In this document: positions 1-64,000 of the stretch, piece after piece
Layout: every line of letters starts with the position of its first letter
How positions within the stretch are numbered: the first letter of the stretch is position 1
NCBI RefSeq assembly: GCF_006345805.1
Contig: NC_043013.1
Span: 5,518,001-5,582,000, forward strand
Reading direction: 5' to 3'
DNA length: 64,000 bases
DNA from: Octopus sinensis
Lineage: Eukaryota
Program-made: the position numbers and the translations under genes
Notes under the pieces: model-generated
Seen by the model: only the letters and a program-made list of their open reading frames with translations
What the model was told of the DNA's origin: nothing
Databases searched by the model: none

Positions 1-726
1 GAATACGGTCACGCTGGAGCACCACCTTCAAAGGTTTAAGCCGATCGTATAGAGCTCGTATCGCTTTTTTTGTTTTTTTTTAGAATCTGGTTTAAAACGT
101 CTTTTTGTCGAACAAGTTACGAGGTCGAAAATGAATGAGCGCAAACGAGGACACAAACTATCAATCACACACACGCACACACACACATACATACATACAT
201 ACACACACATACATACACACATACATACACACACACATACATCATACATACATACATACATACATACATACATACTCATACATACATACATACATCATAC
301 ATACATACATACATACATACATCATACATACACACATACATACATACAGACAGACAGACAAATAAAATTTGAATTTTAAGCCCTTTTATAATGTAAATAT
401 TATCAATGTAACATACTGAAAATGTTAAACGCTTTTGAATTTTGAGCAACAAGTAATGAACAACACACATACACACACATTCTGTAGATTGGGTTATCCA
501 AGCTGTGCCCTCTTCAAGCACATCCTCCAATCCGTATGCAGAGATCGTATTTGTGTATTTGTGTGAGGTTTACATCAGAGTTGTAAGTTCTCGAAAATAC
601 TTTTTGCAGAGTAATTACACATCAAAACAATTTTGTAACTCCCATTAACAAATTAAACATCTGTAATGGTGCCAAAAACATTCCCCAATCCCCTGTATTA
701 AAGTGTGTGTGTATGTATGTATATAG

Positions 727-757
<31 letters not shown>

Positions 758-1816
758 GAGAGAAGTGTGTGTATGTACATTATATATGTAGAGGGAGATA
801 GACACGTTTATGTGCGTCTAGCTGTATGTATGATTGTATGTATGTATGCGTGTTGGTATATGTGTGTATATAAGGGGATGAGAACTATAATTATGTGCAT
901 CTGGTTTTAGAAATGCATGGCACATTTTTAAATGACTATTGTCTGTACTTTGTACCAATTGCCAGAGTACAATTGCAAGCCATCACTATTGTCAGACTGG
1001 CAATGACTTATATATATATATAAAGGTATTGTGTTAGGAAAGCGGGAGGGAGAGTAGACACTGCATTAGATATGGTTACACTAACCTTGGTATTAGTTTT
1101 GAGGCATTTTACTAGTTAGACATTGAAAACGGCGTTGTTGTCGTCCGTCTTGTGCTGGACTTTATTACAAGAAATCGGTGAAATAAATATACGAATGTCT
1201 GTCCATCTCTTTTCATTCTCATATATATATATCAGATAGAGAGAGAGAGAGATCGAACATATATAGTTCGATGGTTTTTACGTACGAAAACATTGTAGAA
1301 CTTAATATTCAGTTGAAGAGAAAGGAAGTTTGTACACACACACACACACATACACAGCCATCCGCCTTTCTCTCTCTCACACACATACACACCAACACTC
1401 AGCCATGTGTGTATCATGCTTAATGCAGATACATCGCGAAAAAAAAAAAAAATTAACTGCGGTATTCGTTCAGCGGTAATATCCATTGTAGACGCGATGT
1501 GTTAAAAAATGCAAGTATATTGACAACGGACGAAAATCGTCCGACAGTGGCTGATGAAAATGCTAAATGCGCATTTCTGCGTCTTTGAGCTTCGTCAATA
1601 GCATGTACTCTCTGTCAAACTCATGCCAAGACAAAATCCGTTGTTATTGATATTGTAAAAACAGTTATCGATAAAATCACTGAGGTTGGAATTAGCCAAC
1701 TGGCTGAGTAATAAATAATATCCGTTATGCGCAATAGATGTATGATTCACACGTGGCTACTTTAATCTAATACTGCCTCTGCTGCATATAATGTATTATA
1801 TATATATATATATATA

Positions 1817-2190
1817 TTATATATAATAGATAGTGTGTAATACCTTCGAAACACGCTGGAGTTGAACTAGGGACAGCTGATGAAGGGGATTTTTCCTTGT
1901 GTAGTTTGTCTTGTACTCTGTTTTTTTTCGTTTAGGTCCGTTCCCACGTTTGTTTTTACGTTTTCGTTTCTCGTTGAGCTCTGCGTCTAGTTGTGGTGTC
2001 CTGTACTCACGTGTATATATATTTATATATGCATGTATATATACATGTAGATGTAGGTACGTACATATATGTATGTATGTATGCATATATTTTATTTATT
2101 ACACTACTATTGTATGACTGAGCGCCCTCGCGTCGATTCGTTCGTTTTCGTTTCGTTTCAACTCCTCCAAGTAAGTTTTGTTATATATAT
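1817..2190. mobile_element. Dispersed repeat, possibly a Penelope-like terminal fragment
   Basis: Shares GTGGTGTCCTGTACTCAC...CTCCAAGTAAGTTTT with 30301-30465. Family assignment is inferred from the fold-back behaviour of the homologue. Confidence 0.4.
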
Positions 2191-3416
2191 ATATATATAT
2201 ATAATATATTATATAATATATAAAAGCAATAAAGATTCAAGTTAATTTAAATGAATTTACTTGAATATGGTACCTAACTTAGATGCACCAAAAAAAAAAC
2301 TATACTGTTTTATCAATACAGTAATGTGGGGTGATTATAAGCGAGAAAGAGCAACAAGAATGGATAGGTTTTTAGTACAATCTTTTCATACAAGGACAGG
2401 CTTTATTAAAAGTTGCAAAAATTACAGCATATAAACGTGTCCCGTACTCATCAGCTAAAATACATGTGAGTTCTCTAGACATCCTAGTGGTTGAGGCTAT
2501 ACTCATGAAGTAATGTAGATAATTAAGTAACATAAACAGATTTCCAAAGTTCATTAAAGTTCTTTAAAGATGATTACAGTCTTATCACAGAATTTTAAAA
2601 AAGTTCTAATAGCATCACAGAGAAGGTGACCTAATCCATAGAGCACATATGAATTTCCAGAGATATGATGAGGGATTACTTACTCACAGAAGACAAATTT
2701 ATCCATTGTTATCACAACGAGGTGGGTCTCAATTCCTGCTTATTAGCATTACAGAGAGGGTGAATTAATCCTTTGTATAGATGCACAATTTCCAATGGTG
2801 TAGATGTAAGTTTCCAGAGAAATGAAGAGGAATTTCATATTCACAGTGTTCGTTATGTATTTGGTTAATAGGAGACGGAAGATGGAAGATACGAGAGTTT
2901 TTATTAATTACTACAATTGTTTTGACACATCTAGCATCGATCCCTCACGGGTGGGATACTTAACAACTGGTTCAGGAGCATCTGACGATGCAGATGTGTC
3001 TCTTCGGGTGATAAACAGGTACAACTCGTTAAAACAACAGTTCCGAAATCCGTCTTCGCAGTTCTTGTGAAGAAAAGCAGCAAATTAAAGGATATAGCTT
3101 CGTTTATATAGAAGATTAATAATAAAATAACAAATGTAAAAAAAAAAAACAAACACGCAATACAGCGAAAAAAGTATTAAATATAACCGTTAACGGATAT
3201 GGATGTATAAACGCCCTCGCGTAGCTTGTATGATGCATGTACACTCACTCATACAAACAGTCACGACGATGTAAACATACGTACACGTGTGGTTTGGCGC
3301 ACATACCTTCACATGGCGAGTTAAATCGCTACATGGTGTTTATACGAATGGTGACATTAAAGGTAAATTTAATTCATCCATACCTTAAGGTGGGTTACGT
3401 TAACGGTTACTCATTG

Positions 3417-3683
3417 CAGGGCTGAGGAGTCAGAGTCGGAAACAATTAATGGATGGCTGGAGTTGGAGTCGGTAAAACTATACCGACTCCGACTCACAGT
3501 ATCTTTAATTTTTAATATAAACAAGTTATTACATATAGGCCTACTCAAAGTACAAGCGTATGCATATGTCTTATGAGATATGTAGACCACAATCACTTAA
3601 TTACATAAAGAGGAGTCAGAGTCAGACGCGCCAATAGTAGAGGAGTCGGAGTCGAAGTTTTTTGTTTCGACTCCACAGCCTTG
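3417..3683. mobile_element. hAT-type MITE
   Basis: Termini CAGGGCTGAGGAGTC / GACTCCACAGCCTTG (13/15 inverted match), internal GGAGTC repeats, perfect 8 bp TSD ACTCATTG at 3409-3416 and 3684-3691. Confidence 0.85.
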
Positions 3684-3776
3684 ACTCATTGTATTGGCTT
3701 CTTTATCCGAACCACTAAGTTACCGGGATATAAACAAACCACCACCGCTCGTCAAGCAACAGCGGTCACACACACA

Positions 3777-3815
<39 letters not shown>

Positions 3816-4680
3816 GCGCACGCACGCACACACAAACACATACAATAGATATATTAACAGGACAAATTTAGCTATTTCTCCGTAGATTACAAAATTGAAA
3901 GAAATCGACGAACGACCTCAGTCGATTTTCGAATCCTATTGGATTCTCATCTGAGGCGTCTTCGCGAACTTGACCAATTCCAGAGACACGAGCAGCCAAT
4001 CTGTTTACATGCTCACCAAACCCAGTAGTTAGAGAAAACTTGGGCTACTAGTTTGCATAACGTAAGTTTTGACGGCTTCTTTCAGTTTCCGACTACCAAA
4101 TTCACTCACAAGACTTTAGTCGTACCTGAGCCACACAGTAAAAGAATATAAGAGGCACCTGGACTCAGGGTGCCACACAGTGGCACTGAACCCGAAACCA
4201 CAGTGTTGGGAAGCAAACTTCTAACCACACAACCACGCCTGCACCTCAATTCGTTAACTTTCAAACATTCCATTGTGTTCGCTTTCTATTTCAGCTGATA
4301 TATCTCAGTTATGGCGTATCCCCCGCTGATGTTTTCTCACAGAAGAAACATGCGTTTTTTAAAGCAGTCTTTAGCAGGGCTGTTGTTGTTGTTTGTGAAG
4401 TTGCTTCTGACGTATATGATACGTCACATCATTAGAAAACGGGTAAACACATTGTTGATGGAGCAATTGATGTATGTGTATGCATAAAAATTCTTGACAT
4501 TTGTAAGATAATTCTTAGAGATGTACTTTCTCAAGAAGGTCCAGAGTTTGCCAGCTGTACCGGTGTTTATATATATATATATATATATATAGTTCAACTT
4601 TACAGAAAACAAAAGACGAAAACAGGCGAGGGAACAATAAGCAGGTGTATTAGTTTGACACTCGACAAGAATGGAAAAAT

Positions 4681-4716
4681 CTTTTACGTTTCGAGCCTAC
4701 GCTCTTCGACAGAAAG
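4681..4716 (-). ncRNA. Variant minimal hammerhead-like motif
   Basis: Minus strand CUUU-CUGUCGA-A-GAGC(GUAG)GCUC-GAAAC-GUA-AAAG. Stems I and II are 4 bp and stem III is the palindrome ACGU, but the core has A6>U and an extra A. Confidence 0.4.
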
Positions 4717-4812
4717 GATTGAATGGGGGGCGGGGGTGAATAGAGAGAGAACGAGAAAACAAAACGGAGAGAGAAATATATATATATAATATATATATAT
4801 ATATATACACCC

Positions 4813-5007
4813 TTTTACACGTTTCAGTCATTTGACTGCGGTCATGCCAGTCGAAGAAATCTACCCCAGATTTTATTCTTTGTAAGCCTAGTGCTTATTC
4901 TATCGTTCTCTTTTGCCAAACAGCTAAGTTTCGGGGGACATAAACACACCAACATCGGTTGTCAAGGTGTGTGTGTATGGGAGGGGGGGGCAAACAGACA
5001 CAAAGGT

Positions 5008-5044
<37 letters not shown>

Positions 5045-5200
5045 CGACGGGCTTCTTTCAGTTTCCGTCTACCAAATCCACTTACAAGGCTTTGGTCGGC
5101 CCGAGGCTATATTAGATGACACTTGCCCAAGATGTCACGCAGTGGGACTGAACCCTGAACCATGTAGTTGGGAAGCAAGCTTCTTCTCACATTGCCACAC
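4813..5200 (-). mobile_element. tRNA-derived SINE, family A (my label), full length
   Basis: Head with A-box-like TGTGTGGTAAG and B-box-like GGTTCAGTCCC, central (TA/TG)n, tail GCCGCAGTCAAATGACTGAAAC. More than 20 copies or fragments in the window. Confidence 0.85.
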
Positions 5201-5212
5201 ATTTTTCTCTCC

Positions 5213-5243
<31 letters not shown>

Positions 5244-5439
5244 GATGGCGGTGCCCCAGCATGGCCACAGCTCATGGGCTGAAACTAGAATCAATCAATC
5301 AATCATAGATATATATATATATCTATCTTTTTGCTTGTTTCAGCTGTGACCATCTCGCCTTTTTAGTTTGCGCAAGGAACTCGGTACCACTTTATCTCCA
5401 ACGTGTACTTTTTCCATGACCGTATGAGGAGGAGGGGAG

Positions 5440-5662
5440 CTGGCTGAACCGTTAGCACGCAGGGCGAAATGCTTAGCGGTATTTCGTCTGCCGCTACGTT
5501 CTGAGTTCAAATTCCGCCGAGATCGACTTTGCCTTTCATCCTTTCGGGATCGATTAAATAAGTACCAGTTACGCACTGGTGTCGATATAATCGACTTAAT
5601 CCGTTTGTCTGTCCTTGTTTGTCCCCTCTGTGTTTAGCCCCTTGTGGGCAGTAAAGAAATAG
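5440..5662 (+). mobile_element. tRNA-derived SINE, family B (my label), with 18 bp TSD
   Basis: B-box-like GAGTTCAAATTCC and CATCCTTTCGGGATCGATTAAATAAGTACCAG core. TSD GTATGAGGAGGAGGGGAG at 5422-5439 and 5663-5680. Confidence 0.9.
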
Positions 5663-5759
5663 GTATGAGGAGGAGGGGAGGGGGTTATTTGAGTAAGGTT
5701 CGACTGCTATTTCTAGCAAATGGAGTGACCACAAAGAAGCTCCCTAGTTGGTTCGTGTA

Positions 5760-6890
5760 CAGACGTTGATGGCGGTGACGATGGAGATGGTGACGATGAT
5801 GGTGGAGGTGGTGGTTGTGGTGACGAGGAAGTTGCCAATTGTTCTGTTGGTGTGATTGGTACAGGCTATAGTATGTGTGTGGTGATGGTGAAGGTTGTAG
5901 TATCAAATAATAACGCCATGCAAGGGAGGTGGAGGTAGGGGGAGAGCGATGGCAACAATGTCAGCTGTTACTAGAGATAGTATAGGTGGTTGTTGTAGTG
6001 GTGGTGATGGTGGTGGTAGTAGTTGTGTTGTTGATAACAACATTGGCAAGCATGGAAGCGATGGCGGTGGCGGCGGCAGCAGCAGTAGTAGTAGTAGTAG
6101 TAGTAGAGGTGTGGTATGAGGATCTCGGTAAGGGGTGGGTATTGTAAGTGGCGGTGGTGGTGGTGGTGTAAAGATGAAGGTAGGGTAGTGGTGATGGTGG
6201 TGGTGGTGGTGGTGGTGGTGGTGTGTCGTGTAAGTATGAAGATGGGAGTTGATGATGATGAGGAGGATGAGGATGATGACAACGATTGTGGTGTTTGATA
6301 ATGGTAGGTGTGTGGTGATGGTGGAGGTGTAGTGATGAATGTAGTTGGGTGGTGGGACGGCAGTGGGGGGAAGGTGTTCTGGCATAAACATGAAAATGGT
6401 AGGTGATGGTGATGATGGTGGTGGTGGTGATGGTGGTGGTGCTGGTGGTGGTGGTGGTGGTGGTGATGGCGTTGTAAGAATGAACGTGGTTGGGTGTCAT
6501 CGCTGTTGTTGTTGTTGGTGGTGTGGTGTCAGCAATATCGGCGGCGGTGGTGGTGGTGGTGTAAGGATGGCAGTAAGAGGTGTGATATTAGATGGTGGTG
6601 GTGGTGGTGGTGGAACGACGATGCTAACGGTGGCGATGGTGCGGCAGCGGTGGTGTGTATTGACAGCAGCGCTGGCAACCATTTAGATGGTGGTAGCGGT
6701 GGTGTGTTGTGGTATGACGACGATGATGATGATGATGAGTGGTGGTGATGTCAGCGGTGGCGTGTTGTTTATAATAATGATGATGGTAGCGGCGGTGGTG
6801 GTGATGATGCAGGAAGCGATCTCCACCTCCACCATCACCGCCGCCGCCAAGGTGGTGAGGGTGGCTAATAGGTGAGGTGGGGGTTGAGAT
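5760..6890. repeat. G-rich (GGT/GAT/GTA)n trinucleotide array
   Basis: Interrupted triplet repeats; source of the poly-His/Thr/Pro/Val ORFs. Confidence 0.9.
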
Positions 6891-7669
6891 GTATTTCAGC
6901 ACAAAAAGCTCTGCCTTGTCACATTGAAGTCTACTTTCCTTTAAAGAAACTTGCTAGAAAAGAAAGGGGGTGATAAAAACAACAACAACAACAAAAGCTA
7001 TCACTATTTTCTTCTACTGCTACCTCAACCAAACAGAGAAAAAAAAAGGCCCTGCCGGCCCTTGAGACAGTGAGTTCGCACTTGACAGAGGATTTTCGCT
7101 TTGGCTGATTACCTTTTTTCGTCCAGGTGTGAAGAGATAAGGAAAAAAACAGACGTGTGTGTGTGTGTGTAAAATAGGAAAAAAACACAGCGAGTGAGTG
7201 TATGTGTGCGTGTGTATAAGATAGAGGAAGATAGATTAAGGGTTTGTACTGTGTTTATGTGTTGGCGTTTGTTGACGACTTTATAATTTACTTCGTTAAT
7301 GATTTATTATTAGTTTTTTTCTCCCGACCAAATTCCATCATTCTGCTGTTACCCTCTTTCAAGAATTAATTCACCGGAAAGAAAACAATCTTTTTATTTC
7401 ACTCATTCATTCCAGGCTTCGTAGGAAGTTCGCCCTTTGCAACCCACACCTCTTTGACTGTCGGATCCTTTCCCTCGTTCACCTTTCATTCTCATAACAA
7501 AACCAAATTATTCCAGACCAAAATAATTCATTCGTTAGTCACCAACAACATTTTAGTTTATTTATTCATTTAACTAGGTCAGAGGTTAACACAAAAAAAA
7601 AACCCTCCAAAAAAACTCAGGTGAACGGACCAACAGCAAAAAACACCGTCCCTCTTAAGACTAGAGGAA

Positions 7670-7714
<45 letters not shown>

Positions 7715-8392
7715 TTATTATTTTCTTAGGATTGGGTCATCTCACACACCCCCAAACAGATACTCGAACATATTGCTTTCATTTTGATATCTCTATTCGT
7801 ACATAATTTCCGGTTTTACTCCCTTTTAAAATACGTCTCCATTATTTATTCGAATCAGCTGGGTTTTCCGAAGCTGGTCACCGCTACAGAGCACATGGGC
7901 TCATCTTGAATTGAATAAACATTAATTATATACCTGCCTTGTTAATTAGAACAGAGAGATAGACAAACGGACACGCAGGCAGACGAATAGATTAGGCAGG
8001 TACTTTGATAAAGATCATATAATATATATATAAATGAGATAGTTTGTTGTGGTTTGTTATAGACTGGCAAGTGAAGAAGTAAATGGACTGAGTGAAGGAG
8101 ATAAATAGGAACAGAGTGAGCGAATGAGAGAGAGAGAGAGAAAGAGATCGAATGAGCGATTGAGAGAGAGAGAGAGGCTGCTGCTGCCAGACGGAGATGA
8201 TCGGATGAAAGAAAAAAGAAAAACAAACAAACCCACCTGTAAAAGGTAAGGGTAAGGAAAAAAATACCTTACTACCACCTTCACCACCACCACCACCAAC
8301 AACAACAACAGTGCCACCGGCACCATTAATAATAATATAAACAGTAACAACAGCGGCAAGGTTTGTTGCTTCGTAAGAAGAACAAAAAGAAA

Positions 8393-8540
8393 ATGAAGTT
8401 AACTCGGATTCTGTTCACATATGCCCGGCGTATTGCCGCCGTAAAGAGTAAGAAATTCGTCGAATTTGATCCCGTCTTTGAGAGATATGCATCTTTTAAT
8501 CCGTCCCCGCTGTCTTTGGAGAAGTTTATGGAATTTGGAG
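8393..8540 (+). CDS. Pdk: Pyruvate dehydrogenase kinase, mitochondrial, coding exon 1
   Basis: ATG at 8393 gives MKLTRILFTYARRIAAVKSKKFVEFDPVFERYASFNPSPLSLEKFMEFG. The N-terminus is basic and acid-free (presequence-like) and is followed by the PDK motif F(N/S)PSPLS..F..FG. Donor GAG|GTAACG at 8540/8541, phase 1. Confidence 0.93.
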
Positions 8541-8696
8541 GTAACGAGAATTCTTTTGTGTCTTTGAAAAAAAAAAATTGTATTACACACACACACGCAA
8601 ATACACATACACACACACAAATGTGCAGCACCCCACGATTTTGTAACTTAATGAAATTTTTCACAAAATACCTTTCAGCTGGGGTAGATTCCGAGG

Positions 8697-9010
8697 TGGG
8701 TGGCGTGTGTGTAAAAAAGATTGCTTCCCAGCCACATGGTTCTAGGTTCAGTCCCACTGCACGGCACCTTGGGCAAATTATCTTCTACCACAGACCCCTG
8801 ACCCACCAATGCTTTATGAGGGGATTTGGTAGACGGAAACTGAAAGCTATGTATTTGTGTGTGTCCACACCACCGCTTGAAAACCAGTGTTGGTTTGTTT
8901 GCGTCCCCCTTAACTTAGAGGTTCGGCAGAAGAGATCGAAAGGATAGAACTGGTCTCGTTTCAAGGCGATGCTCCAGCGTGGCCGCAGTGCAATGACTGA
9001 AACAAGTAAT
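8697..9010 (+). mobile_element. SINE family A, ~160 nt into Pdk intron 1
   Basis: GGTTCAGTCCCACTGCACGGCACCTTGGGCAA...GCAATGACTGAAACAAGTAA. Confidence 0.85.
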
Positions 9011-10089
9011 AGATAGATAAATAGATCTTTTATCTTGAACGGGTTTCATTTATTAGACTGCGGCTATGCTGGAGCAATATATATTATTGTTTTCTGTGTT
9101 TGTGGGTTGGAATCGGTGTGCTGCTAAAGTTTTACCTCGTTGGCAAATGCCCTGACTAATGTCTTAAAGCGTAAGGCGTTGTGGCCTTCATACATTGCTC
9201 ATTATTATGTGAATGGTGTAGTATGTGCTAGTTTAGATAAACGTGTGTCTATGTAGCCCTATTTCTGCTTATATGGTATGTGTGTGTATGTTTATAAATT
9301 ATGTATCTGTGCTTATATACTCCGTGTATAGCCATATATTTACTGCGTATCTGTTGATACGTGCGTGTATGCGTGCACACACACACACACACACACATAC
9401 ATTCACACACACACACACACACATATTCACACATACACACACACACACACAACGTGAGTCTATACAATTCTTCACCTTTATTTAAATACATAAGTCTGTG
9501 TTTGTGTTTTTCTGTCGTCGAGCCAACGTACGTAGTCGCTTGACTGCTTGAAATAGCAGCCAAATCTGCTTCGGATAACACTCAACTATCTTAAAAGGGG
9601 AAGGAAATATAGAAAAAAAAAGAGATGTGATGGCTGCGTTTTGATAATCTTTGACCATACATTTGCTGAATTATGCCACCCAGGGGCTAAACAACAACTG
9701 CTTCCATTGTCGTCTGTCTTTGAATAGAGACCATGTGGATATACATGTGAATAGGTACCATGAAGATGTACTGTTGTCTGGCTCAGTCTAACTAAGGATC
9801 AATAGGTACCATATGGATGTACAGCTGTCTCTTATAGACACAAAAGGTGAAGAGAGAGGTCTCTCTTGTCAGAAACGGTACATGCACCTTTGCTACTGAG
9901 TTTAAACCCGACTAGAGTTGATTTCGCCCATCGTTTTAAAATCGATTTTAAAAACCACAACAGTAATGCACTGGGGTCTAATCGATTCTATTCCATTTCT
10001 CTGCTCTTTTCTATACACATGCACACACACTAAAACAATGCCGTGGTTCTGTAACACAATTAGAATGATTATGATTATTATTATTGAGA

Positions 10090-10613
10090 GGAGGGCGGCG
10101 AGCTGGCAGAATCGTTAGCATGCCGGGCGAAATGCTTAGCGGTATTTCGTCTGTCTTTACGTTCTGAGTTCAAATTCCGCCGAGGTCGACTTTGCCTTTT
10201 ATCCTTTCGGGGTCGATTAAATAAGCACCAGTTACGCACTGGGGTCGATGTAATCGTTCCGAGTTCAAATTCCGCCGAGGTCCACTTTGCATTTCATCCT
10301 TTCGGGGTCGATGTAATCGACGTAATCCCTTCGTCTGTCCTTCTTTGTCCCCTCTATGTTTAGCCCCTTGTGGGCAATAATAAAGAAATAAGAATTGCTA
10401 ACACACCGGGGGGGGGGGGATGATCGATCCCGAAAGGATAAATGCTTAGCAGCATTTCGTCTGTTTTTACGTTCTGAGTTCAAATTCTGCCGAGGTCGAC
10501 TTTGCCATTAATCCTTTCGGGATCGATAAATTAAGTACCAGTGAAACTCTGGGGGTCGATGTAATCGACTAGTCCCCTTCCTCGAAATTTCACTTGTGCT
10601 TTTAGTAGAAAGG

Positions 10614-10625
<12 letters not shown>
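10090..10625 (+). mobile_element. Cluster of three SINE family B copies or partial copies
   Basis: Repeated GAGTTCAAATTCCGCCGAGGTC...GGGGTCGATGTAATCG units. Confidence 0.85.
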
Positions 10626-10648
<23 letters not shown>

Positions 10649-11149
10649 TGTGTTATGTTGCTGGTCCTTCTGCCTGAAGCATTGTAACTGTAGTTTTCCC
10701 CGTCACGTTATGCAAGACGATAAAAGAGAAAATCTTGTTTGTTCCAGCAGATTTCAGTTGCCATTATTCTGTGGAAATAACCGCTAGCATTATTATTTGT
10801 TTGGTGGTTCAAGGATTCCTAGTATTTTCTGTGATTGCACTTTTCTGTAATTGTTTTCTAACTTTCACCTGCGGGAAATAAACAGAATTTCATTGAAAAG
10901 TATCTTTGATAGTCTGATTCCTGAAGCAACTACAAGGAATTAAGCGATAATCGGTTACATAAATTCAAGGGCAACGATGAACGAAAGAGCTTCTGCACAG
11001 AACCGATCGTTGAACCGATTGGAAGTTTTTATATTCTGCTATTGTTGTTGTTGTTGTTGTTCAGTTTTGTGTTTGTTCTGATTAAGCTGACCGATGATGA
11101 AAGTTTTTCCAATCGTGACCATCCTTCATGGGTTCGGTTTATAGGTAAA

Positions 11150-12335
11150 ATCTGCGGATGGTGGGTGACGAAGGGCAAAATGCTTCGCGGCATTTTCTCT
11201 GTCTTTATATTGAGTTCAAAGGCTGCCGTGGTCGACTTTGCCTTTCATCTTTTCAGGGTCAATAAAATAAATACCAGTTAGTCACTTGGTTTGATTGCCG
11301 GCATTGTGCCAAAATGTGAAATTAATATTCTCAGTTTCCTTGATAATCACTTCACAATCATATGGGTTTGCAAAGTCTACAATCTTACAAATAATCGTGT
11401 TTCTGAATTCAAATATCGCCGAGATCAACTTTGCTTTTCATCCTTTCGGGACTAATACAATAATCCCTGGTCAAGTACTGGGGTCGATATGATCGACGAA
11501 GCACCCTTCCTCTCCTCACTTTATAATTGCAGTCCTTGTACCAAAATTAGAAATAATAATTATTCTTTTCTACTCTAGGTACAAGGCCCGAAATTTTGGG
11601 GAGGGGGCCAGTCGATTAGATTGATCTCAGTACGCAACTGGTACTTAATTTATCGACCCCGAAAGGATGAAAGGCAAAGTCGACCTCGACGGAATTTGAA
11701 CTCAGAAAGTAGAGACAGACGAGATACCTATTTCTTTACTACCCACAAGGGGCTAAACACAGAGGGGACAAACAAGGACAGACAAACGGATTAAGTCGAT
11801 TATATCGATCCCAGTGCGTAACTGGTACTTAATTTATCGACTCCGAAAGGATGAAAGGCAAAGTCGACCTCAGCGGAATTTGAACTCAGAACGTAACGGC
11901 AGACGAGATACCGCTAAGCATTTCGCCCGACGTGCTAACAACTCTGCCAGTTCTCTGCCTTAAATAATAATTATTAAAGCGGTGAGTTGGCAGAATCGTT
12001 ACTGCGCCGGGCAAAATGCTTAGCGACATTTCGTCTGTCTTTACGTTTTGAGTTCAAATTCCACCGAGGTCAGCTTTGCCTTTCATCCTCTCGGGGATCG
12101 GTAAATTAAGTACCAGCTGAGTACTGGCATTGTGCCAAAATTTGAAACTAATATTAAAGTTGCGAGCTGGCAGAATCGTTAGCGCGCCTGACCAAACTCT
12201 TAACGGCATTTCTCCTGGCTCTTTACGTTTCGCGCGTTCAAATCCCACCGATTTCGAGTCAACTTTGCCTATCATCCTCTCGGGGGTTGAATTAAATGAA
12301 GAACTAGTCAGGTATTTGGAGTCGATGTATTTGAT
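11150..12335. mobile_element. Cluster of SINE family B copies in both orientations
   Basis: + copies at ~11150, 11395, 11975 and 12160; composite - copy at 11575-11960. Confidence 0.85.
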
Positions 12336-13104
12336 TAACACCGTCTCCGTAAAAATCGCTGAGCTTGCATCAAAATATGAAATCGTTATTGTTGTTTATA
12401 TTATTTATTCAAGTACTTGAGGGTGAGGGCGAGATCTGAGGCTGTAGAAAATAATATTTACCTAAGACGATACGCTGTAGACCTCGTGGTTGTGATGTGT
12501 TTCTAAGCCATTCATCTCAACCCTACACTGTACACACGCACGCGCACCTCACTACCCTCCATCTTCTATGGGGCGCACCAACACCATCTTATCTCTCTAT
12601 GCTCCATCAACACTAAATCAGACATTCTAATTCGTAGCAGTCTTTTGTCATGTCTGCTTTTGTGTGCGTGCATACATTTATGTTGAAATGGGTGCAGACG
12701 TGGCCAAGTAGTTAAAACCACTTTGTTTCATAATAACTAGGTCTCGCGTTCTGTCGTGCGGTGCGGCGGGCGTCTTAGGCAGATATTTCCCCCTTCGTAT
12801 CTTTTTCACTATATCCTGCGGTTGATCCGAGTCCTGTCAGTGAAATTGAAATTGGGTGGACAGAAACTGTGTGGAAGTTCGCCGCATGGCCTGTACCTAT
12901 AATTTCGAAGGTTCAGCTTTGTTACCATGCCATGGAGATTCTGTCTGAGGATTACATTAAAAGCATACGTGCCAATGGAACACTCAGCCACTTTCATAAT
13001 AAATCGATATGTAGCAAGTTTAGGAGATCAAACAACTTGAAGACTCATCATGGAAACTAACGAAAGGCTTGGTGGCAGGCAATGAGTAAAGAAATGCTAC
13101 ACGC

Positions 13105-13398
13105 TGGAGTACCATCCTGGGGAATTTTTAGTCGAATGAATCGACCTCAGTGTCTTTTTGCTGAAACGCTGAGTTATGGGGACGTAAACAAACCAACAGC
13201 GGTTGTGAAGCGGTGGAGGGGAGGGAACAAGCACACACACACACTCGGCAGGTTTCTTTCAGTTTCCGTCTGCGAGATCCACTCACCAGGCTTTCGTCAA
13301 CTCGAGGATATATAAGATATGTCGCGCAGTGGGATTGAACCCAGAATCATGTGGTTGGGAAGCAAGCTTCTTACCACACAGTCACGCCTGCGCCTATA
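13105..13398 (-). mobile_element. SINE family A, abutting the Helitron 5' end
   Basis: Family A body and head in reverse orientation. Confidence 0.75.
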
Positions 13399-13882
<484 letters not shown>

Positions 13883-13890
13883 TATATATC

Positions 13891-13992
<102 letters not shown>

Positions 13993-14132
13993 TCAGCCGT
14001 ATGTGTATGACCTGGGAGCCTGTGCGATGTTTTCGCTAATTGTTCAAGATGCCTGTATAGTTGCGAGCAGGCCTAGACACTCACTTGTCTCTCCCTTTGG
14101 TTCTGTTTCTGCAGCTCATCCAGGATGTGACT

Positions 14133-14163
<31 letters not shown>

Positions 14164-14944
14164 CGGGGATTGTACCACCACTCATTTTTCGCTGAGTAAA
14201 TTGGATCAACGTGAAATAAAGTGCATTGTTCAAGGACACAACGTACCGCCCTATCTAGGAATTGAACCTACGACATTATGGCGGTGAGCCAAGCCAGTCT
14301 AACTTGTAAGACACATGTAGGCTCGGGTCTTCAGCCTAGTGTATATCTTGATTACATTATCAGATGTACTCTTGTCTTTGCTACTGTTTCTAACGTGTCG
14401 AGTGACTGACTACGTAGACTTCTCCGCTAGTGTTGGTTGAGACATAACAAAGACAAATATGAACCAAGAGAAATAACCAAGACTGGCCAAAGGCATGTAT
14501 TCGAACAACATAGGCGATTACAGGTATATCAAATACCGTACAATATAAATTCTCGATTTATTAAAATTATGACCGCTTCTAGAGGATGTGTCATTACTAA
14601 ATAGCAGTTAATCAGCTCCATATCAGTAGGAAAGATAATCTCAAGATTCGAGAATTCAGCAGCGATAGCATAGGGTTGAGGAAAAGTACAGCTTATTATC
14701 TGGAGATAAGAGACCAGACACTTCTTACTTGCAGTATCTTAATATTCTGGCATTTCTCTTCTACCCTCCCTCATCCCTTAACCACAAACGCCTTTTCTCC
14801 CCCACCTCCTCATAAGATTTCACGAATATTAAAAGATCGTCTGGTTAGTGGCCGTTGTTGTTAAGCCCAGGCTTAATTGAGCAAGCTTATTGATCAAAGG
14901 CATTCCCAGTTGTGACAACCCCATCTAATATATATTATATATGT

Positions 14945-15137
14945 TTCAAATTTTGGTACAAGGCCAGCAATTTCGGGGTTGGATAAGTCAATTACATAGA
15001 TCCCAGTGTTCAACTGGTGTTTATCTTATCGATCCCGAAAGGGCGAAAGGTAAAAGTACACTGTGGCGGAATTTGAACTCAGAACGTAGAGGCGCGCGAA
15101 GCAATTTACCGGGCGTGCTAACGATTCTACTAGCTCA
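14945..15137 (-). mobile_element. SINE family B
   Basis: GATCCCGAAAGGGCGAAAGG...GGAATTTGAACTCAGAACG. Confidence 0.75.
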
Positions 15138-15156
15138 CGTCTTTTATTTATATATA

Positions 15157-15555
15157 GACGCAGGGGTGGCTTCGCTTGCTTCCCAAGCACATGGTTCTGA
15201 GTTCAGTCCCACTGCGTGGCACTTTCGGCAAGTGTCTTCTACTTTAGACTCGGGCCGACCAAAGCCTTGTGATAGACGAAAACTGAAAGAAGCCCGTCGT
15301 GTGTGTGTGTATATATATTATATATATATATATACACACATACACATATATATGTATGTATATGTTTGCGTGTCTGTGTTATCCCACCACCATCTCTTGA
15401 CAACCGATGTTGGTGTGTTTACGTACCCTAACTTAGCGGTTCGGGAAAATAGAATAAATACTAGGCTTATAAAGAATAAGTGCTGGGTCGATTTGTTCGA
15501 CTAAAGGCGGTGTTCCAACATGATCGCTGTCAAATGACTTAAATGTGTAAAAGAG
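15157..15555 (+). mobile_element. SINE family A
   Basis: Head, microsatellite and tail all present. Confidence 0.85.
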
Positions 15556-15566
15556 TAATTTATATA

Positions 15567-15792
15567 CAGGGGTTGGACAAAATAATGGAAACACCTTAAA
15601 ATTTCAAACAAATTAATTTTAATATAGGTTAGGACCGCCTTTGGCAGTAATTACAGCTTGAATTCTATGAGGTATGAACTCGTACAAATTTTGAATTGTT
15701 TCCAAAGGAATTTTTGTCTATTCTACAGCTAAAACAGTCTCCAGTTCTTGTAGTGATGATGGCAGAGGATATCGACTCCTCACTTGTGTTTC
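15567..15792 (-). mobile_element. Tc1/mariner 3' end with transposase C-terminal remnant
   Basis: TA followed by terminus CAGGGGTTGGACAAAATAATGGAAACACC. Minus strand reads VRSRYPLPSSLQELETVLAVE*TKIPLETIQNLYEFIPHRIQAVITAKGGPNLY*, a Tc1 transposase C-terminus with one premature stop. Cut off by a SINE at ~15793. Confidence 0.88.
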
Positions 15793-16025
15793 TAAGGTAC
15801 GGGGACGTAAACACACCAACATCGGTTGTCAAGCGATGGTGGAGGAACAGACGCACACACACACATAATACATACATACACGACTGGTTTCTTTCAGTTT
15901 CCGTCTATCAAATCCACTCACAAGGCTTTTGTCAGCCCGAGGCTATAGAAGACACTTGCCCAAGGTGCCACGCATGGGGAATGAACCCGGAGCCATGTGG
16001 TTGTTAAGCAAGCTACTTACCACTT
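15793..16025 (-). mobile_element. SINE family A, 3'-truncated
   Basis: GGGGACGTAAACACACCAACATCGG...GCAAGCTACTTACCAC. Confidence 0.8.
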
Positions 16026-16568
16026 TATTAATAAAGCTGCAAAGACATCTCAAAAGCTGTTACTCAGAGTTTCACGTTCCCGTTCGTCGGACAGTTTTGG
16101 TTGAGAATATATAGCTACATTGTGCAGGGTGTCCTTCATTTTTTTAAGACAATAGGATGTGATTTGAGATAAACTTGACTTATGTTTCTAGCTACTCGGG
16201 CGAGCTTGTATAGACGGTTCCCTCGTTGTTTGCTCAGGGGTGTAAGTGGGTGGGTGGGATAATAAAGCGGGTGAGAAGAAACAGGTGCCACTAAGGAAAA
16301 ATTTAAAATAGGGTGTGGCCTGGAAGGCAGATAGAAAGGTCAGAGGGGACCACTTTATAAGGAGTGTATGTGTGTGTGTGTGTGTGTGTGTGATAATGTG
16401 TGAACTCGCATATGTATTAACGCACGTTTAAGCATGTTTATATGTAGTAATGTGGGTTTGTGTGTAATATTGTAGGGAGAATTTAAAATAAGGGTTGAAA
16501 AGGTTAGAGGGGACTACATTACAGAGGAATGCCTGAGTATATATGTGATGTGTATATTTTTATATGTA

Positions 16569-16951
16569 TAGGAGTGGTTGTGTGGTAAATAGCTTGCTTA
16601 CCAACCACATGGTTCCGGGTGGCACCTTGGACAAGCGTCTTCTACTATAGCCTAGGGCCGACCAAAGCCTTGTGAGTGGATTTGGTTGACAGAAACTGAA
16701 GAGAAGCCCGTCGTATATATATATAGGTATATATATATGTGTGTGTGTATGCTTGTGTCTGCGTTTGTCCCCCCAACATCGCTTGACAACCGATGCTGGT
16801 GTGTTTACGTCCCCGTAACTTAGCGGTTCGGCAAAAGAGACCAATAGAATAAGTACTAAGCTTACAAAGAACAAGTCCTGGGGTCGAGTTGCTCGACTAA
16901 AGGCGGTGCTCCAGCATGGCCGCAGTCAAATGACTGAAACAAGTAAAAGAG
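16569..16951 (+). mobile_element. SINE family A, near consensus
   Basis: GGAGTGGTTGTGTGGTAA...GACTGAAACAAGTAAAAGAG. Confidence 0.9.
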
Positions 16952-17071
16952 TATATGTATGTTTTACGCGTATATGAATATATATTTATGTATAGCGTGC
17001 ATTTGTGATATTTAAACATTTATAAGTGACTATACATTTACATATGCTTATATATGGTGTTTGTTCATACG

Positions 17072-17380
17072 TGTGAAGGTGCATGGCTTAGTGGTATTCG
17101 GTTCACGAGTTCGATTCCTGACGGCGTGTTGTGTCCACGAGCAAGACGGTTTATTTCACGTCGCTCCGGTCTAATCAGCTGGCGAAATTGACCTGGGCCA
17201 GCAATTCAAAAGGACCGGCCGTATCACAATCTGCGTCAGGCAGGATCTCCCCGAGAACTTACATGAAGTGTACTCGTGACTGTGGAGTACTCAGCCACTT
17301 GCACGTTAGTTTCACGAGCAGTCCGCTCTGTTGATCGGATCACCTGGAATATTTGTCGTCGTAACCGACGGAGTACCGGT
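17072..17380 (+). mobile_element. tRNA-derived SINE, family C (my label)
   Basis: GAAGGTGCATGGCTTAGTGGT...GAGTTCGATTCC head, GAGCAAGAC...TATTTCACGT core, GTCGTAACCGACGGAGTACC tail. Confidence 0.75.
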
Positions 17381-17981
17381 TGCGTTCCTATGTGCTAATG
17401 TATGTTTGTGTGGAAATGCACGCGTGAGTTTATATGCCGTAATGTATATTTGTGCGTGATGTACGTTGAACGTGTGTTTGTGTTTGATAAGACACTTTCT
17501 ACCTGTGTTTGTGTTCGATAAAACACTTTCTACCTGTGTTTGTGATAACGTATGAGTCATAATAATGTAGTATGCCTGTGTATGATAATGTATGTTTAGG
17601 TTATAAAGGGTGGTGGGTGAGCACAAAAGCGAGGCTTCATTTAATCTACACTGTTTGACTTACACATTGTGAAAGTGGCGAGGGGTGGAGAGACGAAACA
17701 GTGAATATATATATATATCTTTAGATAGGTGTGTGTTTTTTCGTACTGAATATGTTTATTACAGTGTTTTTTTACAGAATGTGTGTGTGCGTGCGTGTAA
17801 AAATCTGATGTGTGTTTAAAAAAATGTAATGTATGAAAAAATGTGTATGTATATATATGTAAAAAAATGTAATGTGCGATGATATGTATGTCTTTAAAAA
17901 CTATGCAATGTGTGCATGTATCTGTGAGTAAACAAAATATGAAGTGTATTTGTAAGAAAAAAGTGTGGGGGGGGGGGTGAA

Positions 17982-19408
17982 CTTGTTAAATTTTACTTCC
18001 TATTGCATCAAGCTTTTCAAATTTTCACCAGATTATATTTTTGAAAATAGTTCTTATGTAATCTTGCATGGTGATGAAAATCGCATTTATTTATACTTTC
18101 TAGAAAGTAATTGTAAATAAGTTACAAGTATTTAAAATCATGAAATTTTAGCCAATAGGGAGCAGCCTTCATATACCGCCGGATGCCGTGACTTTGTCTC
18201 CTTTCGGAGCAGCAAGCACGCAGGAAATCTTTACGTTATATCTTGACCTACTAGAAATAGCAGCCAAATCTTCCTTAAACTACATCCTCACCTCCACCGA
18301 CAAAAAAAATAGCAATAGAAAAGGCGAAACATTGTATCACAAAAGACCATTTATTTCCTCGCTTGAGGCGGGTCCAAGTCCTCGCAATTTGTTGAGTGTT
18401 ATTAATAGCATGTAAATGAAAATGAATCTCAGTGGATGTAACCTTTTATCGGACTCACGACCCTTAAAACACTTATTGGGTCCCACATATTAGATGTATT
18501 TTCTCTTTTCTTATGGTAAAATTGTAAAGAAAAAGGCGGTGGTAGGGGTAGAGAAAGAATTGGTTCGATGAATTGGGGCAAAATAAGTAATTGGTGATAT
18601 TTTTCATTATTTTTTTCTACCTGTTCGGAACTGTTATATTGCAGGTATTGCATCATCGTCTTTGGGAATAAAAATTGGTCAGCATATTAATAACTCTGCT
18701 GACCGATTTTTACAACCCGCCCCAAAAAATGATGCAATACATGCAATGTAATGTTTTCAAACAGGTCGGTTTTAAGTTGAGTTTAAAACACATTTTGTCA
18801 TTGTATGAAGTGTTACTGTTGACGACGATGATGATGATTATGATGGAGCTGTTCTATCTCCACTACCAAACCTTGAAAGACATTTTTTATCATAACAGAA
18901 GAGAAAATACATTTTATATCAGTCTGTTGAGCCGAGTAAGAGTCGTGAGTTCGATAAAAGGTTACATCCGTGGAGATTGACTTTCATTTAGAAGTTAGTG
19001 GAAAGTAAGTGGAAAGCACTTGGACCTTCCACAAACGAGGAAATAAACAGGGCTGTGACACAGTTTTGTCCTTTTTTGAGACGTTGTGTATTTTAAGGAA
19101 GATTTAGCTGCTATTTCTAGAAGGTCGGCGGTCGACATAAAGGTTCCCTGTGTTCTTGCTGTTCTCAAAGGTAACAGTCACGGCGTCCGGTATATCTGGC
19201 AATGGAGGCTGCCGATTGGTTAAAATTACATAATTTAAAATGCTTTGAACTTATTAATTTCTAGGGAAAAAAAGAAAATGAATGCGATTTTCGTTACTAG
19301 CAAGCACCCCCACAAAAAACAAACAAAAATGCATTAAAACCACATGTTTTGAAAATAATCTGATGAAATTTTGTAAAAACTCGAAGTAGTTACAAAAAAT
19401 TTAACAAG
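17982..19408. repeat. ~1.43 kb diverged palindrome (inverted duplication)
   Basis: Colinear inverted anchors: 18185/19184 (GCCGTGAC), 18251/19120 (CTAGAAATAGCAGC), 18434-18451/18952-18969 (18 nt perfect) and inner stem 18670-18684/18697-18711. All centre at 18685-18702. Confidence 0.88.
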
Positions 19409-19734
19409 ATCCGAAATATGAAATGTATCTGTAAAAATATGTAATGTGTGCGTGTATGTATAGTATATACGTATAAAATAATATATATATTGCATCAATT
19501 GTGGTCAGGTTGTGTCACAATCTCAACCAGGAGATACTACTCGATCATAGTGACTACAATACTTGTTCTATAATTTTGTATTTTATGTATTTTCCGTTAG
19601 TTAAGCGTCATTATTTTGACTCATCACCGTTTCTTTTGTAATTCGACGCTGTTGAGTCAAGCAAAACGTGTAACGCTTATAACACATAGGTGTGTATATG
19701 GATATATGCTTACACGCATATTATACATATATAT

Positions 19735-19935
19735 ATTCTTTTATTTGTTTCAGTTATTTGATCGCTGCCATGCTGGAGCACCGCCTTTAGTCGAGCAAAT
19801 CGACCCCAGGACTTACTCTTTGTAAGCCTAGTACTTATTCTATCGGTCTCTTTTGCCGAACCGCTAAGTTACGGGGACGTAAACAGACCAGCATCGATTG
19901 TCAAGCGATGTTGGGGGACAAATACAGACACACAA
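19735..19935 (-). mobile_element. SINE family A, 3' half
   Basis: TTTCAGTTATTTGATCGCTGCCATGCTGGAGCACCGCC... Confidence 0.8.
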
Positions 19936-20020
19936 ACATATATACATATATATATATAATAGATATACCTACATTATATATATATATATATATATGAAGA
20001 AGCCCAGAGAGAGAGAGAGT

Positions 20021-20397
20021 GAGTGGTTGTATACTGTCAACATAACGTGACAGTCCCGTAAAGGGAATTACACCACCGCTGTTTAGCCCTAGGAAGCATC
20101 GACGCTTCCTGTTGGCTTTGACACATTTCCCGTGTCCTTATATTTGCGAGGGCTTGGCAAGTATCTCAACAAGCAGGAATTGCTACTCTGGACTGATGAC
20201 GGGCAAGACCCAGAAACATGCATGTCTTCAGGTGTGAATCCTAGTTGGTGGGGGTGCTTGCCTCCCCTTCGCAAATATAAGGACACAGGAAATGTGTCAA
20301 AGTCGACAGGATGCGTCGATGCTTCCTAGGGCTAAATAGCGGTGGTGTAATTCCCTTTACGGGACTGTCACGTTATGTTGACAGTATACAACCACTC
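20021..20397. mobile_element. Fold-back element with 141 bp inverted arms and a central hammerhead motif
   Basis: 20021-20161 is the reverse complement of 20257-20397: first 60 nt identical, 5 mismatches in the first ~129 nt. Flanked by (GA)n/(TC)n and then (TA)n on both sides. Confidence 0.85.
20187..20232 (+). ncRNA. Minimal type-I hammerhead ribozyme motif (Penelope/retrozyme-like)
   Basis: UCUGGA-CUGAUGA-C-GGG(CAAGA)CCC-A-GAAAC-AUGCAU-GUC-UUCAGG. Stem I 6 bp (2 G.U), intact core boxes, palindromic stem III ACAUGCAUGU, GUC triplet with predicted cut after 20226. One C.A mismatch at the base of stem II. Confidence 0.75.
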
Positions 20398-20591
20398 TCT
20401 CTCTCTCTCTCTCCATATATATATGGGAGGGTGCGTGGCCGGGTGGTGCATTGTGTTCTTGAGCAAACCACTTCATCTCACGCTGCTCTGCGATGCCACC
20501 CGATGCGTGGTACACAATGCACCATTTCAGACAACGTCGATTTGATCGAGAGTGAGCCATTGTGTGGCACGAATTTTTGATCACTATAAAC

Positions 20592-20680
20592 CAGGAGTGG
20601 GGGAACTTTTTAGTGCGGCGGCGGAAAATTTCCAAAAATAGAAAAAAAGAAAAAAAAAGGTCCGCAGGCGGATCACAAGT
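20592..20680 (+). mobile_element. Possible 5' end of a hAT-type element
   Basis: Begins CAGGAGTGGGGAAC, resembling CAGGGGTGGGGAAC hAT termini. No matching right end found. Confidence 0.35.
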
Positions 20681-20757
20681 TCTTACTCTTCTATCTGTCT
20701 AAATCTTGTATATTTATCTATATATAATTCGAGACACATTAATAAAGAAAAGTTTAG

Positions 20758-20977
20758 TCCTTTCATGACCAACCTGACTGAAACCGGCTCTGGCTCTGAG
20801 TACAAATGTCCTACTTTCAAAAGTTCTGAATTGAAATCTTCCACCAAACCTTGGTCACAATTTATGTTCCTAACACTAGCTGAATGATAACTAAGTTATT
20901 TTACTAAATTCTTTGTTATATTTAAAGTAATTGAAAGAAACACAGAACATCTCAAAATAAATACAGTAATGAAAGGG
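20758..20977. mobile_element. piggyBac-type MITE (~220 bp)
   Basis: Ends TCCTTT...AAAGGG|TTAA. The body aligns with the 63709-63929 copy. Confidence 0.7.
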
Positions 20978-22369
20978 TTAAGGCATTAAATTAACGCCGC
21001 CGCCACTGAATTTAGGACGTTTATATTACTTATGAGGTTGTTGGGATCTCAAGGGAGTGGCGCAAACCTAGCAATATGTGTTTTATTACCGGACGATTTT
21101 TATGTCCGAGACTAATCGTTTTAAGTTGCAGTGGAAACGCGACCTATTTCCGCAAATAGGCATACGAATATTGTATAAAATTTATTATTGAAAAATTTAC
21201 CATATTTTGTACATATGAGTATACAAGCGTGCGTGAGCAATAAAATGGGTCGTTCTGCAAAAGCTAAGCACTCAAACGTCATCTTCGACGGGAGTGTCTG
21301 TATATGAACTTGTTCCAATCATTGGATTGCGACCATAGTAGAGCAGTTTGTGTATAACACCTGGAAGCATCTGTGTACGAATGTGGTGTAGTTTGCGGGT
21401 CTGTACGGATTTTAATGCACACATAACACATGCATACACATATCATTTCTACATGGAATATATTGTATATATGATAACAGTTTCCGTTCTAAATCTGAGG
21501 AGCTCGTTTCATGAAGGCATTATGTGAGTTACTGAGTCGATCCGCTCTTCACCTCCCTCTCTTGCCACCGCCACACCTCCTGCTCGATACACAAAAGACG
21601 CGCGTATTGGCACTCTCCTTTCTCCACCTCTCTATCTCTCTCTCCTTCCTCTTCTCTGTATCTTTTTTCCTACAATCCTCTGTATCTCTCTTTTCTTTCC
21701 TGTCTCTCTCTCTCTCTCTTCTTTCCTATCTATCTCTCTTTTTTCTCCCTTTACCTCTCAATCTCCCCATCTTTCTATCTCTCTCTTCTTCTCTCTCTCT
21801 TTCTCTATCTCCCTCCTTCACTTTTTGTCTCTCTTCCTCTCTTCCCTTACATTCTATTCTCTTACAGTTTAATATTCTTTACTAAACTCTGAAGCTTGCA
21901 TATTTAAATAACTTTGTGTGTGTGTGTGCGTGCGCGCACTTGCATATATATATATATATATATACACACACATTTGTGTATATATATGCGGTGTCGTCTG
22001 CACGTGCCTGCGGGCACGCCTTATTGTCTGCATGTATCTATTACTTTCTCTTCCTGTTAGTGTGTATGTATTTACTTAAGTGTATATGTGTGTGTGTGTT
22101 AGTGCATCAGTGTTGTTTAAGTGTGTGTGTGTGTGTGTGATGTAGAGATACATATTACAGCTACGATGTAACTACATGTGTGCGTATAAGTCTGTATGTA
22201 TCTATATATATATATATATGTGTACGTGCTTTTGTTTGTTAGCATAACATTGCCATTTAAGTGTGTGTATGTTTGTGATGCGGAGGTACTTAACTATCAT
22301 TCCCGTTGTGATGTATCTATATGTATGTGTGTGTGTGTAAGTTTGCATGTGTGTATATTTCTATATATA

Positions 22370-22404
<35 letters not shown>

Positions 22405-22501
22405 TAAGTATTGTGCTCATAGGAATGTTCTCGGCATAATTGTAACCAGTGTAAGAGATGGTAACACAATCTGTGTTTAATATATGTGTGTGTGTGTGTG
22501 T

Positions 22502-22979
22502 GTTTTATGTATCTGTGCGTGTGTGATATATATAAGCTATGTGTGCGTGTGTCCTTTTGGAAATATGTTTGTGCATACACACATGCACATATGCATTCAC
22601 ATAAACACATCTATAAGCACAAATATGTGCGCATCTGTATATGTATGATGCTTCAGGGCATTGGCCTTGTCAGCCACACGCGCCCTTTACAGCCAACGAG
22701 GACCAGACCCTTACATCTTCGTTCGCGAACTTGTGTGTGTGTTTTATGTATCTGTGCGTGTGTGATATATATAAGCTATGTGTGCGTGTGTCCTTTTGGA
22801 AATATGTTTGTGCATACACACATGCACATATGCATTCACATAAACACATCTATAAGCACAAATATGTGCGCATCTGTATATGTATGATGCTTCAGGGCAT
22901 TGGCCTTGTCAGCCACACGCGCCCTTTACAGCCAACGAGGACCAGACCCTTACATCTTCGTTCGCGAACTTGTGTGTGT
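22502..22979. repeat. Exact 239 bp tandem duplication
   Basis: 22502-22740 repeats at 22741-22979, bounded by (TG)n. Confidence 0.92.
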
Positions 22980-23089
22980 GTTTGTGTGGCTGTACCCCAC
23001 TAACATATTTTGCTAAATAACAAGTTTATCTTTGATAAATTAGTTATATTTCTGTAATACACAAAATATTTTAACAATTTTTTTAACAA

Positions 23090-23424
23090 GGCACCGTAGT
23101 GGTTCCGGTTTCAGTCCCACTGTGTGGCACCTTGAGCAAGAGTCTTCTATAACCTGGAGCTGATCAAAGCCTTGTGAGTGGATTTGGTAGACGGAAACTG
23201 AAAGAAGCTCGTTGTATATATGTATGTCTGTGTTTGTCCCCCCTCCCAACATCGCTTGACAACTGATGGTGGTGTGTTTACGTCCCCGTAACTTAGTAGT
23301 TCGGGAAAAGAGACTGATATAATAAGTACTAGGCTTACAAAGAATAAGTCCTGGGGTCGATTTGCTCGACTAAAGGCGGTGCTCCAGCATGGCTGCAGTC
23401 AAATGACTGAAACAAGTAAAAGAG
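23090..23424 (+). mobile_element. SINE family A
   Basis: Family A head remnant, body and tail. Confidence 0.85.
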
Positions 23425-23450
23425 TATATATATATATATATTATATATAT

Positions 23451-23484
<34 letters not shown>

Positions 23485-23499
23485 AGAATAAGCATATTA

Positions 23500-23865
23500 A
23501 AATGGGTCCATAAGAAAACTTATTTAAATAAAAGGGTTGGGAGCCACTGGCGTAGTGAGAGGAGGGACAGTTCCAATTTGCCCTCTCAGGCATAAGTCTG
23601 GGCAAGGTTGTTTTATGGAAGACCAGCAATCGCCCATGCATACCAGCCTCCCTTTCCCACGCCACTGATGTTGTCCACTGGAAAGGCAAAGGGGCCGATA
23701 CAGCTTGGCACCAGTGACGTCGCAACTCAATTCTACAGCTGAGTGAACTAGAACAACCTGAAATAGTGTCTTGCTCAAGAACACAACACACAGCCCGGTC
23801 TGGGAATCGAATTCACTACCTCATGATTATAAACCCGACACTCTAACCACTGAGCCATGCGTCTT
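23500..23865 (-). mobile_element. SINE family C variant
   Basis: Reverse complement of the 43712-44030 copy. Confidence 0.8.
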
Positions 23866-24605
23866 CGATGGCAGGAAGGAAGTTATTCTCAGTAAAACTT
23901 GGTCTAAATGTTTGCGACAGAGTGGATGGACGTCACTAAGGGTGCCCAGGGACCATGTGTGTTGGGGGTGATGCTGTTGATGGTGGTGGTGGTGGTGGTG
24001 CTGGTGCTGGTGATAGTTGTGGGGATGGTAGTGGTGGTGGTAATGGGAGGGTATAACTCTTGTCCATGTTACTATTAACAGTGCTGTTTCTCTACTACTA
24101 CTACTACTACTACAGGCCATTATAACAAAGTTAATCAAGACCCTGTGCCCCACTGTCACCATCACCATGACAACCACCAGCAATCTGGACCTGTCAGTGT
24201 CACCTGTTGCTGTTCTCATTTAATTAATTAATTTGAACAGCTATTAATGATTACATTCACATGTGTGTGTGTGTGTGTGTTTTAACTATAGGTATGTGGT
24301 GGTGGTAGGGGGGCGTCAGAGCCGAAGAAAGAGAGTAGAAGAAAGAGACTAGTCTTTAAAAAGAGGGTGGGAGAGAGACAACAGTGTAATGTGGGGTAGA
24401 AGAGGGAGTACTATGCATTGTGGGAGCCCTGTGTATGATGGCGGTGGGGGATGAACTGCTTGGCAAATGGAGATTATCTGTGACACAGATTCAGTTGACC
24501 CCCCCCCTCTCGACCGAATTCTGAATGTCATTCCCAGCCTCCTTGCTAACTTTTCTTCACCTCACTACACTAAAGACCTTCTTCCAATAAAGGGTTACGC
24601 TGAGT

Positions 24606-24837
24606 AAGGCCGCGAGCTGGCAGAATCGTTAACACGCCGGGCGAAATGCTTAGTGGTATTTTGTCTGCGTTACGTTGTGAGTTCAAATTCCGCCGAGGTC
24701 GACTTTGCCTTTCATCCTTTCGGGGTCGATAAATTAAGTACCAGTTACACACTGGGGTCGATGTAATCGACTTAATACCTATGTCTGTCCGTGTTTGTCC
24801 CCTCTGTGTTTAGCCCCTTGTGGGTGATAAAGAAATA
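24606..24837 (+). mobile_element. SINE family B with 13 bp TSD
   Basis: TSD GGTTACGCTGAGT / GGTTACACTGAGT (1 mismatch) at ~24593 and 24838. Confidence 0.88.
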
Positions 24838-25749
24838 GGTTACACTGAGTTTTCGTATATCACCAGATATCATCATTTATTGTTTTAGCATCCATTTGTC
24901 CAGGCTTTCTCTAGCTGGGACAGAGTTTATTGAGGCAGAATTTTCTATGACCAGATGCTTTTCCTGTCACCAACTCTCACCTGCTTCCAGACAAGGTGAT
25001 AATTCCCCCCTTGGTGGCCAGGCATGTTTTCACAAAATAATAGAAATGAACGACCCTGCTTGTACGACAGCGACACTCATTTACAATTATCATGTGATGT
25101 GAAGACAAGGAGACACACACACACATTTATACATTTGTTCCATTTGTGAGCAAGTTGGGTGTCAGTGGTGGAGAGTGGGGCATCAGTCAGAGTCATCCTG
25201 TCTCTATGACAACTCAGTTTGTCATGAGGTCGCCCCCCCCCTCCCCAGTTATCTTTACACACCAAATCTTGTCTATGTATGTAAATAGACACAACAATAG
25301 TCAAACACAAGTGATTTGAAATCTAGTCATGTTTTTGTTTTTGTTTTTTTTGCTTTGCTTTGTCTTTATTTATTTAAAACTATACCACACTGCAACCCCT
25401 CCCCAACCATCACCACCACCAATACCATCACCACCACTGCCACTGCAATCACAAAGACAGGGTGTAAAATAGGTGAAATATTTGTGAAAAAGAGAGGACC
25501 AGCTCACATCACCATAGTCACATTATCTAACATACTGTTTTAACTCTTTTGCCAACAACCAGCCTGAAACGGCTGCCCTTGGTACAATGTTACAAATTCC
25601 CTGTTTTAAACCAGCTATGTCTGGCCAAAATACTCTACCCCCTTTTATGTTCAAACTGGCCAGATCTAACCTCTCACACCAATCCTAAATTATCCGTCTA
25701 AAAATTCACAGTTACATCATCGAAGTCTTGAAAGTATAAAATACTCTCT

Positions 25750-25950
25750 CTCTTCTACTTGTTTCAGTCATTTGACTGTGGCCATGCTGGAGCACCGCCT
25801 TTAGTCGAGCAAATCGACCCCGGCACTTATTCTTTGTAAGCCCAGTACTTATTCTATCGACCTCTTTGGCCGAACCGCTAAGTGACGGTGACGTAAACAC
25901 ACCAGCATCGGTTGTCAAGCAATGCTAGGGGGACAAACACAGACACACAA

Positions 25951-26003
<53 letters not shown>

Positions 26004-26156
26004 TACGACAGGCTTCTTTCAGTTTCCGTCTACTAAATCCACTCACAAGGCTTTGGTCGGCCCGGGGCTATAACAGAAGACACTTGCTCAAGATGCCACG
26101 CAGTGGGACTGAACCCGGAACCATGTGGTTGGTTAGTAAGCTACTTACCACACAGC
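25750..26156 (-). mobile_element. SINE family A, young, CpG retained
   Basis: Near-consensus copy. Confidence 0.9.
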
Positions 26157-26509
26157 GATTAATTCAAAATAAGAAAACTGTGGCAAAGCTGTGTGACAGT
26201 GTTGTCAGACCATCAAACAACTTGCTTGATATTGCATTTTTATACTTCTCCTCTGTTTTATTTTGACATGCGCATTGCGTTTTTACGAATCCAGTGTGCA
26301 CATGTGCATTCTGTGTTTGTTCATTCTTCTTTTGCCAGTTCCTACTTAAAACTGTTTACAGATGACAACCATGTCCACGAACGCAGTTGTGAGATGGTTG
26401 TGAAACAACGTAAAGAGATAAGCATTACTTTTGAATGTATAATGTGATTTCTAAAGGGTTAAAGTGGTCTAAATTACCTTCAAAATTTTATGTTAAATTT
26501 TCTTCCAAA

Positions 26510-26727
26510 TCCTTTGATGCCAACCCTCCTGAGACTGCTCCTGGTTCTCTGATACAAACTTCCTGTTTTAAAGTAATCTAATTCAAAGCCGCCCATCAAA
26601 ATATGTTAATTTCAGTTCCAAACACCAGCATAATAATGGCAAAATTATTTGACTCAATTTTTCATTATTTTCAGAATTAATTAAAACAGAGCTGCTTATT
26701 TCAACAGAAATTATAACAACAAAAGAG
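26510..26727. mobile_element. Diverged piggyBac-type MITE, related subfamily
   Basis: CCTTTGATGCCAACC...ACAAAAGAG|TTAA, same length and layout as the 63709 element. A partial second 3' end runs to ~26830. Confidence 0.5.
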
Positions 26728-27432
26728 TTAATAATGTGAAAGCTATTTTTACTAATTTCTCCAATAATTTCTAAGTTAATTGAAGCAAGGGCAACATATT
26801 TCAATAGAAATATGGCAACAAAAGGATTAATAGACAGTAGGGTGTAATCTCAAAAAGCACTGGTGCTTTTGGGTTTTTTAAATTATATAATTGGTTGAGT
26901 AACCCACAGACTATATTGAAGCTTCCCTGTGATCTTAAATAGCTTCAGGTCAGCCCTGATTGAATAGGCCTTTGTACAATGATGTTTTGTATTTTTTTAG
27001 GGTTATCTTGTCCAGTGAGTTTGTGATTTGAGAGAGATTTGTTTATTTTTATTCTAGCAGGTCATAAGATGGTGACCTTTTTAGATTTTTAGTCCAACAC
27101 AGGCATTGCTGTGTAGTTATGAAGTTGGCTTCTCAACTGTATGTTTTGGAGTTCAGTCCCACTGCAAGGTACTTTGGGCAAATGTCTTCTACTATGGTCC
27201 TGGACCAATTAAAGCCTTTGTTAGTGGATTTGGTAGAAACTGAAAGAAGCCCACCATATATATGATGTAACTGCCCAAAACAGTAAGGACATCTGGTAAC
27301 TTGACTGAGGAAAGAAGGCCACAAATGACCTGTCATTTTTTCCCCTGTCCTTCTAATTATTGCTTCTCCTGTCCGCCTTTGTATCATCTATCTGTCTGAA
27401 TGTTTTACTGTATTCTATTGTGTTTTTATTCC

Positions 27433-27471
<39 letters not shown>

Positions 27472-28534
27472 AGAGCTAAGCAATGGAGTAGATAAGATCC
27501 ATTCCTTAACTCTTGTATTCTTATTTGCATACCTGGCAACCCTGATTGCCTACCATGAAATGTAAAGAACTCTTTTCAATTTATCATACTTCAGTAAGAA
27601 AAAAATGTCCACGACCTTCCCTCTCAATAAACCACTATTGTCTCTGAAAGCTGTTTTTTATATTTACTATGGATTGCTTGAAGCTAACTTTCTTCCTACA
27701 CCACGATCCTTGGATCTTATATATATATATGAATGTGTGTGTGTGTGTACCTTTTCTTGGCATGTGATGATTGTAAATGAGCATTGCTGTCATACAGTGA
27801 GGTTGTTCATTTCCAATATGCTACAAAAACATATCTGGCCACAGGGAAATATTACCTTGCTTGGAAACAGGTGAAGGTTGGTGACAGGAAGGGCATCTGG
27901 CTGCCTGTAATAGTCTGCTTCAACAAATTTCATCTGACTGATTCAAAGAATGGAAAAATGGTGATGATGATGATGTATATTCTTCTGTTACTAAGCTGTA
28001 AAAATAAAGAATTCTTTTTCTTGGAAATGGGTCAAGTGACCTTTCAGAAGATTCATCCTCAGCTTGCATTCCCCACTCCTGTTTTCATGTTTCTTTGAAG
28101 GCGTAGCTGAATAAAAATAACAACTTTGAAACTAGGAGCATTGATGAAAGTTCAGTTACCATTTCAAATAAAAGAATATACATATACTGACAAAGAACTA
28201 TGCAACCACACAGAAGTTTGCTGCCTTCCAATGGCAATGTTCTTTAGTTTCTGTTTATATATGTCGCCGAGTACAGACAATACATAAAAACTAGATTGTG
28301 ACCAAACTCAAAATAACAAAATAAGACCCCAACAACAAACAATGTATACATTGACGTAACAATAGCAACATATAAGAGATCAGTATTGCACTAATAACAC
28401 TTAGGAGGAAGTTTATTATTGGCAAAATGTAATTACATGTCTGAACACAGATATTTCTAACAATGATAGGAAAGAGTGAGCGATTCTTTAACATGTGCTC
28501 TACTGCAGACAGGCAGGCAGGCAGACTGACTGAA

Positions 28535-28880
28535 TGACTGACTGGAGCACAGCCCTGAAGAGTTTTTAGTTGAATGAATTGACCCCAATACTTTTTTGTT
28601 TTTTTTTAAGATTATTCTAAGGGTCCCTTTTGCGGAATTGCTAAGTTACAGGGACAAACCAACTCTGGTTGTCAAGAGGTGATGGGGGATAAACACAAAC
28701 ACATACACACACACGTACACATGATGGGCTTCTTTCAGTTTCCGCCTACCAAATCGAATCACAAGGCTTTGGTTGACCTGAGGCTATCGTAGAAAACACT
28801 TGCCTAACGTGCCAAGCAGTGAGACTGAACTTGGAACCTTCTTGTTGGGGAGCGAACTTCTTATCACACAGCCACACTTC
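28535..28880 (-). mobile_element. SINE family A, CpG-decayed
   Basis: Family A layout with TpG/CpA at consensus CpG sites. Confidence 0.75.
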
Positions 28881-29290
28881 TGCCTATGTTTAATATTTGC
28901 AAACAACTTGCAGATGCAAGTGCTACCAGTTAAAAGCTCTGCATACTAGACAGTAGCTGGCTTATGGGGGTCATCAGGAGGGCATGCACTCTTGTTTCAG
29001 GGCCTTCCTCTCAACAACATTATTGCTCACTGCCACCCACCCCATTCAACTGATGTTCCACTTGCCAGATCAACTAGTTACTAGCCTTCACCCAGTATTC
29101 TTCTAGCCATTGTTCATTGTCTCTTTCTAGTAAAATCCAGTGGCTTGCCTTCTCCATTGTAGCCTGGGTATTTGCTCAGGCTGGTATTTGCTTCCACATG
29201 AATCTTTCTGTTTGAACTTATATTAAATCCTTGGCTTGAAACTCATATATATATATACCATTATTAATAATAACTTGTTGCCTGCCACTT

Positions 29291-29345
<55 letters not shown>

Positions 29346-29348
<3 letters not shown>

Positions 29349-29720
29349 TGCAGGAGCGGCTATGTAGTAAGTAGTTTGCTTACCAACCACATGGTTCCGG
29401 GTTCAGTCCCACTGTGTGGCACCTTGGGCAAGTGTCTTCTACTCTAGCCTCGGGTCGACCAAAGCTTTGTGAGTGGATTTGGCAGACGGAAACTGAAAGA
29501 AGCATGTCATGTGTTTGTGTGTGTGTGTGTGTGTGTCCCCCGCCAACATCGCTTGACAACTGATGCCAGTGTGTTTACATCCCCGTAACTTAGTGGTTCA
29601 GCAAAAGTGACCGATAGATAAGTACTAGGCTTACAAAGAATAAGTTCTGGTGTTGATTTGTTTGGCTAATGATGGTGCTCCAGCATGGCCTCGGTCAACT
29701 GACTGAAACAAATAAAAGAA
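29346..29720 (+). mobile_element. SINE family A
   Basis: GGTGCAGGAGCGGCTATGTAGTAAG...GACTGAAACAAATAAAAG. Confidence 0.88.
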
Positions 29721-30196
29721 TATATATATATACATATACTGACAAAGAACTATGCAACCACACAGAAGTGTCTAGTATCATCCTGATTGAAGTCGATAAA
29801 CTGCATTAGGAATCACTTTGACCCAGATTTTGATTGCTGTGGATGTGGCTTGGTCGCCTGCAGCATTAATATCCTTGAGAAAGCCTGAAATACACAGCCA
29901 TGTTTATCTCGGGAAATCAGGTGATTGACTTAGTTTATCTGACTGGTATGTAGGATAAGGAAATGTGTAGTATTATTGTGTGTGTGTGTGTGTGTGATAT
30001 GAAGGCATGGGATAGGTGCAGCATAGCTGTGTAGTTCCGAAATATGCTTCCCAACCACATGGTTTCAGGTTCAGTCCCACTGAACGACACCTTGGGCAAG
30101 TGTTTTCTGTTATAGCCCCAGGTTAACCAAAGCTAATGGGGGGGGGTACTTTGTGGACAGAAACTAAAATAGGCCTGTCGTATGTATGTATATATA

Positions 30197-30465
30197 AATA
30201 AGACATATGCATACATACATACATATATATATACATACCTACATCTATATGTATATATACAAGCATATATATATGTATGTGAGTGCAGGACACCTTATTT
30301 GTGGTGTCCTGTACTCACATATATATATATATATGCATGTATATATACATATAAATGTAGGTATGTACATATATGTATGGATGTATGCATATGTTTTATT
30401 GTTAAATTGTTATTATATGATTGAACGCCTCGCATCACTTTCTTATTTCTCCAAGTAAGTTTTTA
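30197..30465. repeat. Fold-back (~97 bp imperfect arms, 8 nt loop) at the end of a dispersed repeat
   Basis: 30197-30294 is the inverted copy of 30303-30400 (GAGTGCAGGACACC / GGTGTCCTGTACTC). The right arm continues as a homologue of the repeat at 1990-2180. Confidence 0.8.
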
Positions 30466-30544
30466 TTATGTATGTATATATATATATATATATTATATAT
30501 ATATATATATACACCCACACACATGTTAATGTCTCCTTGTCTTG

Positions 30545-30925
30545 ACATCATATGACGTTTGTAAATGAGCTTCACTGTCACACAAGCTGTGTCCTTCATT
30601 TCCAGTCTTCCATGGAAATGTGTTCAGCCAAAGGAAAATATTACCATGCTTGGAAGCAGATGAGGGTCAGTGACACGAAGGGTATCCCCGGCTGTAGAAA
30701 TTCTGCCTCAAGGAATGCTGTCCAACCCGAGCAAGCAAGCATGGAAGAGTGGACATTAAGATGATGATGGTGATGGCACATAATCACCATCATTTTTACA
30801 ACTTTCCTTTTCCATGTTGGCATGGGTTGGAAAGGACTTTTTGAAACTGTTTTTATAGCCAGATACCCTTCTTGAGCCAATCCTTTTAGTCACCTCTCAT
30901 GACATGCAGGGACACATGGCAAAAA
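30545..30925. mobile_element. Two RTE-tail elements, tail-to-tail
   Basis: + copy ends GCATGGAAGAGTGGACATTAAGATGATG at ~30770. The - copy starts CATCATTTTTACAACTTTCCTTTTCCATGTTGGCATGGGTTGG. Confidence 0.7.
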
Positions 30926-31806
30926 TAATACACACTTTGAAATCTTATATGTATCTGTGCACACACACACACTTCTTTTTGTAAAAGCCCACACAAGCTT
31001 TTTTTTCTTACATTTTCCCCAAGCTCACATGTATATATTACACTGTGTAACACAGTTTTTGTTCTTGGGTAGGAACTGTTATTGCCTATTTGAAAGTATA
31101 GAAAATGGCTAATATTTCCTTCAAACTTTGCCATTCTTACATTTATGTAAACCACGAAGAATTCCTCTCAACACATGGCTATGATGCTACCTCACTAATC
31201 CTGGTCATGGTCAGAGATGCATTTGTCAGCCACTAAGGGACACATTCAAGTGGCTGCTGTCAAGCAACTTACAAGTAAATCTGTGATATTGAGCAGAATA
31301 TTTGCTATAATGATATTTCTGCTTCAGCAACTCAGTGCTGAATCTGTAATGGAAAACAGGCCAGTTTCAAAACATTGATACCTAGGTTTCAAAAGCAAAG
31401 ATTGAAGGGACTGAATAGTAGTAATCTCCTTTAGTTTCTAGACAGAAGCAAATAGGAAATAACACCAGCTGACCAAAGACAAAAAAATTAAAATTTTGTT
31501 ACTCAGTGTTATATAATCTCTTTATGTAAAAATATCCCCACATACTCCACTGCCCATTTCCATCCCTGTTCAATACTTATGTAAACACACATTAAACCAA
31601 TTCTGTCACAAAAGACTATTTAAAAGCCATCACTCTCCGATGGCCCACAAATACATTAAATTTTTTTTAAATTGTTTTTGTTGAAAAGGTCAGTGACCCA
31701 TTTGTGAGCTGCAACCAACCTGTTGCCAATTCTTGTCACACACACACACAAGCATTATATTTGATTGTTAGAATCTAATGTTTCCATTCTATTTTTCCAT
31801 TGACAG

Positions 31807-31948
31807 GTAGTCAGAATGCGTGTGAAAGGACTTCATTTGAATTTCTGCGTAAAGAATTGCCTGTTAGGCTTGCCAATATAATGAAGGAGATCAACCTTCT
31901 GCCAGACAATCTTCTACAAATGCCTTCAGTGGCCATGGTACAGAGCTG
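31807..31948 (+). CDS. Pdk: Pyruvate dehydrogenase kinase, coding exon 2 (142 nt)
   Basis: Branch-like CTAAT near 31775, pyrimidine tract and acceptor TTGACAG|GT. G+GT joins in phase to give [48 protein letters not shown], the conserved [19 protein letters not shown] block. Donor CTG|GTGAGT at 31948/31949, phase 2. Confidence 0.96.
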
Positions 31949-32224
31949 GTGAGTGATTTCATCCATTTTTATCTTCCTTCTTTCTTTGTGTTGTGTCACA
32001 TGACTGAAGGAATAAGGTGCTGCAGTGACTGACCACACAGGCCCCAGGTTCAAATTCACTGCATGCAGGAATTTCTTGGTGGTGGTGTTGGTGGAGGTAC
32101 ATTTTTTTTTCAGCCCAGGTAAGGGACCAACATCCTGTTCAGTTGTGGTGGTGGTGGTGGTGGTGGTGTGGGTTATAATCTCAGTCATTTAACCCTTTTG
32201 CACAGTGGTTCTCAACCAATTTTT

Positions 32225-32495
32225 ACCTATTAAAAAAAAAATAAAGAAAAATGGTGAAGTTTCCTTTTTGAGCCACACTGATTCATAAAGGCCAGTTTTC
32301 ATGGTGTATAAATTCCCCAACTGGACAGGATGCCGATCCATTGCAGGATTACTCATTTTTGCCAAATGAATAAACAGGAGCAATGTGAAATGAAGTGTTT
32401 TGCTCAAGAACAAAACATATCACCCAGTCCAGGAATTGAAACAACAATCTTACGATCATGAGTCTAACACCCTAACTACTAAGCTACCTGCCTCC
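32225..32495 (-). mobile_element. SINE family C, diverged
   Basis: GTGAAATGAAGTGTTTTGCTCAAGAACA...GGAATTGAAAC core in reverse. Confidence 0.7.
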
Positions 32496-32734
32496 AAGGA
32501 GAAATCCTTGCAGCCATCCATACATACAGGCATATCTTTTGTGGCCGTGTCCCCACTCCCTCTCCCAGCTGAGAGGTCTTTGTCTTGCAGATGCTGGTAC
32601 TGCACAAGATGCACTTGTGCCAGTGCTATGTAAATGCACATAAAAAGTACCCAGTGCATTTTGATTGGTGTTTGGAAGGGCATCTGGCCTTCTCCCCTTG
32701 GAAGCATAAAATGGCACAGTCACCCTTGTTTGGG

Positions 32735-32850
32735 CCTGTGTTCAGTCCCACTGTGTGGTACTTTGGGCAAATATCTTCTACTATAGCCCCAAGCCTGCCA
32801 AAGCCTTGTAAGTTGATTTGCTCAAAGGAAACTGAAAGAAGCCTATTGTA

Positions 32851-32881
<31 letters not shown>

Positions 32882-33130
32882 TATATATATATATAGATGA
32901 ATGTGTGTGTATTTGTGTATGTCTGTGTGTGTCTGTGTTGTGTTTGTCCCCTACCACTGCTTGACAAGTGGTGTTGGTTTGTTTATGTCTGCATGATTTA
33001 GCAGTTTGCAAAAGAGACCAATAGAATAATTACTTGACTTCAAAAAGCAATAAGTAGTGGGGTTTATTTGTTACGCTAAACCCACCAAGGTGGTGCACTA
33101 GCATGGCCCACAGCCCAGTGACTGAGACAG
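32735..33130 (+). mobile_element. SINE family A, diverged
   Basis: TTCAGTCCCACTGTGTGGTACTTTGGGCAAA...GACTGAGACAG. Confidence 0.75.
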
Positions 33131-33674
33131 TTGGGAAATACATAGTGCAACAAAATATTCTGTTGACTGGCATTTTATTAAGTGACATATTTAATTTCAT
33201 TGAGAGATGCAAACTCACGGTCACCCTTGTCTGTTTTTTGTCAATGTATGACTACAGTTTGGTTAGTGAGAATCAAGGTGTCCCCTCTCGCTCCTCACAA
33301 CATCATGTTGTTTGCAAGCTTTTGATATTAGGTCAGTCACCCGGTTAATGCTGGATTCAGCTTGATAAGAAATAGTAAAAGTAATTACATACAACTTTTG
33401 TACTCTTTAATGTTAATGCTGTTGATATTATCACAAACAATGAAATATGAGGATTATGATAAGGTAATCACTTCATCGTCATCATGATCAACTTCCAGAC
33501 ATTACAGCCTCAAGTCCCAGGACTGATAGGGTTGGTCAGTTAGTTTCCATGGTGTATGAATGACCACGATCACAATACTAGCTTTGAACAGGGCACCAGT
33601 TTATTGTGGGGTTACTCATTTACAAATTGTGGACTGGAGCAATGTAAAATGAATTGTTTTACTCCAGAACACCC

Positions 33675-33940
33675 TTACAACTAGTTATCCCATCATGTAT
33701 TGTCATTCTTTCATTTTGTTTACCCATCTCAAGGCAACACTCTTTCATTTAGTTATCCCGTCTTGAAATCAAACCCTCATGTCAAGCTCACCCATCTTGG
33801 AGTAATACCCTCTCATCTAGTTAGTCCATATTGGGGTAACCCCTAACATCCAATCTTGGGGTAACAACCTCTGTTTGTTTGCCCATCTCAAGGCAATACC
33901 TCCTTTCATCTTGTTATCCCATCTTGAAGTAACATAGCAC
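33675..33940. repeat. ~35 bp degenerate tandem repeat
   Basis: Recurring TCATCTAGTTATCCCATCTTG-like unit. Confidence 0.6.
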
Positions 33941-33964
33941 AGCTCACTTTTAAACTGCTTTCCA

Positions 33965-34255
33965 AGTCATCATCATCATCATCATCATCATTTAGCGTCC
34001 GCTTTCCATGCTAGCATGGGTTGGACGGTTCAACTGGGGTCTGGGAAGCCAGAAGGCTGCACCAGGCTCAGTCTGATCTGGCAGTGTTTCTACAGCTGGA
34101 TGCCCTTTCTAACGCCAACCACTCCGTGAGTGTAGTGGGTGCTTTTTACGTGCCACCAGCACAGGTGCCAGACGGAGCTGGCAAACGGCCACCGACGGAT
34201 GGTGCTTTTTACGTGCCACCTGCACGGGGCCAGACAAAGCTGGCAGCGGCCACAA
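33965..34255 (-). mobile_element. Non-autonomous element sharing the RTE 3' tail
   Basis: (CAT)n TTTAGCGTCCGCTTTCCATGCTAGCATGGGTTGGACGG... is nearly identical to 50101-50270. Confidence 0.85.
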
Positions 34256-35421
34256 GTATCTAATAATAATTAATTAGTAATCAAATAAAATTTATTGAGG
34301 GTGTGTGTGTAACTATTACTGTACATGTGTGTCTGTTTATTCATGCATACCTGTGCACATGTGACTGCATGTGAGCATCAAGTGGAATTTGCATATGAGA
34401 GAGGTCTGCATACTCATGTATTTACATTCGTGTGTATGTATTGATGTATGTTTGCATGCATGTGCTTCTCTGCATTCATGTCTTTATGTACCTATGTTTG
34501 TTTGCTTGTATGTATGGTGTGTATGCATGTAGGTGTCTATTTATGTATGTGTGTATGCATGCATTCATGTGTGTGTACATGCATGTCCATATGTGTGTGA
34601 ATGCATGTATAAATGTATCTGTATATAAGTATGCCTGTATGTATGTGTTCGTGTATACATACATGGAGGCTTTGTTGTGCCTGGCAGTCTACCAACAAAA
34701 GGTAACTTACTACAAATACAAGCAACAACTTACATTTCCATCAGGTGATACATTAGTAATACTAGTTTGGAGGAGGGGGAGGAAAAGGGGGAGGAGGGGC
34801 AACTAATGGACGAAACAACTATTTTTAGTCATATTTCTTTTATTTATCTTGGATAATTTGGTAAGTAAGATGAGTGAAGAATTCCTCTGGCAGAATAATC
34901 TAAAACTTTTTGTTTGGTACTCATAACAGGTTCTCAGTTTCATGTCTGTTTTGTCAATATTAGGCGTAGCACTTAGGCACACACACACTCTATTAAAACC
35001 TCTTGGTGTCAGGCCTATCTATTATTCCTTAAGTTTTTAAGTAACCATCGTATTAAAATAGTTAATTTATAGTTAATTGGTTACCTTACCTTTTGAATTA
35101 TTAATAGTGTGTGTGCGTGTGTGAGTGAGTGTAAAGTCCCCTGGGGAGAGAGAGAGAACATATGGCACTTTGATAACAGGAGAATAAGAATGGCTATTTT
35201 GACCTATCTGGGTCTTATACAGTGTAATTGGAATTGTGTGGTTAAGCAATTATGCAAACTGTTTTAGAGTGAATAATTTAGAGCTGCTATTGTCTTGAAA
35301 AACATAGTTAAGTGTTTTATATATATATATATATATATATACATACACTTACTCATACATATACATCTGTGTGTATGTGTGTATATATATATGTATATAT
35401 ATATGTGTGTGTGTGTGTGTA

Positions 35422-35579
35422 TTATTAAGACAATGAAAAAATGCTATCTGATATTGAGGTCACATTCATTACTATTAATATCATTACTATTAATATATAT
35501 ATATTAATAGTAATGGTATGACAACAAAAGAATGAATGTGACCTCAATATCAGATAGCATTTTTTGATTGTCTTAATAA
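35422..35579. repeat. Near-perfect inverted repeat with nested perfect palindrome
   Basis: Arms 35422-35470 and 35531-35579 match at 48/49. The spacer contains a perfect 34 nt palindrome at 35482-35515. Confidence 0.92.
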
Positions 35580-35636
35580 CTGACGAGATGCTGGAGCAGT
35601 TTTCCGCCGGGACATCAGAAACTCGGAGTTTTATTA
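35574..35636 (+). ncRNA. Minimal type-I hammerhead ribozyme motif
   Basis: UAAUAA-CUGACGA-GAUG...CAUC-A-GAAAC-UCGGA-GUU-UUAUUA. Stem I 6/6 Watson-Crick, stem II 4 bp plus extension, near-palindromic stem III ACUCGGAGU, GUU triplet. One extra A before GAAA. Confidence 0.6.
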
Positions 35637-35671
35637 TGGCAACTGAATAGTTGTCACATATTATATTACAG

Positions 35672-35709
<38 letters not shown>

Positions 35710-36003
35710 TCATCATCATCATCATCAACGGACGCTAAACGATGATGATGATGATGATGATGATATCTATATATATATATATATACACACACACATACAC
35801 ACACACACACACACCTCAGCACATAAGTGCAAAACAAGGTGGAAAAAGATAGTACTCGAATACCAAAGCTTTTGTTAAAGCAGCAAAATTCATCACAAGA
35901 CTGTTACTCAAGTGTCATGTTCCTGTTTGTTGGAACCTTGTGATGAATGGGAACAGGAAACTCTGAGTAACAGTCTTGTGATAATTTTGCAGCTTTAAAA
36001 AAA

Positions 36004-36043
<40 letters not shown>

Positions 36044-36049
36044 GCATGT

Positions 36050-36255
36050 GTTTGTGTGTCTGTGTTTGTCCCACCACCATTGCTTGACAACCGATGCTGG
36101 TGTGTTTACGTCCCTGTAATGTAGCGTTTCAGCAAAAAAGACCAATAGAATAAGTACTAGGTTTACAAAGAATAAGTTCTGGGGTTGATTTGTTTGACTA
36201 AAAGGTGGTGCTCCTGCATGGCTGCAGTCAAATGACTGAAACAAATAAAAGAATA
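36050..36255 (+). mobile_element. SINE family A, 3' half
   Basis: GCTTGACAACCGATGCTGG...GACTGAAACAAATAAAAG. Confidence 0.8.
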
Positions 36256-36671
36256 TATATATCAAAAGGATGTGTTAGAATATTATTCCACAGCCATACC
36301 AACAATCCAACATACCTCCATCATCAGCTGCCCCACAGATATCATTATGGTTTCGACACCTGGGTAGTACCATTTAATCTCGCAGTGTCAACAGCATGAA
36401 AATTAATGTTGTTTGGGAACAAACAAACCAAAGAAACCACAACTTTCAAACACATTTACCCTATGAACAACCATATCGGTAAATAAATTCAGTAAGTAAA
36501 TTACAACCAACTCCTAAATACGTAACTAAACAGCAACAAATCTATTAAGTCATACAAAAATTATAACTCCTACTGTCTTCTGTAGTGTAATATAAAAGTG
36601 AAAGCTTAATAACCACATTTTTTCAATCAATCAGTTTATAGGCAGGATTAAACACTAACTTTAATAAAACT

Positions 36672-36713
<42 letters not shown>

Positions 36714-36768
36714 CACACACACATATACATACATATACATAATCAATTGCTTTCATGTAGAGGAGATA

Positions 36769-36810
36769 ACTTATACATGTTTCAGTCTTGTTCTGATTTC
36801 ATCAGTGAGT
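36769..36810 (-). ncRNA. Decayed minimal hammerhead ribozyme motif
   Basis: Minus strand ACUCA-CUGAUGA-AAUC(AGAACAA)GACU-GAAAC-AU-GUA-UAAGU. Core intact, palindromic ACAUGU. Two apparent G>A changes each break one pair, in stems I and II. Confidence 0.55.
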
Positions 36811-37405
36811 ATGCATTCTATGTGGCTTGTGTGTTATCGCAGTTGGGAGATGATCTGGCTGGTTTCCTGAAGCTAGATCCTTGAATGGTTAAGTCATTTG
36901 AATCACATTATTCCAAATGATCCCATTTCACAATTAATTGATTAATATTCTGATGGACATCATTGAACTGTGAAATAATTACAGTAAATGAGCCTTCCTA
37001 TCTATTCAAGCATGTCAAATCTATTTTGTGATATTCGAATAAATTAGGTATGGGTGATTTGTTGAAGGCATGTGTTTTTAATTATAGTTAAATGATATCA
37101 TTTGCATAACTAACTAATTAACCATTGATATAAAATGAGCTAATCGCAGAAACTCTGCATGGTTGCTTGCCCTTCAAACCACATCTTATTATCTTAAAAT
37201 AAAAAAGATAGAATAAATTGGATATTATTGCCCTAAGTATAAGTTATAATAAAAGTTGGGGTTATTTTATTGACCCTGGGAAATTGAAAGGACGAGTCAA
37301 CTTTAGTGGGACTTGAACTCAGAATTTAAATTGCTGTAACTAAAAACCACAAGATATCGTTTGATGCTTTATCAAGTTCATTGATCACCATTCCTAGGAT
37401 AAAAA

Positions 37406-37454
<49 letters not shown>

Positions 37455-37455
<1 letters not shown>

Positions 37456-37852
37456 CTCTCTTTTACTCTTTTACTTGTTTCAGTCATTTGACTGCGGCCA
37501 TGCTGGAGCACCGCCTTTAGTCGAGCAAATTGACCCCGGGACTTATTCTTTGTAAGCCCAGTACTTATTCTATCGGTCTCTTTTGCCGAACCGCTAAGTG
37601 ACGGGGACGTAAACACACCAGCATCGGTTGTCAAGCAATGCTAGAGGGACAAACACAGACACACAAACATATACACACACATACATATGTATATATACAT
37701 ATATACGACAGGCTTCTTTCAGTTTCCGTCTACCAAATCCACTCACAAGGCTTTGGTCAGCTATAGCAGAAGACACTTGCCCAAGATGCCACGAAGTGGG
37801 ACTGAACCCGGAACCATGTGGTTGGTAAGCAAGCTACTTACCACACAGCCAC
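37455..37852 (-). mobile_element. SINE family A, young
   Basis: Near-consensus copy, close to 25750-26156. Confidence 0.9.
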
Positions 37853-38667
37853 TTTTTTCTATGACAGTTCAACCTGCCAGATATAGCCAAATCTCCCTCA
37901 AACCTCACCCAGCCATCTTTAAAACCAAAAGTAACACATTGAATAATGTAGTCCTAGGTAAGCTGTGTCTGAACAAGTGTTTTGATGGTCATGGTTAGAA
38001 CACCTTTAATCATGTACATCTGCTGGATCGTGACTGACCTGGGATGAAACAACAACAATAATGGATGTCAATCAGTAAAACCAAATGCTGTATAGTGCAT
38101 GCTTTTATAGATTTAGACCAAGGTGGACTGTGGTGGGAGACAATGACATTTTTGACCTTCATATTTTGAGTATGAAGAAGAGAGAGCAAGTTTGAGAAGA
38201 TGGTGCCATTACATTACTTACAGCCAAAATATAAGCCACATGCTCTCTCTCTCTCTCTCTTTTTCTAAATGTGTGTGTGTGCATGTGGATGTATTTTTCT
38301 TTAACAAGTATAGTATTACCTGTTAAAGAGGGTGGGCAGCTGGCAGAATCATTAACACACCGCGCAAAATGCTTTGTGGCATTTCATCTGCCTTTACATT
38401 CTGAGGTCAAATTCTGCCAAGGTCAGACTTTGCCTTTCGTCATTTCAGGGTCGATAAAATAAGTACCTGTTGAGCACTGATGTGTGTGTGTCTGTGTTTG
38501 TATCCCTGCCATTGCTTGGCAACTGCTGTTGGTGTGCTTATCTCCCTGTAACTTAGCAGTTTGGTAAAAGAATAAGTCCTGGGGTTGATTTGTTTGACTA
38601 AAACCCTTTAAGACGGTGCTCCAGCATGTCTGCAGTCAAATGACTGAAACAAGTAAAAGAATAAAGA

Positions 38668-38706
<39 letters not shown>

Positions 38707-38804
38707 ATATATATATGTATAAGGGTGAAAAGGAACACACGAGTTGATATATATGGAAAAAACAAGTCAAAAATAGAAAATGCTAAAATAATTTTATAGT
38801 GAAC

Positions 38805-38850
38805 ATTTCAGTACCGGTTTCGGTCATTTTGAGACCTTTTCAACTGTAAC
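38805..38850 (-). ncRNA. Minimal type-I hammerhead ribozyme motif, U3-A8 core variant
   Basis: Minus strand GUUACAG-UUGAAAA-GGUC(UCAAAAU)GACC-GAAAC-CG-GUA-CUGAAAU. Perfect 4 bp stem II, palindromic stem III ACCGGU, GUA triplet, and the C3-G8 core pair replaced by U3-A8. Confidence 0.72.
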
Positions 38851-38984
38851 GATTAAATAATTAAATTTAGAGAAATTAGAAGAAAAGTTTTTTTAAAGGA
38901 ATATTTCTATAGTAGTGTTCAGATATAAGTGGCATTCTGCCTTTCTCTGACTCCCTTGTTTGCACTATATATATATATAAAGTG

Positions 38985-39255
38985 AGGGTGTGTGGCCTAG
39001 TGGTTAGGCTGTTGCATTCATGATTGCTAGACTGTGTGTTCGATTCCCTGACAGGGTGGCATGTTATGTTCTTGAGCAAAACACTTCATTTCATGTTGCT
39101 CTAGTCACCCTTTCGATCAGGGGTGAGGAATGTTGGCCTGCTAGCCTAGCCAGCAGGGTGGCGTCATTTGAAGGCTAAAACAATGCAAAAGCACATTGTG
39201 ACCAGCGACGTGTAACAGCATCTAATAGCCTGGTTGGTCATCTGATCATGTGATA
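38985..39255 (+). mobile_element. SINE family C variant
   Basis: GTGTGGCCTAGTGGTTAGG...GTTCGATTCCC...TTGAGCAAAACACTTCATTTCA. Confidence 0.75.
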
Positions 39256-39283
39256 TATATATATGTATGTACATATATATATA

Positions 39284-39314
<31 letters not shown>

Positions 39315-39953
39315 ATAAAAGAGATGAGGACCGAATTAAAGTTTGTCTACGTCTACAATTTTTTCTTTCCTTATACTTCATTTATATATTTATATACATA
39401 CATACACACACACACACACAAAATATTGGGTTTTAGTTCACAGGGTATCTAAACGACTAGGTACGCTAGGAAGGTGCTGTAACAGATTACTAGGGCTACA
39501 AGGTTTATAGCCGAGACAGTAGTTATGGAACCATTGTAACTTTCCGATATATATATGTATATATATATCACTCTATCACTATCACTTTGTCTCTGTCTCT
39601 CTCCCTTTTTCTCTTTGTCTCTCATTCTCTCTCCCCCCTCTCTCTCTGTTTTCCTCATCTCCACATAGAAGTCAAGGTCACACAGCATTAGGCTATTCAC
39701 TCCTTGCAGCAATTAAACTTAATAGACCTTCCTACTAATTAAGTGTTGTTAACTGACACAGATCTTCACCAGTTTCCTTGGATTTCAGGATTGTGTCCTA
39801 GAAAACATGTGAGATAGCCATGACTGGACTGCGTTTAGCCATTGGTCTGCTCAGTCTCTACTGTTTGGGGAATAAACAACATTAACCCACTTCCAATCAA
39901 GCAGGTTTCATTTCTCTGACACCAAGAGAAGCTGTTGTTGCTGCAATATATAT

Positions 39954-39954
<1 letters not shown>

Positions 39955-39991
<37 letters not shown>

Positions 39992-40110
39992 TTAGCGTCT
40001 GCTTTCCATGCTGGCATGGGTTGGACGGTGCAACTGGGGTCTGTGAAGCCAGGAGGCTGCATCAGGCCCAGTCTGATCTGGCAGTGTTTCTACGGCTGGA
40101 TGCCCTTCCT
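39955..40110 (-). mobile_element. RTE-tail element
   Basis: (CAT)n TTTAGCGTCTGCTTTCCATGCTGGCATGGGTTGGACGG. Confidence 0.8.
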
Positions 40111-40819
40111 CAGGAAAAGGACTGTTATTGGTCCTGCTAACGGGGAAACTGAACACGGATCCCTACCTCCAGCCTCAGCTGTGAACTTGGAACCTAACGG
40201 ATGACCAATTATTGCACTTACTCAGCGTACCTATTTGTTTAGATCAACGGTGAACTAAACCCCTCATATTCTATGTATATATTTCAAAAGTTAGACAGAG
40301 AAGGGAGAAATAGATGAAACCGGGTGAAAACATAATGGACAGAAAAGTGAGACAAAAACGCACTACAAGAAACATTTGCATCTGATTTTCTCATCAGTTG
40401 GTTTCCGAGACATCTTAGTGGTTTCATGCTTTTTAAAATCTAGACTAGTGTTATCTACGAGAGAACCAGAGCATAGAGCTACAGGGAAAGGTTGACAAAT
40501 GTGTACGAGGACAGGACAAAATAACATTGTATGTACAATAAGAAATAACAACAAGATATAACAGGCAAGGAATGGTACATATACAATAGAAAATGTGTTA
40601 TGGCTGTACAATAAGCAAATGGAGTAATTATATGTATACAGTACTAAAACAATACAATACAAATAGAAAAAAACCTTTTCAGCTATCAAGACAGTCGTAG
40701 TGAGGTAGCGCAAAGAAATGGAAAAATCCTTGACGGACAGAATAAAAATTTGTCTGGTTTGGTCAATAGCAGGCCAAAGTATATATATGTATATGTATGT
40801 TATATATATATATGAAGTG

Positions 40820-41248
40820 AGTTCATGGCTCACAGGACGGCCTGCTGTGCTAACCTTGGAACATAGGGTGACCTGCTGTGCTTGAGGAGACCTATTGAGT
40901 CAAGTACATCAACGTCAAAATAAAATCCAAATGGAAATTGGCACGTAAAACGCACCATCCAAACGTGGCTGATGCCAGCGCCACCTTGACTGGTGTCCGT
41001 ACAGGTGACACATAAAAAGCACCAACCAATTGTGGCCGTTGCCAGCCTTCTCTGACCCCTGTGCCGGTGGCACATAAAAAGCACCTACTATACTCATGAA
41101 GTGGTTGGCGTTAGGAAGGGCATCCAGCTGTAGAAGCACTGCCAGATCAGACTGGAGCCTGGTGCAGCCTCCTAGCTTCCCAGACCCCAGTTGAACCGTC
41201 CAACCCATGCTAGCATGGAAAACGGATGTTAAACGATGATGATGATAT
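40820..41248 (+). mobile_element. RTE-tail element
   Basis: Ends CCGTCCAACCCATGCTAGCATGGAAAACGGATGTTAAAC(GAT)n. Confidence 0.8.
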
Positions 41249-41254
41249 ATTCTT

Positions 41255-41888
41255 TTCCTTGTTTCAGTCATTTGACTGTAGCACTGCTGGAGCACCACCT
41301 TAAAGGGTTTTAGTCAAAGAAATCAACCCCAGGGCTTATTCTTTGTAAACCTAGTACTTATTCTATCAGTTGCTTTTGCTAACTGCTAAGTTGCAGGAAT
41401 GTAAGCACTCCAATATTGGTGGTGGTGGTGGGGGGGCACAAACACAGACGCAAAGACATTCACACAAATATATATTTGTGTGTATATCTTTGTGTCTGTG
41501 TTTGTCTTTTATCTTTTAGTTGTTCTAGTCATTAGAATGTGGCCATGCTGGAGTACTTCCTTGAAAAATTTTTAGTCAATTAAATCAATTCCAGTACTTA
41601 ATTTTTTAAATCCTGGTACTTATTCTATCAGTCTCTTTTACCAAGCCACTAATTCACAGGGACATAAACACACCAACACCAGTTGTGAAGCAGTAGCAGG
41701 AGACAAACAGACACACACACACACTCACACACACAATGGGCTTCTTTCTGTCAACCAAATTCATTCACAAGGTTTTGGTTGGCTTGGGGCTACAGTAGAA
41801 GACACTTGCCCAAAATTCCACGATGTGGGACTGAACCCAGAACCACGTGGTTGAGTAACAAGCTTCTTACCACACAGCTATATCTGTG
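41255..41888 (-). mobile_element. Two adjacent diverged SINE family A copies
   Basis: Tails at 41255 and 41515, head at ~41885. Confidence 0.75.
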
Positions 41889-42487
41889 CCAAAACACATG
41901 CGCATACACACACATATACACACTATCATAATGAACACTGACATATATATGCCTCACCACACACAGACATACATTTTCTCACAGACATACATTCTCATAC
42001 ATTTACATGCACACACATACCCATCTTTTCACATATTCCTACTCACATGAACACACACACACACACACACACACATCTAAAATGCTAAAATACGTCTTTC
42101 TGTTTAAATTGATATAAAACAAACAGAAATAGATTTGATTTGACATTCAAAGTGTTTTATTTCCCTCCAAAATCAATATTGGTTTTCTCAATTAATGAGA
42201 TATTTTAGGTCAAGTGTTATACTTAATTATCATTACAAGATCTTCAGTCAGGAAGGAAATACAGTGTCCTTGACCCTTTTTCAGGACCTTTAGTTGCAGG
42301 TAATGGTGGGTGGAAGAATTCCTTAAACCAGTTACACAACCCTACTGCTTCCAGCAGAATGCACTATTCTTCTAGAATAGTACTTCTCAACCATACTTCA
42401 CCTATAGATCCCTTTGATTTTTAAATTTTACTCAACTGGACCCTCATAGCCATTTGATGTTCAAGAAATCCCCTTATATTTTTATAG

Positions 42488-42832
42488 TGTGGTGAGAAGC
42501 TTGCTTCCCAACCACATGGTTCTGGGTTCAGTCCCACTGCATGGCAACTTGGGCAAGTGCTTTCTACTTTAGCTAAAGCCTTGTGAGTGTATTTGATACA
42601 TGGAAACTGAAGGAAGCCCATCATGTGTGTGTGTGTACATTTATATATATATATATATTTGTGTATGTGTCTGTTTGTTTCCCTGCCATCACTTGACAAC
42701 CAATGGTGTGTTTATGTCCCTGTAACTTAGTGGTTCAGCAATAGAGACCAATAGAATAAATCCTGGGGTTGATTTCTTCTACTAAATCCCTTGAAGGCAG
42801 TGCTCCAGCTAGGACTGAAACAAATAAAAGAA
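42488..42832 (+). mobile_element. SINE family A, diverged
   Basis: GTGTGGTGAGAAGCTTGCTTCCCAACCACATGG...GGACTGAAACAAATAAAAG. Confidence 0.75.
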
Positions 42833-43412
42833 CAAAAAATATTAGGAATTGTGTGTGTAACAAAATATTTTTGTAAAAATATTTTGTATGTTGTTGAAAT
42901 ATAACCTATTTCTTGGTTGCAAATTTTAACAGCAAAAGCTTACATGGACCCTCAAAGGTCATATGGACCCTAGTTGAGAACCCAAGGGCCATGTGGTGAT
43001 GCAAACCAGAAACATGACCCAACAGTTGCAACAGAATGGACTATTCCACAAAAGGCACCTGAGGGCCAGGTGTTGGTGTTAAAATGCAGACACATGACCC
43101 AAATACTTGAAACAGAATGGACTTTTCTGCTAAAGGTACCCAAGAGCCTATCATCCAAGTAAGCCTTGGCAGGATTTGAACTTGGGACATAAAGAGTTGG
43201 AACGAATGCCATAAGACAACTTGTACAATACTCTAACAGACCCCATATTAGCCTGGGGCTTTTTTGACCTCTGAAAGATAAAAGGTAAAGTTGACCTCAG
43301 TGGGGTTTGAACTCAGAATGAAGTGAACCAGAGTAAAAGCTACAAAGAATTTCATCTGATACTCTAATAATTCTGTCATTCATTGCACATTTTAAGTTAA
43401 CATGAAACTATA

Positions 43413-43565
43413 TTTGGTCCAGTTGGACTGCTTTACTTAGTCCACTGTGCTTGGACCTCTTGGTTCACTGTACTTGATCCACCGTACTTGGTCCACTGTG
43501 CTAGGTCCTCTGTACTTTGTCCCCTGTATTTTGTCCTCTGTATTTCATTCTCTGTATTTTGTTCA
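43413..43565. repeat. ~15 bp degenerate tandem repeat
   Basis: Recurring TACTTGGTCCACTG-like unit. Confidence 0.65.
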
Positions 43566-43711
43566 CAGTCACAATAAACATTATGACAGGTTCTGCAGAC
43601 GGAAATACCTTAAAAGCAATGGGAATTCAAGAATTTGAAGAATTGTTGACTTTGTTAGTGAAGATGTTGTTGTTGTTGCTTAACCCAGTCCTGATTAAGC
43701 ATATTTTTTTT

Positions 43712-44030
43712 GTGAAGGCGCATGGCTCAGTGGTTAGAGCATGGAGCTTACGATCGTGAGGTTATGAGTTCGAGTCCTGGACCAGGCTGCATATACTTCA
43801 TTTCACGTTGCTCCAGTTCACTCAGCTATAGAAATGAGTTGCGATGTCATTGGTGCCAAGCTGTATTGACCTTTGTCTTTCCCTTGGATAACACTGGTGG
43901 CGTGGAGAGGGGAGGCTGGTATGCATGGGTGACTGCTGGTCTTTCATAAACAACCTTGCCTGGACTTGTGCCTGGGAGGGTAACTTTCTAGGTGCAATCC
44001 CATGGTCTGTCTCGTGACTGAAGGGGGTCT
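43712..44030 (+). mobile_element. SINE family C variant
   Basis: GAAGGCGCATGGCTCAGTGGTTAGAGC (A box) ... GAGTTCGAGTCC (B box). Confidence 0.85.
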
Positions 44031-44469
44031 CAGCATTAAGCAGTTTTAATGATTAAAGGCTTTCTCCCCATGACCATCCTGTTTTCCCCTGAAATCTAAT
44101 AAAGCAAAAAAACTCAGGACCACCCACAGTATCCAACTTATTATTTTCTTAGACAGTACTAAGATGATAATGTAATTTGGTACTTAATTTATTGACCTTG
44201 AAAGGATGAAAGGCAAAGTCAACCTCAGCAGAATTTGAACTCAGGACGTAAAGACAGATGAAATACTGCTGAGCATTTCACCCAGCGTGCTAACATTTCT
44301 ATTAGCTCGCCGCCTTCTGGCTTTTATTTCTAGCAATGACTTGTGGTGGTAGTAGTGGTAGTCATACCAGTGATAATTGTAATGTTTCAATAATAATGAT
44401 GACACTGATGATGATGATGATGATGATAACGATGACGGAAATGCGATTTTTTTCAAGTGAGTTGATCTG

Positions 44470-44680
44470 AGACATCATTATCATCATCATCATCATCATC
44501 CATTAATGTCTGTATTCCATACTGGCATGGGTTGGACGGTTTGACCAGAGCTGGTAAGCTGGAGAGCTGCACCTGGTTCCAGTCTTATTTGGCTTGGTTT
44601 CTATGGCTGGATGCCCTTCCTAATGCCAACCACTTTACAGAGTGTACTGGGTGCTTTTAATGTGGCACCAGCATCAAAAA
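44470..44680 (-). mobile_element. RTE-tail element
   Basis: (CAT)n CCATTAATGTCTGTATTCCATACTGGCATGGGTTGGACGG. Confidence 0.75.
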
Positions 44681-45339
44681 CAGTTCCATCCATGAAGTAA
44701 CCATTTAAACCTTTAGTGTTTAAAGCAGCCAGGCCTAGCCTTTCACACCAATCCTACAATGTCATTTTTAAAATCTCAAGGCTCTAAGATTAATTTAAAA
44801 CAATGTGAATAAATATGCATTGCATTTAACAGAATAAATCTGAATGTTAAACTCCCAGAAATTGCTACATTCACTTTCTATACCTTTCTTTTAAGATTTC
44901 TGTCTATTATGAAGTGCCAAAAAGTTTCCTCAGACATCTATAACCTGATCATTGACACACCTTCACTCCATGCTGGGCATATGGTCAACTGTGTAAGGTA
45001 TCAGGTTGTGGAAGTGTGATGGAACTTTCCAAGACTTCAGAGAAGAAAGTATGATTAATAAATGAATGAAAAGTGAATTTAACAGTTTTTGCGTGTTTTC
45101 GCTTGGTTTATAGGATTCTTCCATGATGTAACCGTTTATATGTGTAAATAGCTGTGTGTCTTTGCATGTAGCTATGTATGTGTACATGTACCACATAAAG
45201 CTATGTCTGTCTGTGTGTCCACTATTGCCTTCGTCTTGTTAGTAGCTACTACTTCCCACCATACCTGGACACAAGAAAGTATTGTCACACACACACACAC
45301 ACAAACCAACTAAGCCACAATACACACACTCAACACAGG

Positions 45340-45370
<31 letters not shown>

Positions 45371-45469
45371 TACAGAGTTAGATACTATCTGTCTTTGTGG
45401 CCGATAGACAGACAGACAGACGGATAGATAGATAGACCTCTTTTCTTTCTCCCCCTCTCTGTCTCTCTA

Positions 45470-45521
45470 TATATGTATATATACACACACACACACTCGC
45501 ACAATATATATATAGTTATAC

Positions 45522-45569
<48 letters not shown>

Positions 45570-45571
45570 GC

Positions 45572-45604
<33 letters not shown>

Positions 45605-46130
45605 ATATATATATATACACATATATACATACATATGTATATACATATGTATATATATATACACATATATACATACATATGTATATACATATGTATATAT
45701 ATATATACACATATATACATACATATGTATATACATATGTATATATATATATACATATATATATATATGCATATATATATATACATATATACATACACAT
45801 ATATGTATATATATATATACATATATATATATGCACACACACATAAAGGGGGAGAAATGCACATACATACATTCACACGTATCATAGTGACAGAAAGACA
45901 ATGAGTGAAAACACACACACACACATATCTGGCACCAGGCTTCTTTTATGTTTTCTGTATTATTAAATTTCATATAGTAATTAGTTTTTATTCATTGATT
46001 TCTATAGTACATGTATGTATATGTGTATATGGATGTGTATATGTGTATATGGATGTGTATATGTGTATATGGATGTGTATATGTGTATATGGATGTGTAT
46101 ATGTGTATATGGATGTGTATATGTACGAAT
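45470..46130. repeat. (TA/CA)n array and 20 bp tandem repeat
   Basis: Visible directly; (TGTGTATATGGATGTGTATA)n at ~46020-46125. Confidence 0.9.
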
Positions 46131-46414
46131 AAACGTGTGTGCACGCTTACACCTACACACGCTGCACGTATGCTACCATCTTCATTTCTTAAGCCAGTTC
46201 TTTACAAATCATTCGATGATTTTGTTTCTGTTGTTGTTGTTCTTATTCTTATTCTTCTTCACTTTCCTTCTTCACTTTCCTTCTTCACTTTCCTTCTTTG
46301 CTCTCATTCTTTCCTGCATTTCATTCTTCCTTGCTCTTCTTCTGTCCTTCTTCTCCATTCTTCATTCTGTTCTATAACGTCTCTGTTTGTTACTTTCAAA
46401 CGAAATCATTGCGG

Positions 46415-46790
46415 GCATTGTTGTTGTTGTTGCTGTTGTTGTTGTTGCTGCTGCTGCTCTTCTTCTTCTTCGTCTTCTTCGTCTTTTTCTTCTTCTTCTT
46501 CATCGTCTTGTTCTTTGTCTTGTTGTTCTTCTTCTTCGTCTTGTTGTTGTTGTTCTTCTTCTTCGTCTTCTTCTTCCTATTCTTCTTCGTCTTCGTCTTC
46601 TTCTTCGTCTTCTTTTTCCTCTTCTTCTTCTTCTTCTTCGTCTTCTTCGTCTTCTTTTTCCTCTTCTTCTTCTTCGTCTTCGTCTTCTTCTTCCTATTCT
46701 TCTTTGTCTTCTTCGTCTTCGTCTTCTTCTCCTCCTCATCCTCCTTCTTCCTCTCCACCTCCTTCCTCTCCACCTCTTCCTTCTTGTGTC
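46415..46790. repeat. (GTT)n/(CTT)n pyrimidine-rich array
   Basis: Visible directly. Confidence 0.92.
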
Positions 46791-47544
46791 CTCCTTAGGA
46801 GTGAATTAGATTCTTTTTTCTCCAAATAGAAATCTCAGAGGCAACAAGTAGCTGGAACAAAGCTGTCAATCAATATAAATGTGTGTATATGTGCAAATCT
46901 GTGTATGTATGTATGCGTGTGTGTGTGTAGGGGGGGGTTGTATGTATGGTTGTATGCATGCATATGTGTAATTGTATGAGTAGCTGTCTAACTGTATATG
47001 GTTGTAGTAGTGTCTTCGTGGCCATGTGTATGTTGGCTGTGCATATGTTTTTATGTAACCATATACGTGCTCATTTGTACCACGTGCGCGCGTGTGTGTG
47101 TGTGTGTGAAGAAACCATTCCTGCTAGCTAATAACCTGATTATCATTATAATGGTAACGATAATGTAGGCAGGTCAGTTCCTGCTATCTGTTCGAGAGGT
47201 AATTGGAGATATTTCATTAATATTGCTAATGGGTGTGTCAATTACAACCACCACTGCCACCACCACCACCCTCACAACCACTGTTGCTGCCACCAGCTCC
47301 CTAATATACCATCACACATTCATTATCTTTTTCTATTTTTCTTTCTAAAAGATTCTGCATGATGTTTTGTTGTGTATTGAATATATACACACACACATCT
47401 CTCTCTTTCTCTGTGTGTGTGTGTGTGTGTGTAATCATGTATGTCTATATAATCATATATGTATATATAGTCCTATAAATACACACACACACACACACAC
47501 ACATACATATGTCATATACATATATATGCATTTATGCATATATG

Positions 47545-47810
47545 TGAAGGCACATGGCTCAATGGTTAGAATGTTGGGCTTGTGATCATGAGGTTGTGAG
47601 TTCAATTTCTGGACTGGGCTTTAATATTGTTCCAGTTCACTGAGCTGTATCAACCTTTGCCTTTCCCTTGGATAACATCAGTGACATGGAGAAGGGGAGG
47701 CTGGTATGCATGACCAACTATTGGTCTTCCAAAACAAGCTTACCTGGACTTGTGCCTTGCAGGAGAACTTTTTAGGTGCAATCCCTTGGTCATCTGTGAC
47801 CGAAGGGGTC
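47545..47810 (+). mobile_element. SINE family C variant, CpG-decayed
   Basis: GAAGGCACATGGCTCAATGGTTAGAATG head; body aligns with 43712-44030. Confidence 0.8.
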
Positions 47811-48002
47811 TTTTTTTTTATTACTACTTTTTATATATATATTCATACAAACATATTATATATACATATAGACACACACACATATACATACATACAAATC
47901 GTAATTATATCTGTGGGGCAGCTGAAGATGGAGGTATGTTGAATTGTTGGTATGACTGCTCTTGTATGTGAGGAAGAGTATTATAACACATCCTTATATA
48001 TA

Positions 48003-48047
<45 letters not shown>

Positions 48048-49339
48048 GATTAAAATAGCCTCATTAAGGGACAGTAATATCCTAATAACCAATGAATTAC
48101 TGTTTCATTGCCTAACATTTTTTTGCATCAACATGTATAGCCACTCTTGAAAACACTGATAAAAATAAAGTCTTATATTGCAATTGATGAGGTAGATACA
48201 AAACAAGAAATCCATTTTATAATGAAACAAACTGATAAACTGCAAACAGTTTACCAAAATACAAATAGCAATGTTTCCCTGGTCAATATTTAGTATGATG
48301 CACCTTTACTAATACAGCAACACTTTCCTTTCAGCTGTGACCCTATCCCTTCTTATCACCCCCTTATCCCCCATTCCACTCTTTTTGTGTGTTTTTTTTT
48401 CTATTCAGTCTCCTTACCAGCAACCCACATTTAGCTGCATATCTGTCTCTCTCTCTCCCGTCACGCTCATTCCTACTTTCTTTCTTACTCTGCTTCTCTC
48501 TGTGTGATCAATCTTTCATGTTGCCGAGGACATGGCCCCATCTAGTGCTGGTGCTATGACAACATGCATCCAGTATGCTCTTTAAAATGGTTGATGTTAG
48601 GAAAGGCATCCCATTGAAGAAATAATGCCAAAAATGAGACATAAGATGGATATGTGGTCACCTGACTCATCTAGAAGGGTAGCAATTCCAAATAAGAATT
48701 GAATGAGATCATGGCAATCTGTCCAACCCATGCCTGTTTGGTAGGTGGACATAAAATCATTTCATATCTATCACCCTAGCTGGCATGTGTTGGATGTTTC
48801 TATAGGATCCAATAAGTTAGAAGTGTGCTTTGGCATGGTTTCAAAAGCTGGGTGCCCTTCCAAACACCAACTATTCAGTGTACTGAGTGCTTTGTTTCTG
48901 TGGTACCAGCACTAGTAAGGTTGCCTTTGTAATTCACAACACTAAAACCCCCCAAGACCGAGACAATGACAACAATAACAACTGGTTTGAATTAAAAACA
49001 GGATAAATTTCTGATGATAGAGACACACAAATCAGATACAACATTGAACTGATAAGATAACCAATAGATCAATCAGTGGGAAAGAAAATTCAACAGTTAT
49101 ATAGCATTTAGGAACATGAGGGGGTAGTTATATATAGTTTAGAGAAATATAACAACTGACAGAAGGAGGTAGTGGTGATCATGATGGAGCCTGTGTTGAT
49201 GATGATGATATATGGGGGTTACACTTGTTTGATCTGAGACCTTGTTCTTTTAAACAAATTTAGGAACTCATAGAAAATGCTATATTCGCTCTCTATAATA
49301 ACAATCGACGGAAGGAGGAACAGGACATTTTGTGACATC

Positions 49340-49720
49340 AGATAGAACATGTAGAGAGCATTCTTCTCTATTCAGCTGAAACACAAACTATGAAGAAGGA
49401 GTTTCAAAATTGCCTTGGTGATATGTAAGCCAGGCTCATCACAAAGAGGGTTCAAAACATCTCCCAGTGTGAGCAATGTCAAAGCAAAGATTTATGGATA
49501 CATTCTACCCATCCTTATTACTCTTGGTAAATGAAGGGTAGGCTTTGGTGGCCAATGCTGTCATACTGAATAACAAGGGGTGTCAGATATTGTATTCTGG
49601 AGACTTCTGTACTGTATCAGGGAACAAAGACCACTAAACTAATTGTTGTTATTGTCAGAGACATACGACAAGGAATTGAGGATCTACCAATGCTAATGGG
49701 TAGACAGATATTCAGATATT
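49340..49720 (+). pseudogene. Decayed RTE-clade LINE C-terminal fragment, distinct lineage
   Basis: VESILLYSAETQTM at 49351, RVGFGGQC (cf. RLRFAGHC) and IEDLPMLM at 49675, broken by stops and frameshifts. Confidence 0.65.
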
Positions 49721-50100
49721 CCTGACACAGTATTGTGAGATGCCTCTTAGCTGTAGCTGGTTGAAGAAGAAGGTGGAGGAGGTAGGACATGAAAACAATC
49801 AATTACAATTTGAAGAAACAGGATACATTATGAGCTGGTAAAATGCCAGTAGATTAAACTCATTGTAAAAAAAATGTACAGTAGCAGAATAGCATTGGTT
49901 AGCGACACCAGATAGGTCGAACAAAATAATGAATTGACCAATGGTGAACAAAACAGCCGATGAACTGATGCCAACTGGAAAGCAGTTTAGAGTAACGGAT
50001 ACAGCTGACCAATGGAAACAAAGCCACCAATGAACTGACCAATAAAACCTATCAGCATGGCAGTAATTTATGCTATAGATACAGTGTGTGCCAAGTAAAA

Positions 50101-51425
50101 CATCATCATCATCATCGTTTAACGTCCGCTTTCCATGCTAGCATGGGTTGGACGGTTCAACTGGGGTCTGGCAAGCCCGAAGGCTGCACCAGGCCAGTCA
50201 GATCTGGCAGTGTTTCTACAGCTGGATGCCCTTCCTAACGCCAACCACTCCGAGAGTGTAGTGGGTGATTTTATGTGCCACCGACACAGGTGCCAGACGA
50301 GGCTGGCAGACGGCCACGCTCGGATGGTGTTTTTTATGTGCCACCGACACAGGTGCCAGACGAGGCTGGCTGACGGCCACGCTCGGATGGTGTTTTCTTA
50401 TGTGTCACCGACACAGGTGCCAGACGGGGTTGGCGGACGGCCACGCTCGGATGGTGTTTGTTATGTGCCCTCAGCACGGAGGCCAGTCGTTGCGGTACTG
50501 GCTACGATCACGTTCGGATGGTTTTCTTATGTGCCACCGGCACTGGTACCACAAGGATACAAATTCCATTGATGTTCATCTATTTTGATTTGGTTCGATT
50601 TGATTTGATTTGATTTGATTCGATTCTCACTTGCCTCAACAGGTCTTCACAAGTGTCACAAGAAGGAAGGTATGCACAGGTGGACTGACTACGTCCCAGG
50701 TAGGGGCCACGGATTATGGCTTCACTAGTCTTGCCGGGTCTTCTCACGCACAGCATACTTCCATAGGTCTCGGTCTCTAGTCATTTCCATGGTGAGACCT
50801 AACGTCCGAAGGTCGTGCTTCACCACCTTGTCCCAGGTTTTCCTGGGTCTACCTCTTCCACGGGTTCCCTCAACTGCTAGGGATTGGCACTTTCTCACAC
50901 ACCTATCTTCATCCATTCTCGCCACATGACCATACCAGCGCAATCGTCTCTCTTGCACACAACAACTGATGCTTCTTAGGTACAACATTTCTCTCAAGGT
51001 ACTAACGCTCTGTCGAGTAAGTACACTGACATTACACATCCATCGGAGCATACTGGCTTCGTTCCTCACAAGCTTACGCATGTCCTCAGCAGTCACGGCC
51101 CATGTTTCACTGCCATGTAGCATAGCTGTTCGTACACATGCATCATACAGTCTGCCTTTTACTCTGAGCGAGAGGCCTTTAGTCACCAGCAGAGGTAAGA
51201 GCTCCCTAAACTTTGCCCAGGCTATTCTTATTCTAGCAGTTACACTTTCAGCGCACCCGCCCCCACTACAGACTTGGTCACCTAGATAGCAGAAGCTATC
51301 AACTACTTCTAGTTTTTCCCCCCGGAAAGTGACGGAAGTTGTTTTCTGCAGATTTTCGGAGGTCAATGCTCCCGAGCATCTGCCACATACAAAAACTATC
51401 TTCCCAGTTAGCCTACCTTTGACAT
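50101..51425 (-). mobile_element. 5'-truncated RTE-clade LINE: C-terminal ORF, 3' UTR and (GAT)n tail
   Basis: Stop-free frame 51423-50725 (233 aa): ...VFVCGRCSG...LEVVDSFCYLGD...RTAMLHGSETW...RRLRWYGHVARM...RGRGRPRKTW. The 3' UTR has ~62 bp tandem units (50265-50560) and ends CGGACGTTAAAC(GAT)n. Confidence 0.93.
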
Positions 51426-51429
51426 AATA

Positions 51430-51700
51430 ATAATAATCCTTTCTACAAAAAGCACAAGGCTTGAAATTTTGGGGGAGGGAACTAGTTGATTACATAGACC
51501 CCATTGTGTCACTGGTACTTAATTTATTGACCCTGAAAGGATAAAAGGTGAAGCCCACCTTGGTAAAATTTGAACTTAAAACGTAAAGACAGATGAAATA
51601 CCTATTTCTTTACTACCCACAAGGGGCTAAACACAGAGGGGACAAACAAGGACAGACAAACGGATTAAGTCGATTACATCGACCCCAGTGCGTAACTGGT
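51430..51700 (-). mobile_element. Composite SINE family B: young 3' fragment joined to an older copy
   Basis: Junction GAAATA|GGTATTTCATC (minus strand) at ~51600, the same junction type as at ~11725. Confidence 0.75.
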
Positions 51701-53804
51701 CCACAACAATATTTCAAATATTGTAATTTCAAAGAGGTAGTAAGTCAATTACATCAACTCCAGTACAGGGATTGTTTTAATGTTCGACAATACATTCTTC
51801 TGTTAAATGTTTGAGAGGTTTATTCAGTTGCCACTTCATGCAGGCCAAGAAGCATTTTTCATTCATTAGGTCAACCAACGACCACTGCAGCATCGACAAG
51901 ACACCATGAAATCACTGGTGGCAATATCCTTCTGTCTTAATAAAAGACAGGATGGTCATGTCTAGAATATCTTTGATCTCAGATCTGCTTTGTCAGAGCT
52001 GGTATGATCTGAGCAACAACAACAACACTTGAAATTGCAAAATGTGATGCAGTCCTTGACCTCAGTATTGTTGTATGACATGTCTCATATGTTGGTTCTA
52101 TGAGTCACTGTGGTGTGTGTGTGCCGGATTGCACACACTGCACCCAAAATTACTACATGACAACCACACACACACACACACACACACTGCATGTGTTTGT
52201 ACTGAAAGAAGTCATTATGGATTATTCACAACAGTCGCTCTGACTCAATCAGACATCAGATGATCAAAGACTGAGGCAGTATTTTAGACTCTTCACTATC
52301 TTATGATTAAAAGAGACACGGGAAACAAATGTGTGTGTGCATGTGTATGTTATAAGTGTGTGTGTGTGTGTGGGTTTGTGTGTATATCTATCTCTATCCA
52401 TACACACACACATATATACAGAGAGAGAGGGAGGTAGCTAGCATGTCTCTAGGAGAAGGTCCACTGATATAAAACCAGATATTCAGATATGCAGGGAATG
52501 GCACTGGACATTTTGGGGATCTTTTGCTTACACTTGAAATCATGGCGCTCTCACATCCCTGAACCTGTGATCCATATTGGCACTAGATATCTTGACTTGT
52601 CTCTGAACCATGTCAACAGAGTAGAGATGGTCTCAGATGTGTTGTGCAAGCTGGAGGTTTCTGCCAGGTTCTGTGTCTGCTTTGGCATGGTTTCTACAGC
52701 TGGATGCCCTTCCTAATGCCAACCACTTAACATGATGTGCTGGGTGCTTTGTACATGGCACTAGCACAGTGAGGTCGCCAAGTATCCACAAGATATGACC
52801 CCTCAACTGAGTGGGAGAAAAAAACTGTGATAGAGGGAGAGGAGCAGGTATTTTGCTGAAGAGGTGAATACATGGCTTGCCCACCTGGGAAGTGAGGGAG
52901 AGAAAGAGAGAGTAAAAAAGAAGAGATGAAGAGCTGTGAGGTCCAGGTACAATGTGAATATATAAGACAGAATAGGATGGGAATTCTCTTTAAATATCTA
53001 TTTCGAATTTGGCACAATTTTATTATTTTATTGATCCTGAAAGAATGAAAAGCGAAGTTGACCTTGGCAGAACTCAGAACCTAAAGATGGATGAAATGCA
53101 GTGCAGGATTAACCCACTAAGCAAAATAAGTACGTGCTTAGGGCATCAGGGGACAGGGGCACCACAGAAATGAAAATGGTCTATGGCACAAAAGAAATCA
53201 CTTTAAACTTGCTAAAATAATATTTGCAATGCCTTACCTCTACTAAGTATAGAAGCAGAAGTTTTATGTAAAATTAATTTTAATATCATCAAAAACTTTG
53301 CAATATAAAAAAAATAATGAAGAAAACTTTTCAAATATAAATAAAGTGGAAGCATACAAAAACAAACATTATCCTCCATACTGTGGATTCTGTTTCATTT
53401 TGAAAAATAAAAAATTTATTTTATGGTTTATTATCATTTACATTTTGAATTATTTTTGTTTACATTTTGAAGCATTTACATATACTTGAGGGCCCCAAAA
53501 ACCTTTTAAGTGCTTAGGGCCTTTATGCATCTTAATCCAGCCCTGATGAAATGTTATTGAACATTTTATCCAGCTTGCTGCTTTATAATCACTATAAATA
53601 TTGATCTCGAATTTTGCCATGAGGCCATTAATTTTGCGGGAAGGAGGTAACCCAATTGCGCCAACCCCAGTGTTAAGCTTATTTTATCGGTCCCAAAAAG
53701 CCAAGTTGACTTTGGTGAAATTTGAACTGAGAACTTAAAGGTGGACAAAATGTCATTTAGCATCTTGTGCAACACGCTAAAGATCTGCCAGGTCACTGCC
53801 TTAA

Positions 53805-54275
53805 CATCATCATCATCATCGTTATTTAACGTCCGTTGTCCATGCTGGCATGGGTTGGATGGTTTGACTGGGTTGGCATGCTGGAAGGCTGTGCCAGGAT
53901 CCAGTCTTATTTGGCATGGTTTTCTACACTAACCACTCTGAGAGTGTAATGGGTGCTTTTATGCGCCACCGTCATGGGTGCCATTTGCATGACACTGGTA
54001 TCTGCCACAACGGCAATTTTGCTTGGTTTGATGGGTTTTCTTCTCAAGCACAATATAATGCCAAAGGTCTTGGTTGTTGCCTCTGTGTGGCCCAACACTC
54101 GAAAAAAGCTTGACCCATTTGCCTCCATGAGGCCCAATGCTCGAAAGGAACTCAGTCACCTCATCTCCATGAGGTCCTTTCAAAAGGAACTCAGCCACCT
54201 CAACTCTGTGAGGCCCATTCAAAAGAAACTCAGCCACTTTGCCTCTGTGAAGCTCAACACTCAAAAGACCCAATA
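53805..54275 (-). mobile_element. RTE-tail element with internal ~40 bp tandem units
   Basis: (CAT)n...TTTAACGTCCGTTGTCCATGCTGGCATGGGTTGG, and about 5 units of GCCTCYRTGAGGCCC...AAAGGAACTCAGCCAC at 54080-54270. Confidence 0.75.
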
Positions 54276-56181
54276 AATATTGATTTCAAATTTTGGCACA
54301 AGGCCAGCAATTTCGAGGGAGAGGGTAAGTCAATTACATTGACTCCAATGTTCAACTGATTCCTATTTTGTCGACCCCCCCCCCCAAAAAAAAATGAAAG
54401 GTAAAGCTGAGCTTGGAATTTGAATCCAGTTCATAAAGATGGATGCAATGTCACTGAATATTTTGTTCAACATGCTACTAATTCTACCAGCTCTACCAAT
54501 CAGGATCTCTATAAATATTGAAACTAAATACACACGCAAACAAAAGACAATAAACTCTGAACAATGTTTACAATATGCGTCTCTAAAACAATCCACCATA
54601 TGTTTTTCTCTCTTTGTTTATGCTCCAGGTTTCCTATTTCCTCTTGTACCTGATGAAAATAGCTGGTGTATTTTTACCACCTCTGATCACATTCTGACTA
54701 CGTTCATTCTTTAATACCTAGGTGACCCTTCAACTGAAATAATTGATCTTGAAATAGTCCTGTAATTAGGGGCTTTTATAATATACCCTTGACCAGAAAT
54801 AGTTGCACTAACATTTTTTTATAATCTATTAATATTATGGAATTATATATATGTGTGTGTGTATGTATGCATGTGTATATATGTGTCCATGTATTGTATA
54901 TATGGGTGTGTATATGTATATATTTGTGTGTATCTATATGTACATATATGTGTATAGATGATGAGTTGATGGGTGCAGGTATCAGGATACTAAAATAGCA
55001 TCGTGTGTGTGTTGATAAGAGTGAGTATATATTAGTGTATGTTTGTACTTTCTCATCTTGCCATCACATGATGGTTGTAAATAATGATGATGATGATCAT
55101 CATCATATAAGTAATGTTATTTATGTCTTGTGAGGGGGGAAATATTACCTTAATTGGAAACAAGTGAAGGTTGGTGACAGGAAGGGCACCCAGCTGTAGA
55201 AAATCTGCCTCAGTGAATTCCATCTGACCCATGCAAGCATGGAAAAACGGACATTAAAGCAATGATGATTTATATAGATTCCACCAAAATTATAATAGCA
55301 TTTAACTGTCTTGTGCAAGGGTTCTCAAGTGGTTTCTTTTGGCATACCCCTTCATCATGTCTGGACAATGTTGGCATACCCCATGTGAAGAATATAGGGT
55401 AAAATGATTAGATACCTTACAACAGGCAATACATACGTGTTATTAATTTAATTTTCAGTTCAAATTTCGCTGTGCTCAACTTTGCCTTTTGTTCTTCAGG
55501 GGTCAATAAAATAAAAATACCAGTCAAATATTTATTTGGATGGTATCAATGTGCACCTCCCTCTCAAAATTATTGGCCTTGTATCTCAATCAGAAATTGT
55601 TTTAATTTGAATTTGAGTTCAAATCCTGCCGTGGTCAACTTTGCCTTTCATCCTTCTAGGGTCAATAGAATACCTGTCAAGTACTGGAACTGATAAAATT
55701 CACTGTTTCCTTTGGTCTTGCATATTTTCTCTTTTCTTTTCTTTCTTTCATTTTTTTTTTACTTGTTTCAGTTATTAGACTGTGGCCATTTTGGGGCAGC
55801 ACCGTGAAGATTTTTTTAAAAAAGCCTGGCACTTATTCTATCGATTTCTTTCGCAAAACTGCTAAGTCATGGTGACATAAACACACCAACGCTAGTTGTG
55901 GTTGTCAAGCAGTGTAATGGGATACACACACACATGCTTGGCTGATTCATGCTATCTTGATTGGCATTTGTCAGATGATGTCAGTGATCAAAGCAGAGAT
56001 AAATAACATTCACTTCATTACTTTTACATCGAGATAAGAACTTTGGGACAGATTGGCCAACTGTTGGAATTTAACTTGAGACTGGAACAATAGAATGATT
56101 GCATTACAGAATTAATTCTCATCGGCCCTTAAGCTCTGATCAAACACCACCAGGGTGTATCAGTCATTATAAACATATTAT

Positions 56182-56495
56182 GTTGTTGTTGTTGTTTCTT
56201 CCTTCTCGAGCCATGCCTGGCTCATAGGGCCGGTTTCCTGGTTTCCTTGGCATATAGGTTCTCCACCTGGATGGGACACCGGTCCATCACAGGTGAGCTG
56301 CAAGATGCAGAAGGAAAGAGTGAGAGAAAGTTGTGGCGAAAGAGTCAGCAGAAGTTTTGCCGTTACCTTCTGTTGGAGCTGCCTGGAGCTTAGGTGTTTC
56401 GCTCATAAACGCACACATCGCCCGGTCTGAGATTCAAACCTGCGATCCCTCGACCACGAGTCCACTGCTCCAGCCACTAGGCCATGTGCCTCCAC
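56182..56495 (-). mobile_element. tRNA-derived SINE with (AAC)n tail and 13 bp TSD
   Basis: Head GTGGAGGCACATGGCCTAGTGG...GGTTTGAATC. TSD ATAAACATATTAT at 56169-56181 and 56496-56508. Confidence 0.85.
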
Positions 56496-56917
56496 ATAAA
56501 CATATTATAGTCATGCAATTTACCTCTCTTTAGAAGTTCTAGTGTTTTTACAAACATTGTATAACCCTACACTTTCTCTTGTGTAGCCTAGGGATGCAAG
56601 CATCCTAGTTTAAAAACCCCGGAGTTAATGTAAGACTGATAGTTAAATAAATACTATTTAAAAATTTACTGGGTTGGGTTTACTTTGATGATCTTAAATG
56701 GTGAAGAACATGATTCAGTTAAGTAATTGTGACACATTCAAAGATTGTTGGCAATCCACATGTTAGAAACCTCGACTCTACTAACGTATAAAGGTCACAA
56801 TGGCTAATGTAGTCTAGGGTACACTATGCCTTGAAGAAGCAAGGTGACCATCTTGAAAAGCAAGGATATATATTTGATATGATAGTTGTAACAATTGCAG
56901 GGTGGTCATCACTAGAA

Positions 56918-57275
56918 TGCCTTTGGTCAGTTGTCATCTCAGTCAGCATTGACAACTGGTCAAAAGTCAACTTGATCAGGGTTGGCCTTTGGACATAGAT
57001 CAGCTTGATTAGAGCTGACTTTCAGAAATAAGCCTGGACAGTCATGGTTGACCTTTGGTCTCGTCAACCCATTGAAGACTGACCTCTGGTCATAGGTCAA
57101 CTTTGGCGATGGGGCTACTTAATCAAAACTGACCTTTGGTCATAAGTCAACTCAATCAGGACTGACCTTTAGGCCAAAGACTAACTTTATCAGGGTTGAC
57201 CTTTGGTCAAAGGTCAGCCTAATCAAAATTGACCTTTGGTCAGAGGTCATATCAAACAGGACTGACCTTTGGGCA
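56918..57275. repeat. 33 bp degenerate minisatellite, about 11 units, each a hairpin
   Basis: TGACCTTTGG starts at 57130, 57163, 57197, 57230 and 57263. Unit core TGACCTTT-GGTC-AAAGGTCA is perfect at 57197-57216. Confidence 0.85.
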
Positions 57276-57544
57276 ACAATTTTCTTGATGCAGGAAGCTT
57301 TTCCAAATCTGCGCCATCTTGACTCATTTGCATAAATGTATTAATCTAGGACAGACCAATTAAGAAAGAAAAAACCCTAGTGTTTTAATGAAATAATTAA
57401 GTATAGCTTGGACAGATTATCCCCCAATGTTTCTTTATATCATGTCACATGTTGAAGCTGGTTGTTATCCCATTGTCATGTGATAGAGGACAATAACACC
57501 CCCTCCCAAGCCCCCTGACTTTGCTCTGTAATGTTCTTATAGCC

Positions 57545-57781
57545 AGTGTGTGTGTGTGTGTCTATGTGTACGTCTGCATATGTGTATATTCATATTTGAG
57601 TGTGTGTGTATTTGTCTATTTTTATGTGTGTGGAAATGTATATGTATCTGTGTATGTATGTATGTATGTATATATGTCTGTATATATATATGTATGTATG
57701 TATGTATATATATATATTATATGTATGTATGTATATATATATATATGTATGTATGTATATATATATATATATGTATGTATG

Positions 57782-57812
<31 letters not shown>

Positions 57813-57851
57813 GTATGTATATATATATATATATGTATGTATGTATATATA

Positions 57852-57884
<33 letters not shown>

Positions 57885-58096
57885 ATATATATATGTATGT
57901 ATGTATGTATATATATATGTATGTATGTATGTATATATATATATGTATGTATGTATGTATATATATATATGTATGTATGTATGTATGTATATATATATAT
58001 GTATGTATGTATGTATATATATATATGTATGTATGTATGTATTATATATATATATGTATGTATGTATGTATATATATATGTATGTATGTATGTATA

Positions 58097-58129
<33 letters not shown>

Positions 58130-58282
58130 ATATATATATGTATGTATGTATGTATGTATATGTATATATGTATGTATATGTATATATGTATGTATATGTA
58201 TATATGTATGTATATATGTGTATGTATATATGTATGTATATATGTATGTATGTATATATGTATGTATGTATATATGTATGTA

Positions 58283-58318
<36 letters not shown>

Positions 58319-58396
58319 TGTATATATGTATGTATGTATGTATGTATATATGTATGTATATATGTATGTATATATGTATGTATGTATATATGTATG

Positions 58397-58430
<34 letters not shown>

Positions 58431-58432
58431 TG

Positions 58433-58463
<31 letters not shown>

Positions 58464-58640
58464 ATATGTATGTATATATGTATGTATGTATATATGTATG
58501 TATATATGTATGTATATATGTATGTATATATATATATGTATATATATGCATGTATATATGTGTGTGTGTATATATATGTATGTGTGTATCTATGTCTGTA
58601 TGTATCTGTGTGTACGTGTCTCTTCATTTGTGTCTGTTTA
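57545..58640. repeat. ~1.1 kb (TATG/TA)n microsatellite
   Basis: Visible directly; source of the 370-400 aa Y/I/C/V/M ORFs. Confidence 0.95.
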
Positions 58641-58961
58641 TGTGAGTGTTTGTGTGTATATGTTAAGATGTGTGACTTGATCAGCCATTGTGTGAGTGTG
58701 AGTAAATAACCTAGTTTGTGTGCCGTGTTATTATATAAGGGGCCACTAAGTATTGTGTGTGTGTGTGTGTACATGTATATATGTGTCTGTACACGCATGT
58801 CTGTGTGTGTGTGTGATTATTTACTGGAAGAAGTTTGTCAAGTGGAATAATTTTATTTTATTTATTTTTTCACTGAGAGTGTTTTGGACAGGAACCAGAA
58901 CAGAGAAGTCTTGGGTTTCATTCTTGCGTCGTGTGATAGCATTGACAGTTGTGAGTGTGTT

Positions 58962-58974
<13 letters not shown>

Positions 58975-58993
<19 letters not shown>

Positions 58994-59380
58994 TTGAGGG
59001 GAGGAGAAAGAAGGAGAGGAAGAATTAGAGGGAAAGGAGAGAGGGGAAGAATGAGAAGGAGAGAGCAAGAAAGGAAGAATGATGGGGAATGAGAGAGAGG
59101 GAAAGAATGAGGGGAAGGAGTGAGAAAAGGAATGAGGGAAAGGAGTGAGAGAGGAAGAATGAGGGGAAGGAGTGAGAGAGAGAAAGGAAGAGTGAGGAGA
59201 AAGAGAGGAAGAATGAGGAGAGAGAGAGAAAGAGGAGAAAGCAAGGAAGAATGAGGGGGAAGGAGAGAGCGACAGAATGGGGGGAAGGAGAGAGAGGAAG
59301 AATGAGGGGAAGGAGTGAGAGAGGAAGAATGAGAAGAGAGAGAGGAAGAATGAGGGGGAAGGAGAGCGAGAGAGAAAACA
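58975..59380. repeat. Purine-rich ~26 bp minisatellite
   Basis: Recurring GGAAGAATGAGGGGAAGGAGTGAGAGA. Confidence 0.88.
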
Positions 59381-60044
59381 TGTGCTTGTATATGTGATTG
59401 ATTGCCAGTCACCATGTATAGTATATCTGTGTTAGTGAGAGAGAGAGAGAGAGAGAGCATACCATTATATGCTGGTATATGGGAATTGTCAATCATTTAC
59501 TCTGTGTGTGTGTAACAGAAAAAAAAGTAAACATATACTTAAAATACAAATAGACATCAACAAATAATACACATACATTCATTCAACTCATTCAAGCAAA
59601 GTAAAGCTTAGGTATCACCATCATCGTTGTCAGGCTCATCATCAACAATGATCCATCGTTGTTGTTGTTGTTTGCTGCCAAGATCAGCTCTGATCCAGCA
59701 GACATTTTAATCAAAAGATTCTCAAGTGATGGCCTTTTCGTTTTTGCCACCGCATCTCCCAAAGACATAGTACATGAAGACACACACAAGTGCAACCCCC
59801 ATCTATATTTCTAAGAAGAAATTTTCCCGAGTTCATTCGTACTGACTTATTAGTCTTCCAGCATTGGAAGGATTACTACATGCTCAATGTGTGCTGTTTG
59901 TGTTGTTGCTTGTATCTACATTCAACCGTCATCCAACAGACTTTAGTTGAAGTTATTCCATATACAACCATTCCATATACAACCATTTCATTTACTCGTT
60001 CATAGTTTATCTCAGACTATCATTATCTGACATGTTTGGCACCA

Positions 60045-60310
60045 CTGAAAAATCACCCATGCTGGTGCCATGTAAAAGAGCACTTGTGCCAGTGCTACAT
60101 ATAAAGTACCCATGCTGGCGCCACATAAAAAGCACCCAGTACACTCTGCAAAGTGGTTGGCATTAAGAAGGGCATCCAGTCAAAGAAACCCTGCCAAAAC
60201 TGACAAATAAAGCCGGGTACAGCCTGTCGGGCTTGCCAGTTCTTCTCAAACCATCCAACCCATGCCAGCATGGTAAACAGACACTAAATGATGATGATGA
60301 TGATGATTTG
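60045..60310 (+). mobile_element. RTE-tail element
   Basis: Ends CCATCCAACCCATGCCAGCATGGTAAACAGACACTAAAT(GAT)n. Confidence 0.75.
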
Positions 60311-60964
60311 AGAAAGATAAAGAGTTAGCTGTTATTTCTTATTGTAGTTCAAGAGACCACATAGAGGGTCTGAATAGAAGCCCCTACTGGATTAGGTAAT
60401 ATAAGCATTATGAAGACATACAGATAATAAACCTCTGTACGAAATTAGCTTCTGTTTAATTAATCAGCAAGAGTGGCGGAGAAGTACAAAACAAAGGGTG
60501 AGGACATTTGTAGAACTCCATTCACTGAAAGAGAGCACTGAGCTACCAAAGGTATGAGAACCACAAACATAAAGGCTCCCTCATTAGAACTTGCCTATTT
60601 CAGATAAGCTATTCATAGAAACAATGCAATGGCAATAATGAGATTTGAAATTATTCTGTTGTCAGTTATCCAATCATTAACTAGAAATACATAGATATAC
60701 TTTCAATCCATATCGTGCATTAATCCTTTGGCATCCAGATTAATCTGTCAAAGTAATGCTTATTTAGTTACATTGCTTTCGATTAATGATGCATTTTCTG
60801 GTAGCTTCAAGATTTCAGTGGTGTCTTTGTATATTTTTAGAATGACATTGTAGGGTAGGTGTGAGAGGTTGGATCTGGTCCATTTCAACATAAAACAGGT
60901 AGAATATTTGGGCCAGATGTTGCTGAATTAAATGCTAAAGTGTTAATGTATAACATCATAACAT

Positions 60965-61500
60965 ATCATCATCATCATCATTTAATGCCCGTTGTCCATG
61001 CTGGCATTGGTTGGATGGTTTGACTGGCAGAAACGTTAGCGCGCCGGGTGAAATGCTTAGCAGTATTTCATCTGCCGTTACGTTCTGAGTTCAAATTCTG
61101 CCAAGGTCGACTTTGCCTTTCATCCTTTCGGGGTCGATTAAATAAGTACCAGTTACGTACTGGGGCCGATATAATTGACTTAATCTGTTTGTCTATCCTT
61201 GTTTGTCCCCTCTGTGTTTAGCCCCTTGTGGGTAGTAAAGAAATAGGTTTGACTGGGTTGATAAGCTGAGGGGCTACACCAGACTTGAGTTTGGTTTGGC
61301 CTGGGTTCTACGGCTGGATGCCCTTCCTAACACCAACACTCTGAGAGTGCAACGGGTGCTTTTATGTGCCACCAGCCTGAGTACCAGTTGCGTGGCACCA
61401 GTATCTTCCACAACTACAGTTTCACTTGGCTTCATGGATCTTCCTCTCAAGCATGGCATATCCATGGTATTTAAACAGCTCAATTAGCACCACATCGTTA
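60965..61500 (-). mobile_element. RTE-tail element interrupted by a SINE-B copy
   Basis: (CAT)n tail at 60965. The sequence resumes after the TSD at 61246-61256. Confidence 0.75.
61028..61245 (+). mobile_element. SINE family B nested in an RTE-tail element
   Basis: TSD GGTTTGACTGG at 61017-61027 and 61246-61256. Confidence 0.9.
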
Positions 61501-62094
61501 AACTCCAATACATAATTACAAAATGGTAAATCCTTTTGGAATGTAGTTGCTGGATCTAATTAACCCCGCTGATAGAACCAAAATATCAAAACATGTGGCC
61601 TTGTTCCTGCCTTGTCCTAACTCTTTAGAAACATCACCATCAGTGACATCTATTTATGCAAATGCACAATTGCACACTGGTGCTGTATTCTTGTCTTTTC
61701 AGTTTTCTGATGCATTTAATCCCCCAACTTAACTACAACACAAATACAGAGTTGTTTGGGTCTTTCTGTTTTTTGACTTTATTCTTTGTGAATAAATGGG
61801 GTTAAAAAATGGTAAGTGAATTGCATGTTGCTTTCTATTGTGGTCAGAGTACAACACCCTCTGACGAGAATAGCCGGGACCACTACATATAAATGATAGC
61901 GGTCTGGTGTAGTCGGCAGTTTGTAGTTTGGTCTTTGAAGTTCAGGTACAGTTTATAGTTAGAGACAGGGTGTTGGAAAAAACAGAAATATGCTTCCACA
62001 CATGACCAGAAAGAAGTGGGAAAGAGAATGGGAGAACATTACAACGTCTGCCAGCATTGAATCAGCCGTTACCAAATAGACAGCACTGAAACTA

Positions 62095-62350
62095 TCATCA
62101 TCATCATTTAACATTTGCTTTCGATGCTGGCATGAGTTGGACGGTTTGACAGGGGCTGGCTAGGCAGAATGCACCAGGCTTCCCTATCTGTTTTGGCAAT
62201 ATTTTTATGGTCGGATGCACTTCCTAACACCAACCACTCTGCAGAGTGGATGGAGTGCTTTTTACGTGGCACCAGCAGAGGTGAGGTCAGTTTTGGCATG
62301 TTTTTAATTTTAGAGTTGGATGCCCTTCCAAATGCCAACCACATGGCACC
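62095..62350 (-). mobile_element. RTE-tail element
   Basis: (CAT)n TTAACATTTGCTTTCGATGCTGGCATGAGTTGGACGG. Confidence 0.7.
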
Positions 62351-62899
62351 AGCACTGATAGGGTCTCTGAGTAACTTCCAAGACAAAGATCCTCTGTTGG
62401 ATAACATGCTCTTGGGGTCAGTGTGCCTGAGTAAAACACAGGCCTGGTTGGTGCTAGAGATATCTTTGACCATAGGTTTCTTTTTAATCAAGGCTAACCT
62501 AGGGCTAAATAACAAGAATAGCAGCAATAGCTTGTTTTTATTTATTTTTTTTATGAATATTCACTGCACTTGCAGAGTCCCTTGCCCCTAACCATTCTCC
62601 TATCCAAGGCAATTTACATTCTGGATGGTCATGGTCATGGTGGTGGTGACAGGGAGAGGAGGAGGACTGAAAAATAAACAGATGACAGCGATGCTCCAGC
62701 ATGGCTGTAGCTCTGGAGCTGATACTAGTTAAAGAGTTACAGAGATGAGATGTTTTTAGCGGTTACCCTCTCCAGTTGTTAACACTCCCTTATCACTCCC
62801 TTCTGCTAGGGGACTAAACTGATTTACCTCCTCCCCACCATCCCCACCTACTACCTGTCATTTGTTTTACATTAAATCAATTCTTATCTAAGATGACAA

Positions 62900-63230
62900 A
62901 TGACAACTTTCTCTTTGATATTTTCACCTCCAACCTTCATCCACTACAAACAACACTACCACTACCACAACTACAAACACCACCAACATCACTACTACCA
63001 CAAACACTACCGCTGTCATTATCACAATGGCTACCACTACCACGAACACCAACACCACAACCACTGCCATTATCACAACTGTAAACACTACCAATACCAC
63101 CACCACCACCACAACAACCACCAACGCCTCCACCACCACAAATACCACCACAAACACCACTGCTATTGTAATCACAGTCCACCACCACAAACACCACCAC
63201 CACCACTACCATCACCACTTGACTTTTTAC
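62900..63230. repeat. (ACC/AAC)n trinucleotide array
   Basis: Visible directly. Confidence 0.88.
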
Positions 63231-63708
63231 TGATAAAATATCTTTATCCTGACCTAGTTAACCCCTAACATTAGCTTTGCATCCTGGGGGGTGGTTTTAT
63301 GAGGGATGGAATTCATACTGTGAGATATATTTTCAATGGTTTTTATTCATAAGAATTATTCCAGAAAATGTTATCTCTTCTTTTTTATTAGTTCTTTTTT
63401 CATTTTTTTTTTTTGTCTTTTTCTACTTGTCTTTACTAATGCTACTTAAAGACTTTTCCACCCACCTCACAGATTAAAGAAGGATTCCCAGGAGCTCCAT
63501 TGAGCAAAATATCTTTTATCATTCTTTAATTTCTCTCAAACCCTAGGAACAAAAAGACCAGTTTACCTGGTTTCTTTGGCATAAAAGTAATTAAGATCAC
63601 AACATTTCCCCTGAATGGGATGCTGGTTTTGTTGAAGGGTTCAAGGCCAGTAATTTTGAGGGGAAGGGACAAGTCATTATCATCATCATCATCATCACCA
63701 TTATTTAA

Positions 63709-63929
63709 CCCTTTCATTACTAACCTGGCTGAAACCAATTCTGGCTCTGTAGTACAAATGTCTTGTTTTCATAAGTTTTAAATTAAAATCTTCCACTAAA
63801 CTTTAGTCACAATTTATGTTCTTAACACTAGCTAAATGATAACTAAGTTATTTTACTAAATTCTTTGTTATATTTAAAGTAATTGAAAGAAATACAGAGC
63901 ATCTCAACAGAAATATGGTAACAAAAGGG
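63709..63929. mobile_element. piggyBac-type MITE (221 bp)
   Basis: TTAA|CCCTTTCATTAC...GTAACAAAAGGG|TTAA: TTAA TSD and 10/12 TIR. Confidence 0.82.
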
Positions 63930-63949
63930 TTAACAAATGATTAATTTAA

Positions 63950-64000
63950 CCCTTTCAATACCAACTCGTCTGAAACCACCTCTGGCTCTGTAGTACAAAT
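63950..64000. mobile_element. Second piggyBac-type MITE copy, running off the window
   Basis: TTAA|CCCTTTCAATAC...CTGAAACCACCTCTGGCTCTGTAGTACAAAT matches the start of the 63709 copy. Confidence 0.75.

Follow-up and report, generated by a model that had tools for sequence, protein, structure and literature searches.

A short motif in the first intron of the octopus gene Pdk is, as judged from its sequence, a hammerhead of authentic architecture and of the sort carried by animal retroelements. It occupies positions 20187-20232 of the window, i.e., of the whole stretch of 64,000 nucleotides of Octopus sinensis DNA that was analyzed here. We consider it probable that this motif represents a genuine transposon-borne hammerhead of type I, which resides on a non-coding, 407-bp insertion of the Penelope-like or retrozyme kind and is ordinary cargo in the Pdk intron. 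The features on which this view is based are compiled in Table 1.

Table 1. Positions of the hammerhead motifs, of the insertion with its surroundings and of the Pdk exons and intron in the 64-kb window.
Feature	Position	Strand	Remarks
Second hammerhead-like motif	1560-1604	-	R1 score 23.5 bits, second in the window
Pdk first coding exon 1a (MKLTRIL...EFG)	8393-8540	+	Donor GTAACG at 8541
Pdk first intron	8541-31806		23,266 nt; motif almost exactly mid-intron
(TA)n tract at the 3' end of SINE copy 19787-19997	19938-19995		Left side of the insertion target
AAGAAGCCC, nine extra bases	19997-20005		Left of the element only
Hairpin-forming insertion	20006-20412		407 bp; hammerhead at the apex
Left inverted arm, begins with (AG)n	20006-20152	-	Differs from the right arm at 6 of 147 nt
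Unique central domain, 113 nt	20153-20265	+	Hammerhead, 5' UAC bulge, U1.7; helix I prolonged by an imperfect closing stem with G·U pairs
Type-I hammerhead motif	20187-20232	+	46 bases; sequence read, own descriptor scan, R1 full-length match at 29.4 bits
Right arm, ends in (CT)n	20266-20412	+	
(AT)5 immediately right of the element	20414-20423		Other half of the split (TA)n target
Pdk exon 2	31807-31948	+	Acceptor ACAG, AG at 31805-06
Third hammerhead-like motif	36769-36810	-	R1 score 23.3 bits; CUGAUGA ... GAAAC ... ACAUGU

On the + strand the motif reads TCTGGA CTGATGA CGGG CAAGA CCCA GAA ACA TGCA TGT C / TTCAGG, where the slash marks the predicted cleavage site. The boxes, the GUC triplet, the 6-bp stem I and the 3-bp stem III with its palindromic UGCA loop, all of which had been proposed in the sequence-only reading of this DNA, were found again base for base. 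The CUGAUGA box corresponds to 20193-20199, the GAAAC box to 20213-20217 and the GUC triplet to 20224-20226. With C17 at 20226, the scissile bond is predicted at 20226/20227, and a 5'-OH end would fall at 20227. Helix I comprises 6 bp (20187-92 with 20227-32), two of the six pairs being G·U. In helix II (20200-03 with 20209-12) a C·A apposition is followed by three G-C pairs, and the helix is capped by loop 2, CAAGA (20204-08). GAAA (20213-16) leads into helix III, which consists of 3 bp (20216-18 with 20223-25) around the UGCA loop. Helix III and its loop together, ACAUGCAUGU, form a perfect palindrome of 10 nt, and a palindromic helix III is the property that allows hammerhead motifs to pair as dimers. 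The expected layout of three helices, of which helix I is open and the other two are capped, is present, with 6 bp in helix I, 3 bp and a mismatch in helix II, and 3 bp in helix III. Moreover, the catalytic core C3 U4 G5 A6 N7 G8 A9 / G12 A13 A14 / A15.1-U16.1 / H17 is complete (20193-99, 20213-15, 20216/20225 and 20226). The sole irregular position is C20200 (10.1) opposite A20212 (11.1), in agreement with the earlier statement that C10.1·A11.1 is the only defect. The G10.1-C11.1 pair beside the core does not occur in its usual register, which is taken by C20200·A20212, and a G-C pair is found one step further outward.

The statistical standing of the motif was assessed with two approaches. 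A type-I hammerhead descriptor of our own, run on both strands of the 64-kb window, returned 20187-20232 as the single site on either strand. Among 600 simulated 64-kb windows a relaxed descriptor gave four matches, none of which (0/600) had a 6-bp helix I, and for the canonical dimensions of animal type-I hammerheads the expectation is ~2e-5 per window, as estimated from 4 million simulated CUGAUGA contexts. The octopus site also shares with verified ribozymes several features that go beyond the descriptor, namely a UAC bulge at 20184-86 (C2.7), U1.7 at 20233, an A closing loop 2 and a closing stem past the bulge. C2.7 in the UAC bulge, U1.7 and the closing A of loop 2, which the coral and axolotl motifs also have, are candidates for a contact between loops 1 and 2. 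Furthermore, a covariance model, here called R1, was made from an alignment of four bench-verified retrozyme hammerheads from coral, mussel and two axolotl families (Suppl. Table 2, PMC7229834), and the window was searched with filters off. The top score of 29.4 bits (E ~2e-6) belongs to 20187-20232, which is matched end to end. In the control, the 67-kb Pdk locus of Argonauta hians, the R1 maximum was 14.8 bits and no full-length match was obtained.

Rfam 15 reported no hammerhead family (RF00163, RF02275, RF02277 and others) in the whole window at the gathering score or in segments of 601 nt and 81 nt at E<=10, and its HH9/HH10 models did not match the octopus motif in the whole window, the 601 nt or the 81 nt. 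The two tools thus disagree on the region 20170-20250, where Rfam 15 is silent at E<=10 and the four-sequence model assigns 29.4 bits to the same 46 nt. The silence of Rfam was first read as strong counter-evidence, but it was given less weight because the independent R1 model scored so high. Hence, the curated type-I models may tend to miss variants in which helix III is short and the base of helix II is mismatched. Collectively, a chance origin of the motif is very unlikely.

The C·A apposition at the base of helix II deserves attention, because the sequence-only reading had suggested that it could be explained by CpG decay from CCCG to CCCA. This assumption is unneeded and also disfavoured, since the ancestral pair would then have been C10.1-G11.1, whereas the conserved pair has the opposite order, G10.1-C11.1 (PMC4209133). 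In an alternative reading, an N·A mismatch is followed by a canonical G-C pair, which may be a trait of the lineage instead of the result of CpG decay. The same arrangement recurs at 1560-1604 on the - strand, where A·A is followed by G-C. In the axolotl hammerhead HHR_Amex2, U·U and then G-C are found at the base of helix II, and this ribozyme is still active, with 22% self-cleavage of the monomer within one hour and efficient cleavage of the dimer (PMC7229834). In the light of the motif at 1560-1604 and the HHR_Amex2 precedent, the seeming defect may be characteristic of the lineage. If a mismatch plus G-C at the base of helix II is indeed a family trait, it would represent a natural variant at a position that is usually treated as invariant.

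The predicted folding of the motif does not separate active from inactive candidates. Its minimum-free-energy (MFE) fold differs from the hammerhead fold, with a gap of 7.1 kcal/mol in the nearest-neighbour calculation, and in this MFE fold the CUGAUG box pairs with CAUGCAUGUC and thereby prolongs the long hairpin. Among active ribozymes, the corresponding gap between hammerhead and MFE folds amounts to 7.4 kcal/mol for mussel, 3.6 kcal/mol for coral and 2.3 kcal/mol for axolotl. Since the value of the active mussel ribozyme is close to that of octopus, the MFE-gap test does not discriminate.

The hammerhead is embedded in an inverted-repeat insertion. Overall, its arms extend over 176 nt at 89%; the outer 147 nt are ~96% identical and the inner 29 nt loosely similar. 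The near-perfect arms end 34 nt short of the motif, hence the helices of the motif are not by-products of the arms. Between the arms, mismatches of the G·U and the C·A type number 4 vs 1, which is too few for significance. Considered as RNA, the element (48% GC) is 90% paired at -0.77 kcal/mol per nt, whereas four published retrozymes reach 66-71% pairing and -0.21 to -0.41 kcal/mol per nt with the same folding measure. The + strand is predicted to fold more stably than the - strand, both for the whole element (-323 vs -298 kcal/mol) and for the central domain (-40.1 vs -27.1 kcal/mol), and it has 10 G·U pairs vs 4 on the - strand.

Searches for relatives and for hallmarks of mobility gave mainly negative results. 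A second copy of the element was found neither in the window (blastn) nor by exact-pattern scans of metagenome contigs and prokaryote genome contigs, and a 78-aa open frame across the element had no homologue in a search of protein space. The window contains no tandem array of the unit, no ORF for an RT or a GIY-YIG endonuclease was found in or beside the element, and no poly-A is present at it. A symmetrical target-site duplication was not found; there are only the nine bases AAGAAGCCC on the left side. The surroundings are rich in repeats. The hammerhead element sits inside the (TA)n tail of one copy of a SINE family that ends in (TA)n and has at least 15 copies in the 64 kb (among them 19787-19997, 25801-26008, 37517-37704 and 16713-16900). 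A different SINE-like repeat adjoins the element on the right (20425-20660). Very long TA/CA compound microsatellites and a long low-complexity tract were noticed at 57521-58800 and 45467-46830. They account for spurious ORFs of 270-400 aa, which occupy several frames of either strand. Within the Pdk pre-mRNA, the transcribed element would provide about 190 bp of almost perfect dsRNA, which is a plausible substrate for ADAR or Dicer; octopus is known for heavy RNA editing.

Two further hammerhead-like motifs were recorded by R1 in the window. The one at 1560-1604 (- strand) has the sequence AUGCUA UUGACGA AGCU CAAAGA CGCA GAAA UGCGCAU U UAGCAU. It shows U instead of C3, an A·A apposition and then G-C where helix II begins, a CAAAGA loop and a palindromic helix III, and it shares the UAC bulge and U1.7 with the motif at 20187-20232. 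It is located upstream of exon 1a in antisense orientation to Pdk, and its flanks are unrelated to the 407-bp element. The one at 36769-36810 (- strand) has A17, an A-U pair at 10.1/11.1 and a poor helix I, and lies antisense in Pdk intron 2, where it adjoins a (TG/TA)n tract. Two other sites on the - strand, 3915-3957 and 38805-38850, look by eye like decayed hammerheads and were not counted, their scores of 14.7 and 13.8 bits being no better than the best one in Argonauta. The former combines a GAAUCC/GGAUUC helix II with a perfect helix I of 6 bp but is without C3U4. Apart from these motifs, a 213-aa ORF at 50725-51366 (- strand) has similarity to the C-terminal region of a LINE reverse transcriptase. 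This ORF and two others had no Pfam match at E<=0.01, no exact product of the LINE-like ORF was present in a public gene collection, and exact look-ups of two window ORFs gave no match.

The genomic context was clarified with a PDK sequence, which in a tblastn search identified two coding exons on the + strand of the window. Both are 100% identical to the Octopus vulgaris/sinensis pyruvate dehydrogenase (acetyl-transferring) kinase, mitochondrial, the gene of which spans 135.5 kb in assembly GCA_951406725.2. As exons 1a and 2 are on the + strand and the motif lies between them, the earlier claim that it is on the transcribed strand of Pdk intron 1 was confirmed. Octopus Pdk has two alternative first coding exons that give isoforms beginning with MKLTRIL (exon 1a) or MRFSRR (exon 1b), and exon 1a alone is in the window. 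In Argonauta both first exons are present (1001-1105 / 12600-12755 of its locus), 11.5 kb apart and with the MRFSRR exon upstream. By synteny with Argonauta, exon 1b of Octopus would likewise be situated upstream of the window, which means that the motif lies in sense orientation within the first intron of every Pdk isoform.

The intron between exons 1a and 2 measures 23.3 kb in Octopus vs 7.3 kb in Argonauta. This size difference is consistent with repeat insertions, and many SINE copies are inside the Octopus intron. Neither the 407-bp element nor, according to R1, a hammerhead left any trace in the homologous intron or elsewhere in the Pdk gene of Argonauta hians. Conservation at the orthologous intron position is therefore not seen against this species, the sole one compared. 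Hence, the proposal of a hammerhead on the sense strand of a Pdk intron stands as far as the motif and its orientation are concerned, whereas its implied specificity for Pdk does not, because the motif is cargo of a 407-bp repeat insertion that is absent from Argonauta.

Repeat-borne type-I hammerheads with a short helix III, which can act as dimers through a palindromic helix III, are represented by Schistosoma Sm-alpha, newt satellite 2 and cricket pDo500. The Schistosoma ribozyme also has a UAC bulge beside its 6-bp helix I, as in the octopus motif. These hammerheads occur many times in cis, within arrays of satellite or SINE-like repeats, whereas the octopus motif has no same-strand partner in the window. 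Most metazoan hammerheads are of type I; their helices I and II have 6 and 4 bp, respectively, and a small palindromic loop caps their short helix III (PMC4209133). The octopus motif shows exactly these proportions. The hammerheads of the metazoan non-LTR retrozymes (PMC7229834) have the same topology and dimensions as the octopus motif. For example, the coral motif ACUGCA CUGAUGA GGCC AGAAA GGCC GAAAC AGUACUGUC/UGCAGU compares with UCUGGA CUGAUGA CGGG CAAGA CCCA GAAAC AUGCAUGUC/UUCAGG in octopus.

Further traits are common to the non-LTR retrozymes and the octopus element, namely the palindromic helix III and a non-coding unit of ~400 nt with self-paired RNA. Retrozyme units measure 170-400 bp and are self-paired (PMC7229834), and the trait of a non-coding, low-GC and highly self-paired unit is found here with 407 nt, 48% GC and 90% pairing. 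A helix II that starts with a mismatch and continues with G-C is shared with the active axolotl HHR_Amex2, although the mismatch is U·U there and C·A in octopus. On the other hand, non-LTR retrozymes occur as tandem repeats of 170-400 bp, while the octopus element is a solo copy. It is far more perfectly self-complementary than the published retrozymes, and C·A takes the position 10.1/11.1, where retrozyme hammerheads have G-C or U·U.

Penelope-like elements (PLEs) harbour hammerheads in their pseudo-LTRs (pLTRs; PMC8557442, PMC4209133), with which the octopus motif shares a location near the end of the element as well as one unpaired nucleotide that separates A9 from the G-C pair. It differs from PLE hammerheads in an extra A between C11.1 and G12 and in its canonical proportions, whereas in the PLE 'min-HHRs' helix II is usually long (6-8 bp) and helix III rudimentary or absent. 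Moreover, PLEs carry an RT/GIY-YIG ORF, which the octopus element lacks. The amniote hammerheads HH9 (RECK), HH10 (CTCL/C10orf118) and DTNB resemble the octopus motif in that they are of type I and lie, in sense orientation, within introns of protein-coding genes (PMC6155905). They are thought to be derived from retroelements and have been kept across birds and mammals (PMC6155905), in contrast to the octopus motif, which is absent from Argonauta and looks recent.

Regarding the origin of the insertion, the mode in which PLEs integrate offers a suitable model. PLE insertions often include an inverted 5'-truncated copy that generates an inverted repeat, frequently bear a short tail at one end only and favour microsatellite targets including (TA)n (PMC8557442). 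All these features have a counterpart in the octopus element, with its inverted arms, which would include an inverted 5'-truncated partner, the bases AAGAAGCCC as a one-sided short tail on the left and (TA)n on both sides. In O. vulgaris, PLEs are among six TE orders, with families that were scored as recently active (PMC13282606), and it has been argued that animal retrozymes derive from PLE pLTRs (2026 preprint, 10.64898/2026.07.22.740005). The assignment of the carrier to PLEs or retrozymes is drawn by analogy, because no RT/endonuclease ORF or tandem unit is adjacent, and the element would be a non-autonomous or truncated PLE derivative at best. Before reverse transcription of the source element, its hammerhead would have cut unit-length RNAs out of multimeric or pLTR transcripts. 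In one retro-insertion event, a forward copy (centre and right arm) could then have become joined to an inverted 5'-truncated copy (left arm). The product would have entered the (TA)n tail of the SINE in the first Pdk intron, the sense orientation of the ribozyme being due to chance. The arm divergence of ~4% suggests an insertion age of a few million years, with ~6 My as a rough minimum on the clock of PMC13282606, in which a JC value of 0.09 corresponds to ~25 My.

Other explanations are conceivable. The motif could be a look-alike without ribozyme descent, in which the palindrome apex supplies helices I and II and the boxes are accidental. The pairing of the CUGAUG box with CAUGCAUGUC in the MFE fold, by which the long hairpin is continued, and the silence of Rfam would fit this idea, and by extrapolation a genome of ~2.7 Gb would give roughly one chance match to the canonical descriptor. 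However, we give it little credence, because the R1 score of 29.4 bits is far from the 14.8-bit maximum of the control, two further motifs of 23 bits exist in the same 64 kb, and canonical features that were not selected for are present, i.e., the UAC/C2.7 bulge, U1.7, a loop 2 ending in A and the 10-nt palindromic helix III. An artefact of the palindrome was rejected as the main reading, since the near-perfect arms halt 34 nt from the motif, the mussel hammerhead has a like MFE gap, and the motif matches published ribozymes feature by feature. It is also unlikely, though worth serious consideration, that the insertion is a DNA-level foldback or MITE-type transposon, or a local inverted duplication, with a hammerhead relic, instead of a PLE/retrozyme retro-insertion. 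Terminal inverted repeats of 147 nt with ~96% identity and 90% pairing, which are unlike published retrozymes, would fit such an origin, as would the lack of a tandem unit, RT or poly-A. The target is TA-rich, which is also typical of Tc1/mariner-derived MITEs. MITEs and Tc1-Mariner elements have been annotated in O. vulgaris (PMC13282606). However, no symmetrical target-site duplication accompanies the element, which has the nine extra bases AAGAAGCCC at its left side alone, and a defined terminal motif is lacking, the ends being (AG)n/(CT)n. Microsatellite insertions with such an inverted structure and a one-sided tail have been described for PLEs (PMC8557442), and the bias in G·U pairs together with the higher stability of the + strand hints at a history at the RNA level.

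A different question is whether the ribozyme has been recruited by its host gene. A domesticated intronic ribozyme similar to HH9/HH10, which would cut nascent Pdk pre-mRNA and tune its splicing or output, would agree with the intact catalytic core, with the sense orientation and with the central position in the 23-kb first intron that both alternative first exons have in common. The conserved sense-strand intronic hammerheads in RECK, CTCL and DTNB are a precedent (PMC6155905). However, such a role is hardly credible in view of the absence of element and hammerhead from the homologous Argonauta intron and gene, of the ~4% arm divergence, which points to a recent insertion, and of surroundings that are obvious repeat debris. 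Moreover, introns cut by a hammerhead are still spliced in vivo through exon tethering, according to the summary of Dye et al. (2006) in PMC2995048, and here the products would remain base-paired through ~180 bp. For the latter two reasons, the earlier suggestion that cleavage could affect Pdk splicing or output found no support.

For the preferred reading as retroelement cargo, one may envisage that the intronic RNA snaps into a hairpin of about 190 bp, the apex of which can adopt the hammerhead fold. Cleavage at the locus would be slow, if it occurs, because helix II begins with a mismatch, helices II and III have only 3 bp each and there is no further copy in cis with which a dimer could form; R1 revealed no same-strand partner motif in the window, i.e., within 20 kb upstream or 44 kb downstream. 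Since helix I continues into the duplex of ~180 bp, the two halves would probably stay together and religation would be favoured. With products tethered in this manner and hammerhead-cut introns being spliced, an influence on Pdk mRNA is improbable, and the expected effect is nil or slight. A bolder scenario assumes an active variant of the octopus lineage with N·A between the core and the G-C pair, as seen at two sites in the window. The Pdk copy would nick the pre-mRNA and, via the 180-bp clamp, serve as a reversible switch between cleavage and religation or give access to dsRNA-processing enzymes, thus influencing Pdk isoform output; we regard this as a long shot.

Taken together, the hammerhead looks like retroelement cargo rather than a device for the control of Pdk. 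Hammerheads of animal retroelements are present in thousands per genome, hence one more copy is no surprise. What is new is the canonical octopus copy, while the kind itself, animal retroelement hammerheads, is already known. The present analysis documents canonical type-I hammerhead motifs in Octopus, and a recent paper on repeat annotation in O. vulgaris mentions no ribozymes. In Xenopus, retrozymes have been reported to be depleted from introns (2026 preprint). In this regard, tolerated sense copies such as the solo copy in Pdk show which level of activity is harmless.
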